Below are positions 1 through 64,000 of a stretch of 64,000 nt of DNA, piece by piece (position 1 is the first letter of the stretch; each line of letters opens with the position of its first letter). Origin of the DNA: Macrostomum lignano (lineage: Eukaryota); assembly GCA_002269645.1 (NCBI GenBank), contig NIVC01000621.1:310001-374000 (forward strand), read 5' to 3'. Under the pieces are notes generated by a model. The model was not told the DNA's origin. It saw nothing but the letters and a program-made list of their open reading frames with translations, and searched no databases. The position numbers were made by a program, and so were the translations under genes.

Positions 1-95
1 CTTCTAGTTAGAGTGTTGCGTTTTAAATGTTGCTGAGTGTATAGGAGTATACCGTATAAAATAGTTATATACATAAGCTTCATTTTGATATAGCC

Positions 96-533
96 CAGGG
101 GTCGGCAAACTTTTTTACCTCAAGGGTTGGGTGATGAGCCCAGCTCAGGGCTACGGGCCAGATGAGAGAGAGGAAAGGAGAGGGAATAGAAGAGATAAGA
201 AACAAGACAAGATTAGAAAAGAGGGGGGAGATGAGAGAAGGGAGAGAAGAGAGAGGGGAAGAGGAGAGAGGGGGAGAAGGAGAGGAGAGATAGAGGGGAG
301 AGAGGAGAGAGGAGAGAGGGGGAGAAGGAGAGGAGAGATAGAGGGGAGAGAGGAGAGAGGAGAGAGGGATGAGAGAGGGGAGAATGAAGTGAAGAGAGAG
401 GGGAGTGGAGGGAGAGGGGATGGGAGAGGAGAGAAGAGACATAAATATTGAGCGGGCTGAATCGCTATAATGGTGAAGTTTCAAAGGACCCAAGGGCCGG
501 ATAGGGAGGCTTCGCGGGTCGGAGTCTGCCGAC
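96..533. mobile_element. Non-autonomous hAT-like element with GA-rich interior (right TIR truncated)
   Basis: Left end CAGGGGTCGGCAAAC at 96 is a hAT-type terminus; right end GTCTGCCGAC at ~524-533; purine-only interior. Segment 477-533 recurs in inverted orientation at 52069-52140. Confidence 0.5.
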
Positions 534-1048
534 TTAATTACAAAAACATGCAAGGATAAGCTAATCGTTGCATCATGGTTGCGGTAAGTATAAATGTCAC
601 CATGTAGATATAAGAGACGAAACTACTGTATATAGAAAACCAAACGTAAGTTCAATCGCCATTAACAAGAGCATAGTTAAAACAAAACTAGCCACACAGT
701 TTCCTGTGGTTGCAAAACTAAGCAAAAGTATTGGAATTTTTTTAATCTTTACATTGTCAACTTTTCTGTTGATCAAGAATATTGTTCTATTGTATGTAAA
801 TACACATGTTCAGGCAAATGAAAATAATATAGCTATTGAGAATTTGTCAAATAAGAACCAGCAATATCGAAAAACCTATTTTATAAAAAGTTTACAACAG
901 GGCCATATTTGATCTCTAAAAAATAATAATAAACAAAAATGAATTTTCAACTTCAATATTCAATATTCTTAGATATATAGTAATTATAAACTACATGCGC
1001 ATGTAAATATACAAAAATCTGTTTAAGAAAAAATAAGTTTGCCTGATC

Positions 1049-1336
1049 TTAGTCAGAATCGGTATTATCAGTGATTGAGCCATCATCACCACCATCATCA
1101 TCATCATCATCATTATTAGCAGAAGAAATATCAGTTGAACTATCATCATCATGATGATAGTATGGACGACGGCTGGCAGAATTAGACCAATTTCTGTTTA
1201 ATCCTTTAATCCTTATGACACACATTACAAATAATATCAGACCGAAAATCAACGCAGGCCAATTAAAAGTAGCTGGCAACGCAGGCTTGCGTACTGCACT
1301 GCTTCTTCGTTTGCTGCACCGCACCCAGGGGTCCTT
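1049..1336 (-). CDS. Possible terminal exon encoding a transmembrane helix and acidic tail; upstream exons not identified
   Basis: ORF segment WPALIFGLILFVMCVIRI (hydrophobic) followed by a D-rich tail, preceded by a pyrimidine tract and CAG acceptor. No ATG in the exon; no family recognised. Confidence 0.3.
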   Translation of the reverse strand, partial: KDPWVRCSKRRSSAVRKPALPATFNWPALIFGLILFVMCVIRIKGLNRNWSNSASRRPYYHHDDDSSTDISSANNDDDDDDGGDDGSITDNTDSD

Positions 1337-1673
1337 CTGCAGGATCAAATAAAGCTGATATTATAGTTATTGGCAAAATGTACATTAATGTACATTATAG
1401 ACGCACATTAATTGGTTAGAATTCTGCCTTTTTGTATTGGGTGTCTCGCTAATGACAGTAAGGTTCTCAAATAAATTCCCATAGAATGCGAGTCTGATGT
1501 ACTTTTACGGTACAAAGGTTCGATTTTGCTTGAAGATTATATACACTGGCGTACACAGCAAATTATCTCTAAACTATTCCTTGACACAAGAAACCTACAA
1601 AAAAGAAGTAATTCAATACAAAGCATATCAAAACAATTATCAATAGTCTTACCGGGTGGGTGCTTGTCTCATT

Positions 1674-4600
1674 TTACTTAACGATTATATTTTTGGTATG
1701 AACCAGGCCAGTAGCCTCATCAGCTCGGACTCCAGCAGCCTCATCAGCTCGGACTTCAGCAGCCTCATTAGCTCGGACTCCAGTAGCCTCACCAGCTCGG
1801 GCTCCAGTAGCCTCACCAGCTCGGACTCCAGTAGCCTCATCAGCTCGGACTCCAGCAGCCTCATCAGCTCGGACTCCAACTCCAGCAGCCTCATCAGCTC
1901 GGACTCCAGCAGCCTCATCAGCTCGGACTCCAGTAGCCTCATCAGCTCGGACTCCAGTAGCCTCACCAGCTCGGGCTCCAGCAGCCTCATCAGCTCGGAC
2001 TCCAGCAGCCTCATCAGCTCGGACTCCAGCAGCCTCATCAGCTCGGACTCCAGTAGCCTCACCAGCTCGGACTCCAGTAGCCTCACCAGCTCGGGCTCCA
2101 GCAGCCTCACCAGCTCGGGCTCCAGTAGCCTCATCAGCTCGGACTCCAGTAGCCTCACCAGCTCGGGCTCCAGCAGCCTCATCAGCTCGGACTCCAGCAG
2201 CCTCATCAGCTCGGACTCCAGTAGCCTCACCAGCTCGGGCTCCAGTAGCCTCACCAGCTCGGGCTCCAGCAGCCTCATCAGCTCGGACTCCAGCAGCCTC
2301 ATCAGCTCGAACTCCAGTAGCCTCACCAGCTCGGACTCCAGTAGCCTCACCAGCTCGGGCTCCAGTAGCCTCACCAGCTCGGACTCCAGTAGCCTCACCA
2401 GCTCGGACTCCATCAGAAAAGACGGCCCATGTCTCCTCAGCGAACTCCGCTGCCAGATGCGCCACGTCGTACGCCGTCCTTTGGCACTCTGCGCCTCCCG
2501 ACCAATCAGACTTCAGCTGCTGATTGAGCTCTTCCACCAGAATCTCAGTCGAGTGCTTCTCGTTGTTAACCAGATAGATCCAGCGGACAATCCAGCTGTC
2601 CTCACTTGACAGGATTCTGTGCTCACGACTCACCATGAAGTTGTAGATGTCTCTGGTGTCTCCCGATTGGTGAAAGTTCGGATCAATACGTTTGTGTTTC
2701 AGTTCTTCTAGCAGACATTTTCGCACGTTTTCAAGCGATGCAGCATCTCTGTTTTCCTTGAGCACCCTCATCAGTGAATCAAGCTCGAATGCCTTCCGCT
2801 CTGCTTCGGAACTCCGCTGGTTAAACTGCTTTTTATAGTTGCCTTCTAGCTGCTTCTTCAACTGGCCAAACGCGTGAGGGTATGAGAACTCTCGACTCGA
2901 TCCCTTAAGCCGAACTGCCAGAGATCGATCGAGGACCTCCTTTGCCTCCTTCAGCACCGAGACGGTCATGTTGTTCATTTCTTGAACTGCCCTTCCAGTC
3001 TCCTTCGTCTGCAGCTTCGTCAGTCGGAATCGATTCGATCTCATGAGGTTTCCGCGATCGCCGGCGCCTTCAGCTGACCGAGTCGAGCTCGCTTTGCTCG
3101 TTAGCTGATTGAGCTCCAAGAACTCGGCGATTCTGAACTTTACAGACTCAAAATGGCCCGAATCCGATTCAGTTTTAATAGAGAAGCTGCTGGGATCATC
3201 CAGAGTCAGTTCGATCTTAGCGCACAGCTCGTACAACTCTCGGCGGAAGAACATCGGGTCGCTTCTAGCTTGAGTTGGACTTGACTCATCCGCCATCACC
3301 CTTACGGCAGTTCGCTGATTGGACTTTTTACGCTCAATGATGTCAAGAATTCGAGGAGCAGCATCGCAACAGCCGCATTCAAGACACTCCATCAGCTTCA
3401 TCAAATCGGAGCCGGGGTCTCTGAGTAGCGACTCGGCCACCAGTGCCTGCTTGTTTTTGTGATCACTGGACAGTTTCCGAAAACTTGCAGAGGCCTCAGA
3501 AAATTCGCCATTCTTCATAAAATAGCAACCCAGATGCTCTAGAGCAAAATTGTTTTTGTCGTCTCGCCTCAGAGCCGTCCTGTAGAGGCCTAAGACATCC
3601 AGCTGAACTTTGAATGTCCCGATGTTGTCGGCGTACCAAGCCAGGTACTCTTCAAAGCCTTCATGCCTCTCATTCAGTTGTCGAAGAAATGTTTCCTTCT
3701 CGTTGGGCCATATATGGTCCAATGTTTCCTCAGTGTCAAAGGCAGCAACGCACGATTCTACAGCCTCCTTTGTTTCGCCAATCTTCATTAGGAACATGGC
3801 CTTGTGAAACTCTACTGTGGCGAAATTTTTGTTGTAGACTGAGAAAGTTTCTCTCAGAGAGTCGTATGCGTCTACGACTGTGTCTTTGTTCCATTGTTCT
3901 CGCTGAAGCTCTATGAGTTTCAACTCAATCCAGATGTGACCAGGCTCACCTGCCTTTGCCTTGCCCTCTTTAAGCAACCGAATCGCCTCCTCTCTATTAT
4001 TGGAGCTTAGAGCTTCTTTGGAAAGCTCAAGGAAGAATCCAGGATCAACAAATACGCTTGCCACTTCTTTAGCGTCTTCAAACAGTCGATTTCTGATGAC
4101 TTCTAAATTGTTTGAACTAGATTTTAGACACCGAAACACTTTAAGGCAAATAAGGTACGCGACTTTCGACAGCTCTTTCTTTTCCTCAGCCATTTCCAAT
4201 AGAAGATTGGCAGCCTTTTCAACCAAGCTTTGGCACAGACTGGAATCCTCGTTGTGCAGAATGGCTTCAACATAGTTTGCGTAGAATGTGGCCGTCGTGA
4301 GACCTTTCTTCTCACCGATGCCTTCGGCTCTTCTCCACAAGTCCAACTGAGCTTCGTCAGCGGGTTTATTCACCGTCTGTCTGTCGCAACGAGCTCTTAA
4401 ATAAGCTTCACCATAGAGCCAGTAGAAGTTGCACCCCTTGCTGTGCTCCAATAGGATACTTGACGCCTCGGCGAAGGCACTGACGCCAATGGCGTATTTC
4501 ATTGGACCGAAGCAACCGAAGGTGACTCCCTTCGCTGCAAACGCTCGAGCCTTGCTACTCGGGTCAGTCCAGAGCTCTTCCAGTCTCTGCATTTCTGTCT

Positions 4601-4991
4601 CGATTTCGTCCGGTGTTAGTGGCCGACTTTTTCCTTTGCTCAGCTGCTTGAGGTGCAGCATGTCGGCCCTGATTACGAACTCGCTTGATTTCGCTTGATT
4701 GGATATCCAATCAAATTGGATATCCATTGGATATCCATATCCAATGGATATGACTCGCTTGATTTCCAGCGCTTCAGTGAGATATTGCTTGGCCAAGTCG
4801 AACTTTTTGATTCGCTTGCGAGTGCACAGGTACGCCAGGGTTGCCAGGTAGGCGGCCTTTTTGTGAGGCTCCCGTTTTATCTTGTTCTCCGTCTTTTCGA
4901 TCACGTCATCGATGTTAGATTTTGTGCAGTTATCATCTGTCTTCCAGGTGAAGTGGCACTCTAGCTGGTCTAACGAGTTCAGGCTAGTCAT
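1674..4991 (-). CDS. IFIT-like tetratricopeptide-repeat protein (~1105 aa) with helical C-terminal domain and 8-aa repeat tail
   Basis: Uninterrupted ORF. N-terminal LDQLECHFTW matches the IFIT-family signature (LECHFTW); TPR-like helices follow (AAYLATLAYL, AFAAKGVTFGCFGPMKYAIGVSAFAEA, ALEHLGCYFMKNGEFSEASASF). Start taken at ATG 4991 because an acceptor (ttcctcag) near 5027 and a donor (gtaagt) near 5203 define a 5'UTR intron. Confidence 0.8.
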   Translation of the reverse strand: MTSLNSLDQLECHFTWKTDDNCTKSNIDDVIEKTENKIKREPHKKAAYLATLAYLCTRKRIKKFDLAKQYLTEALEIKRVISIGYGYPMDIQFDWISNQAKSSEFVIRADMLHLKQLSKGKSRPLTPDEIETEMQRLEELWTDPSSKARAFAAKGVTFGCFGPMKYAIGVSAFAEASSILLEHSKGCNFYWLYGEAYLRARCDRQTVNKPADEAQLDLWRRAEGIGEKKGLTTATFYANYVEAILHNEDSSLCQSLVEKAANLLLEMAEEKKELSKVAYLICLKVFRCLKSSSNNLEVIRNRLFEDAKEVASVFVDPGFFLELSKEALSSNNREEAIRLLKEGKAKAGEPGHIWIELKLIELQREQWNKDTVVDAYDSLRETFSVYNKNFATVEFHKAMFLMKIGETKEAVESCVAAFDTEETLDHIWPNEKETFLRQLNERHEGFEEYLAWYADNIGTFKVQLDVLGLYRTALRRDDKNNFALEHLGCYFMKNGEFSEASASFRKLSSDHKNKQALVAESLLRDPGSDLMKLMECLECGCCDAAPRILDIIERKKSNQRTAVRVMADESSPTQARSDPMFFRRELYELCAKIELTLDDPSSFSIKTESDSGHFESVKFRIAEFLELNQLTSKASSTRSAEGAGDRGNLMRSNRFRLTKLQTKETGRAVQEMNNMTVSVLKEAKEVLDRSLAVRLKGSSREFSYPHAFGQLKKQLEGNYKKQFNQRSSEAERKAFELDSLMRVLKENRDAASLENVRKCLLEELKHKRIDPNFHQSGDTRDIYNFMVSREHRILSSEDSWIVRWIYLVNNEKHSTEILVEELNQQLKSDWSGGAECQRTAYDVAHLAAEFAEETWAVFSDGVRAGEATGVRAGEATGARAGEATGVRAGEATGVRADEAAGVRADEAAGARAGEATGARAGEATGVRADEAAGVRADEAAGARAGEATGVRADEATGARAGEAAGARAGEATGVRAGEATGVRADEAAGVRADEAAGVRADEAAGARAGEATGVRADEATGVRADEAAGVRADEAAGVGVRADEAAGVRADEATGVRAGEATGARAGEATGVRANEAAEVRADEAAGVRADEATGLVHTKNIIVK
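1709..2411. repeat. 24-bp tandem repeat (~29 copies), in frame in the IFIT-like ORF (GVRADEAA/GARAGEAT)
   Basis: Unit CAGCAGCCTCATCAGCTCGGACTC with variants; open in several frames. Confidence 0.95.
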
Positions 4992-6006
4992 GGATACTTG
5001 GCGTTCAAGTTTTAGTTCCTTGTTGGCTGAGGAAAAAATCATAGCGTTTGCCTCCTTTACGAGCGAATATATTATATGACAGCTGAAGGTACTGCCTCAT
5101 TGTCGAAAATGAGACTTGTGCGCTCCCATTGCTCTGAGGTGAAAGGAGGGTATGAATGAGGGCACCAGAAAGTTCTATTTTGCCTACGATCAACTTGTAC
5201 TTACCAAATTATAGTATTGTACCAAGGACTGTACAGTTGCAGTGGAGTAGGCAAGGAAGGGATATATGGGGTGGATACGCGGGCCAGTAGGGCTGGCCCG
5301 CGGGAAGGAAATTTTCTCGCCCAAAAGGGAAGAGAAAGGCTACCCCCACCCCTGCTGGTCATCCAGCATGAATGTACGGGATGGAAAGCAGTTACAATTT
5401 TATTACTCACGTAAGAGGGAACACGAATCATGTTTATATTTAGATGGCCATGCCATTTTTAGCATCAGCTGCGCCGAAACTTCAGCCGATGAGAATTTTA
5501 GACTTTGTAAATTTCGACGGCATAATATTTGTTGGCAAGCCGGACATAGGCTTATCTTATAACGACGTGCGCATTTTTCGACGAAGATTTTTAGAAGAAG
5601 CCTTCGATCGTACATGCACGAGTTGTAGACTATCGGCAGTAGATACCGCGGGGAGCGATTTTACGTTACCGCCGCTAAACAATCACTTTCAGAACAATAT
5701 TTTTCACTTCCTCCATAATCCAAATCATTTTATCTGCATTATCCCCAATAAAGAAGTCGCAAAATTAACAAGGTTATTTTATCTCCAAAACTTCCCAACA
5801 TGCTACTTTCATTCACTACTTGCTGAATACTTTAAATATCCATTCTTCAATTTGCTGCCAAAAACCAGATCATAACAACTCTAAAAAATCAGCGCAGGGT
5901 CCCCGCCCTCCTAAAAATACTTTTAAGTTCCCAGTTATCTTATTTAGGTTCCTACTAAATTTAAGTTACCCATTGTAGATTGAATATGATTACATGTGAA
6001 GTATCG

Positions 6007-6277
6007 GCAGGTGTGCAACCGACAGCTCAGCCGCAGCTATTGCGCGGCGCATCTGAAGGCTGCGTACGGCTGTTCAGTCCAGAGGAATGGGGGTCGCCAC
6101 ACACACAGCCTCAATTACCCCAGCTAATTCTGGCACCAATTTTACAGCTGGGTGAACTGAAGCAATGCAGAGTTAAGTGTCTTGCTCAAGGACACAAATT
6201 GTTCCGAGTGGGTCAAGAATCGAACCCCCGACCTTTCAGTCACGAGTCCGACGCCCTAACCACTAAGCTACAACCAC
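6007..6277 (-). mobile_element. tRNA-derived SINE, copy 1
   Basis: The minus strand starts with a tRNA-like head (A box TAGCTTAGTGGTTAG, B box GGTTCGATTC), followed by GTGTCCTTGAGCAAGACACTTAAC...CACCCAGCTGTAAAA, which resembles conserved V/Meta-type SINE cores. A second copy is at 7405. Confidence 0.8.
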
Positions 6278-6797
6278 CTATATCAGACTGATCATCATCA
6301 GAACAGCTATGGGAATCGAATTAACAAAATATAGGAGACTGGATTGATTAGAAAGAAGAAAACCAAAGTCACGTGGCTGCTACTGCTTCCATTTTAACCT
6401 TGAGGATTAAGTGTCAGAACTTTGCACTAACACCGAGGCGCATGGTGCATGGAACAAATTACATGCAAGTATGTAATTTGTAAACTTTGTAACTTTGGTA
6501 TCCGGCATGTGCCTGTAAAAAAAGTTTGATGAAAATAAACAACTCAAACAAGATTTCCAATTTGAAAATTTTAATTTCAGTCCGGGCACTAGGAAATAGT
6601 TCACCTTTGATGAATTCATTTCTATTTTCAGCAGTCAGGATCAACAGCAACGATAATCGATAATCGATCAATTTAGGCACTAGAAGCAATCGATATTGCT
6701 TACATAGAAGGCTAAAGCATGCACAGAGCACAAAAACCGATCCACCCAGCCGACATGTATCGATAGTATATAAAAAAAACGTTCAATCAGCAATTAG

Positions 6798-7921
6798 TTA
6801 AAACAGCATTCCTCCGCCAGACAGTTCCTGCCGTTTCGGCACCTCAACAAAGGAGAGCCAGTCGGATTCGAAGGTGGGCAGCAGGCCCATGCTGTTGCAC
6901 TTGTACAGAGCCAGCGCCAGAGCCGCCACATTGCCAAGCAGGTAGGCCAGCTTCTGAAGCGCTGCCTGCTCGCCTTCAATCATTGCGAACGTCGATTTGA
7001 TGGAGAACAGAGCTCGAACCGGCGACAGAAACATCATCACAACCATCATGATGGGGAAGATCGACAGCGAGTTGCCGGCCATCCACATTATAAAGATATT
7101 CATTGGCAACTGCCGCACCGGACCGAGGGCCACCTCCCAGCCGCGCTTGTTAATGAGGCTGGCCCCGTCGGTGGATTCTGGATGCTTGGCTGGAGCCTTC
7201 GGCGCGCAGTTGAGGGTTTTGAGGGATTAGATTGATGAAGACGAAATGAGGGAATTGGTCTCAGCTAACCAAGAGAACTTGATTAATAACAATGCTAATT
7301 GCAGGGCTATCAGCACCGTAGCCCACACAGGGGTGTGTGCAGCGACCCTGACTTTCTAATCGTCAGTAACAAAAAAAAAATTGATTACACCTGCTCCAAT
7401 TGGGTCAGATGTGCAACCGACAGCTCAGCCACAGCTACTGTGTGGCGCATTTGAAGGCTGCGTACGGCTGTTCAGTCCAAGGACTGGGGGGGGGGGGTCG
7501 CCACACACAGCCTCAATTACCCCAGCTAATGCTGGCACCCATTTTACAGCTGGGTGAACTGAAGCAATGCAGAGTTAAGTGTCTTGCTTAAGGACACAAA
7601 CTGTTCCGAGTGGGTCAAGAATCGAACCCCCGACCTTAGTTTTCAGCCGTGAGTCCTACGATCTAACCGACTCAAATATTATTCCATTAGTAACATTATG
7701 AGTGTTTACCTGAAATAACCCTTTGCAAGACTCACCTCGCGCTCAGAAAAGCCAGGCGGCTTTTCAAGCTGCTGCTGCTGCTGCGACAGCTGCTGAGAAG
7801 ACGAGGACGCGCCCGCCACTAACGAGGACTGGCAGCCCTGCCTGCGGATCGCCCAGCGCCGATGGCCGGCTGAGAGAACGGAAACGGCGCTCTCTGCGCC
7901 AGTTGAGGTTCGGCTTGACGA
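6798..7921 (-). CDS. EMC4: ER membrane protein complex subunit 4 (TMEM85); exons 7921-7736 and ~7196-6798; start codon not in these exons
   Basis: [36 protein letters not shown] and [17 protein letters not shown] match EMC4; upstream exon has HRRWAI...KPPGFS (EMC4 N-terminal motifs). Donor GAG|GTGAGT at 7735; acceptor TTCCAG|TCG at 7922. The exon-2 acceptor (AAG) is less certain. Confidence 0.88.
7405..7672 (-). mobile_element. tRNA-derived SINE, copy 2 (in EMC4 intron)
   Basis: High similarity to 6007-6277 over ~260 bp; B box retained, head more decayed. Confidence 0.8.
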
Positions 7922-8031
7922 CTGGAATATTTTTGTTTGACTGCTGTGAGCACACGGTGTTGAATCCGGATTGGGAATAGGCAGACACTTGGGGTTGGCG
8001 AGGAAAGTCAGGCGTGAAGCGGTGTTGAAGA

Positions 8032-9022
8032 TTGGGGTGGTGGGTGCTAGACATTGGGGTGGTGGGTGTTGAAATTGGGGTGGTGGGTGCTGAAGATTGG
8101 GGTGCTGGGCGATGAAATTGGGGTGGTGGGTGTTGAAGATTGGGGTGGTTGGTGTTGAAAACTGTGGTGGTGGGTGTTGAAATTGGGGTGGTTGGTGTTG
8201 AAGTTGGGGTGGTGGGTGTTGAAATTGGGGTGGTTGGTGCTGAAGATTGGGGTGGTTGGTGTTGAAAACTGTGGTGGTGGGTGTTGAAATTGGGGTGGTT
8301 GGTGTTGAAAACTGTGGTGGTGGGTGTTGAAATTGGGGTGGTTGGTGTTGAAGATTGGGGTGGTGGGTGTTGAAATTGGGTTGGTGGGTGTTGAAATTGG
8401 GGTGGTTGGTGCTGAAGATTGGGGTGGTTGGTGTTGAAAACTGTGGTGGTGGGTGTTGAAATTTGGGTGGCGGGTGTTGAAATTGGGGTGGTTGGTGTTG
8501 AAAACTGTGGTGGTGGGTGTTGAAATTGGGGTGGTTGGTGTTGAAGATTGGGGTGGTGGGTGTTGAAATTGGGTTGGTGGGTGTTGAAATTGGGGTGGTT
8601 GGTGCTGAAGATTGGGGTGGTTGGTGTTGAAAACTGTGGTGGGTGTTGAAATTGGGGTGGTTGGTGTTGAATTGGGGTGGTGGGTGTTGCAATTGGGGTG
8701 GTTGGTGCTGAAGATTGGGGTGGTTGGTGTTGAAATTGGGGTGGTTGGTGCTGAAGATTGGGGTGGTTGGTGTTGAAAACTGTGGTGGTGGGTGTTGAAA
8801 TTTGGGTGGTGGGTGTTGAAATTGGGGTGGGGGGTGTTGAAATTGGGGTGGTTGGTGCTGAAGATTGGGGTGGTTGGTGTTGAAAACTGTGGTGGTGGGT
8901 GTTGAAATTGGGGTGGTAGGTGTTGAAATTGGGGTGGTGGGTGTTGAAATTGGGGTGGTGGGTGCTGAAGATTGGGGTGCTGGGCGATGAAATTGGGGTG
9001 GTGGGTGTTGAAGATTGGGGTG
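8032..9022. repeat. G-rich 21-22-bp minisatellite between IARS1 and EMC4
   Basis: Units TGGTGGGTGTTGAAATTGGGG / TGGTTGGTGCTGAAGATTGGGG / TGGTTGGTGTTGAAAACTG. Confidence 0.95.
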
Positions 9023-9456
9023 GAGGATTATGAATATTATTTTCAAGAGTAGCAAATTAACTAATGAAGTAATTTTTTTTCAATCCACAATATCAGCCCG
9101 TGTAGGTATCCGTGTTTTATTAATTGAGCATGGTAAACAGAACAGAAGAAAACTATCGCAGTGTGTCTAACAATTCAAGGTTAGTGCCTATATATTTTTT
9201 CCTAGGAAGTTATTGAATTGGCATAGATTTTTCTTCTACCATACTGAAATTTTTGTTAAATATCGTTTGGTCAGTTGTCATTAATGATATATCAATTATT
9301 GACTGCAGAATTATCAGCTGATAACCCCAGGTACCGCAGGTTTAGACACAGCAAACAGAAACAGGAAGGGTGTCTGAATACGCTAATATCTTGTCTGTCT
9401 TCGAATATTATTGGCGCCAGAAACGCAGTTGATTTCAATTTATTGCAAGCTGTCAA

Positions 9457-12256
9457 TCATCTCAAGCTGACGTAGACGGTCTTTTGTCCCAACTCTTCAG
9501 CGGAGTCACAGGTGTGAGCGTTGAGCAGCGTCTTCAGCTCGGCGTCGCGGTAGAGGCGAACCTCTTGACCCGATTCGATAAGATTAAAGAGAACCTCCAC
9601 CTGCGGGGCCGGATTTGAGTACATTTGGAAATAGATTGTGCATATTTGGAAGGGGATTGTGTGTATTTGGTATGGGATTGTGTACATTTGGAATGGGATT
9701 GTGTACATTTGGAATGGGATTGTGTGTATTTGGTATGTGATTGTGTACATTTGGAAATAGATTGTGCATATTTGGAAGGGGATTGTGTGTATTTGGTATG
9801 GGATTGTGTGTATTTGGTATGGGATTGTGTACATTTGGAATGGGATTGTGCATATTTGGAAGGGGATTGTGTGTATTTGGTATGGGATTGTGTACATTTG
9901 GAATGGGATTGTGTACATTTGGAATGGGATTGTGTGTATTTGGAATGGGATTGTGTACATTTGGAATGGGATTGTGTGTATTTGGAATGGGATTGTGTAC
10001 ATTTGGAATGGGATTGTGTACATTTGGAATGGGATTGTGTGTATTTGGTATGGGATTGTGTACATTTGGAATGGGATTGTGTGTATTTGGAATGGGATTG
10101 TGTGTATTTGGTATGGGATTGTGTGTATTTGGTATGGGATTGTGTACATTTGGAATGGGATTGTGTGTATTTGGTATGGGATTGTGTGTATTTGGTATGT
10201 GATTGTGTACATTTGGAATGGGATTGCGTGTATTTGGTATGGGATTGTGTGTATTTGGTATGGGATTGTGTACATTTGGAATGGGATTGTGTGTATTTGG
10301 AAGGGGATTGTGTGTATTTGGAAGGGGATTGTGTGTATTTGGTATGGGATTGTGTGTATTTGGTATGGGATTGTGTACATTTGGAAATAGATTGTGCATA
10401 TTTGGAAGGGGATTGTGTGTATTTGGTATGGGATTGTGTACATTTGGAATGGGATTGTGTGTATTTGGAAGGGGATTGTGTGTATTTGGTATGGGATTGT
10501 GTACATTTGGAATGGGATTGTGTGTATTTGGTATGGGATTGTGTGTATTTGGTATGGGATTGTGTACATTTGGAATGGGATTGTGTGTATTTGGAAGGGG
10601 ATTGTGTGTATTTGGTATGGGATTGTGTACATTTGGAATGGGATTGTGTGTATTTGGAATGGGATTGCGTGTATTTGGTATGGGATTGTGTGTATTTGGT
10701 ATGGGATTGTGTACATTTGGAATGGGATTGTGTGTATTTGGAAGGGGATTGTGTGTATTTGGTATGGGATTGTGTACATTTGGAATGGGATTGTGTGTAT
10801 TTGGAATGGGATTGTGTGTATTTGGAAGGGGATTGTGTATATTTGGTATGGGATTGTGTATATTTGGTAGGGGATTGTGTATATTTGGTATGGGATTGTG
10901 TAAGTTCGGAATGGGATTATGTATATTTTGGATTGGATTGTTTACAATTGGAATGGTTTGCGTACATTTATGTACAATACTTAGAGATTGTACATGTAAA
11001 TGTACACTTAGTGTCTGAGTTATAGATGTACTTTATGAGAGGTGAAATGCACTTTAAGCACCTCTTTCAACAGCCGGTTCATGCTGATCAGAGACCCATC
11101 AGCAGGATTGCGCAGTTTCAACACGCGCTCCTCTTGTCCGAAGCGCAGACGAACTTCATCTTTGCTTCCAGCAGACGATGACGGAATTTTGCCAGACTGC
11201 TTCTGCTGTTGTTGGGCAGAATTGTCACCAGAAGCCGTAGAAAATACCCAAAGATCCAGGGAGCCGGAGTCCTTGATCTTGCACTGCTCGTGCGCCATCG
11301 CCTGCTGCAGGTTGACCTGGAAGGCAATTTTTTGGAAGTCAAACAAATTAACTTTCGATACATATCGCCAGTAGAATATTTAGGTAGTCAAGAGTCTTTC
11401 AATATCACATTTCCTGCACTAAAGCTCCAATTTGGCGCCACAAATGAGACTATGGCGCTAACTGAGCGCAACAAATGAGACTTTGGCGCTAATTGAGCGC
11501 CACAAATGAGACTTTGGAGCCAACTGAGCGCCAAAAATGAGACTATGGCGCCAATGGAGCGCCACAAATGAGACTTTGGCGCTAATTGAGCGCTACAGAG
11601 GACACTTTAGCGCCAGTTTAGCACCACAAAAGAAAACCTTGCGCGAAGTTAGCGCCACAGATCTAACTTTAGCGCCAAACTAGCGTCACACACAAGATTT
11701 TAACGCCAATTTAGCGCTACAGATGAAACTTCAGCGCTAATTTAGCACCGCAGTCAGAAAAGATGACCACCCATTTTACTAGAGAATGCAATTGACAGGT
11801 TCTTCCTTATCTGTCTAAAACTTGTGATGACATTTCTATATATCGTAGAGATACCTGACCAGCCTCCTCGAGCGCCACCAACGGCTGTCGCACAGTGTCG
11901 TAGATGAACTCGGCGTACTCGCGCACAACTCCGCTCAAGCCGCCGTCGCCGTCGGCGCGATAGAAAATTTTAATCGGATCGCTGGGCTGCAGGCCGGCAC
12001 GCTTGCGCAGCTTCTGCACCCGGTTCACCACCTCGCGGGCCAGGCCCTCCCGCTGCATGCTCGCGTCTGGGGTGATGTCCAGCAGCACTAGCAGGTTCAG
12101 CGACTGGTCCACGTGGCAGTCCAAGCTGCTGCCGCCGCCGGAGCCGCCGCTGTCGTCGCTGTCAGCTCGGAGGGAGACTGACATCTCGGCTGGGGATTGG
12201 GGATGTCAGGGCTAAGTGTCTGTCGGTCTGTCTGTCTGTCTGCGTGTCTGTCTTCC

Positions 12257-12288
<32 letters not shown>

Positions 12289-12320
12289 GGTCTGTCTGTC
12301 TGTCTGCGTGTCTGTCTTCC

Positions 12321-12377
<57 letters not shown>

Positions 12378-12380
12378 TCC

Positions 12381-12423
<43 letters not shown>

Positions 12424-12496
12424 ATTCCTGTCTGTCTGTCTGTCTGCCTGACTGTCTGTCTGCCTGTCTGCGTGTCTGTCTGTCTGTCTGACTGCC

Positions 12497-12535
<39 letters not shown>

Positions 12536-15500
12536 CTGTCTGTCTGCCTTTCTGTTTCTCTACTCACCGGCCTCGATCACGTGACCGCCCGGCAGTTCCA
12601 GCCGTCCAGTCCGCTGGAATTCCTCAAGCGCGGCGGCCGGCAGGGCGCGCAGGTTCTCCTGAATCTGCTTGTAGGCGCCGCGGAACTTGGCGCCCAGCAG
12701 CTTGTGATTTGGCTCGGCCCGGAGGCTCACCTTGTAGGCCTCCTTATCCTTGGTGACCAACAGCTGGCGAACGTTGAGCTCCTTGCGATTTTAAACAAGT
12801 TGAAGAAATTTGTGATCACTATGACCAAAACTCTATGATCACAATGACTAAAACTCAATGACCACAATGACTAAAACTCTATGACCACTATGACTAAAAC
12901 TCTATGACCACTATGACTAAAACTCTATGACCACTATGACTAAAGCGCGCGAAGGCGTATTCAGCATGCCAGTGAAGTATGAGACAGACTAGGCCCATGG
13001 GCTAAGGTCTGCGATGCTTCACGCCTGCCCCTATCTTCAGCAGGTCAAGGCTGGTGGGAGGTCTGCACCCTCTATTTGCCTCTGGCAGCCGCAGACCCCC
13101 CCCAGGCTGTCTCGCAAGTCGACCCAGGGTACTCGTCCCCGCGTGTGTTCAAGGCAGTCCCTAGGGCTGCTGGACAGACTGGGCTCCGGCGCTGGCGACC
13201 CTATCCAGTGGCTTCGGCCGAATTTGGGTATGCGGGTCTGGCTCGCCAACCTGCAGGCCGTGGTACTGCTTAACGTACTCTCTAATGCCTAAGGTGTTGA
13301 CCGTGCCGATGGGCTGGAAGGCCGGGGAGTAGTCCGGTCGCAAGCGGTCCCCCTCCTGGTGTCGGGCCAGCCTTGAGGGTGCTATTGGCCTACTGCCCGG
13401 TCAGGTGGAGCGGCCGGGTGGGTACCGCGCCCCTTTGAGGGTAGCCCACCAACCTTTTATCATGGCCTTCGAGCCGACTATGGATAAACAAGCTATTTCT
13501 AGGGACGGGGACCCTTCTAAACCCCAACCTCAGTCCGAAGGACCGGCCGGCCCTGCTGGCAGATCCCAACCGACTGATTCAACTGTGGCAAAGGAAGGAC
13601 CGGCTGGCTCTGCTGGCAGATCCGACCAGAGCTACCAAACTCAAAATACCCTAAGACCTGCCAGCTCCGCTGGTGGATCTAAGGGAACCGCGAGCTCTGA
13701 GCCTAAAGGACCGGCCAAATCTGGCAGATCCGATGAAGCTCAGCGGGCTCGGCTTGAGCGCAAACGCGCTAAACAACGCGCCAAAAGGCAGGCCAAGAAG
13801 GGAGCTGCGGGGGCCAAAGCGGCGGGCGGCGTCCACCATGAATGCTGAAGCGACTGGAGTCCCAAGGCAACCAGGCGGGCCGGCCGGTGGAAGCTCCAGT
13901 AGTTCAGCGGCGGCGCTCCCTGGAGCTGCTGCCGCGGCTGCTGAGGCCGAAACCACGGCGCAACAAATGGCCACTGCCAACAAGGAGGTTCCTTCGGGAG
14001 CTACCTTTGCGGCGAAGGCCAAGGCCAAAATCCCGGGAGTGATCATCCAAGGTCGCGACCAGGACTGGACCACTGATCAGCTTCAAAAAGTGTGGAGTGC
14101 TGTTGACTCCTATCTGATTGAGCTGACTGTCGAGGAGGGAATCTCCATCGGCGTTGAGCGGATGGTGCTGCGAAGCACATTCGTTCTTATTGCTCCTAGC
14201 AGCGAGGAGGACGCTCGGCGGCTGCTCCAGCGGCTACCGACGGTCTCCTTGGATGCTGACCTTGGCGGAGCTCTTTTTCTTCGCGAGGGCCAGCGTCCAA
14301 AGACGATACCCTATGTGGTTTTCGTCCCTGCTAAGAGCACCGCAGCTGGACCAGACGTTATTTGCCGGGTCCTACTGCGTCTGAACCCCGACCTCCCTGC
14401 TAGTGGACTGGTGTATCACCGTAAAGTCCGCAGGGGGGAGACGGGCAACTCAATTGTCCTCGGCCTTTCCAGCACTTGGGCGAGTCGGTACCCTAATGGA
14501 TCCTCTTTCCAGCTGGGTGCCCTCAAGCTCAAGTTGCGCCGATGAAAGTCTGCCAAAGGGAAGGCTACTGCCAACCCCGGCATCTCCGGCAAGAGCGGGG
14601 CGCAGTCTAAGGCCCAAGGAAAGGCGCAAGCCGATCCCAAAGCCAAAGCTGCATCTCGCCCCTCTGCTAGCAGCAGTTCGGCGACCGCGGTAACGGCTCC
14701 GGCCGAGCCCCGGGAACCAAACCTGCCAGTCGGAGAAGGAGTTGAGGACGAGGCCGGGTCTTCGGAATCCGAGCTCTCCTCGGCCACCTTGGTGGGGTCT
14801 GAAGGTAAAGATGCAGGTGAGGAAGCTTCCTCCATCCTGTCATCGGAGCCTGAGGACTCTGCTGGGGGGCCGGTGGGGGTGAGGAGGCCATGGACGTCGA
14901 CCAACTCCCATCTCCCAGTCAAGCCCCAGCGGCCTGGGACGAGGACGATCTGTTGTCCAAGTCTCCTTGATGGCCCTGGGCTCTAGCCAGATATTGCATT
15001 TAATACAGTATGACTAAGCTCCACGCTGCCAAAGGAGCGACATTCTGTCTGCAAATAAATTTACAGCATTGCGTATCTGCGTCAGTAAATCTGATGAAGA
15101 TTGCTGAGCTGTACAGGCCAGGCCTCATCCTGATCCAGGAACCCTGGATGCGCAACGGTAAGTTGCCCAACATTCCCTCTGGCTACTCTGATTTTTATGT
15201 GTGTGGCCCGGGGAACAGCCGCCCTAGAGCGGCTATCCTCGCTGCTAGCCATCTCCAGGCTTGGCTGAGGACTGATCTCTCTGATGGAGACCTTTGCGTC
15301 ATCCAATCTAATCATTTCTCTCCGCGTACGTGTCTTGTTGCCTCGGTTTATATCCCAGGCGACAGAGACCCTGCTCCCGAGAGTTTACTGCGCCTTGCGC
15401 AGTACTGCGAGTTCCAGAACGCTGAGCTGTGCTTAGGGGGCGACCTCAACGCGCACCACAAGCACTGGGGCAGCAAAGATACCAACACTAGAGGAGAGGA

Positions 15501-18500
15501 GCTTCTGGCCCTCATCTCTAACACAAACCTCATGCTCTGCAACCGCGGCAGCACTCCTACCTTTAATAATGGCAGATGGACCGAGGTCCTCGACGCCACA
15601 CTCGTTACCCCAAGACTCTTTGACAGAGTCAAGGAGTGGAGAGTCTGGTCTGAGGAGCCCTCCCTGTCTGACCACTGCTTTATCGCCTTTAATATCGCGG
15701 ACACTAAAACCCAGTCTCCGATCACTTGGAGACGCAATATCCGCAACACTGATTGGGCGGCCTACAAGGCTGCCCTTGATCTGCACCTGCAGGAACTCAC
15801 GGACTTACGTCCGATTGAGACCTGCGAGGATGTGGATCATATGGCTGAGACGCTGACAGGTTGCATTATTGCAGCCTACGAAGCGGCTTGTCCTGCTCGC
15901 GCCTACAGAGGCAAGACCTCGGCGCCGTGGTGGAACCCGGAGCTGGGGAAACTCAGGCGGAAGGCCAAAAGCCTTCATCGCCGTGCCATGAAGACCGGAA
16001 ACCCGGAGGACATGGAGCTTTTCCGGCAAGCCTCCCGCAATTTCAAATCTGAAGTGCGCAAGGCCAAGGAATGTAAGTGGCGCCAATTCTGCAATGAATT
16101 GGATCAAGACAGACCTACTTCTAGGCTTGTCAAGGCCCTTACAATGGACAAAATGTCCAAATTAGCCATGATCAAAAAAGATGATGGCTCTCTTACTAAA
16201 GACCCTGAAGAAGTGCTTCAGCATATGCTTAGCACATTCTTCCCGAGGGTACCTACTGCTAGACCGGAGCCCAACCATTCGATGGATGGAGCCACCCTAG
16301 CGGCGGGCATTGTCACTGAAGACCTAATCGCTCGTGCGGTCAGAACCTTCAAACCCTTCAAATCTCCTGGACCTGATGGTATCTACCCTGTTCTCCTTCG
16401 TGAAGCAGCCAAGATACCCTCGTTCCTGAGACTCACCCGCAATCTTATGCGGGCCTCTATCCAGCTGGGATACGTTCCCAAAAGCTGGACTGAAGCTCGA
16501 GTAGTCTTTATTCCCAAACCTGGGAAGGGTGACTACCAAAGCGTCAAGGCCTTCCGGCCAATTAGCTTAACGTCAGCAATGCTTAAGCTCACTGAGAGGC
16601 TTATTCTCTGGCGGCTGCTCTCCTGCGAGCTGACAGCGATGCCCCTCAGCAATAATCAGCACGCCTTCCGTACCGGGAGGTCGACTGACAGCGCCCTGCA
16701 TGCGATTGTCGAAAAGATTGAACGGGCGGTACTGGGTGACGGTTACGCCCTGGCTCTCTTTCTTGACATTGTTGGCGCCTTCGACAACGTTATCTTTGAA
16801 GCGTTTCAGAGGGCCCTTCAAAATCGCAAAGCTCATGCTACCCTCATACGGTGGATCATGTACATGATCTCCAACCGTACGGTCACTGCCCAACTTCTTG
16901 GGCAAACTGCCTCCACCAGAGTCTGTAAGGGTGGACCCCAAGGCGGAGTCCTCACCCCGACGCTCTGGAACCTGGTCATGGACGCTCTTCTGAGTGACTC
17001 CCGACCTGACCCCGTCTTCAAAGTCGGGTATGCTGATGACGTCACGGCCATTGTGGCAGGACCGTCTCCCAGCACGCTCAGGGATCTGATGCAGAGCTTT
17101 ATCCGCAAAGCAGAATCCTGGGCCAATGACAATGGTTTGGAACTCTCTGAGCCCAAAACCGTTGCCATTATGTTTACCAGCAGACTACGCTGGAACATAC
17201 GTCCTCTGCAGCTCTACGGCAGAGATATTGCCTTCGCGCACCAGACCAGATGTCTCGGGGTCACACTTGACCACCGGCTCAACTGGTCCTTCCACGTGAA
17301 AGCAAAAGCTAAGCGTGCCTCAGCCATCCTGGCCCAGCTCCGACGAGCACTTGGCACTTCTTGGGGTCTATCCCCAAAGCGGCTTTGGTGGATCTATACT
17401 TCCGTAGTTAGACCTGCCATTACGTACGCCTCTGTTGTCTGGGTTAGCGCTACCCAGGTCAAAAGCCATGCAGACCTGCTCAACACGATCCAAGGCAGAG
17501 CGTGTAGGCTCATCTGCAACGCCACCAGGTCCACGCCCTTTGCTGGCATGGGGGCCTTTCTTAATCTTCCGCCTCTTGACCTCTTCATCAGGGGTGAGGC
17601 GGCTAGAACGACGCGGCGTCTAATTGATGCCGGCGTCAAATTCATTTACATGAGAGCACCTGCTAAGCGGAACCTTGTCCCGCATAGCGATCTGTGCCTC
17701 AACTTTCTCAACGAGTGTCAGGCCAATCGCGTCTTCACCGATGGCATTGCCTCAACGCTCAACCTGAGACAGCGCTACTCCGTAGCTATCGACTCGCGCG
17801 ATAACATCAATGACCATTGGAACCCTGGTGAGCTTCATTGCTACACCGACGGTTCTAAGCAGTCAGCCAACACCGGCTTTGGTGTTGGAATCTTTCTGAA
17901 CGGGAGGGTCATCGCTACCCACGCTCAATACACTGGGGTCAACTCCAGTGTTTTCCAAAATGAAGTTCTGGCCATCAGCTCCTGCACTGCAGAGCTTCTC
18001 GCCACTGGCGTTACTGGTAAGAACATCATTTTCCATTCGGACAGCCAAGCTGCCTTGCACGCCATCAGTGGCTGCAGCACCAACTCTGCTACAGTCCTTG
18101 ACTGTATCAAACTCCTCAATATGTTGGGTTCCGCCAACAAAATTACCCTTAAGTGGGTTCCGGGGCATGTGGGGATCCGAGGAAATGAGTTGGCTGACAC
18201 CCTTGCAAAAGTTGGTGCCTCCGGCTCCTCTCTCGGCCCCGAACCTCTTGTCCCGATTCCTGGCTGTGTCATCGACTCGCGCATCAAAGCGTGGATCAGG
18301 ACTCAGCACCGCTCGACTTGGGCGAACCGCACGAACTGCAGGCAATCCAGAGGCGCTGTCCCTCAGCCCTCTCACCAGCTCCGGAAGCTCCTCTTGCGCC
18401 TCTCGCGCAGAGACATCCGGGCTGCCACCATGACCCTCTCTGGTCATGGCTGCTTCTCCAGGCACCAGTACCTGCAGGGCAACGCCACCAACGCCACCTG

Positions 18501-21500
18501 TAGTTTCTGCAACTCAGGTGACGAAACCGCTGAGCATTTCGTCAGCATCTGTCCCGCCTTCACGCGGGCCAGACTCACTTACCTCGGGCCACACACATCT
18601 ATTACTGAAGCGTGTAAACCCGAAAACTTTAATCAGCTCATGCGCTACCTTCGGGCCACCCGCAGGGCTGAACTCTCCTTTCCAGAGAGCACCATAGCTG
18701 CTGGCGACACTGGGGGACCTCCCTGGGCGGCGCCAACCCTCCGTCCATAGCGACGCGTCGGCCGTTCAGGGACTAGCGGAATGGGCGCCCGCGCCTTCCC
18801 GCTGTGTCCCCTCCGGGACAGCCCTGCAGCTAAGTAAGTAAGTAAGTACTATGACTAAAACTCTATGACCACAATGACTAAAACTCTATGACCACAATTA
18901 CTACACATATATGACCACAATGACTAAAACTCTACGACTACTATGACTACAACTCTATTATGAGCAGACATCACCTCCAGTATGTAGGACTCCATAGACT
19001 GCACAGCCTGCAGCACTCGGTCATCGTTGTGCACCACGATCACCCGGCTAAGCGGGTACTTAATCGGTAAGGTGTTCCGGTCGCGCACGATACGACCAGA
19101 CGAGATGACGGACTGCATGTGAGAAACGCAAAATTCAATCTCATCGTCAATAGCGGACTCGCTGAAAATTAGAATTAACAAATCATGCATGTAGAGTATT
19201 AAGGATCAGAATCTATTGTTACATCAAAAATACAGAAACTTAAAAATATAAGGTATGGGTTTAGAAACTACAGAATCGAATCTGCAGATTACCAACATTG
19301 GGGATCAGGAACTAAACGATTTGAATCACAAAATTGGGGATCAGTAACTAAGGGATTCGAATCCTAAAGTTGGGGATCAGGGGTCAAAGAATCAAATCGC
19401 CAAATTGGGGATCAGGAGTCAAAGAAGCAAATCCCCAAATTAGGGATCAAGAGTCAAAGAAACAAATCCCAAAATTGGGGATCAGGAGTCAAAGAATCAA
19501 ATCCCGAAATTGGGGATCAGGAGTCAAAGAATCAAATCCCAAAATTGGGGATCAGGAGTCAAAGAATCAAATCCCTAAATTGGGGATCAGGAGTCAAAGA
19601 ATCAAATCCCAAAATTGGGGATCAGGAGTCAAAGAATCAACTCCCAAAATTGGGGATCAGGAGTCAAAGAATCAACTCCCTAAATTGAGGATCTGGAGTC
19701 AAAGAATCAAATCCCAAAATTGGGGATCAGGAGTCAAAGAATCAAATCCCAAAATTGGGGATCAGGAGTCAAAGAATCAAATCCCAAAATTGGGGATCAT
19801 AAGCCAAAGAATCAAATCCCAAAATTGGGGATCAGGAGTCAAAGAATCAAATCCCAAAGTTGGGGATCATGAGTCAAAGAATCAAATCCCAAAATTGGGG
19901 ATCAGGAGTCAAAGAATCAACTCCCAAAATTGGGGATCAGGAGTCAAAGAATCAAATCCCGAAATTAGGGATCAAGAGTCAAAGAAACAAATTCCTAAAT
20001 TGGGGAACAGGAGTCAAAGAATCAAATCCCAAAATTGGGGATCATGAGTCAAAGAATCAAATCCCAAAATTGGGGATCAGGAGTCAAAGAATCAAATCCC
20101 AAAATTGGGGATCAGGAGTCAAAGAATCAAATCCCTAAATTGGGGATCAGGAGTCAAAGAATCAACTCCCAAAATTGGGGATCAGGAGTCAAAGAATCAA
20201 ATCCCAAAATTGGGGATCAGGAGTCAAAGAATCAACTCCCTAAATTGAGGATCTGGAGCAAAGAATCAAATCCCAAAATTGGGGATCAGGAGTCAAAGAA
20301 TCAAATCCCAAAGTTGGGGATCAGGAGTCAAAGAATCAAATCCCGAAATTGGGGATCAGGAGTCAAAGAATCAAATCCCAAAATTGGGGATCAGGAGTCA
20401 AAGAATCAAATCCCAAAATTGGGGATCAGGAGTCAAAGAATCAACTCCCTAAATTGAGGATCTGGAGCAAAGAATCAAATCCCAAAAGTTGGGGATGGTA
20501 CTAGCTCTGACTTTAAATCCCAATCTTAATAACCATAACAAGTCATGATCCCAGGAGCAGAGTTTACTCACTCGGCGCAGGGCAGCGCTAGGAAGTGCAC
20601 ACTGGCGGCCTCTTCATCTGGCTGCTTGTCCAAGAAGGTGATCAATCGCTGGTAGAAGAACTCGGCAGTGAATGGGACAAACGGAGCGAGCAGACAGGAC
20701 AGCTCGAACAGCACGTAGAACAGCGAGTTCAATGCCGCAGGCTCCGCGTCGCGCAGTCGCTTCCGATTCATTCGAATGTACCAGTTGGTCAGGTTGTCCA
20801 CAAACGACACGAGCCGCGGCAGTACCGTGTACAGCCTGTAGGCGGCCATCTCTTCGCGTACGTAACGAACCACGGACTGCGAATAGGACAGGATCCACTT
20901 ATCCATGACGTTGTCGGAGTCCGGGTGACCGCCGCCGCCGGCGCCTGCGACGCTGCCAGGTTGTTTGAAGTCGGCCCGACTGCCGGCGCATTGGTCGAAG
21001 AATCTCAACGAATTGTACAGCGGCAGGAAGACGTCCTTGACAACGTCCTTGACGCCGGACTCGTTGAATCGGAGATTCTCGGCGCGAACAACTGGGGAAT
21101 TGATGAGGTAGAGGCGGAGAGCGTCCGCGCCGTGCGACTCCACCACTTTCATTGGGTCGGGGTAGTTCTTCTTGCGCTTCGACATCTTCTGACCGTCGGA
21201 GGCTGCGGAAAATGTCGGAGTCGAGTGGGCATGATTGTTAGGTAGGGCTTTAGTCAAAAACTAATGGAACTGTTGAAACCTCTTAGACTGAAGCTGGCTG
21301 CTGGGACACTGGGATAAGACGAAAACTCGGACAAGGACAGAACTAAAAACGGGGACTCAAACTGGGACTAAAACGGGGACTCAAACGGGACTCAAACTGG
21401 GACTATAACGGGGACTCAAACTGGGATTAAAACGGGGACTCAAACTGGGACTAAAAACAGGACTCAAACTGGGACTAAAAACAGGACTCAAACTGAGACT

Positions 21501-22348
21501 GAAACAATACTCAAAAAGGGCCTTAAACGGGGACTCAAACTGGGACTAAAACGGGGACTCAAACTGGGACTAAAACCGGGACTCAAACTGGGACTAAAAC
21601 CGGGACTCAAACTGGGACTAAAAACAGGACTCAAACTGGGACTAAAAACAGGACTCAAACTGAGACTGAAACAAGACTCAAAAAGGGCCTTAAACGGGAC
21701 TCAAACTGGGACTTGAAACGGGACTCAAACGGGACTCCAACTGGGACTTGAAACGGGACTCAAACAGGGACTCAAACTTGGACCAAGACTGGACTTAAAT
21801 TAAGACTGAAACAAGACTCAAAAAGGGCCTAAAACAGGACTCGAACTGGGACTCAAATCGCGATTCAACATGGGACTAAAAATGGGACTCAAACTGGGAC
21901 TAAATACGGGACTCAAACTGAAACAAAAAAACGCTGGCTCATTCCATTACCCAGCACGATTCCATTGACAATCAGATTGCGAAACGGCGGCTTGCCGAAC
22001 AGGGCAGTGGAGATGACCAGCAGAGTGTAGAACCAGCCCCTGGTCTGGTCGATACCCTCGGCAATGAAGTCGGCCGGGAACGCGTCTTCGAAGTCCTTAG
22101 CCCGCTCGAACGGGTAGTGGCTCTGGGCGTAGGGCATGCTGCCGGACTCGAACCAGCAGTCGAACACTTCCGGGATGCGACGGAGCGGGCCTTTGCCCAG
22201 CTTGGACGGAATCTCGATGTTGTCTACGCTCTCTCGGTGCAGGTCCGTCACTCGGACGCCGGACAGCTCAGCCAGCTGGTCAATGGAGCCGACGCAGACC
22301 ACCTGAGGAGGGGACAGTTGTTAACTATTCTAGCCTGTCTGTCTGTCC

Positions 22349-22384
<36 letters not shown>

Positions 22385-22385
22385 A

Positions 22386-22444
<59 letters not shown>

Positions 22445-22465
22445 GTCTGTCTGTCTGTCTGTCTA

Positions 22466-22525
<60 letters not shown>

Positions 22526-22912
22526 CCTGCCTATCTGTCTGTGCATCTTAGTGTCTGCCCGCCTTTGTGTCTGTGTATCGGCATGCTTGTGTCTTAGTGT
22601 CTGTGGGTCTGCGTCATTATTATTTCATCATTTCTCTGTATTTCCACCGCAACAGTGACAAACCTCTTCGCCGTCCTCGCTAACCCACAGCGGCATGGGG
22701 GTGCCCCAGTAGCGGTTTCGAGAGATGGCCCAGTCGCGTGCACCAGCGAGCCAATTAGCGAATCGCTTTTCCTGAACATATTTCGGCACCTGCGGTTGGG
22801 TGATGACAATAGAGAGCTTTTGATAATTCAGCAATAAAAAATTACACTAGCGCTCTCACTGGACTGATATAAAAGTACATAGAGCATACACATATTGACG
22901 GACAGACAGATG

Positions 22913-22974
<62 letters not shown>

Positions 22975-23183
22975 CAGACAGACGCAGGCAGACAGACAAA
23001 CAGACAGACAGAAAGACAGACAGACAGACAGTCAGACAGACAGACAGACAAACAGACAGACGGAGGCAGGCAGGCAGACAGACAGACAGACAGACGCAGG
23101 CAGGCAGGCAGACAGACAAACAGACAGACAGAAAGACAGACAGACAGACAGTCAGACAGACAGACAGACAGACGCAGGCAGGC

Positions 23184-23234
<51 letters not shown>

Positions 23235-26200
23235 TGCAGGCAGACAGGCAGACACACACACAGACAGGCAGGCAGACAGACAGACAGACTGTCAGACAGA
23301 CAGACAAATTAAACAGAACGCTCCCACTAACCCAATAACTCTTCTGGTTATTATCCAACAGCTGCTGGCCGATGTCTTCAACGCGAACGAACCAGCTGGG
23401 CACGGCTTTATAGATAAGCGGCGTGTCGGAGCGCCAGCAGAACGGGTAGTTGTGCCCGATGCTGGAATGATTGACCAATCGGCCATTTTTCTTTAGCAAA
23501 TCGCAAATGTTCTTGTCGGCCTCTTTCACGTGCTGACCGTGAAAGTCTGGCACCTCGTCGGTGAACTTGCCGCTGGCGTCAACTGGGCAGACTAATTTGC
23601 TATCCCTGGCGATGATGCCGTACTTCAGGCACACTCGGTAGTCGTCCTCGCCGTGGTAAGGCGCCTGGTGGACAATGCCTGTACCGCTGTCATCCGTGAC
23701 GTACGTGTCGCACAGGACCCGGAAAGCGCCTCTTTCGGCTTTCAAATGTTGAAAATACGGCAGCAAAGGCTTGTAGGTTTTGCCTTCCAACTGGCTGCCT
23801 GGAAACTGTTCCAACAGTTCGTAGGCTCCCGTGTCTTCCGGTTTGTACAGAGCGCACAGACGTGCCTCCATCATGATGTAAACGGAGCCGGTCTTGGCGT
23901 CGCGTACCCGGACGTATTTCATCTCGGGATGGACGCACAGAGCCAAGTTGCTAGGCAAAGTCCATGGCGTGGTAGTCCATGCTAGCAAAGCTACGCCTGG
24001 CTCATTGTCCAAAGGAAACGACACCACAATGGCGGGATCGTCAACCATTTTGTAGTTTTGACCGGCTTCAAAATTTGACAATGGCGTACTACAAGCCGTA
24101 CTAAATGGCATCACTTTGACGCCGCGGTAAACCAGGCCCTTGTGGTAGAGCTGGCTAAATACCCACCAGACGCTCTCCATGAAGCTGGGGTACATGGTTT
24201 TGTAATCGTTCTCGAAGTCTATCCATCGACCGATGCGTTTGACGATGCGCTAAATTTAGGGGGGGGGGGGGCAAGGTGAATTTAACTGTTTTCTACCGTC
24301 TATGCTGCTCTATCTACCTGTTTTCTACCGTTTATGCTGCTCTATCTACCTGTTTTCTACCGTTTATGCTGCTCTATCTACCTGTTTTCTACCGTCTATG
24401 CTGCTCTATCTACCTGTTTTCTACCGTCTATGCTGCTCTATCTACCTGCTTTCTACCGTCTATGCTGCTCTATCTACCTGTTTTCTATCAATTATATGCT
24501 GCTCTATCTACCTGTTTTCTACCGCCTATGCTGCTCTATCTACCTGTTTTTTACCGTCTATGCTGCTCTATCTACCTGTTTTCTACAGCCTATGCTGCTC
24601 TATCTACCTGTTTTCTACTGTCTATGCTGCTCTATCTACCTGTTTTCTACAGCCTATGCTGCTCTATCTGCTTGTTTTCTACCGTTTATGCTGCTCTATC
24701 TACCTGTTTTCTACCGTCTATGCTGCTCTATCTACTTGTTTTCTACCGTCTATACTGCTCTATCTACGAGTACCTGTTTTCTACCGCCTATGCTGCTCTA
24801 TCTACCTGTTTTCTATCAATTATATGCTGCTCTATCTACCTGTTTTCTACCGTCTATGCTGCTCTATCTACCTGTTTTCTATCAATTATATGCTGCTCTA
24901 TCTACCTGTTTTCTACCGTCTATACTGCTCTATCTACGAGTACCTGTTTTCTACCGCCTATGCTGCTCTATTTACCTGTTTTCTACCGTCTATGCTGCTC
25001 TATTTACCTGTTTTCTACCGTCTATGCTGCTCTATCTACCTGTTTTCTACCGTCTATGCTGCTCTATCTACCTGTTTTCTACCGTCTATACTGCTCTATC
25101 TACGAGTACCTGTTTTCTACCGCCTATGCTGCTCTATCTACCTGTTTTCTACCGTCTATGCTGCTTTATCTACCTTTTTTCTACCGTCTATGCTGCTCTA
25201 TCTACCTGTTTTCTACAGCCTATGCTGCTCTATCTACCTGTTTTCTACCGTCTATACTGCTCTATCTACCTGTTTTCTACCGTCTATGCTGCTCTATCTA
25301 CCTGTTTTCTATCAATTATATGCTGCTCTATCTACCTGTTTTCTACCGTCTATGCTGCTCTATCTACCTGTTTTCTACCGTTTATGCTGCTCTATTTACC
25401 TGTTTTCTACCGTCTATACTGCTCTATCTACGAGTACCTGTTTTCTACCGCCTATGCTGCTCTATCTACCTGTTTTCTACCGTCTATGCTGCTCTATCTA
25501 CCTGTTTTCTACCGTCTATGCTGCTCTATCTACCTGTTTTCTATCTTCTATGCTGCTCTATCTACCTGTTTTCTACCGTCTATGCTGCTCTATCTACCTG
25601 TTTTCTACCGTCTATACTGCTCTATCTACCTGTTTTCTACCGTCTATGCTGCTCTATCTACCTGTTTTCTATCTACTATGCTGCTCTAATTTAACTCTTT
25701 TCTACAGTTTATGATGCTACATCTACCTGTTTTCTACCATTCGATACCTAAGCTACCCTTTTTCGATCGTCTGATTTTTTAACCTGACTAATTTCACTAA
25801 TAGAAAATAGCGGCATTAGCTCACCTCCCATTCGGAGCAGTACCTAGTAACAATGGCCCTGCACTGATCATTATAGGCTTTGATGCCCATCTTTTCAATA
25901 TCCTGAGGCCCTGTAATGCCAAGCGACTTATCAATCTCGTATTCCACCGGCAGGCCGTGGCAATCCCAGCCGAATCGACGTTCCACATAGTGCCCAGTCT
26001 GGTGGGCCCATCGAGTCACAATGTCCTTGATAGTGCCAGCCAGTATGTGGCCATAGTGCGGCAATCCAGTAGCAAATGGCGGACCATCGTAGAACGTGTA
26101 GCGCTTCTTACCCTTAGACTGGGCCAAGCTAGTTTTAAATGCGTCAATTTTAGACCAGAATTCTAGCACGCGTTCCTCCATCTCCGGGAAATTGATGCTG

Positions 26201-26262
26201 GCATCGAGTGGCGCTCGACCAGCAGAAGCTGTTGTTTTCAAAGAATTAAGTCCTCCTGACAT
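9457..26262 (-). CDS. IARS1: Isoleucyl-tRNA synthetase, cytoplasmic (~1199 aa, 10 exons)
   Basis: Exons 26262-25825, 24249-23332, 22789-22664, 22302-21951, 21202-20572, 19161-18975, 12781-12568, 12189-11855, 11316-11062, 9600-9457. All GT-AG with consistent phases, total 3600 nt. Motifs: [13 protein letters not shown] (HIGH), [32 protein letters not shown] (CP1 editing), [37 protein letters not shown]. The exon-9 donor has a 9-nt alternative. AATAAA lies ~15 nt after the stop. Confidence 0.97.
9618..10935. repeat. 21-bp minisatellite, IARS1 intron 9
   Basis: Unit GGGATTGTGTGTATTTGGTAT with variants, ~60 copies. Confidence 0.97.
11420..11755. repeat. ~31-bp diverged palindromic minisatellite, IARS1 intron 8
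   Basis: Unit AAATGAGACTTTGGCGCTAATTGAGCGCCAC containing the inverted repeat TGGCGCT...AGCGCCA. Confidence 0.85.
12215..12548. repeat. (CTGT)n microsatellite, IARS1 intron 7
   Basis: Direct reading. Confidence 0.97.
12812..12944. repeat. 23-bp minisatellite, IARS1 intron 6, left part (resumes at 18848-18955)
   Basis: Unit ACTATGACTAAAACTCTATGACC on both sides of the retrotransposon. Confidence 0.9.
13462..14971 (+). pseudogene. Retrotransposon ORF1 (gag-like), with frameshifts and an in-frame stop
   Basis: MAFEPT...AKKGAAG shifts frame near 13825 into [10 protein letters not shown]...; TGA at 14543 with open frame beyond; probable further shift in the G-run near 14875. The central folded region (GVIIQG...[11 protein letters not shown]) resembles ORF1 domains of Loa/R1-type elements. 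Confidence 0.6.
15010..18750 (+). CDS. Retrotransposon ORF2: AP endonuclease, reverse transcriptase, RNase H and CCHC (1246 aa)
   Basis: APE motifs ([23 protein letters not shown]); RT ([34 protein letters not shown]); RNase H ([36 protein letters not shown]); CSFC...H...C. Confidence 0.97.
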   Translation: MTKLHAAKGATFCLQINLQHCVSASVNLMKIAELYRPGLILIQEPWMRNGKLPNIPSGYSDFYVCGPGNSRPRAAILAASHLQAWLRTDLSDGDLCVIQSNHFSPRTCLVASVYIPGDRDPAPESLLRLAQYCEFQNAELCLGGDLNAHHKHWGSKDTNTRGEELLALISNTNLMLCNRGSTPTFNNGRWTEVLDATLVTPRLFDRVKEWRVWSEEPSLSDHCFIAFNIADTKTQSPITWRRNIRNTDWAAYKAALDLHLQELTDLRPIETCEDVDHMAETLTGCIIAAYEAACPARAYRGKTSAPWWNPELGKLRRKAKSLHRRAMKTGNPEDMELFRQASRNFKSEVRKAKECKWRQFCNELDQDRPTSRLVKALTMDKMSKLAMIKKDDGSLTKDPEEVLQHMLSTFFPRVPTARPEPNHSMDGATLAAGIVTEDLIARAVRTFKPFKSPGPDGIYPVLLREAAKIPSFLRLTRNLMRASIQLGYVPKSWTEARVVFIPKPGKGDYQSVKAFRPISLTSAMLKLTERLILWRLLSCELTAMPLSNNQHAFRTGRSTDSALHAIVEKIERAVLGDGYALALFLDIVGAFDNVIFEAFQRALQNRKAHATLIRWIMYMISNRTVTAQLLGQTASTRVCKGGPQGGVLTPTLWNLVMDALLSDSRPDPVFKVGYADDVTAIVAGPSPSTLRDLMQSFIRKAESWANDNGLELSEPKTVAIMFTSRLRWNIRPLQLYGRDIAFAHQTRCLGVTLDHRLNWSFHVKAKAKRASAILAQLRRALGTSWGLSPKRLWWIYTSVVRPAITYASVVWVSATQVKSHADLLNTIQGRACRLICNATRSTPFAGMGAFLNLPPLDLFIRGEAARTTRRLIDAGVKFIYMRAPAKRNLVPHSDLCLNFLNECQANRVFTDGIASTLNLRQRYSVAIDSRDNINDHWNPGELHCYTDGSKQSANTGFGVGIFLNGRVIATHAQYTGVNSSVFQNEVLAISSCTAELLATGVTGKNIIFHSDSQAALHAISGCSTNSATVLDCIKLLNMLGSANKITLKWVPGHVGIRGNELADTLAKVGASGSSLGPEPLVPIPGCVIDSRIKAWIRTQHRSTWANRTNCRQSRGAVPQPSHQLRKLLLRLSRRDIRAATMTLSGHGCFSRHQYLQGNATNATCSFCNSGDETAEHFVSICPAFTRARLTYLGPHTSITEACKPENFNQLMRYLRATRRAELSFPESTIAAGDTGGPPWAAPTLRP
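19295..20495. repeat. 35-bp minisatellite, IARS1 intron 5
   Basis: Unit GGGGATCAGGAGTCAAAGAATCAAATCCCAAAATT, ~34 copies; near-palindromic junction ATCCC-AAAATT-GGGGAT. Confidence 0.97.
21335..21920. repeat. ~23-24-bp minisatellite, IARS1 intron 4
   Basis: Unit (C)GGGGACTCAAACTGGGACTAAAA built from two related 11-12-bp subunits. Confidence 0.93.
22335..22545. repeat. (CTGT)n/(CTAT) microsatellite, IARS1 intron 3
   Basis: Direct reading. Confidence 0.97.
22900..23305. repeat. (GATA)n then (GACA)n microsatellite, IARS1 intron 2
   Basis: Direct reading; opposite orientation to the intron 3 and intron 7 arrays. Confidence 0.97.
24280..25740. repeat. 32-bp minisatellite, IARS1 intron 1
   Basis: Unit TATGCTGCTCTATCTACCTGTTTTCTACCGTC, ~45 copies, with recurrent variants (ACGAGT insertion; ATCAATTA). 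Confidence 0.97.
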
Positions 26263-27730
26263 TGCGCTTGAAGCCTAGCTGCAATTAATATTAGTGTCCT
26301 TTTAGGATAAAGCTTGTTTGCTCAGACAATTTTATACTAACGCGTTTAAATAACAGCCCGAATGTAATGACGAAATATGTGAGCAATTCTTAAATTATGC
26401 CGGTCTGTCCGTCTGCCTACCCAGCACTAGCTAAAGAATGTACAGTCAGGCTGAAAATAGCAACTGTACAACTACGAGTGTACGAGCACTCTATGGTCGT
26501 CTATTGTATTCTTCTTCGTGGCCAAAGCTACTACCGACTTGACTATTCAGTGCAATCTTATTATTGCTTGGCAATGCACTGAGGGTGGGAAGTTCTGTTT
26601 TTCTACTCAATATTAACTGCAAGCAGAGTACTGTCTCCCCTGCCCTTGTGAGTTCAGCACTGGAAGGCTGACAAGAACAAAAAAACAACTCTGCTTAAGA
26701 TGCACCGCTAACAACAAATAACGAAGACTTTATTACCAGCAGATAAATGTTTGAATATTTTGAATAAGCACGATAGATGAATACAAAGAGTTCAGTAAAA
26801 AGAAGAGTTGCTGACAACAACTGCATAAATATTCCAATGTTAAAACAAACTGACTACAAGCTACAACGTTGACAAAATTTACCAATGCAAATTAATTACG
26901 TAACCAAAAGTACGTTTAGGAAAAACAAACTGTTGTGAAATTTCAAAGAATTATTTTAGAGTCAAATTTACAAACTGTGGGTCACCAGTGACAGACCATC
27001 GCTGATGGTGCTGAATGAACTTGTGGGTATATAAAGGATAGAATCAAATTTTTAACTCAAAGTTGGAGGCATACTGCAACAACACTGAAGGACTTTGACT
27101 CGATAACTCAGTGGCATTGGCAGAATGCTATTACGCTCTATTTGTTCTGCTACTGTTTTGAATCTAACCATATACATAACCTACCGACTAGAAAATACGC
27201 ATCTTGACTTGACTGGATTTTATAGTCAACACAGGAGGAAAAATGATATTCCGCAAACCCCCATCACCAATATGAGCCATGTAAATCGGGCAAAAAATAT
27301 TGCACGCAAAAAAGCTGCTCCTAAATTTTGAAGCAAATTTCAAATAAGCGTATTTAAGATTGGTTAATACGTACTCAGCAACATTAAAAAGCTGCCACTG
27401 TATGTGCCAGTGAGCAATTTCTCTAGGAATATTCTGAAATAAAATAGGCGGCGAGAAAACTGATAGGGGCAGCTTTAATCCGTCCAACCCTCGCACACCG
27501 CTCCGCCCCACTTCATTCCTCAATTCAAGTCTTCCGTGGCGTAGCTAAATTGCGTCACTCGCAAAGATTGAGAGACTTTACCTGCACTCTCAAAAGTGGC
27601 GACCACAGATGAAATCTTCTGTGATGGCAACTTTTCCATGATGCTGAGTATACTTTAAACGGGACTTTTAAAGCATAAAATGTTAAACAACTGCGCCCGC
27701 ATCATTATGATTGTCGAAACACTTTTTTGA

Positions 27731-28490
27731 CTAACAATTCCGTTTGCCACGACCGACGTGACTTGAACTGCTACTGGCGTGGACTAGATGATGCTTCAAA
27801 AGTCGGTTTTGGCGAGGAAAACTTTTGCCACAATCGTTACACTTGAACGGTTTGCCTCCAGTGTGCACTCGGCGGTGAGCCATAAGTTTACTTTGACAAG
27901 AAAAACACCTGCCACAATCGTCGCACTTGAACGACTTGTCGCCATTGTGCACTCGACCATGTCTCAAGAGGTTACTTCGGATTGCAAAACACCTGCCGCA
28001 AACCTGACACTTAAACGGCTTGTCACCTGTGTGAACACGGCGATGAATCCGTAAGGCACACTGATGATCAAAGCGTCTGCCGCATTCGTTACATTTAAAG
28101 GGCTTTTCACCTGTGTGAACACGGCGACGAAGCAAGAGTTCAATCGAACTAGAAAAACATTTGCCGCAGTCGTCACACTTAAATGGCTTGATGCCCGAGT
28201 GAATACGGCAATGCGTCAATAAGCTCTCCTTACGGGTAAAGCATTTGCCGCAGTCGTTGCATTTGAATGGCCTTTCGCCAGTGTGGACCCGACGATGAAT
28301 CAACACTTTGTTTAGGTGAGAGAATCTTCTGCCACAATCGTCACACTTGAACGGCTTGCTGTCTTTGTGGACTCGGCGATGAGGAGTCAAGAGCTGACGC
28401 CGAACTGAAAAGCATTCTTCGCAATCGTCGCACTTAAGGATTGCCGCGCGTGTAAATTCGGCGATGAGCCACTAAGCGAGACTGATCCAG
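27731..28490 (-). pseudogene. C2H2 zinc-finger array, copy 1 (5'-truncated)
   Basis: ORF of ~7 C2H2 fingers with TGEKPF linkers. The N-terminal domain seen in copies 2 and 3 is absent, and the sequence jumps to the upstream flank at ~28495. Confidence 0.75.
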
Positions 28491-29906
28491 ACTTTGCAAA
28501 CTGTTCAAATTAACTTTCAAGGGATAATTTTAAAGCTGTATAATAAAATACACTGAACTGTGAATTCTTATTTTTGAGGAGTTAAACAAATAATTAAATA
28601 CATATTTAAACGCTAATTCTTTCTCGCAATCTGGCTGAATATACAGCAAATTTTGAAATAATTCGGATCTGCTTATTCTGACAACACACCAATGGCCGTT
28701 TCTGGCCATGTGTTGTGTAATGAAAAGCTGGACCGACTAGTCGATAAGACAATCCCACACAACGCTAGACAGAATGCCGAGTGGATGCTGGATGTGTTCA
28801 GGAAGTGGGATAAGAATGTGTGGATCACCAGTGACGCATTAATTCGCTGATGGTGCTGAATGAACTTCTGGATATGCAGACGACAGAATCAAGCTACTGG
28901 ATTAATAGAGGTACGCTGCAACTACACTGAACGACCTTGACTCCATGATTAGTGACATGTGCAGAATGTTATTACCACTCTTTCTTCTACTGCTACTAGC
29001 GTACTGTTTGTAAATCTATTAAAAAACACGAAAAATGATTTGGAGTTGAATTGAGGTCAAATAAATATCGCCAGTCTAGTACTAGACTGGCTAATCCAAT
29101 CCACAGATAGTAGAATAACTAGATATGTCACTTGCATTTAAAGTCATGAAAAAGTAGAGTGCCTACTTTCTTTCAGTAGCTGTTCGTGAAATTTCGGTAA
29201 AAATTAATTTGGCAAGCTAAAATTCCTTTCCCTTCCTTGGTTTTGGGCCCAGAGGTTTTTTATTTGAATCAACGTACATGCTATTGAACGCAAGACAGAC
29301 GAAACTCAGTCTGGGTAATCTAGCTCAGCCAATGAGAGAGCAGCAAAAAAAGTGGGTTATAAAGTTAGGCTGGAGTTTGTTTATCGGCGTGGGCCCCAAC
29401 CCTCTCTCCTTGAAATACACACACACACTAGATAGGACTAAAAGTAAAGGCAAAAAACGCTAATTTTGCTACTGAAAGAAAAGTAGATGAGCGCATTTTT
29501 TGCGAGTGACATATTTAGTTATTCTACTATCTGGTCCAATCTAATTGCAAAACATTTAAATGTCATTAAGTGAATTCAAAGATAAAAACATAACCAATAT
29601 AAATAAACTACCAAATAGAAAATACTATCTTGACTTGACTAGATTGTACAGTCAAAAAAAGAGTGAAATTATATTTTGCAAGCCTCCATCGCCAATATGA
29701 AAATTGAGTACAACACACATTCAACGCAAAAATGCTGCTCTTAAATTTAATAGCAGTTTTCATACCAAATTTTAATTAAGGGTATTTATAATTGGGTGAT
29801 ATCCATCAAACGAGACTTTCAAAGCAGAAATTTTAAACAACTGCGTCGCAACTTCATAATTGTCCAAACACTCTTTTGACTAGTAATTTTTGCCACGACT
29901 GACGAC

Positions 29907-31244
29907 CTAACTTGGCTCGCTACTGGTGTGCACTCGGCGATGCTTCAAAAGTCGGTTTCGGCGAGAATAACTTTTGCCACAATCGTCACACTTAAACCGC
30001 TTGCCGCCAGTGTGCACTCGGCGATGAGCCACAAGGTTACTTGGGCAAGAAAAACAGCTGCCACAGTCATCGCATTTAAAAGGCTTTTCACCTGTGTGGA
30101 CACGACGATGACGCAAAAAGGTACTTTTGTGAGCATAACATTTGCCGCAGTCGTCGCATTTAAATGGCTTTTCACCTATGTGGACACGAAAATGAGCCTT
30201 TAATAGACTCTTTTGTGCAAAGCATTTGCCGCAGTCGTCGCATTTAAAAGGCTTTTCACCTCTGTGGACACGGCGGAGTCCTTAAGGAACTCTTATGAGA
30301 AAAACATTTACCGCAATCGGCGCATTTAAAAGGCTTTTCACCTGTGTGGACAGGGCGATGAGCCAATAATACACTTTTTTCAGTAAAGCATTTTCCGCAG
30401 ACGTCGCATTTATAAGGTTTTTCTCCTGTGTGGCCACGGCGATGAGCCAAAAGGACATTCAGCTGAGCAAAGCATTTGTCACATTCGTCGCATTTAAAAG
30501 GCTTTTCACCTGTGTGGACACGACGATGAGTCCTTAAGGAAATCTGCTGAGAAAACATTTGCCGCAATCGTCGCATTTATAAGGCTTTTCACCTGTGTGG
30601 ACAGGGCGATGAGTCCATAAGCTACTCTGCCGAGCAAAGCATTTGCCGCAATCGTTGCATTTATAAGGCTTTTCACCTGTGTGCACACGGCGATGGGCCA
30701 TTAAAGCACCCCGCTCAGCAAAACATTTTTCGCAATCGTCGCATTTGAAAGGTTTTTCACCTGTGTGCACTCGGTGATGATTGAAGAGACTATATCGGCT
30801 ACATAAGCACTTGCCGCAAGCGCAGCATTTGAACGGCTTCTTGACTTGGCGATGAATCAAAAACTCACTTCGGCTAGAAAAACATTTGCCGCAAGTATTG
30901 CACCTCAATGATATGTCGATGACGCGATGCTGATGACGTCTGACGTGCCGTCTCAACTCCAGCCTGTTGGTAAACTCTCTTTCACAGCGCCGGCACTTCA
31001 GCGAATGCCCAACTTGCTGAGAACCCCGATCTGCTTCTGGCTCAGCGAGTTGCTCATTAACTGGCCGCTCATCTCTCTGCTCACCAGGATCCACCACCTG
31101 CTCATGCACACTTTCAGTCTCAGACTCTTGCCCGATGCTGTGACTGTTGCAGTGACGCAAATACTCAGCGAATCTGGCGGCTGAGAACAGCCGAGAGCAC
31201 ATCGGACAAGCAACTTCTTCAATGGGCTGAGGCTGCTGGTCCAT
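29907..31244 (-). pseudogene. C2H2 zinc-finger gene, copy 2 (N-terminal CPMC finger plus C2H2 array), frameshifted
   Basis: ORF 30534-31244 continues in other frames (30256-30576, 29907-30116); indels near 30546 and ~30270-30300. Confidence 0.8.
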
Positions 31245-32463
31245 GACTGGCAGCTGAAATGATGTTGCAGATTAACAAACGGTTTCCTTACTGCTTTTAT
31301 TTTGAGCTGAGGCTTACATTCGATGGGCAAAGGCTGCTGATCGAAAGTCAATTTTTTATGTTTAAGTGGTTTGTTTAAATTAAATTTACTTTATGAAATT
31401 AAACTGCAGGAGGAAAATATCTTAGGTAGAATTGTTTACTTACAAAAAAACTGGGATTATTGAAATGAACTAATAAATATATCTTATTTTCTATCATTTT
31501 ACTTGTTGAAATCTAATGAAGGAAACAAAATCTTTAAGAAAATGCTGATTCCTACAGAAATAAGTGCCTCATATTTGTACCCAACCGTAGTTACACCATG
31601 CATCCATACCTAAAGTATTTTGTAATGAAAGGCAAAGAAAAAATCAACTGTGTTTACATTGCATATATTTTATTAGGATCTTATGTATTTTTTAAAATTG
31701 TTACTGGCATTTACAAGCACGAAATTTTTTTACGTGAAAACTAGTTTATTTATGCAGACAGTTTTTTATCTACATTTTACAAATACCTTGAACGATGAAT
31801 ATTCGAAAATCAAGACCAACCGACTACACCCTTGACAAAATTTAATAACGTCATGAATTGCGTCAAGTTTGTTTAAGAATAAGTGCCTAGAGGTCTACCA
31901 AAATCTCCATCACTTTTATCTCGAGTGCCCAGAATTTATAGCCTAATACACACAAACAACGCGTCAGTTTTAGTATATTGATTTGAAGTTTAAAATGATT
32001 ATTTTTGTGGCTGTATATTAAAATACACTACGCTACACTTAACTTTCTCTTTCTTTTTGGACATATCCCAATTACTAAAAATAAAATCTATTATCTATAA
32101 TCTATAATCTAAAAATCTATTACTAATTTTCCCGAGGGTCTGGCTGCTGATTATACTGCAGATTTTGAAGTCCATTTGGATCTGCTTACGCTGATAACAT
32201 CAATGGTCATTCTGGCGATGGGGTACTACAGCGCCATGTGTGTATTAAGGAGGAGCTGGACCGACTAGTAGAAAAGACAATCCCACACAACACTAAGAAG
32301 AGGGCCGAGTCATGCTAGATTTGTTCAGGAAGTGCCATGGACAAATTGCTGATGGTGCTGAATGAACTTCTGAATATGCAGACGACAGAATCAAACTATT
32401 GAAATTTTTTACCGTGCAACTTAGACTAAAGGAATTTGACTCCATGATTCAGTAGCATGTGCA

Positions 32464-33603
32464 AGGCCGCGCTTGTCGAGCTATCATGAGCGCGGCTCCC
32501 TCTACGCACTTGGCTGGCATGAACTCCTCGGACATTCCTCCTTGACCTCTGTCAGAGGGGAGGCAATGAAGACCACCGGCGTCTGCTTGACGCGGGTGAC
32601 CCCATCCCAGAAGCAGTTCGCCATCAGAAGCAAGCGGAACCTCCGGTCGCACGGCGACCTCAGCCTGAGAGACCCGGAAGCAGCGGGAGGCCTGTTGATC
32701 CTCGGACAGGATCCCGTCCATGCCCTGTCCTTTGCTCAAATTCAAAACTAGCATTCCACCACGCCATGAAGCAAGGGACAACTGGCAAACCCCGTAAAAC
32801 CCACTGCTTTTCTGACGGGTCCTAAATCAACTCCGCCTCAGGCTACGGCTACTGCATCGTGTTTGGAGGAAGAACCGTGTGCAGGGACCGGTGAAATGCT
32901 CCACCGTTTTCCAGAACGAATTTCTCGCCATCAGCCCCTGCGCCATGGAGCTGTACAGTCAGCGCAACTGATGGAAGAGATTACCCTCACGATCCACTCC
33001 TTGAGCGCACCAACACCTGCTTGCGTACACGTACAATTCTCGACTGCATCGGGCAACTCAACCGCTCAGGCGCCTCCAATAAGGTGTCCCTAGGTGGATC
33101 TCAGGGCACTCGGGTCATCCCGGCAACGAGCTGGCCGATTGCCTGGTCAAGGCTGGCTGGACCGGTTCTTTTACTGGTCCTCTGCCCGTAGCCCCACTCA
33201 ATCAACCAGTGGGTGGCTTCAAGCACAGGGAGAGGTAGGCTAACGCTCCCGACTGCCAGCAATCCCACGCGGATGTGTCCTGCCTTCCTCAGCCCTGCGC
33301 AGGGCCCTGCTTGGACTCAACCGCAGAGACAGGCTCACTTATCTCGGCCCAAACGCGGACTTCCCCAAAGTTTTTAGGCCCCAGAACCTCTGTCAACTTG
33401 TCCGATACCTAAAAGCTACCGGGCGAGCGACCATCAACCTCATGGACTCTCCGGAGGGGGATTGCGCTACGAGCACCGGCACCACCGGAGCTCCCTGCAC
33501 GACACTGCACCACTAGCTGCCCGTGGTCGCAAGGGGTAGCAAAATGGGCGGTGACGCCTCGTCGCTGTTTCCAGACGCACAGAGCCCCTGAAGCTAAGTC
33601 AAG
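32464..33603 (+). mobile_element. 5'-truncated, decayed Loa-type retrotransposon inserted in zinc-finger unit 3
   Basis: Translates to QGRACRAIMSAAPSTHLAG and GHSGHPGNELADC, homologous to ORF2 at ~17490 and ~18165; 3' end CCCTGAAGCTAAGTCAAG resembles CCCTGCAGCTAAGTAAG. The empty site (CATGTGCAGAATGTTATT) is present in unit 2. Confidence 0.8.
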
Positions 33604-34093
33604 GCAGAAAGTTATTGCCCCTCTCTTCTGCTTATGTATTTAAACGTATTGTATTAAAAAACACAAAAAATGATTTGGAGCGGAGTTAAGGTAAAATTAT
33701 TATGGCCACTCGAGTTTTATATATGTGGCCAGTCAGTGTCATTGCAAAACGTTTTAAAAGCCGTTAATTAATTTATAAAGTTAAACAAACTAACAATATC
33801 CATTAACTACCAAATAGAAAATACGTAACATGATTGACTGGATACTATAGTCAACAAAGGGAAAACGGATATTCAACAAGCCTCCATCACTAACATTAAA
33901 TCGAGTACAATATACATCCAACGCAAAAAACGCTTTAATTTTAGTAGCATTTTAACCTTCAATTAGGCGTATTTACACGTCAGTAATATCCTTTAAACGA
34001 GAGACCTCAATGCGGAAATGTTAAGCCACTGCGCGTGTCTTCATGATTGTACAAACCCTTTATTATTTATTACTGTTTGCCACTACTGACGAT

Positions 34094-35266
<1,173 letters not shown>

Positions 35267-37109
35267 GAATGATGTTGCAGATTAACAAACAGTTAAGTAT
35301 GATTATAAATCCTCATTGGGAAAAAATCTATACGAAAATTGCTAATTCCTACAGAAGAAAGTGTTTCATCTTTGTACTCAACGGTAGTTAAGCCATGTGT
35401 CAATACCTAAAGTACTTAGTGTCTTTAGGGCAAAAAATCAACCCCGCTTAAATTTCAAATGCTTTATTAGAAACGAATATTATTTTTCTGATTTTCAGTG
35501 GCATTTTTGAACACAAAATTTAACGATGTACATGAATTGCGAAAAAATTATGTTTAAAAATAAGATAGAGCCTAGAGGTATACCGACAGAAAAATTATTT
35601 GTATCTCGAATGTCCAGAATTTGCAAACTGTTCAAAGTAACTTTCAAGGATAATTTTAGGGCTGTATAATAAAATACACTGTACTGTGAATTCTTCTTTT
35701 AGAGGAGTTACTCAAATAATTAAAAATATATTTAAAGGCTAATTCTTCCTCGCAATCTAGCTGAATAATCTAGCAGTTTGTCTTTTCCTCACTTTTTTTT
35801 CTTTAACCTTTATGTACATAACACTGGCCTGTTCACACGCGCTCCTTCGAATTTTTTCTTGACCACATCATGGAGCTGAGATCCGCAGCTTTCATTTGAA
35901 TCAAGTTACAATTGAAACGGACTGAAATTATGTCCGCTAGAAGACATCGTAGCAAGGGTATATGTTGCTAAAAGACTACCTACCAATTCTTAAACCACAG
36001 TTTCCACAGTGTAGCATGGAAAAATAGTGATGATTCATAAAAAAATAGCGCAGCATACAAGTGAAGATGACAAATACGAGCTCATAGCAATTTCAGAGTA
36101 TCCTATTTTCTAAACTTATAATGCAAAGTACTGCTATATATCTTTTTTAATAATGATGGTTTTGGGTTTTGAGGTTAGGGAAGGACTCGACTCTAACAAA
36201 TACAAAAAGCCCTTTTGTAATCGCTAGCCTACGTGCCCCCTTCATCCTCCGTATTCGATTCAATGCAGCTGACTGTTTTGTGGGAGGGGGATTCACAAAC
36301 TCAAAACTTCACAACGTCGGAAACCGCTGCGTGGTTTATGTTAATTAGGTTTCATGTGCAGAGATCTTAAACTACATAACAAATAAAGATACAACATTAC
36401 TAAATAACAAGCAATGCGAAAGGAAGCACTAACAATAAAAACAGTGCTATTGGAACTAAACCATGATGCCAAAGTGAATTTTCATTGTATATTTTCTTCA
36501 GTCTTAGTACCTCACAAGCTTCTATAGAAGCGAAAGGAATCCATGGGTGGGGTTATTTATATCACAACAAAGCAATGCCTTGCATGAAATCTTAAACGAA
36601 TAATGTTGTTAAATTTGTTGAAGTGAAAACAAAAAATGACAAAAATGTTTTAATTTTGTACTAACAGTAGTCTGGAACTTTTGTACGAGTAGTAGAAAAC
36701 AACACATTTTCTATCCAATTTTAAATAAGTAAGACATGAGTTTTAAAATAACAATACTTAAAGAATATTTTTTGCAGCACATAGAAGAGAATAATGGACG
36801 GAAACGTAGGCAATGAAGTGCAATATAGAACTAAAAGAAAATTTACTCAATATAGCTGCAGCATCTAGTTGTTGTCTAGCATTAGACATTAACAATATAA
36901 ATTTATCTAACAGAACACAAGACAAACTATCAAAATTACTTTCCCTGATAGTAAATTAAATCATTTACACGAGATAAGCAAAACATTAACAAACAAGATC
37001 AATTACTCAACACAGTCGGTCCTACTTATAATAGAGACACGCTCAAGAGATTAATGATTTCATCGGTAGTACAAATCAATGTTGTTATTCTTTTTAAATA
37101 TTCATTACA

Positions 37110-39045
37110 TCAAGGCTGCCTGCACAGGAATCTCTGCTGCCGATAATTGATTAGATTCTGCTGCTGCAGGTGTCGATGCGGATGAAGCGGCAGTGGCGGC
37201 GGCGGCGGAGGCTGAGACAGAGTTGGTGGGAACACCGCCTGCGGCTGTTTAATTTTCACAACTCCCGATGCAGAAGCTCCAGTCCCGGCAATTCTGGTTG
37301 GCGATTCGAACGCGGCTCGATCAGTTCGAACTCGTTCGAGCATGCCGAGCAGCTTCTTGATGGCGCCTTGGGTGAACTGCTCCGCCTCTAGCGTGTCCCG
37401 GTCTAAGTTGAGCAACTGCTCAAAGCTGTACTTTCTGAGCCGATCAAAGTACTTGTGCATACGATGAGTTTTTAGCCAAACAAGCAGCTTCCATTGATAG
37501 TCCGGCTGCCTGTAAGGTTAGTAAAGCCAGCAATGCTTGGATCACAATTCACTGGTGGTATGACATTGCTAGCAAGCCTATCTTAAGGACCCCTGAGCAT
37601 GCATATGGATATGTACAGCGAGAATTAAGTTTCTAAATAGCCAATAGGTTAACCCAGGGTTACATTGTCGTGAGAGTCTTGATTCATTAACTAAAGCACC
37701 AACCCGAACGAAGTGCTTCGAGCTCGCTCAACATCGAACGGTCCAATGCTGGAGCAGCTGGCATTGCTGCTACTGCTGCTACTGCTGTTGCTGCTGCTGC
37801 TACTGCCGTTGCGAACTTGCAGAGCATTATGGTTGCCATGGTTACCACCAACGCTAAGACTTTGAAAGTGAAGTGCCAGGCCTGGAAAAAAAGCGTTTTG
37901 GCTTTGCATGAATAAATGTGGCTGGATATAATCTGCGCATAAAATTATGTTAATCAGGTATCGTTGGAAAATCAACAGCAATATAGGACAATACGCTGAG
38001 CCCATAACATTTTTATGAAGACTTATTTAGTAGGAACTATTCATCCATCAGGCAATGCTTTATAATGCATCTATTTAGTGAGGGACTACGTCTGCGCATA
38101 CATAAACAGCTAATTTTCTCTGGCTCTCTGTATCGACTTTCAATCCGAGTTCTCGGTTTACCTACTAATGCCTCTTAAGAAACAACTGTATACGGAACCA
38201 AAAGCATGTGACTGCTGCGAAAATTAAGCCACGAGAGCGTGTGCGTGTGTGAGCTTAAATAGGAGGCGCACTGTAATTGCAGTTTGCCTGTGAATGAAAA
38301 GCAAGGAAGTTGTTAAGAGAGGGGGAGGGGGCTTTTTCTTCACAGCCTCTCAGTTCTGTTTTCTTTACTTTTTTGGCTTGATTTGCAAGCATAGGCGGGA
38401 AAGTTGTAAGCAAACACACCTCTCACTCATTCATCGACAAGCGTACGATGCGCAGTTATATATTGGAACTAAATATGGCTCAAGGCATGGCTCTATAAAA
38501 CTTTTTGTCCGCCTAAGACTCTTAGGAACATATTGAAATCATCTGTATGCCTGATGCCCGCATGAAGCATATAAAAAAGTTGCAACAAAGTGGAGCAACA
38601 AAAAAGTTGAGTAGTTAAAAAAATGGTGTTTTACAAACATTTTTACGTCGATTGTCTTTTGTAAATCAAGCGACTGAATAAAATTCTAGTGCTCAAGTTC
38701 CACTCCTTATCTTTCTGTGGATTCGTCAGACACCAAGCCATGACCTACATTTAACTTGAATACTAGTGACTAGTGAACTGACTAACCAGCAAGCTGCTGT
38801 TGTTGAGCAAAGAATGCAGCTGCAGCTGCTTCGGCCGCAGGCGAAGGTACCGGTGCCTGGTGATGCTGCTGCTGCCTCTGATGATGCTGCTGCTGCTGTT
38901 GAAGCATCAACGGAAAAGCAAAATATTGTGGCGGAGGTGGCGGTGGAGGCGGATGCGGCGCTGGGGCGTTAACCGCATTAGGCGGAATCGCCGTGTAGTG
39001 ATAAAGCAGGTGGGGTCCCATCGGGTGATAGTACTGGACTTGCAT
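37110..39045 (-). CDS. SAM-domain protein of Smaug/SAMD4/Vts1 type with Q/P/A-rich N-terminus (~278 aa, 3 exons)
   Basis: Exons 39045-38787, 37881-37704 and 37509-37110 join in phase (837 nt). WLKTHRMHKY...SFEQLLNLDRDTLEAEQFTQGAIKKL resembles the Smaug SAM (WLKSLRLHKY...LEAQ.VTKGA). Confidence 0.75.
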
Positions 39046-40749
39046 AGCGAAGTTGTTCTTTCTTAGGCCAACTTAAGCGAGCTAATGCCTTAGACTGGTG
39101 CGAGAAGTCGACCTCTGCGGCTGATAACCGTCGGTTGAACTAAGTAAATGACTCCTCTGTTTGCTGAACTCAAGGCAGAAAAAAACTTTTACAACTCTCC
39201 TCGGTACAAAGTAAATGTCAACCAGCAAGGTCTCTTTTAGTAGAAGAATCCAACCACAAGAAAGCGCCAGGCGTAGGCGCCTTATAAGTTGATTAATGCC
39301 GTGTAGGAATGTCTAGGCGGGGGGGGGTGGCCGCGGTAAGAGAGCGCCACAGCTTTTCTCTTCTTTACAGAGGCTTGGTGACTCAGCTAAAAACGTCGTC
39401 AATTGGTTCTGCTACAGTCTGACCCCTGCAACCTCTGCATGCCTCTAAGCAGACTTTGGCAGTTGAATGAAATAGCCAATAGCTTCTTAGTTAAAGTCTC
39501 TATTCGCATTCAGAAAACGTGAATGGTCTTCTACTTTAGTAAAGTCTCTCTCTTGTCTTATTTTACGCTTCTGTGCTCACTCTGGTGAATGAAAATGAGT
39601 GAAGATAAATAATTGTGCAGAATTTCTCAACCTATTATATAGAACTGCATTCGGCACAAGAGTAGATAGCCGTCAAACAGGGTGCGCGGCAAATTCGGTG
39701 CGTGCACATTTGCCAGCGCTAGATGAATGAAATGGCACTGGCTCTGATCTGGCTGGCGTGCCTGCCAGTTAGTAAAATAGAGCAGAGTAGAGTAATAGAA
39801 CTCGAAAGAAAAGCTTTGTTTACAAGTATTTCTGCTGCCGCAAAGGTCGATAGAACCCACCCATTCACCGAGCGTCTAATCTGAGTATTATTCGGGTCGC
39901 ATTTTGTCAGCAGATATTAGCACAATAAGAGCCTTGGTAACTACAAAGCAGTCAGAATAGTCAAAGAAAAGATTACTTTAGAGAGAGAAGAGCCTAGAAA
40001 AAAAAAGAAAGGAAAATAAAAAGACCCCGATAGAGAGACCGAGGAAATGCAAGCAGGTGCAATAAATAAATTTTCTGTTGGTTTTGTGCACTGCACAAAT
40101 GACTTCAAAGCCATTATAGCTGGGCTGCATGCATTTGGAATTCTAGTATGAGGCGTGTTTTTTAAAAAAATTGAACTCCTAAAACCTATGTACGAACGGA
40201 GTTCGCGCAAACTCAAATGCTTAGCAAGTGTAAGATTTGAACTGAGGCATGAAAAGTTAATACACAATAATCGTCCTTCTCAGTCTTAACTTAAGAACAG
40301 GGGGAAAGCTACTTTCCTGACATTTGAGATTATTGCTTGACTGCAAATTGGCAGCCATCCGGGAGAGGTCATCAGAGGTCTATGTAAGACTATCTTTCCT
40401 GGAATATCCTGCGGCACTACGTTGGCGCTAAATTATGGTCTGCGCGACTCTTGTTTCAATGAAAAGTTGATTTCAATTCAAGCTTTGATTCCGGCAGGGG
40501 TCGGTCCACAATGCTTCTCTTTTTTAGTCCTCGGGACCTTGGGTCCTTTGAAACTTCACAATAGCACTGCGGCTTGCTTGACGTCTGTTTGTATCTCTTC
40601 TCTACTCTCTCTTCTCACCTTATCTCTAATGTCTCCTAAACTAATTTCCTAAGCAATGCATTCAAAACCTAACATTCCCGAACTAGATTGATTCAACGCA
40701 CTATACTTTCAAGACTTATTCAAGCAACAGTGCAAATGTACTCACTGCA

Positions 40750-41400
40750 ATGCAGAGACTATAAATTCACAACGAACGTATTTAAGAGAAAAATTTATTG
40801 CCTTTCTACAGTATCTAATACTAGCACAACTTCTATAGATATTCATTCTAGCTGGAATAAACGACAGCGAGGCACCACTAGTAACAATTGAGCTTGCAGC
40901 CCAGACCCCGCCAACTAATTCTTTGGAAGACCGCATGAAAAGACGCAAGTATAGAACGGGTGGGTAACTTAGTAGCAACTTACTAGCTTTGAGACGGCTA
41001 GGGTGAGCCATTTTTTCCAAGAGCCACTCCCTAACAGACAATGCACAGCGCACTCAGCACAATATAGATCACAAAGCGACACCCAAACTCAACCTTTTGG
41101 CTACTAACTAACTGAGAGGCCTCGAATTCAGACACAATGGATACAGATATAAAATACGATTAGATACTTAATGCTTAGCTAACAATAAACAATGAAAAGC
41201 TTCGAAAGAAACTATTCTGTCTTAAAGCAAGTTCCACAATCATAATAACTAAAGCTTGAGAAAATAGAGACCCAGCCACCTAGAAAATGCTAAGTTCGAT
41301 CTGGCTAAAGCTTCAATACGAACTTAAGAACCAACTGCCAGGCATTTTTTCACTCTACTCAGACTCGATTCTATGTTTTCTTGTTTTTTTTCTGACTTTA
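40750..41400 (-). mobile_element. Highly decayed RTE-like retrotransposon remnant
   Basis: AHPSRLKASKLLLSYPP resembles the post-RT region of RTE elements; upstream frames are only faintly RT-like with many stops. Confidence 0.35.
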
Positions 41401-43504
41401 AAGGCTACAAAGCTATCAGCTCAGCGCTAATAAAACTATTGCTCCACTTGTCCACAGAAGCAAATTCATATGCTACATATTGCATAGATAACAACAGTAC
41501 CACAGAAAAAGTAAGTTGCACATTGGCAAAAAATTTGAGTCCTAGATGAAAAAATTGCTGAACAAAGTGATCACTTTCTTTCTTATACAATGAAAAAGCA
41601 CATCTTCAGACTTCCTGAATAAATACAAAATACAGACCATTTACACTGCTCCTTAATAATACTGTACTACTCATAGTAGCATAATATAGCACAATAGCAT
41701 ATAGCAGGATAATGGAGGCAATGTAACTTAAAGTAAATCTCAACATATTACTTAAGTTACAATTTACATACTACACTAATGATAAGTAGCACAAATTACT
41801 CACAAAAACAGTTCAATATCTATTTTATTAATTTTAAAAAGCCTAAAAAATACAGAATACAAAAGTACACTCTTGTATTGTTTGGTTAAAAAGACATTTA
41901 TATAGTGCATAAAATATTACTGAACTCATTATCTATAATAGATGTCTAAAATTTATTAGAATAGATTAGATAATATCTAATCTCTAGGCCCTCTATTAAT
42001 TACCAGAGTCCAAGATTATAGATACAAAATAAACAAGATATATATGCTTTTAGAAAAATAATTTCATAACTCTCTATATCTATGGTATAAGTTTCATTTG
42101 CTTCTGTTTATATCTACTCTATATATATCTAGTCTCATTGTCACTGAAGAAGACATTTGAACTTTTTTACTGTTTTCTGGTGCTCTATATGCAGCATCCA
42201 AGTTTCTATTTATCTATTGAGATGCAGTATCCCATTGCAGTTAAGGAGGCATAACTTTTGAAAAGTTTGTGATATTTTCAAATTTTCACTGTCATTTGTA
42301 AGTAAAGCTGCTATGAAATAGATCAGTTGCTATTACTCTTGCTGACTGTTAAAAAGAGTCCAAGTCATGTGAAAGACTTTTGGACACTAATCATAAGATA
42401 TGTTCTAGACATATGCAATTTATAGAAGCAACTTTGTCACATATCAAAAAAATATATAAGCCATTGGCTTTGACTAGAAATTGTTATAGAAGTAAAAAAT
42501 ATTGCAATACTTTTTACACATTAGAATGTTATAGCCAATTTGTATTGAACTTTTGTCTAAAGGTCACTAAAGTTGATTGTGTATTTTTTATGTTGAATAT
42601 TTCTACAAGTCTAGCAAGTCAGATAGCTTGTCTAATTCCTTAATTCTTTTGTTTATTTTAGTCAAAATACTCATTAACTTTTTTATTTGTTATAGTAATT
42701 TAATGTCTTCAAAAGTCAATTTGAATTTCTATTGTATTCAAGTGGCTTGATTGTCTTTTTTGCTTATCTATTAATTTCATGTTTATTTTATATTAGGCAT
42801 CAAAGTTAAAGCTCAAGCTTATACAAATAAGCAAATATTTTTACAAATTATCAAAGTGAAATAAATGCAAATTTTGATTGATTGCAATTGGAATATTGGA
42901 TAAAGATAATATTGATTAAATTGATAGATTTCAGCTTGAAGGAGAGTATATATGATAGATTGCAAGGGGATTTTAATGAAAATTAGTTTCACAAAGAGTA
43001 TTTTGATAGATTTCACTTAGAAAAAAATATTATTTTAATGGATCCTTGTTTCATGGAAAGGATTTTAATGAATCCTTGTTTCAAAAAGATGATCTTGATG
43101 GATCTTATTTCATTTGAAGGGCAATCCAAAAATATAGAAAAGAGGCAATTGCTATCTATTCTTCTATTTAGGGCTAGTAGACAGTACATTGTGACAGAGG
43201 GGCTGCTACTTGTGACTAAACTGAACTTTTACTGCTATTGAGAATGGCCTGTTCCATCCATCTTGAGGTGCATCCCTATCCCTGACAATGTTGTCATTCT
43301 TGTTCCCAGGTTTGGTCCCTTTCTGTCCTATGCATGATTGGGTTCCCTCCTTTCCCTGGCCCACTGCCCAGTTTTTTCTTTTGATTTTGTTTTTCTGTGC
43401 TATCCTGTGGGATTTTTTGTTGTTTTCTATCTGTGGGCTGTAATGCCCTAGAGGCTAGAGCCCTATTGCCCATTTGTTATTCATCCTTTCTTATCCCTTG
43501 GGCC

Positions 43505-43768
43505 CATACATGTGCAACCTCCAAAATTTGGTCGGCCATGCAACTTAGTTTTAACAAAAATGCGACGTAGTTTTTAGCCAAAAATGCGACTTACATGTAA
43601 AAAAACCCTAACGCAAAATAAACGCAACTTTGGGTAAACGGCAGGAGTAACTATGACTGTCTTATTAAGTCAAAATCCTCGTCAGCTACTTAGTACTACT
43701 TGGCATTTTTTCGGGTGGGCATTTTTGCAACTTCCTTGGCCGACTTGGCCGACTGTTGCGCATGTATG
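43505..43768. mobile_element. hAT-type MITE (264 bp), copy A, with a 28S rRNA-derived insert
   Basis: TIRs CATACATGTGCAAC / GTTGCGCATGTATG; perfect 8-bp TSD CTTGGGCC at 43497-43504 and 43769-43776. Confidence 0.9.
43632..43695 (+). other. ~65-bp 28S rRNA-derived fragment (helix 69 region; R2/I-PpoI target region)
   Basis: GGGTAAACGGCAGGAGTAACTATGACTGTCTTA...CCTCGTCAGCTACTTAGT versus the conserved LSU sequence GGGTAAACGGCGGGAGTAACTATGACTCTCTTAAGGTAGCCAAATGCCTCGTCATCTAATTAGT. Confidence 0.85.
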
Positions 43769-44869
43769 CTTGGGCCCCTTGTCTAAAAGTTGTTTTCGCT
43801 TAAACTATTTATATGCTTGACCTACTAGTTAATTTAAATTTTAAAAAGCCTTCTAGCCTTTTCTTTTTCCTCACCTATTTCTACTTACCTAACTTGCATT
43901 TAACATACTATTCATTGTTTATCTGTTTAGCCCTTTGCAACTACAACTCCTTTTTAATTAGCTAACACCCCGCTACTCTGCTGGATTTAGTCTTGATTTG
44001 TAAGTGTTGCCAATATAACCTGCTCTAATATTCAGCATTACTTAACCAGCTTCTACAATCATAATTGTCTATTTAGGCATATTTATTTATTGATCAATAG
44101 GCCAATAGCCTTCTTTAGGTCTTTTGGTTTTGCTTATGCAGCATAAAAAAACAATTGTTCTCAACTCTATGTGAGCTCTGAGACATTAATGTTTTATCAT
44201 ATGTAAATTACAATGATGGCAGTGCTACTCTACTATAAGTAAGCATCTGAGCAAATCAAAATGCATTGAAACTTTGGTGTCAAAGGACCTAAATTGAATG
44301 ACTATGCCTAACAAAAACTGCTTGACTACAATTACGACTACCCTCCCCCCTAGAACTAAGGACCTGGCAAATGGAGTATTTAGGAGAAAATTTGTTGAGC
44401 TTTGACAGTGCAATTTGCTAGCTTTATTTGTGAATTTAATGCAGGCAGCAATTTAATTTTGCTTAACTGCCCAACTATTAAAGATTTTGTTTTTTCTCCA
44501 CCTTTATCTCAATTGTACATATAGGCTATATAATTAGTTTAGTTTTAAATTAAAGCTTTTATTAGAAAATTAAAACTGCTAAAATAGGTCCTTTATTTTT
44601 TAATTGGTATACATTTATTTAGCAGTGGCGTGTATTATTTTGAAGAATTCTGGCATGACTTTAGCATGATCTAGACTATGGGTTCAAATGATGAGCCACT
44701 TTTTATACTTACCATACAGACTTACTACTATCTTAGTTTTTGGGACTTCTTGAACTTTAGGTAGATAAAAAAGTTGCAGTTTTGATAGGATCATAATTTT
44801 GTCTCTATAGAGGTTTTTGATAATGCTAATTTCAAATTTAAGCTTCATTTTTTTGTAGCTCAAAGCCAA

Positions 44870-45010
44870 CCACTGGGGCATGGGAAATGGGGGGGTTAAG
44901 GATGGGGAAAATCTTCATGGGGATTAATTTTATATACTAAACTTTAATAGAGGCATGGAGGTCAATTGAAGATTAAGTATATAAAGTTAGAGGCTAAGGG
45001 GGGAAGAAAA
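44870..45010 (+). repeat. Dispersed repeat family; other copies at ~48335-48430 and ~61345-61440
   Basis: Shared CCACTGGGGCATGGG.AATGGGGGGTT...CTAAACTT(C/T)AATAGAGGCAT. Confidence 0.7.
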
Positions 45011-45149
45011 ATCTTTGGGAATGGGGTGGGGACAGGGGGGAGGATAAGGGAAGGGCTGACAACTATTAACCACCAAGGCATAGAGAAAGGGGGTTTTAGG
45101 ATAGGGAGAATCTTTATAGGGATTGACTAGCAATCTACGCCCCCCGTTG

Positions 45150-46260
45150 GGGAGCCAAAGAAATGCAATACACGTTTTTTTAATAAGCTACATGTATCCT
45201 TGAAATCTTAAAAAATATCCTGTCAAAACTTATAAGCCTTGACATGTCAGTAATTTCCCCCCCCCCCACAAGCTTTAACATATCAACTTCCCCCCTTGAC
45301 ATCTCAGCAATGCCCCCAATAAGCCTTGGAAATCTAAAAATATCTGTCAATCTTCTAACCCTAACCCTAGCCTAACCCTAACCCTAACCCTAACCCTAGC
45401 CCCTAGCCCTAACCCTAACCTAGCCCTAACCCTAACCTAACCCTAAAGCATTTACATTTCAGTAATTCTCTCTAAGAGTCATTATAGTACTACTACAGCA
45501 TTATAGCGATTCCCTGCAAGCCTCGACATCGTAGGGATTCCCAAATGCATCTCTTCACTTCGACATGAAGCTTCTTTTATTTTTTACATTACGCTTTTTT
45601 TATCAGCGATCCCTCCCCTGAGGAGGCATCAAATAATGTAATAAAAAGTTTTCAATAAACTACATGTAGCTTCTGACTTTAGCCTTGAAGTCTCATTTAT
45701 ACCCCCGTGAGCCTTGACATGTCAGCTATTCCCCCCGTAAGCCTTGACATGTCAGCGATGGCCTCCATAAACCTTGAAATTTAAAAAACCCCCCGTTAAC
45801 CTTGAAACCCGATAAAATCTAACCCTCAACCCAAACCTGACCTAAACCTAACTTTAACCCAACCTAAAGTCTTAAAATCTCAGCAATTCTTCTTCCCTAA
45901 GCCTTGACATTTTAGTGATTCCTTCTTTAAGAATCACAGCACTATAACGATTTCCACCAAGCTTTGACATCGTAGCAATTCCCAAAGGAATCTTTTAACT
46001 TTGACATGACTCTTCTTTTATGTATACATAGTGCTACTTTTATTTTTTACACGACTCTTCTTCTATCAGCCCCCCCCCTGTGACGAGCCAACAAAGAATG
46101 TAATATAAAAATGGAGTAAAGTACATGAACTTTGAAGTAGCTTCTGACTTTTGCTTTGACATCTCAGAAACCCCACTCCCATAATCTCAGTTATTCTCTG
46201 TGAGCCTTGACGTCTCAGTTTTTCTCCCTAGCCCAGCACTATAGCTTCATTTAATTTTTA
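45150..46260. repeat. ~2.5 tandem copies of a ~430-bp unit containing an internal telomere-like tract
   Basis: Repeated blocks AATAA(G/A)CTACATGTA, GCCTTGACATGTCAG and CATCGTAG...ATTCCCAAA at ~45180/45655 and ~45500/45940. Confidence 0.7.
45355..45445. repeat. Interstitial (CCCTAA)n telomere-like repeat, ~15 units; decayed homologue at ~45818-45870
   Basis: CCCTAA units with CCCTAG variants. Confidence 0.9.
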
Positions 46261-46264
46261 CATG

Positions 46265-47730
46265 ACACCTTTCATGTCTGACATGACGCTTCTTTTATTC
46301 TACCATGATGCTTCTTAGTTTTTTTAATGACACTTTCATTAGTTTTTAATGATGCTTCTATGACTCTTTAGATGACGCTTCGATGATTGTTTACATGACG
46401 CTTCTATGATTTTTTTAAATGACGCTTCTATGATTTTTTACATGACGCTTCTATGCTTTATACATGACGCTTCTATGATTTTTACATGACGCTTCTATGA
46501 TTGTTGACATGACGTTTCTATGATTTTTTACATGACGCTTCTATGATTGTTTACATGACGCTTCTATGATTTTTTTAAATGACGCTTCTATGATTGTTTA
46601 CATGACACTTCTATGATGGTTTATATGACGCTTCTATGATGGTTTACATGACGCTTCTATGATTTTTTACATGACGCTTCTATGATTTTTTACATTATGC
46701 TTCTATGATTTTTTACATGACGCTTCTATGATTGTTTACATGACGCTTCTATGATTGTTTACATGACGCTTCTATGATTTTTTTAAATGACGCTTCTATG
46801 AGTTTTATATGACGCTTTTATGCTTTTTACATTACGCTTCTATGATTTTTACATGACGCTTCTATGATTGTTTACATGACGCTTCTATGATTTTTTTAAA
46901 TGACGCTTTTATGATTATTTACATGACACTTCTATGATTTTTACATGACGCTTCTATGATTTTTTACATGACGCTTCTATGATTTTTTACATGACACTTC
47001 TATGAATTTTAGATGACGCTTCTATGATTTTTTTAAATGACGCTTCTATGATTTTTATATGACTCTTCTATGATTGTTTACATGACGCTTCTATGATTTT
47101 TTACATGACGCTTCTATGATTGTTTACATGACGCTTCTATGATTTTTTTAAATGACGCTTCTATGAGTTTTATATGACGCTTCTATGCTTTTACATGACG
47201 CTTCTATGATTGTTTACATGACGCTTCTATGATTGTTTACATGACACTTCTATGATTTTTAAAATGACGCTTCTATGATTGTTTACATTACGCTTCTATG
47301 ATTGTGTACATGACGCTTCTATGATTGTTTACATGACGCTTCTATGATTTTTTTAAATGATGCTTCTATGATTTTTAACATGACGCTTCTATAATTGTTT
47401 ACATGACGCTTCTATGATTTTTTTAAATGACGCTTCTATGAGTTTTATATGACGCTTCTATGCTTTTTACATGACGCTTCTATGATTGCTTACATGACGC
47501 TTCTATGATTGTTTACATGACGCTTCTATGATTGTTTACATGACGCTTCTATGATTGTTTACATGACGCTTCTATGATTTTTTACATGACGCTTCTATGA
47601 TTTTTTTACATGACGCTTCTATAATTGTTTACATGACGCTTCTATGATTTTTTTACATGACGCTTCTATAATTGTTTACATGATGCTTCTATAATTGTTT
47701 ACATGATGCTTCTATGATTTTTTACATGAC
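46265..47730. repeat. 22-23-bp minisatellite (~60 copies)
   Basis: Unit ACATGACGCTTCTATGATTGTTT / ...ATTTTT. Confidence 0.97.
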
Positions 47731-49164
47731 GCCTTTTGTCCTTTATTTGTCTTTGAATAAAATCTTTCAATAAAAAAACTTTTCACTACTAAGATTCGAA
47801 CCCAGGTCGCTGCATTTGCTGTCCAGTCTGTTCACATCTAGGCTAGCTCTTAACGAATTTATAAATGAAATTGTAGCACTTATATAATTCAACACTCACT
47901 CACGAAGCAGTTATGACATAATCAATTTCTTAGGCAAGTCAGTATCAGTCTCAATTAAAGTTGAGAATATGGTTACGCAATCTAAATCAAGTCTGGTGCT
48001 ATGCTTCCACACTGCATTTTCAATACTGTGACGCAATTCAAGCTGGAGTTACAATTCAGTTATGATGCAACCTATTTCAGAATCAGATTCAACCAGTCAG
48101 TTTTTTCTCTTAGCATTCTTACAATGCATTTCAAGTCGAAAAGTTTGCTTGACCTTTGCAAAAAAGCATGTTTTTCAAATATTTAATGCCTTTAGCATCG
48201 AGCAATTTCTTAGCCACAATGCATGTACCGTCACGGGAAAATTTCTGATCGAACAGTGCAAGTCTCATGAAAATCGGTCCATCCATTTTTTCTCTAATCG
48301 ATTGCGTACAAACAAACAACTCATTTTTAGTATATAGGATTTTATATACCTAGTCCTAAACTTCAATAGAGGCATAGGGGTCAATTGTAGATTAGGTAGA
48401 TAAATTTGGAGACTGAAGGGGTCTAGGGGAGAATTGTAATGAAGCTTAAATTAAAAATCCAGCAAGTTATCAAATATCTCCATGGAGAAAAAATTATAAT
48501 CCTATCAAACTAATTGATATTAGCAGCTGTAGTTACCTTTAGAATAGAAAGACAATGCAGATTAGTAGAAGTAAGTATAGGTAAACAAGTAAAGAATGTA
48601 TAGTAAGGCTAGTCATAACCATGAGAAAATGATAATAAATCAAAAGCGGAAGGTCAATAGCAATAGCAAACCATGGGTCAGCATTTTTTTAAAAACACTC
48701 ATCTGACATGGTAGTCTCTCTGCACTATAACAAATTAAGTAAAGAAAAATTAGGAGACACTCTTTTTATTGGACTTAAAAATCTAACCTAAATGTTTTTT
48801 AAATGAATTTGTTAAACTGTAAAAAATATTTACATTTGAAGGTCATGTCTTATGATTCTAAAAAAATTAATTTTCAAGGACACAATATTCTCCAAAACTG
48901 CTTGCATCAAATTATTACTAATTATATAGGGATTAACAAACTAAGGTCCTATTAACTTAGAAAATATTTTTGGCAGTTTTTTCTTTTTGCTTTATTATAA
49001 TTTTGGATAGCTCTAAGACTCTGGCAAAAGTTTAAAAGTATTTTATGTACCTAAAGTTAAAGAAGTCTATTTTTTAACTAAATTGTTGATTAATATACCA
49101 ATAATTTCCTAAATTTCAATATATGATCCTTATAAATACAATTTGACTTGACTATTTGTATTAG

Positions 49165-50119
49165 CAGTGTTGGGCACAATTCCGATACTCCGATATTCTG
49201 ATACTATTGGTGATATGTTTTGGGTATTGGGGTATTGGAAGTCGATACTTTTTTGACAATATTGGACTTTGGTAACTTCCAATATTATTTTCTAATTTTC
49301 CCGATAGTCCAATAGTCCAATACTTTTAAAATTTTGAGCCTGCAAATAATCAAAATTTTGGTAAAATTAATGAAATAGTTGTATCATTTTACAGAAAGTT
49401 ATGATAAATACTTCATTTTTAGCCCAATGAAGCTGAAATAATTAATACTTTTATCCTTAAAACTAGTTTTTAGAACTTTTTAAAATAGCCTGCGCCATAT
49501 ATACTTTATCAATTAGTTACTAATTAGTAATTCTCATCAAAATGATATTATTTAGCCAATTATCATGCTGCAAGTTTTGCAACACTGTTAGCTACTGATT
49601 GCCTATTGCTTCTAGAATTTCTACAAAATGCACAAATACTATACTATAATGACACAAGCAATTTAGTGAATGATGTATACATGTAAACAGTCGGCAATGA
49701 ATAAAGAAATGCCTTATTTTGGGCGCATATATTGGGCAAGGCCAAGTTGCATTAAGAAGAATGACTATAGAGACTAATAAATAGTTAATTATCTACTACA
49801 GTGGCAACTGTTGGTTTTCATTCATTAATTTTATTTTATTTGTTTTACTGAAGACTTCATCATTTAGAACAATGCTAATCTTGCTTTATTCACCTGAAAA
49901 ACCAAAGAGAAGATCTAAGAAGCTTAAATATATGCATTTTTATTTGTTAAACATTTATTTTTGTACAAACCAGGTATCAGAATAAAGTATTAGAATTAGG
50001 ATATTGTTGATATTCAAATTTGGGTATCGGACTTTTAGGTATTGACAATACTTTTTTTCAAAAAGGGTATTGGAGTATTGATTTTTACCAATACTTTTTG
50101 AGTATTATGCCCAACATTG
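49165..50119. mobile_element. hAT-type MITE (~955 bp)
   Basis: TIRs CAGTGTTGGGCACAAT / ATTATGCCCAACATTG; TSD TGTATTAG / AGTATTAG (7/8); repeated GATAC/GTATT subterminal motifs. Confidence 0.8.
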
Positions 50120-51479
50120 AGTATTAGTATTGGTGTGATAATTGTAATTTAAAACCAACAAAGCTCTTTTGGTTTTGTCTCACAATTGCCTAAATATAAT
50201 TTCAATATTTAAATGATTAAATCACAAAAGTAAATATTTAAAGCTACATTCCTAAAAGAAACAAAACTTGATGCTATGATATTGCACTTAGAAGTAATCC
50301 TATTTTGAAGTTTGATTTTCAAACTGTGAAATTTTGCCATCTTATAAAGGAGATTGTATATCAAGTCCTAACTCCCATAGGGATAATGCTATGTCATGTA
50401 TATGATCATATAACAAAAATGCCCTTTTATCTAATTCAATCAGGCTAATTTTTCTATTATATACAAGCCTTATGCCTAACAAAAATTTTAGCAAGATTCT
50501 AATTTTCTTTACTTTTTCACCAGGCTTAGTTTTTTTGCACTTAGACAAAAATAATTTTTACAAATCCTATACAGAATTATATCTAGGGGCCTACTACAAG
50601 CAAAGAGGAAAAACTAATTGGAGACACTGGCTACAGATCCTAGAATTTTTGTCAACTTTTTTGTCAACTGAGAGTTGATAAAAATTCATTGGTAGTTGGA
50701 CTGTTTGTCAACTGCCAATAGCCACAATAGGAACAATGGAATCTTTGTCAACTACCAATGAGAAATGTGGAATTTTTGTCAACTGGGTTCCATTGGATGC
50801 ACTTTAACTTTAACTTATGTGATACATATTTTAGTAGTAAATTTATTAAACTTTATTGTTCAATAATTACTTGGCAAGAATTCAACTTGCCAGTTGTACC
50901 ACATTTTACTTATTACCAGAAGTAAAATATGGCATCTGGCATTCTATCTGGCATTCTACTAGAAGCCTGTGGATAGTAAGCTGGCCATCACAATAATCAC
51001 ATCAATGCTAGTCTGCTAGCTCTTGTAGCTCCTTGTACTGACCGCAATGCTGCCATTGAGTCTGCCCTTGCTGAACCAATGCTGCCTGAACTGGCACTAC
51101 TGGTACCACTGGCACCACTGTGCAACTGAACTGTGCAGTAGCTGCAACAAGGGATACAGGCTGATGTTACCTTGCTCTGCTCATTGCTTTAGTTGCCAAT
51201 GCCACCCCTCACACTCATTGTTCGTGCAAATGGTCTGGTTGTAAACGCTCATTTTCTCGCATTTGAACACTGGGCTGTTCAGCTAGATCATACATGCGCA
51301 ACTGCTGGCCGAGCTGGCCGATCCGGCCACCATAAATTGTGGTGGACCAGGGTAAGTCGCAAAATTGAGTTGACCAAAAACGAAAAAATGCAAGAGGAAA
51401 GAGCAATATAGGGAAGTAAAATGGTGAAGCAAAAGAAAAACAAGTTGCAGCAGAAGCAAATTAAGTTGCACAAATGATT

Positions 51480-51905
51480 AGGTAAGTCGCAAAAGGAGCA
51501 ACTAAGTTGCAAAAAGGATTCGGTCAAGTCGCAAAAAGGATTAGGTAAGTCGCAAAAGGATTAGGTAAGTCGCAAAAGGGTTAGGTAAGTCGCAAAAAGG
51601 ATTAGTTAAGTCGCAAAAGGATTAGGTAAGTCGCAAAAGGAGCAACTAAGTCGCAAAAAGGATTAGGTCAAGTCGCAAAAAGGATTTGGTAAGTCGCAAA
51701 AGGATTAGGTAAGTCGCAAAAAGATTAGGTAAGACGCAAAAGGAGCAACTAAGTCGCAAAAAGGATTAGGTCAAGTCGCAAAAGGATTAGGTAAGTCGCA
51801 AAAAGGATTAGATAAGTCGCAAAAGGATTAGGTAAGTCGCAAAAAGGATTAGGTAAGTCGCAAAAGGGTTAGGTAAGTCGCAAAAGGAGCAACTAAGTCG
51901 CAATA
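51480..51905. repeat. 20-21-bp minisatellite inside MITE copy B
   Basis: Unit GGTAAGTCGCAAAAGGATTA. Confidence 0.95.
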
Positions 51906-52068
51906 AGAGGGAAGTACCATAAGTCGCAATCAGAGGCGATCAAGGGGTAGTAGGTGCAAGTGTGGCAGGAGAGCAAAAAAACAGAATAGAAGCCTTCAAC
52001 CACAGACAAGATCTTTGAAATCAGCAGCCTATGTCAACAGTTTCCCATTGATTTCTTTAACTCCGGAG

Positions 52069-52860
52069 CAGGGGTCGGCAAAGTCCAGCTCGCGAAGCCC
52101 CTCTATCTGGCCCTCGCCCCTCGGGTTCTTTGAAACTTTCTAACTAGCAAGGTTGGTGTCTCTTCAACTCTCATCTCTCTCTTCTTCTCTACCTTGCCTC
52201 CCCTCTTCTCTCTCTCCCCCTTTTCCCTCTTCTCTCTCCTTTCATTTTTACTCTCCTCTCTTCTCCCCTCTCCTTTCTCCCCTTTTCTCTACCCTTTCTC
52301 CTCAATGCCCTCTTCTCTCCTCTTATCTTCAGCAAAAATGTGTGCATATTTTCTTACTTCAAAGTAGAGGGAATAGAAGATTGGGGATAAGCAAACAGAG
52401 GAGAGGCGAGCGATGCAATGGGAGAAAAGATAGAAGATGAGAGAAAAGCTGAGGGAGGAGAGAGATGAGAGAGATGAGAGGAAAGAGGAAAGATATGATG
52501 ATGGATGAGATCAGAAAAGAGAGGAAAGAGGAAAGAGGAGAGAAGAAAGGAGATAAGAGAGTAGACGAGAGAAGAGAGGATAAGGAGGAGATAAGAGGAG
52601 AGTGAAGAGAGGAGAGATAAGAGAGTAGAGAAGAGAGGAGAGATGAGATGAGAGAGTTGAGTGGAGAGAGACGAGAGGAGAGATAAGATGAGAGAGTAGA
52701 GTGAAGTGGAGAGAGACGAGAGGAGAGATAAGAATGTAGACAGGAGACAGAAGAGATAAGAGAGGAGGAAAGAGAGGAGAGAGGAGAGGAAAGAGAGAAG
52801 GGATGAGGGATGAGAGAGAAAAGAAAAAGAGGATGAGAAGATTGAGGAAAGGAGAGAATT
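52069..52860. mobile_element. hAT-like GA/CT-rich element nested in MITE copy B (same family as 96-533)
   Basis: CAGGGGTCGGCAAAG terminus plus ~70 bp homologous to the reverse complement of 477-533; CT-rich then GA-rich tracts; second end not found. Confidence 0.55.
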
Positions 52861-54550
52861 TGCAAAGGCCTCAAATCTTAATTTAACATGCATTTACTCC
52901 CATCCTTGTTTGCCTTTTTCCTAACTGTTAACAAGTTTTTGTTTGAGCATGACTTCAAATTTAAGAATCTATGCAAAATAGTTCCGGGAATTGGAATTCA
53001 GTGGTTTCAAAATCTGTGGGTTTTCACAGCTTGTATCTCTACTGGATTTGTATTCTGCATCTGATGAGCCATCTGAATCAGGGCTCTCATCTTCCATGCC
53101 AAATCGTCTAGCAAGTGAAATTATTCTTGAGCTATAGGCCACACTGTATTCACTTCACTTACTTCTAGACATTCATTCATGAATCATGACTTTTGTCTTT
53201 ACATGTCTTTACTCATTGTCATCATTACTAATTGCCTCAGGCCGCCACTATGATATACTGATTAGCTGTAATAAAAACCGCGAAATCTGCACTAATTAGC
53301 TGGCGAGGCATTTAGCCTTTAAAATATGGTCATAGTTACTCCTGCCGTTTACTCACAATTCTTTGTTTAGCTTTCTTACATAGGTAAGTCGCATTTTTGA
53401 TCGAAAACTAAGTCGCACGGCCAGCGTAATTTCAGAAGTTGCGCATGTATGAGCTAGATGGCATTGACATACTCTGCAACTTTGAGAAGGCGTGGTTCGA
53501 CAATTCCTACAATAATCTCTGCCAGGCCCTCTTCTATATGCTCGGCTGGGAGATATGGCAGCACCATGAGCATCTAGCAGAAAGTGTTTATACTAGGATC
53601 TGCTATATATGCCTGCTGGAGGGCTGGAGGCCAGCCTGTTGAACAAAATGGAACATGGCCTATGTATAATAGAATAGACAGCCCTTTAGTGTCGCTTCAG
53701 GAAAGACAACATGCAGGGCCTGCCACGCGGCACATTCAAGTCCAGAACAAATATCTGCGGAAGACTGCCATTCAGTAGTAGGCTTCTAAGGTGTTGAAAG
53801 ACTACCATAAAGTCATGTAGAGCCTTCCCAGACTGAATTTGAAACTTCTTTTTTTATAATGTAATTTTAATCAGTCAAATAGCTTAACTTATTAGGCCTA
53901 AACTGAACCTGTAAAACTAAAATATTAGCAAGAACAGTCAGTCTGGTCCAGTGCCAAAAAATTGCAGCACGCAGCAATCAGCAGAATCGTATTATACACG
54001 CATTTGAATTCTATGAATTCATATTAAAATTATTACATTTCCAAAATTAATTCAAATTCTCCCACGTGTAGCGATACAGTTTTTGTTCTAGACCTTATGG
54101 TCTTTTAAAACATATTCTGATCTGGTATAGTTATCTTAAAAAGTCAGTTCTTATCTAGTAGGGATTTCGCTTTATTATAATTGTATAGCTTTTGTTTGAA
54201 TGAATTAGCGAATTTGCACTCTTAAAAACTACGATTAAAATTAATTTAAATTAGGTCGTAGACTTGCTACAAGCGAAACTATAAACCAATAAGTGAACTA
54301 AGAAAATAAATAAACTAAAAATAAAACTAAAACTGCAGTAATGAAAAAATGGCTGATTAAAAAATCTTAGCCAATGCTGCATAAAATGCCATGTATAGCG
54401 TGTTGCCATTGATATTGTCATACTAAACTGACAATACGTGGGTAGCTACTGTTCTGTTGTTGAATTAACGAACGCAGAAACGAGATAGATAATTATCCGG
54501 GCGCTCAGTGGCACCAAAAGAGGGGGCTTGGCCAATAGGAGGGCGGCTCG

Positions 54551-54649
54551 TATATTTATGCACGCGGGGAAGGAAAGTTCTAGAAAGACCGGGAGAGGAA
54601 ACTTCTGGAACAATGCGTAAACAAGTCCTGCTGTGGAAGTTTCTAGAAA
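54551..54649 (-). promoter_or_regulatory. Heat-shock-type promoter: three perfect nGAAnnTTCnnGAAn elements and a TATA-like box
   Basis: HSEs at 54572-54586, 54597-54611 and 54635-54649; CATAAATA on the minus strand at ~54560-54553, ~12 bp from HSE1; CCAAT (54532) and GGGCGG (54541) nearby. Confidence 0.7.
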
Positions 54650-55429
54650 CCCTGTCCCCGAACTATCCCTACGCATTGCATGCCTTTGCAATGCAATACA
54701 CAACAGCTACGTAGTTATTCTAATGAGAAAATTTGAAATTGTGATGAAGTCATCTTAATTGATAGACTTTGAAAGGTGCCATTGTATTGGCTCAGGGCTT
54801 TCAGGCTCTAAAAATTTTTATTTACCGTACGATGTGTTACACTCGTATAATGAAAACAAAGGGTCACACAGTTTAAGCTTTATCTTGATCGAGCTGTACA
54901 CTTAGTGTCAATCTATTGTATGCTTTGATGGGTTTCGGCCTTTCGGCCCCCTTTTGCAGAAGCCTTCGGGCCTCAGGTCTCAGAAAAAAATCAATTAGAG
55001 TCCTGCTGGCCCCCACTCCTGTCAGATGGTCAGCCCCATGGTAGCTTGATCGTGTGGCGAGCAGTCTAGGTCCTATAGCTAAGAGAGGGACAGCGAGAGA
55101 CAAGCAGGGAGAATTTTGAAGGTATATAGATTAGCCAATCCGCAGATTAATCCACAAGCTCATGATTGGCTGAGCTTGTTGCCACCCAAACTGCTCACGT
55201 GACCAAGAGATTGTGGATGCAATCATGAGCTTTTTTCATGTGCAGTGCTAGCTTGGAATTTGGGAAAAAGTGCGTCCTCATCACACTCAAAAGGTGACCC
55301 ACACTCGCACTGCACACCAACTGCCAGGCTCGCTTTATCTTTGAAGTCCGCGATGCCGGCTTTTCGTTGGAACCTCAGCTTGACGTTCTCGATCAGCTGT
55401 GCTTTTTTAATTGTTTGGCTCCCCGTCGG

Positions 55430-56510
55430 CCCACAGGCCTGATTGCTCTCTTTGTTGACTTCAGGAAGGCATTCGACTCGGTCGTGAGGGCCGTGCTCCC
55501 AATGGTGCTTCGTGCGTACGACGTGCCAGAGCAGCTGCTCTCCGCCGTCATGGCGCTGTATCTCGGCACGAACGCTGCTGTGCTAACACCGGACTTTGAG
55601 ACATCTTCTGGGGTGCTTCAGGGAGATACGCTTGCGCCGTTTCTGTTGGTCCTAGTGCTTGACTGGGTGCTGCGGACTGCTCTCCCTTCTAACGACGACG
55701 GCTTCCTGTTGCAGCGACGCGTGAGTCGACACCAACCGGAAAGGCAGCTCAGCGTGCTGGGCTACGCCGATAATCTCGCCCTGCTGTCCTCGACCGTCGA
55801 GGGCGCCCAACGCCAGCTGGACCGGCTGGTGAGCGTTGCGGCGGGTGTCGGCCTGGTGGTCAACACGCAGAAGAACGTGCTCTGCGTGCCGGACGACATC
55901 GAGGCTGCAATTTTCTGCCGAGGCGCCGACGGACAGGCGACGAAGCTTCCGTGCTGTCAGCAGTTCGTCTACCTCGGCAGTCTGGTGCCTGACGTTCGCG
56001 AGGACCTACGACGTCGGCGTGGACTTGTTTGTGCTGCCTTCCGTTCCGTGAGGGTTGTCTTGTAGTCCGAGGCCCTGCCCGACAGCCAGAGGGCGGCGTT
56101 GTTCCAGGCGGTGATCGAGATCGTCCTGTTGTACAACGCCGAGACCTGGACGCTGACGGACTCGCTCGAACAGCTGGTCGATGTGGCGCATGCTGGCCTG
56201 CTGCGCGCCGCCTTCAAGATCGGCTACGAGGGAGTCACCAATGCGGCACTCTTTCGCCGCACCGGCCTGTCCCGTCCCAGCGAACTGTTGCGCCGTCGGC
56301 GACTCCAGCTAGCAGGCCGTTTCATCCGAGCCGAGTCGTACTGCCCACAGCCGGTGCAGGAGGTGCTGCAGGCACCCTATCGGCGGGGGCAGGCGCGTAC
56401 TCGGCGCTTAGTCGACTGCCTGCTGGCTGATGCCGGCCCCCCGGACACTGCCGGCGGCGCGGCCTAAGTTCGCACCAAGACGTCCTGTGACGTTGTCTGA
56501 TGACTAACTG
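55430..56510 (+). mobile_element. 5'-truncated inactive RTE-type non-LTR retrotransposon
   Basis: FVDFRKAFDSV, GVLQGDTLAPFLL, YADNLA (catalytic YADD changed to YADN), FVYLGS; stop at 56063, frame continues 56066-56467 (LYNAETWTL, RRRRLQLAG); short CTGA/CTAA tail. Confidence 0.88.
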
Positions 56511-56511
56511 A

Positions 56512-56835
56512 CAGTGGCGTAGCCAGGAATTTCAATTGGGGGGGGGGGGTTGGGGGGCGGGTTGGCCTGGCTGGCCATGCCTTATGCCATTGCCACTTTT
56601 GGCACCGCAGGCACTCATTTTGGCGCCGCAGGCACTCATTTTGGCGCCGCAGGCACTCATTTTGGCGCCGCAGGCACTCATTTTAGAGCCGCAGGCACTC
56701 ATTTTGGCACCGCAGGCACTCAATTGCCTCCTGGTTTTTGGTATCCGCCGCGCCCAACCCCAGCCCCCTAGGCGATTGGGCGGGGGGGGGGGGGGCTGCG
56801 GCCCCACCCCGCCCCCCCCCCTGTCTAGGCCACTG
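56512..56835. mobile_element. MITE with CAGTGGC termini, G/C runs and an internal 21-bp repeat
   Basis: Ends CAGTGGCGTAGCC / CTAGGCCACTG; internal unit TTTTGGCGCCGCAGGCACTCA; no clean TSD. Confidence 0.7.
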
Positions 56836-57649
56836 TCTAAATGCCAGTTTCTTACGCATTAATAACAATCTAAAGAGAAAATATTAATATTGACTCGCGA
56901 ATCTTACTAACTTACTTACAAATACACTGAAATTTTGATACACGAATCTTACCAAAAAGACCGCCAATGGACAGCATGGTTTGGGAAGTGGAGAAGAGCG
57001 CAAAATCTGATTAAAAGTAACGCCAAGCCAAAATCCGCCTGTCGAAAAAGGGATGATTTCCACAGATATCTTTTGCTGCGCCGGAACGCGGCAACGCACA
57101 CACACAACTTTGAAGAAGACGGGTTAACTTTTGTCGCACACCACAAACAAGAATCAAGTCGCCAGCCTTCCGAACCGTCGAGATATTCAACGATTTCGCC
57201 AAAAAATCGAATTTTTCCCTTGAAAATTAAAGTATTGAACAGAATCAGCACTGCCAAGCCTCAAAAAGATTTCATCATCTTGTTGCCCACTCCGCCTTCT
57301 GGACCTTCAACAGGTGTCAACAGGTGACTATGGAGAACACCCTAGCGCGAATCTCTCTGATATCTCTGATCAAGCCTCAACTGCTGGTTATCAAAGCTTG
57401 AGAAGATGCTTGATAAAAACTTTATTTTAACAAGCGTCGTGCTTTTCTCAGAAATTTCTCCCAATTCAGATTTCTTTCATTTTGTCACGAATTCGAAAAA
57501 CAATTTTTGTCGTGCCATTGTTTCTCAGCATTGCCCGCGGTTCAATTAAAATTGTTTTCTTTCAGTTATGCGACACGTCACGGTCAGTTTTACACGCAGT
57601 TCAGGACCTTCCTTTTAATTTCCGTTGGCAAAAATCGCTTTCCAGCTGT

Positions 57650-58846
57650 TCAATCGGAGTCGCAGAGCCGCTGGAGCTGCTCAAACTCGCTGGCACTCAG
57701 TACTTTTGCGCTGAATGCGTAGCACAGCATGACGCCGTTGAGGCAGTTGGCATCAACCAGCGATTGGCCCAGGCGAAGGCACTCCAACAGACTTGTCGAA
57801 TAAGTTTTCGCCTCTGAGTAGGCGTAGAAAACCGGAGCGATGGAGCCGTTGAAGAAGAATTGCTGATGCGCAGTTCTGTTGAATGTAAAGCCAACTGAAA
57901 TCTCTTTTTGCAGGCCACCGGAAGGTAGAAATGATGGCGAAAATGAGAACAGCACGGCATTGTTGTCGAGCACAGCTCCGTTGTAGATGTAGTCGTTGTT
58001 TTTAGCAAAAGTGTTTCCCCCGTTTCCATTGCACTGCTGGAATCTGTGGTAGAACTGATGGCTGAAATAAAGATGGTGTAAAGTTATAGTACTACGGATG
58101 CATTAACTGAGAATTGAAACAGTCACGCAATATTTTAAAAAGTGAAATACCCGATGCCAAAATGGTGTCTGACTCTAGTAAACGCTGAGAATGCTCGGTT
58201 CATCGATAGGAAGTTCCAGAACCCGGGAGTCTCAGTGCTCAAGTAGGAGCCCGTGTTGCCCTTGAAGTGAGCACCAGCTGCATCAATTGTCACGTCGTGA
58301 GCTTTGAGACAGGACAGTCTCGGGTTGACCTCATTCTTCAGACCGCTCCGAGAGAACTTGTAGAACAGCTTCAGCTTGAGTTGTTTCACCAGCGGCTCAG
58401 AAGAATCTGCAGTGTTAAATTTATAATCAGTTTAAACAAAGTAAATGATTTCATTGAAGCGATACAGAATTGTCAAGACAGCAGCCACTGAGCCGCTCAC
58501 CGCAGTCCCCGCACAGCACATCGGTGTACTTGTAGGAGTCGCAGTCGCCGTCAGTCCATTGCTCGAGTTGGGAACATGCGTCTCCATGGTAACACAGGCG
58601 GGTGGCGATGTCGAAGTGGAATGCGTTGCAGGTGGGCAGTCGGGAGCAGGCGGCGGCGCACTGCAGCTTGCTGGCCAGGCGGTGCGGCAGCGGAGAGGCG
58701 GCCGCGGTGGGGCAGCATCGGGTCTTCTCGAATGACGTCTTAGTAGCAGAGACGATACTGGCCATAGCACTCAGGCAGAGCAGCAAGAGAAGCGGAGCTC
58801 GCAGCTCAGCAAGACTCAAGCGAAAATTACCTGTACTGAATTTCAT
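57650..58846 (-). CDS. Secreted PAN/apple-domain protein with a C-terminal beta-rich (possibly ConA/LamG-like) domain (~337 aa, 3 exons)
   Basis: Exons 58846-58501, 58406-58151 and 58061-57650 join in phase (1014 nt). Hydrophobic signal (PLLLLLCLSAMASIVSA); SKLQCAAACSRLPTCNAFHFD..TRLC is a PAN pattern. The C-terminal domain assignment is tentative. Confidence 0.72.
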
Positions 58847-59679
58847 TTTGAATCGGTACACTAATTCTTAATCTACCACAGTGGACTTCTGCAGCTTTCT
58901 TAATGCATTTTACTGCATCTCGTGATGAATACCTTTTGTAGCTTTGTTTGGAAATTTCCCATGGGATTCTAAGGAAGTTTTGTTGCAATGAAAGATATGT
59001 TCTTCTTTTATTCTGCCTGTATCCGGTTGTTTCTGACTCTGAGGTAGTAATAGCCTGGTAGTTTTTAAATCTTAGGGCTGACTGGGCCTAGCAAAGTCCC
59101 CGTATTCTGGCAGGAAACTCACCAGCAACCTCAGACCAGCTCAGGAAGAAGCAGACAATTTGAAGGAAAGAAATCCACAGTAGAGTTTTTGCTTTTCCGC
59201 TTTTGTTGCGAAAGAAGAAACTTTTTTACTGATGCATTTCTCGCATATGTTGAAGCCATGAACGGCTTCTAGCGTTTGTTCTAGCTATTTTCGCTTAATC
59301 AAACAATCCACTATAGCCTCTATAGAAGATTGACTGACGAGTGACAACGTTTGAGTCGGACAATATCCCGCTAGTGTTGCGGCCGTCACTGCATCACTCT
59401 GAACTTCTGAATTAAGGCTGAGCACAGAGCAAAACGTAAAATTAACGGAATTTGGCTAAAATTTTATGATGGAAAACTTTGCTCAGACTGATTACGAGCG
59501 ATATGCACGGTCGTTTTGTTAAAAATCATTCAATTTTTCAAATGCTATTCAGTCCCATGCTGTGGTTCTGTTGCAGAAAATTCGACAAATATAATTATGA
59601 GACGTTATAACTCACTAGTGGCGACAGCGGACCCCAATCAAACCGATTGCCAATGATTTTTTATCATTTAAATCGATCA

Positions 59680-59975
59680 ATTGGGGGGGGGGGCGGGCCG
59701 GGTTGGCCTGGCTGGCCATGCCTTATGCCATTGCCACTTTTGGCGCCGCAGGCGCTCATTTTGGCGCCGCAGGCACTCATTTTAGCACCCACAGGCACTC
59801 ATTTTGGCGCCGCAGGCACTCATTTTGGCGCCGCAGGCACTCATTTTGGAACCGCAGGCGCTCATTTTGGCGCCGCAGGCACTCATTTTGGCGCCGCAGG
59901 CACTCATTTTGGAACCGCAGGCGCTCATTTTGGCGCCGCAGGCACTCATTTTGGCGCCGCAGGCACTCATTTTAG
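59680..59975. repeat. Partial second copy of the 56512 element with an expanded 21-bp repeat
   Basis: Same GGTTGGCCTGGCTGGCCATGCCTTATGCCATTGCC leader and TTTTGGCGCCGCAGGCACTCA units. Confidence 0.85.
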
Positions 59976-62490
59976 CCTGCGATGCACTAGGAGCAGTTTT
60001 GGAGGCGACGCCAAGCTGAGACTCATCGAGCGCACAGCTACGATGGTGGTTCAGAAGAGACGGAAGCACTTCGGCTACGAGACAAGTTGAAGCGAAGCCC
60101 CCGTGGGAGCAGCTCAATCCTTCCTTGATCTCCCCCTTTATCCCCTATATCCCTCCATGGACCCCTGACTGGAATATTTCGGTGCATCTGGTCAACTCGT
60201 CCGGCCAGTTGTCCGGCTCCACTCGGTCACGTTCGCGCTTGAACTTCAGGTTCCATCCCTGGTTCTTGAGCTGGTGCGTGAATTCCGTGAATTCGGTCTC
60301 GAGAAACGAAAAACCTATTGACCAGGAGTTTTGTTATTTAAATAAGCGCAAACGTAAATCATAAAACCATTTCAGCCAGCCAGCACGACCCGGAGGAGAG
60401 GATCGGATAACAATCGATCGATGGCGGCCGCGGATCCCGCTAGGCAACGGGACGAGATGGAGAGGTCCGGACCTCCGGAGATGAACAGAGGGACTTTAGG
60501 AAGATTATAAAACAAGGAGCTTGAATTGCTCCGCCGCTCTTCTCACAGCTCCGCTAAGTCCCAGAGTCGAACGTTCAGCCGTTGCTACTCTTCTTTGACT
60601 TCGAGATGCAGCTCGAAGTCAGCAGGAATTCCGTTCCTCAACGTCTACAGGCTGTGGAAATCCATGGATGAACTGCCGGTGTTATGCTTTACAATCTCCG
60701 TGCGCTTGCAGTCTCTGGCCGGAGATCTCAAATGTGACTCTTCTTTGCGATCTCCAGTCCCGGACTCGTGCCTTGAGTTTCCCTGATTTGAGAACTCCGA
60801 GGGTAGAAATGTACATGAGTGGTGTACAGCCACGGGGCTAAAACTCTGTCAAGTATTTATTGGTTGCACGTGCAGGAACTCACACGGCCTTATATGCAAA
60901 CAGCTAACATACATTTGTACTTAGCAGGGTGAGCTCTAGCTGAGTTTTCAGTGTAATTGCGCAATGTATTTCATTCTCTCTGCTTCTCAGTGTGTTTTAA
61001 AAGCTAATTTAATTAAGAATTTAGGAGGCTGCAAGTGTGACTGAGGTATTTGTAGTTTCAAGTGGAGACAGACATGGCAAACGCGCGACTTTAAACCAAG
61101 TTTTCTCTTACGAGGTCGTATTGAACGACTACGATCAATATTTCCGGAGACTTGCCGACCAAATTGAAGGACAATTTGAAGCGCAAAATTCGAGAGAAAA
61201 GTAAAGCCTCTTCTTTCAAGACGGTCAATTGTTTTAAAAAGTGAGAAACCGGAACTGCGGCAAGAAAAGGCGCCGAGAACGGCAGTGGCGTACTCTTTAC
61301 GGAGGATGGAGTCAGGGAAAAGATTGAGTCACGTTATATGGGAACCCACTGGGGCATGGGGAATGGGGGGTTTTAGTAGGGTGGGGAGATTCTTCATATG
61401 GGGATTGATTTTTGTACCTAAACTTCAATAGAGGCATATTTTAAGCAAAAGCAAAAGTTTTTGGGGGTCGAAAGGGGGATGACAAAATAAAGGACAATGA
61501 TCAACAACCAGGACATTTCATTCACCAAATTATATATAGATATATATTTTAAAACGTTTAAAAATTTCCTAGCTCAGTACATCCTTGAAACACTTTCACT
61601 TAGACTTTTTGTTCCAAAAAATCTTTTTTATACATTATCGTTCTTTGACCCGGACATCACAATCCGGATATCGCAAAGCAAAACCTTTGATTTTCTGTCG
61701 GGTGTTTCAACCTGCTTGTGACTTCCGGGAGCAGACTGCAAGCACCCCGGATAACGTAAAGCAGCTTGAGATATCCGGACCAGATACTTGAAGATGCTTG
61801 AAATATTCGGGAGGCCAGATCAGAAAGTAAACTTGTACTATCTGGGCGGATAACACAAGACACGGATATCCGAAAGTATAACACCGGAACCATAATGGCG
61901 ATCGAAGGACGCTCGGAGTAAAAATACGATCCTCAGAAACAAAGTAGTCAAATATTGCCTCTAACTACCTACATATAGCAAACCACTTACAGTCAAAACA
62001 GTAGTATTGAATGCTACGGGCGTAATTGTAAATCCAAATACATGTAACTCAAAACGCTATCACAAGATTTGTGTTTCAAAAGATGCATACTATAGTAATA
62101 GAAGTGCCGATCAGATTGTTTATTGGAACGTGCAAAATAAATTCGTCTTACTCTCGAAAATACATACATGTATCCTCATGCACACTCATTCGATAAAAGT
62201 ACATTATCGATCGGTTTTTTAAGTCCAATATGTACAATTTATAGACTGACAATGCGTGCATACCAATTGCTCATTAAACTCTCTCGATATCAAATTTTAT
62301 CGGTCAGTATACATGTGTCTATATACCAGAGACTAAACACAGTAGTGAATCGTGATAAACCAGAGACTAATTGAAGTGTCTTTATAGCTGCTCTATACTC
62401 ATAAAAAAAACAAATTGTTTATCAAGGTTCTAGATTTGGTTTTTGATCGCTTGTCTGTTGTATAGCCTCAATCGATTTTCAACAAAAAAT

Positions 62491-63092
62491 ATGGCTGGCT
62501 CAAACGACAGAGCAGACTGCTTGCATCACATTCACAATTGGTACAAAGAGTCCGATTCGAAAGACACCATCGTCCCGCTGCATACCATGGAGATGTTCAT
62601 CATGAGCACACTGGGTGCCAATCTGAGTACGTTTACCGATCCGCAGAATCCCAATTTCAAGCCATTCTATCACGACTTTATGGAACCCGTTGGCAACTCC
62701 AGACAGTTTGCTGACAAGCAATCGTTTATGAATAAGACGCGCCTATCAGTCCGACGGGTCCTCGGCTGCGGTCACTTCATGCTGTGCGCCCTGCGAGCCA
62801 CCTACAATCAGTTGGAGAGCAAATACGGCGACTTATGGGAAAATGTGAGCTTCTGGCGAAGCAAGAAAAAACAAATCGAAGAAGAGAATCTGCTCGATCC
62901 CGAGCGACCGTGCAACAGCCAAGCAGTGCTGAAATGGATGCAGAAGTTCTATTTTGAGCTATTCCTCAGCTGCATTCCGATGGACGAGTGCTGGCACAAT
63001 GCCAAGATTTCCTATACTATGCTGCGCTTCACTTCCCCGTGCGAACCAGCAGATGCGGATGTTCGATCGGAGGAATTTCTGAGGAATTATCA
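62491..63092 (+). CDS. First coding exon (~200 aa) of an unidentified protein; downstream exons not found in window
   Basis: ATG in AAAAATATGG context, GC-rich codon usage in an AT-rich surround, ends at donor CA|GTAAGT, upstream acceptor (TTGTATAG). No family recognised. Confidence 0.65.
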
Positions 63093-64000
63093 GTAAGTGT
63101 ATTGTCTAATTTTTTTATTAATTGATGCTTTTACATACATGTAGCTATATAGTATAGGCATTATTATTTTGAAATTTTGTCTAAGAATGAACCATCATAT
63201 TCAGCAGAAGTCCTGGTTGGAGTGCGACAAGAATTAGTAAAAATAGCTATATACGAGCGTACATCATGTACTTTCGTAGTAAGAGAAGACATTTCTTAGA
63301 AAAAAAATAAAAGCTTTATAAAGCTACGCTCACGAATCCCTATACTAATCCTTTGAATAGAAAACCCAAATTAAGCCCCTAGTAGTTTATGGCTTCAGGT
63401 ATTGTACAATCCATGGACAAATATTTGTACTGACGTTAATTGGTTTAGACAATTTTAGATGATCAAGACATGTACAGGGAATTTATGAAATATAATAACA
63501 AGATAGGGAAATCAAGAGTCAATCAAAACAATATTTATTTTCACTTCTAGTCTCGTACGTGTGGATCATAAATTATAATTTTGGGCATTTTATATTGCAG
63601 CGTTCGATTTATGTAACATTACGTGTAATACAAGTATGTATAATTGATGAGGACGCACTTTTCCCAAATTCCACGCTAGCACATGGGCTTTAAACTTGCT
63701 AGCCTACTGACAACAGGCTATGGGCATTTTTTCTTCTCTTTATGTAATTTTCCTAGAATTCATACTAGTCAAATGATTTTGCCATACTTGTAGTTATAAT
63801 AACATAGCTGTGCGGCTTTAGGGTCATAAATCTGGCTTCTGCTTTCGAGCTGGTCTGACAGCCACCTGCGCCTCACTCAATGCTGAGACTGCGGCGCCAG
63901 ATGGTCTGAGAGGATGCGGGCGGTAGATTTTTTCTCATCCTTACAGGAGTCCTCCACAGGACTCTAATTGATTTATTTCTGAGACCTAAGGCCCGAAGGC

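Follow-up and report, generated by a model that had tools for sequence, protein, structure and literature searches.

The window, i.e. the whole 64,000-nucleotide stretch of Macrostomum lignano DNA that was analysed, carries on its minus strand a gene read as one unbroken open reading frame (1674..5042, 1122 aa). Two in-frame ATG codons could open it, and the start at 4991 is likelier than the one at 5042, since the Met at 4991 (MTSLNSLDQLECHFTW) agrees with the starts of the two closest paralogues, P0001 and P0002. P0001 is annotated in Macrostomum lignano as one uninterrupted CDS, and the gene studied here, itself intact and with a single exon, belongs to a multi-copy family, the M. lignano locus tags of which are unmentioned in the literature. 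Its features, with residues numbered from Met 4991, are the following:

1674..4991, minus strand: probable complete single-exon CDS of 1105 codons, Met at 4989-4991, stop at 1674-1676
5040-5042, minus strand: in-frame upstream ATG, an alternative start giving 17 additional residues
4944..4964, minus strand: LECHFTW, the IFIT N-terminal signature, residues 10-16
4446..4979, minus strand: N-terminal subdomain, residues 5-182, whose homology to IFITs is supported by hhalign to P0037 and by PDB profile matches
3312..4445, minus strand: TPR-like alpha-solenoid, residues ~183-560, with no significant IFIT alignment
2415..3275, minus strand: conserved C-terminal region, predicted to be all-helical, residues 573-859, four conserved modules with variable linkers
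2415..2666, minus strand: autonomous core of the apparently new domain, residues 776-859, ~90 aa, four predicted helices
2619..2627, minus strand: R789-E790-H791, the RE[HY] motif (R in 25/27 sequences, E in 26/27, H in 19/27 with Y/F in 6)
2553..2567, minus strand: N809-N-E-K812-H813, the family motif N-x-x-K-H (N, K and H each in 25/27)
2436..2471, minus strand: Y841-D-V-A-H845-L-A-A-E849-F-A-E852, the last helix (Y in 25/27, H in 25/27, E849 in 26/27, E852 in 27/27)
1677..2414, minus strand: repeat tail GVRA[GD]EA[AT] x ~29, a 24-bp minisatellite in frame

The original prediction had ended the reading frame at 2415, which is wrong, the repeat reading on in frame to the stop at 1674-1676. 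The minisatellite itself spans 1708-2412 with a period of 24, 29.1 copies and 92% matches (TRF); because every one of its frames is open, translation of the tail does not follow from the reading frame by itself. P0001 has a similar repeat tail enclosed in its annotated CDS.

Concerning the N-terminus, the predicted IFIT signature is indeed encoded at 4944-4964. LECHFTW corresponds to IFIT5 residues 16-22, identical at 7 of 7 positions within a co-linear 160-residue profile alignment (HMMER), and most full-length family members keep it as [LV]EC[HP]F.W. A profile of 8 diverse members searched against the PDB matches IFIT5 at E 5.6e-5, IFIT1 at 0.0073 and IFIT3 at 0.39, another PDB profile search places IFIT5 at E 1.8e-5, and these three are the only natural PDB proteins that family profiles match co-linearly from the N-terminus, CHFTW onward. 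It should be noted that the IFITs are reached by profiles, single-sequence phmmer against PDB sequences giving designed TPR proteins only. In a collection of 5.8 billion proteins the sole match of the N-terminal profile is a shark 'IFIT5-like' protein, P0037, with which hhalign yields a probability of 96.7-97.0% (query 4-166 / 5-182, target 11-171). These results show the N-terminus to be homologous, though distantly, to subdomain I of the vertebrate IFITs.

The extent of this similarity is limited. When the full-length family profile is used, hhalign aligns only residues 5-182 to the shark protein, the ~390 further residues of the TPR part yield no IFIT alignment, and the second stretch that HMMER places on IFIT5 amounts to one generic TPR. 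The RNA-contact residues of IFIT5 include E33, T37, Q41 and K150, as known from binding data (PMC9677429); in the family profile they correspond to K, V, T and C, mapped by eye on a remote alignment, and the shark protein, again aligned by eye, is also without E33/T37/Q41. The predicted IFIT-like nature of the protein is supported for the first ~170 residues only, by the profiles and the 97% hhalign probability. No ISRE-like GAAANNGAAA lies within 7 kb of the gene, and the whole window holds 3 matches vs 4.7 expected by chance.

The solenoid that follows shows consensus-TPR matches at E 8.4e-10, and AlphaFold models it as helical hairpins, residues 210-520 reaching a pLDDT of about 80-90. For the first 190 residues the model has a pLDDT <55, too low to read the geometry of an IFIT-type RNA-binding clamp from it. 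The top Foldseek matches of the solenoid model are all TPR proteins, among which IFIT5 is only 8th, yet has the best TM-scores (0.39/0.45). A TPR solenoid and then a helical C-terminal part had been foreseen, and both are upheld.

The C-terminal part was characterized with a HMMER scan covering 1.84 billion representative proteins (threshold E<=1e-3), in which 25 proteins carry the region, many of them matching profile positions 6-285. Its motifs come in the order originally described, LKEAKEVLDRSL, FSYP, IYNF and WIVRWIYLVNNEKH, while its size had been underestimated at ~190 aa: the conserved non-TPR region covers about 285 aa (2415-3275) and its core ~90 aa (2415-2666). Between its modules the region accommodates long inserts of variable sequence. 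Helices are predicted throughout, with low confidence; an AlphaFold model of the tail obtained from 3 sequences (pLDDT 38.6, pTM 0.22) is too poor to judge the fold, and Foldseek on that model gives a best E of 1.6 and TM-scores <=0.2. The tail did not arise by divergence from the TPRs of the same protein, to judge by the hhalign comparison of the two regions (0.17%).

The core is the sole part kept in short or divergent members (profile positions ~190-285). In the core alignment, W800, W804 and E852 are invariant and 12 more positions are >=90% conserved; nine of the conserved residues are polar or charged, within ~65 positions. Y841, H845, E849 and E852 are spaced 4, 4 and 3 residues apart, and would thus form one polar face of the last helix. 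NNEKH lies exactly where it was predicted, at 2553-2567, and the conservation check proposed for N..KH shows it kept in 25 of 27 homologues, so that its loss, one of the two outcomes named beforehand as refuting, did not occur. Both LECHFTW and NNEKH are beyond chance, given the 7/7 match to IFIT5 in a co-linear alignment and the presence of N-x-x-K-H in 25/27. The nearest resemblances of the core, none of them significant, are to helical repeat proteins, with importin-alpha ARM repeats around 'EAAW' at E 0.27. A hemerythrin match (NCBIfam, E 0.043) concerns a single member and does not recur when 23 cores are compared with Pfam; it is treated as chance, the H...HxxxE pattern giving at most a speculative link. 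Searches for the core motif in viral contigs and JGI metagenome contigs gave no relatives. Judged by sequence, the core domain appears to be previously undescribed, matching no described family in the databases searched.

The family comprises about 25 proteins, known only from Macrostomum lignano and the ENA assemblies ERZ25074608 and ERZ26859043, both of which are eukaryotic and more AT-rich; in word-indexed searches the core and N-terminal profiles recovered hardly any proteins. The core is also found free-standing, in proteins of 96-153 aa, is duplicated in P0004, and in P0025 and P0033 adjoins regions that UniRef names C3H1-type zinc fingers, whereas P0002 and P0018 present RGG-type repeats after the domain. 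CCCH fingers and RGG repeats are typical partners in RNA-binding proteins. The C-terminal domain is under purifying selection, with a dN/dS of 0.34 over the C-terminal region and of 0.14 within the core. Between paralogues, divergence is far greater in the TPR part than in the tail, and the close match of the tail to that of P0001 partly reflects recent shared ancestry, not constraint, since pS against this paralogue is 0.20 in the tail vs 0.77 in the TPR part. The paralogues are clustered among retroelements; clustered paralogues together with a fast-evolving part are common in conflict-related gene families.

The tail had originally been described as possibly HEPN-like. HEPN domains have as hallmark the motif Rx4-6H, with a polar residue (N, D or H) usually right after the Arg (PMC3710099), and a divergent HEPN RNase would carry [V/D]-N-x-x-K-H as a degenerate R-N-x-x-x-H and perform metal-free cleavage of IFIT-captured RNA. 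Consistent with such an enzyme are the all-helical prediction for the tail, the Asn found 4 residues before the His in 25/27 sequences, where HEPN families are usually polar (a two-residue coincidence, weak alone), the existence of accepted HEPN families that lack the Arg and keep the His, e.g. Parep1/8, and the animal precedent of TPR-HEPN fusions in the DZIP3 family (PMC3710099). However, position 5 before the conserved His, the HEPN Arg site, is V (10), D (11), I (3), Q, G or H and never R/K in the 27 sequences, Rx4-6H is absent family-wide, and throughout the 285-aa region there is no conserved Arg 4-6 residues before H791, H813, H845 or any conserved His. Neither is a conserved upstream Ex3[KR] seen across the family in alignments judged by eye: E-V-L-D-R occurs in LKEAKEVLDRSL here, its Glu column is variable, and the L and D of 'aLD' are conserved, also by eye. 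HEPN models in Pfam, PADLOC, NCBIfam and PDB sequences give no match with E limits mostly up to 10, those of Pfam giving none for three Macrostomum tails or 23 cores although E values as high as 10 were admitted, and the 1.84 billion protein scan returned neither prokaryotic nor known HEPN relatives. The HEPN reading is thus very unlikely. A still poorer candidate comes from the UniRef name of P0001, which would make the mid-tail a DUF1722 (YbgA/RudS-type) tRNA-binding domain. In RudS, DUF1722 is a helical domain that binds the anticodon arm of tRNA (PMC11417400), and Pfam PF08349 does match residues 661-746 from Met 4991 (678-763 from the ATG at 5042), with 27.7 bits in P0001, above the cut-off of 22.5, and 21.7 bits, below it, in the window protein. 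The match is, however, missing in P0002 and nine more distant members, it falls on helices rich in Lys and Glu that lie outside the conserved core, and a 12-sequence family profile compared with E. coli YbgA gives 0.07% in hhalign, which leaves this identity close to refuted.

The explanation that we tentatively favour is a single-chain fusion of an IFIT-like sensor with a new domain, either an effector or a ligand binder. Such a chain would be built from an IFIT subdomain I homologue of ~170 aa, LECHFTW onward, a ~380-aa TPR-like solenoid, a ~285-aa helical region ending in the core R-E-(H)...W...W...N-x-x-K-H...Y-D-x-A-H-x-A-A-E-F-A-E, and a repeat-encoded low-complexity tail. The IFIT-like/TPR part would hold the ligand, which is probably some feature of RNA such as one of its ends, and the core could supply a His/Lys/Glu/Arg site for acting on this ligand or for binding it with specificity. 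For the protein we infer RNA binding, catalysis and a role against viruses or transposons, and the broader idea of a sensor joined to an effector-like domain is plausible. Several observations speak against it: the IFIT similarity ends after ~170 residues, the RNA-contact residues of IFIT5 are not kept, no enzyme family in Pfam, PADLOC, NCBIfam or PDB sequences matches the tail, no ISRE-like element is near the gene, and the weak importin-alpha ARM resemblance of EAAW...W...N (E 0.27) would fit a non-catalytic helical repeat. In a somewhat unlikely alternative, the tail is a non-catalytic helical module, be it a further RNA-binding surface, a lid of the TPR channel or an oligomerisation/adaptor element, and the protein sequesters RNA or partners as IFITs do, with no cutting. 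To our knowledge vertebrate IFITs act without an enzymatic domain, and this alternative would also accommodate the helical repeats as nearest, non-significant resemblances, the tolerance to long inserts, and the CCCH and RGG partners, which serve in binding and have no enzymatic nature. A set of nine polar or charged residues conserved in ~65 positions, including the Y/H/E/E stripe, would nevertheless be unusual for a scaffold; moreover, hhalign does not relate the module to the protein's own TPR region, and its core occurs as a free-standing small protein. Decidedly more doubtful is a non-immune function, that of a lineage-specific RNA-metabolism or structural protein, e.g. one of germline or stem cells, merely sharing an old TPR ancestor with IFITs. 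The absence of an ISRE-like element near the gene, the unconserved IFIT5 ligand contacts and the confinement of homology to ~170 residues would all agree with it, but copy-number expansion, paralogue clusters and a fast-evolving TPR part are more typical of conflict genes, and for the N-terminus no relatives other than the antiviral IFITs are detectable. The sensor fusion that we favour also has a bolder form, according to which pre-vertebrate, pre-interferon IFIT-type RNA sensors were joined in flatworm-like animals to a new enzymatic core working on captured RNA, constituting a non-HEPN antiviral/anti-transposon effector class whose core is also free-standing; in this full extent it is unlikely.

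IFITs are reported to be restricted to jawed vertebrates, with an origin placed alongside interferon (PMC3688568), and beyond a negative 2013 survey the literature describes no invertebrate IFIT-like genes. A recognisably IFIT-like N-terminus in a flatworm would push back the origin of this RNA-sensing module and separate it from interferon. The tail domain has no Pfam model and no solved relative, and its residue pattern resembles that of an enzyme; should it turn out to be an effector, it would be a new domain for the animal innate-immunity toolkit. The protein would also offer a simple system in which to study sense-and-act proteins, since RNAi is used in Macrostomum lignano, a lab model. 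If the tail merely binds, the results still provide a useful annotation of an orphan family labelled 'hypothetical' or, misleadingly, 'DUF1722'.

Compared with known systems, the protein comes closest to vertebrate IFITs, proteins of ~470-490 aa with subdomains I-III. IFIT5, IFIT1 and IFIT3 (PDB 3ZGQ/4HOQ, 4HOU/5UDI and 9MK9) have in common with it the L-x-x-L-E-C-H-F-T-W signature and a co-linear subdomain of ~160-170 residues (hhalign 97%, PDB profile E 5.6e-5), followed in both cases by an all-helical TPR solenoid, for which IFIT5 gives the best Foldseek TM-scores. Demonstrable homology covers no more than the first ~170 residues, though, the flatworm TPR part is ~100 residues longer, and E33, T37, Q41 and K150 of IFIT5 are unmatched in the flatworm family. 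The flatworm protein has, in addition, the 285-aa conserved C-terminal region and the repeat tail, and its gene consists of a single exon with no ISRE nearby, whereas IFIT genes usually have two exons (PMC3688568). DUF1722 (YbgA), which forms the C-terminal domain of the RudS tRNA 4-thiouridine desulfidase, is likewise helical, and among the three closest Macrostomum paralogues it has a weak Pfam match that passes the cut-off in P0001 only; it is, however, bacterial, lacks a family-level match and does not overlap the conserved core. Animal DZIP3/hRUL138-type TPR-HEPN proteins and RNase L (ankyrin sensor plus KEN/HEPN RNase) differ from the present family, which gives no HEPN profile match and has no Rx4-6H. 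They nonetheless follow the same logic of a repeat module and then a helical C-terminal domain and, as in the present family, the DZIP3/hRUL138 type displays lineage-specific expansions in invertebrates (PMC3710099).

The window protein joins an IFIT-homologous N-terminus and a TPR solenoid to a helical domain that is autonomous and strongly conserved. It is encoded, by ORF reading of the window, in a single unbroken ORF of 1122 aa on the minus strand (1674..5042). Residues are numbered from the Met at 4991 (MTSLNSLDQLECHFTW), since both closest relatives, the Macrostomum lignano paralogues P0001 and P0002, begin at this position. The following elements are distinguished.

4944-4964, minus strand: LECHFTW, from sequence reading
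2415-3275, minus strand: C-terminal region or tail, residues 573-859
2415-2666, minus strand: core, the last ~90 residues of the tail
1708-2412: minisatellite, 24-bp unit, 29 copies

Of the original prediction of an IFIT-like sensor fused to a possible HEPN-like domain, the observation is borne out, including the position of the NNEKH motif (2553-2567), and the interpretation is supported in part. It took 2415 as its end point, which is where the 24-bp minisatellite starts, and the ORF continues in frame through about 29 repeats of GVRA[GD]EA[AT] to the stop at 1674. As the annotated single-exon CDS of P0001 includes the same kind of repeat tail, that of the window protein is probably translated; the minisatellite is open in all frames, and an open ORF alone is no proof of translation. 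A 28-bp near-palindromic tandem duplication within the CDS (4698-4751; ATTGGATATCCAATCAAATTGGATATCC, 1.9 copies) coincides with a window-specific insertion (..ISIGYGYPMDIQFDW..) absent from the paralogues, and produces a self-match on the reverse strand in tblastn.

Concerning the N-terminus, a single-sequence search of PDB sequences returned designed TPR proteins only. A three-sequence N-terminal profile retrieved IFIT5 from the same set with an E of 1.8e-5 (profile 7-181 against chain 13-181), and an eight-sequence profile of diverse members retrieved IFIT5 (5.6e-5), IFIT1 (0.0073 and 0.06) and IFIT3 (0.39), with no other natural protein among PDB sequences aligned from the N-terminus. The latter profile has one match in a collection of 5.8 billion proteins, a basking-shark protein named IFIT5-like at NCBI (E 0.052), to which hhalign relates the family with 96.7-97.0% probability and an E of about 1e-10 (residues 4-182 against 11-171). 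These profile matches, the hhalign score and the pattern [LV]-E-C-[HP]-F-x-W, present in most full-length members, show homology to IFIT subdomain I for the N-terminal ~170 residues. Beyond them IFIT similarity ends in the hhalign comparison. In IFIT5, E33, T37, Q41 and K150 are important for binding 5'-ppp RNA (PMC9677429); in a remote HMMER alignment mapped by eye they correspond to K, V, T and C of the family profile, which makes a residue-by-residue inference of RNA-end recognition impossible. The equivalents of E33, T37 and Q41, aligned by eye, are also changed in the shark protein. The IFIT-like assignment thus stands for the first ~170 residues and fails for full-length co-linearity and the contact residues, and for these two reasons the window protein, as judged from its sequence, is not a canonical IFIT.

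A TPR-like solenoid follows the N-terminal subdomain, as had been claimed, and is backed by consensus-TPR matches down to E 8.4e-10, by the helices of an AlphaFold model (pLDDT about 80-90 across residues 210-520) and by Foldseek, whose neighbours are generic TPR proteins; IFIT5 ranks eighth among them, yet with the best TM-scores (0.39/0.45). Between solenoid and tail, residues ~533-554 (approx. 3330-3395) form a conserved Cys-containing stretch, ECLECGC.DA.P.IL, which reads ECLELGNCDVI in distant members. Only part of the Cys residues is conserved, so that a zinc site here is doubtful.

Family-wide, the C-terminal region has four conserved modules, and between them lie variable linkers in which insertions can reach a few hundred residues.

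Module 1: LFFSR..YE.CA.IE...
Module 2: VL.EAR.ALD.C...YPHAF
Module 3: ..IE.LL.EAF
Module 4: the core, ~90 residues

The core alone is shared by every member, down to proteins of 96-153 aa, of which at least four are paralogues of ~133 aa. Within it W800, W804 and E852 (window numbering) are invariant, and R789, E790, N809, K812, H813, Y841, H845 and E849 each occur in at least 25 of 27 sequences; N809, K812 and H813 make up the N..KH whose conservation among homologues was in question. Y841, H845, E849 and E852 follow one another at intervals of 4, 4 and 3 residues, a spacing that puts all four on the same side of the last helix. In P0025 and P0033 (Macrostomum lignano) the core precedes regions designated C3H1-type zinc fingers by UniRef, and RGG-type repeats lie downstream of the domain in P0002 and P0018. 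P0025 and P0033 carry the core without the IFIT-like part, followed by repeated Cys-rich units ending C..FAHG..EL; P0033 has no Pfam match at E<=0.01. The 570-aa ENA protein P0004 contains the entire C-terminal region twice in tandem, as nearly identical copies in one ORF.

Searching 5.8 billion proteins by word index returned only 2 relatives, both from Macrostomum lignano (61% and 51% identity). HMMER, run with the C-terminal region over all of 1.84 billion cluster representatives, yielded 25 proteins at E<=1e-3. These come from Macrostomum lignano and from contigs of ENA assemblies (ERZ25074608 and ERZ26859043 for the members that could be placed); viral and JGI metagenome contigs contained no relative. 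The G+C of the ENA loci is 36-38%, against 44% in the window and 50% at the Macrostomum lignano P0001 locus, and hence they are assigned to other organisms. Two additional family copies, one of them partial, flank P0001 on contig NIVC01000347.1 (L004), and the ENA loci are likewise clustered, amid retroelements. In ctg185430 of ERZ25074608 (L001), family members cluster within 12 kb beside a retrotransposon: a full-length gene of 869 aa, an ORF of 698 aa with the TPR part only, and two ORFs of 96 aa that encode the core alone. These short ORFs could be genes in their own right or fragments of interrupted ones. The neighbours of the window gene are a non-LTR retrotransposon, isoleucyl-tRNA synthetase exons and numerous minisatellites.

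L004:195-2707, minus strand, and L004:19072-19879, plus strand: family copies flanking P0001
13673-18750, plus strand: non-LTR retrotransposon, 1246-aa ORF with endonuclease (Exo_endo_phos), reverse transcriptase and RNase H domains
20568-21257 and 23152-24195, minus strand: class I aminoacyl-tRNA synthetase, two exons, tRNA-synt_1 and Anticodon_1 matches
220-439, 7706-9055, 9457-11025, 19370-20047 and 24276-25714: large minisatellite arrays

The synthetase (20568-24195) is isoleucyl-type from its motifs, and its exons confirm the window as nuclear DNA of a eukaryote. A 290-aa ORF upstream of the 1246-aa one has no Pfam match. The arrays account for long spurious ORFs, spread over several frames of either strand, and for a GC skew that is extreme at 8-10 kb (0.67).

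Window gene compared with the P0001 gene (L004:10001-12766), Nei-Gojobori method
TPR part: pS 0.77 (saturated), pN 0.32
C-terminal region: pS 0.20, pN 0.077, dN/dS 0.34
Core: pS 0.24, pN 0.04, dN/dS 0.14

Purifying selection acts on the core. The two genes have a mosaic ancestry, their halves differing in age of shared ancestry, and therefore constraint explains only part of the greater protein identity seen in the tail (84%, against 52% in the TPR part). Saturated pS in the TPR part and low pS in the tail suggest gene conversion or exon-scale recombination among paralogues. The family is multi-copy and clustered, with a TPR part diverged to saturation and a tail that is conserved and exchanged between paralogues.

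HEPN domains are defined by Rx4-6H, usually with a polar residue following the Arg, and a four-helix core, often with an upstream Ex3[KR] (PMC3710099). The N-x-x-K-H of the family resembles this in having an Asn four residues ahead of the conserved His, but where HEPN has its Arg the family has V, D, I, Q, G or H, with a basic residue in 0/27 sequences; none of the conserved His residues of the tail is preceded by a conserved Arg at a distance of 4-6 residues in the family alignment; and the sole Ex3R of the window protein is, by eye, not conserved. Pfam HEPN models match none of three tails, 23 cores and nine full-length members, and PADLOC, NCBIfam and PDB sequences give no HEPN match either. 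A tail model built by AlphaFold from three sequences only has a pLDDT of 38.6, and at this low confidence Foldseek returned no useful match (best E 1.6). The predicted HEPN membership is thus unsupported, a HEPN-like fold with a non-canonical site being very unlikely, and on sequence grounds this is not a demonstrable HEPN protein. DUF1722, the Pfam match from which P0001 takes its UniRef name, can hardly be entertained for the middle of the tail: it is under the Pfam cut-off in the window protein, missing in P0002 and nine other members, and hhalign gives the family 0.07% against E. coli YbgA; we take it for a chance likeness of Lys/Glu-rich helices. Nor does the tail represent diverged TPRs of the window protein (hhalign 0.17%). 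No described relatives of the tail domain were found.

The description that fits best is an IFIT-like TPR protein with an undescribed domain. By analogy with IFITs, and because CCCH and RGG elements accompany the new domain, the TPR part would bind RNA, and the conserved polar residues of the core (His, Lys, Glu and Arg) would make up a putative site acting on, or specifically binding, the TPR-held ligand. Such a sensor-plus-effector protein we propose tentatively, at somewhat under an even chance. The tail could instead be a non-catalytic binding or adaptor module, a possible but rather unlikely reading, with which the best, non-significant likenesses of the core (designed helical repeats and the importin-alpha ARM 'EAAW...N' helix) are consistent; a non-immune role of the family appears improbable.

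[quoted passage not shown] Unlike IFIT genes, the window gene has neither the usual two-exon structure in its CDS nor an ISRE-like element nearby. Fusions of a repeat sensor with HEPN already exist in animals, of the DZIP3 type (PMC3710099), so that the sensor-fusion architecture has precedent; what is new is the tail domain itself and the IFIT-type N-terminus outside vertebrates.
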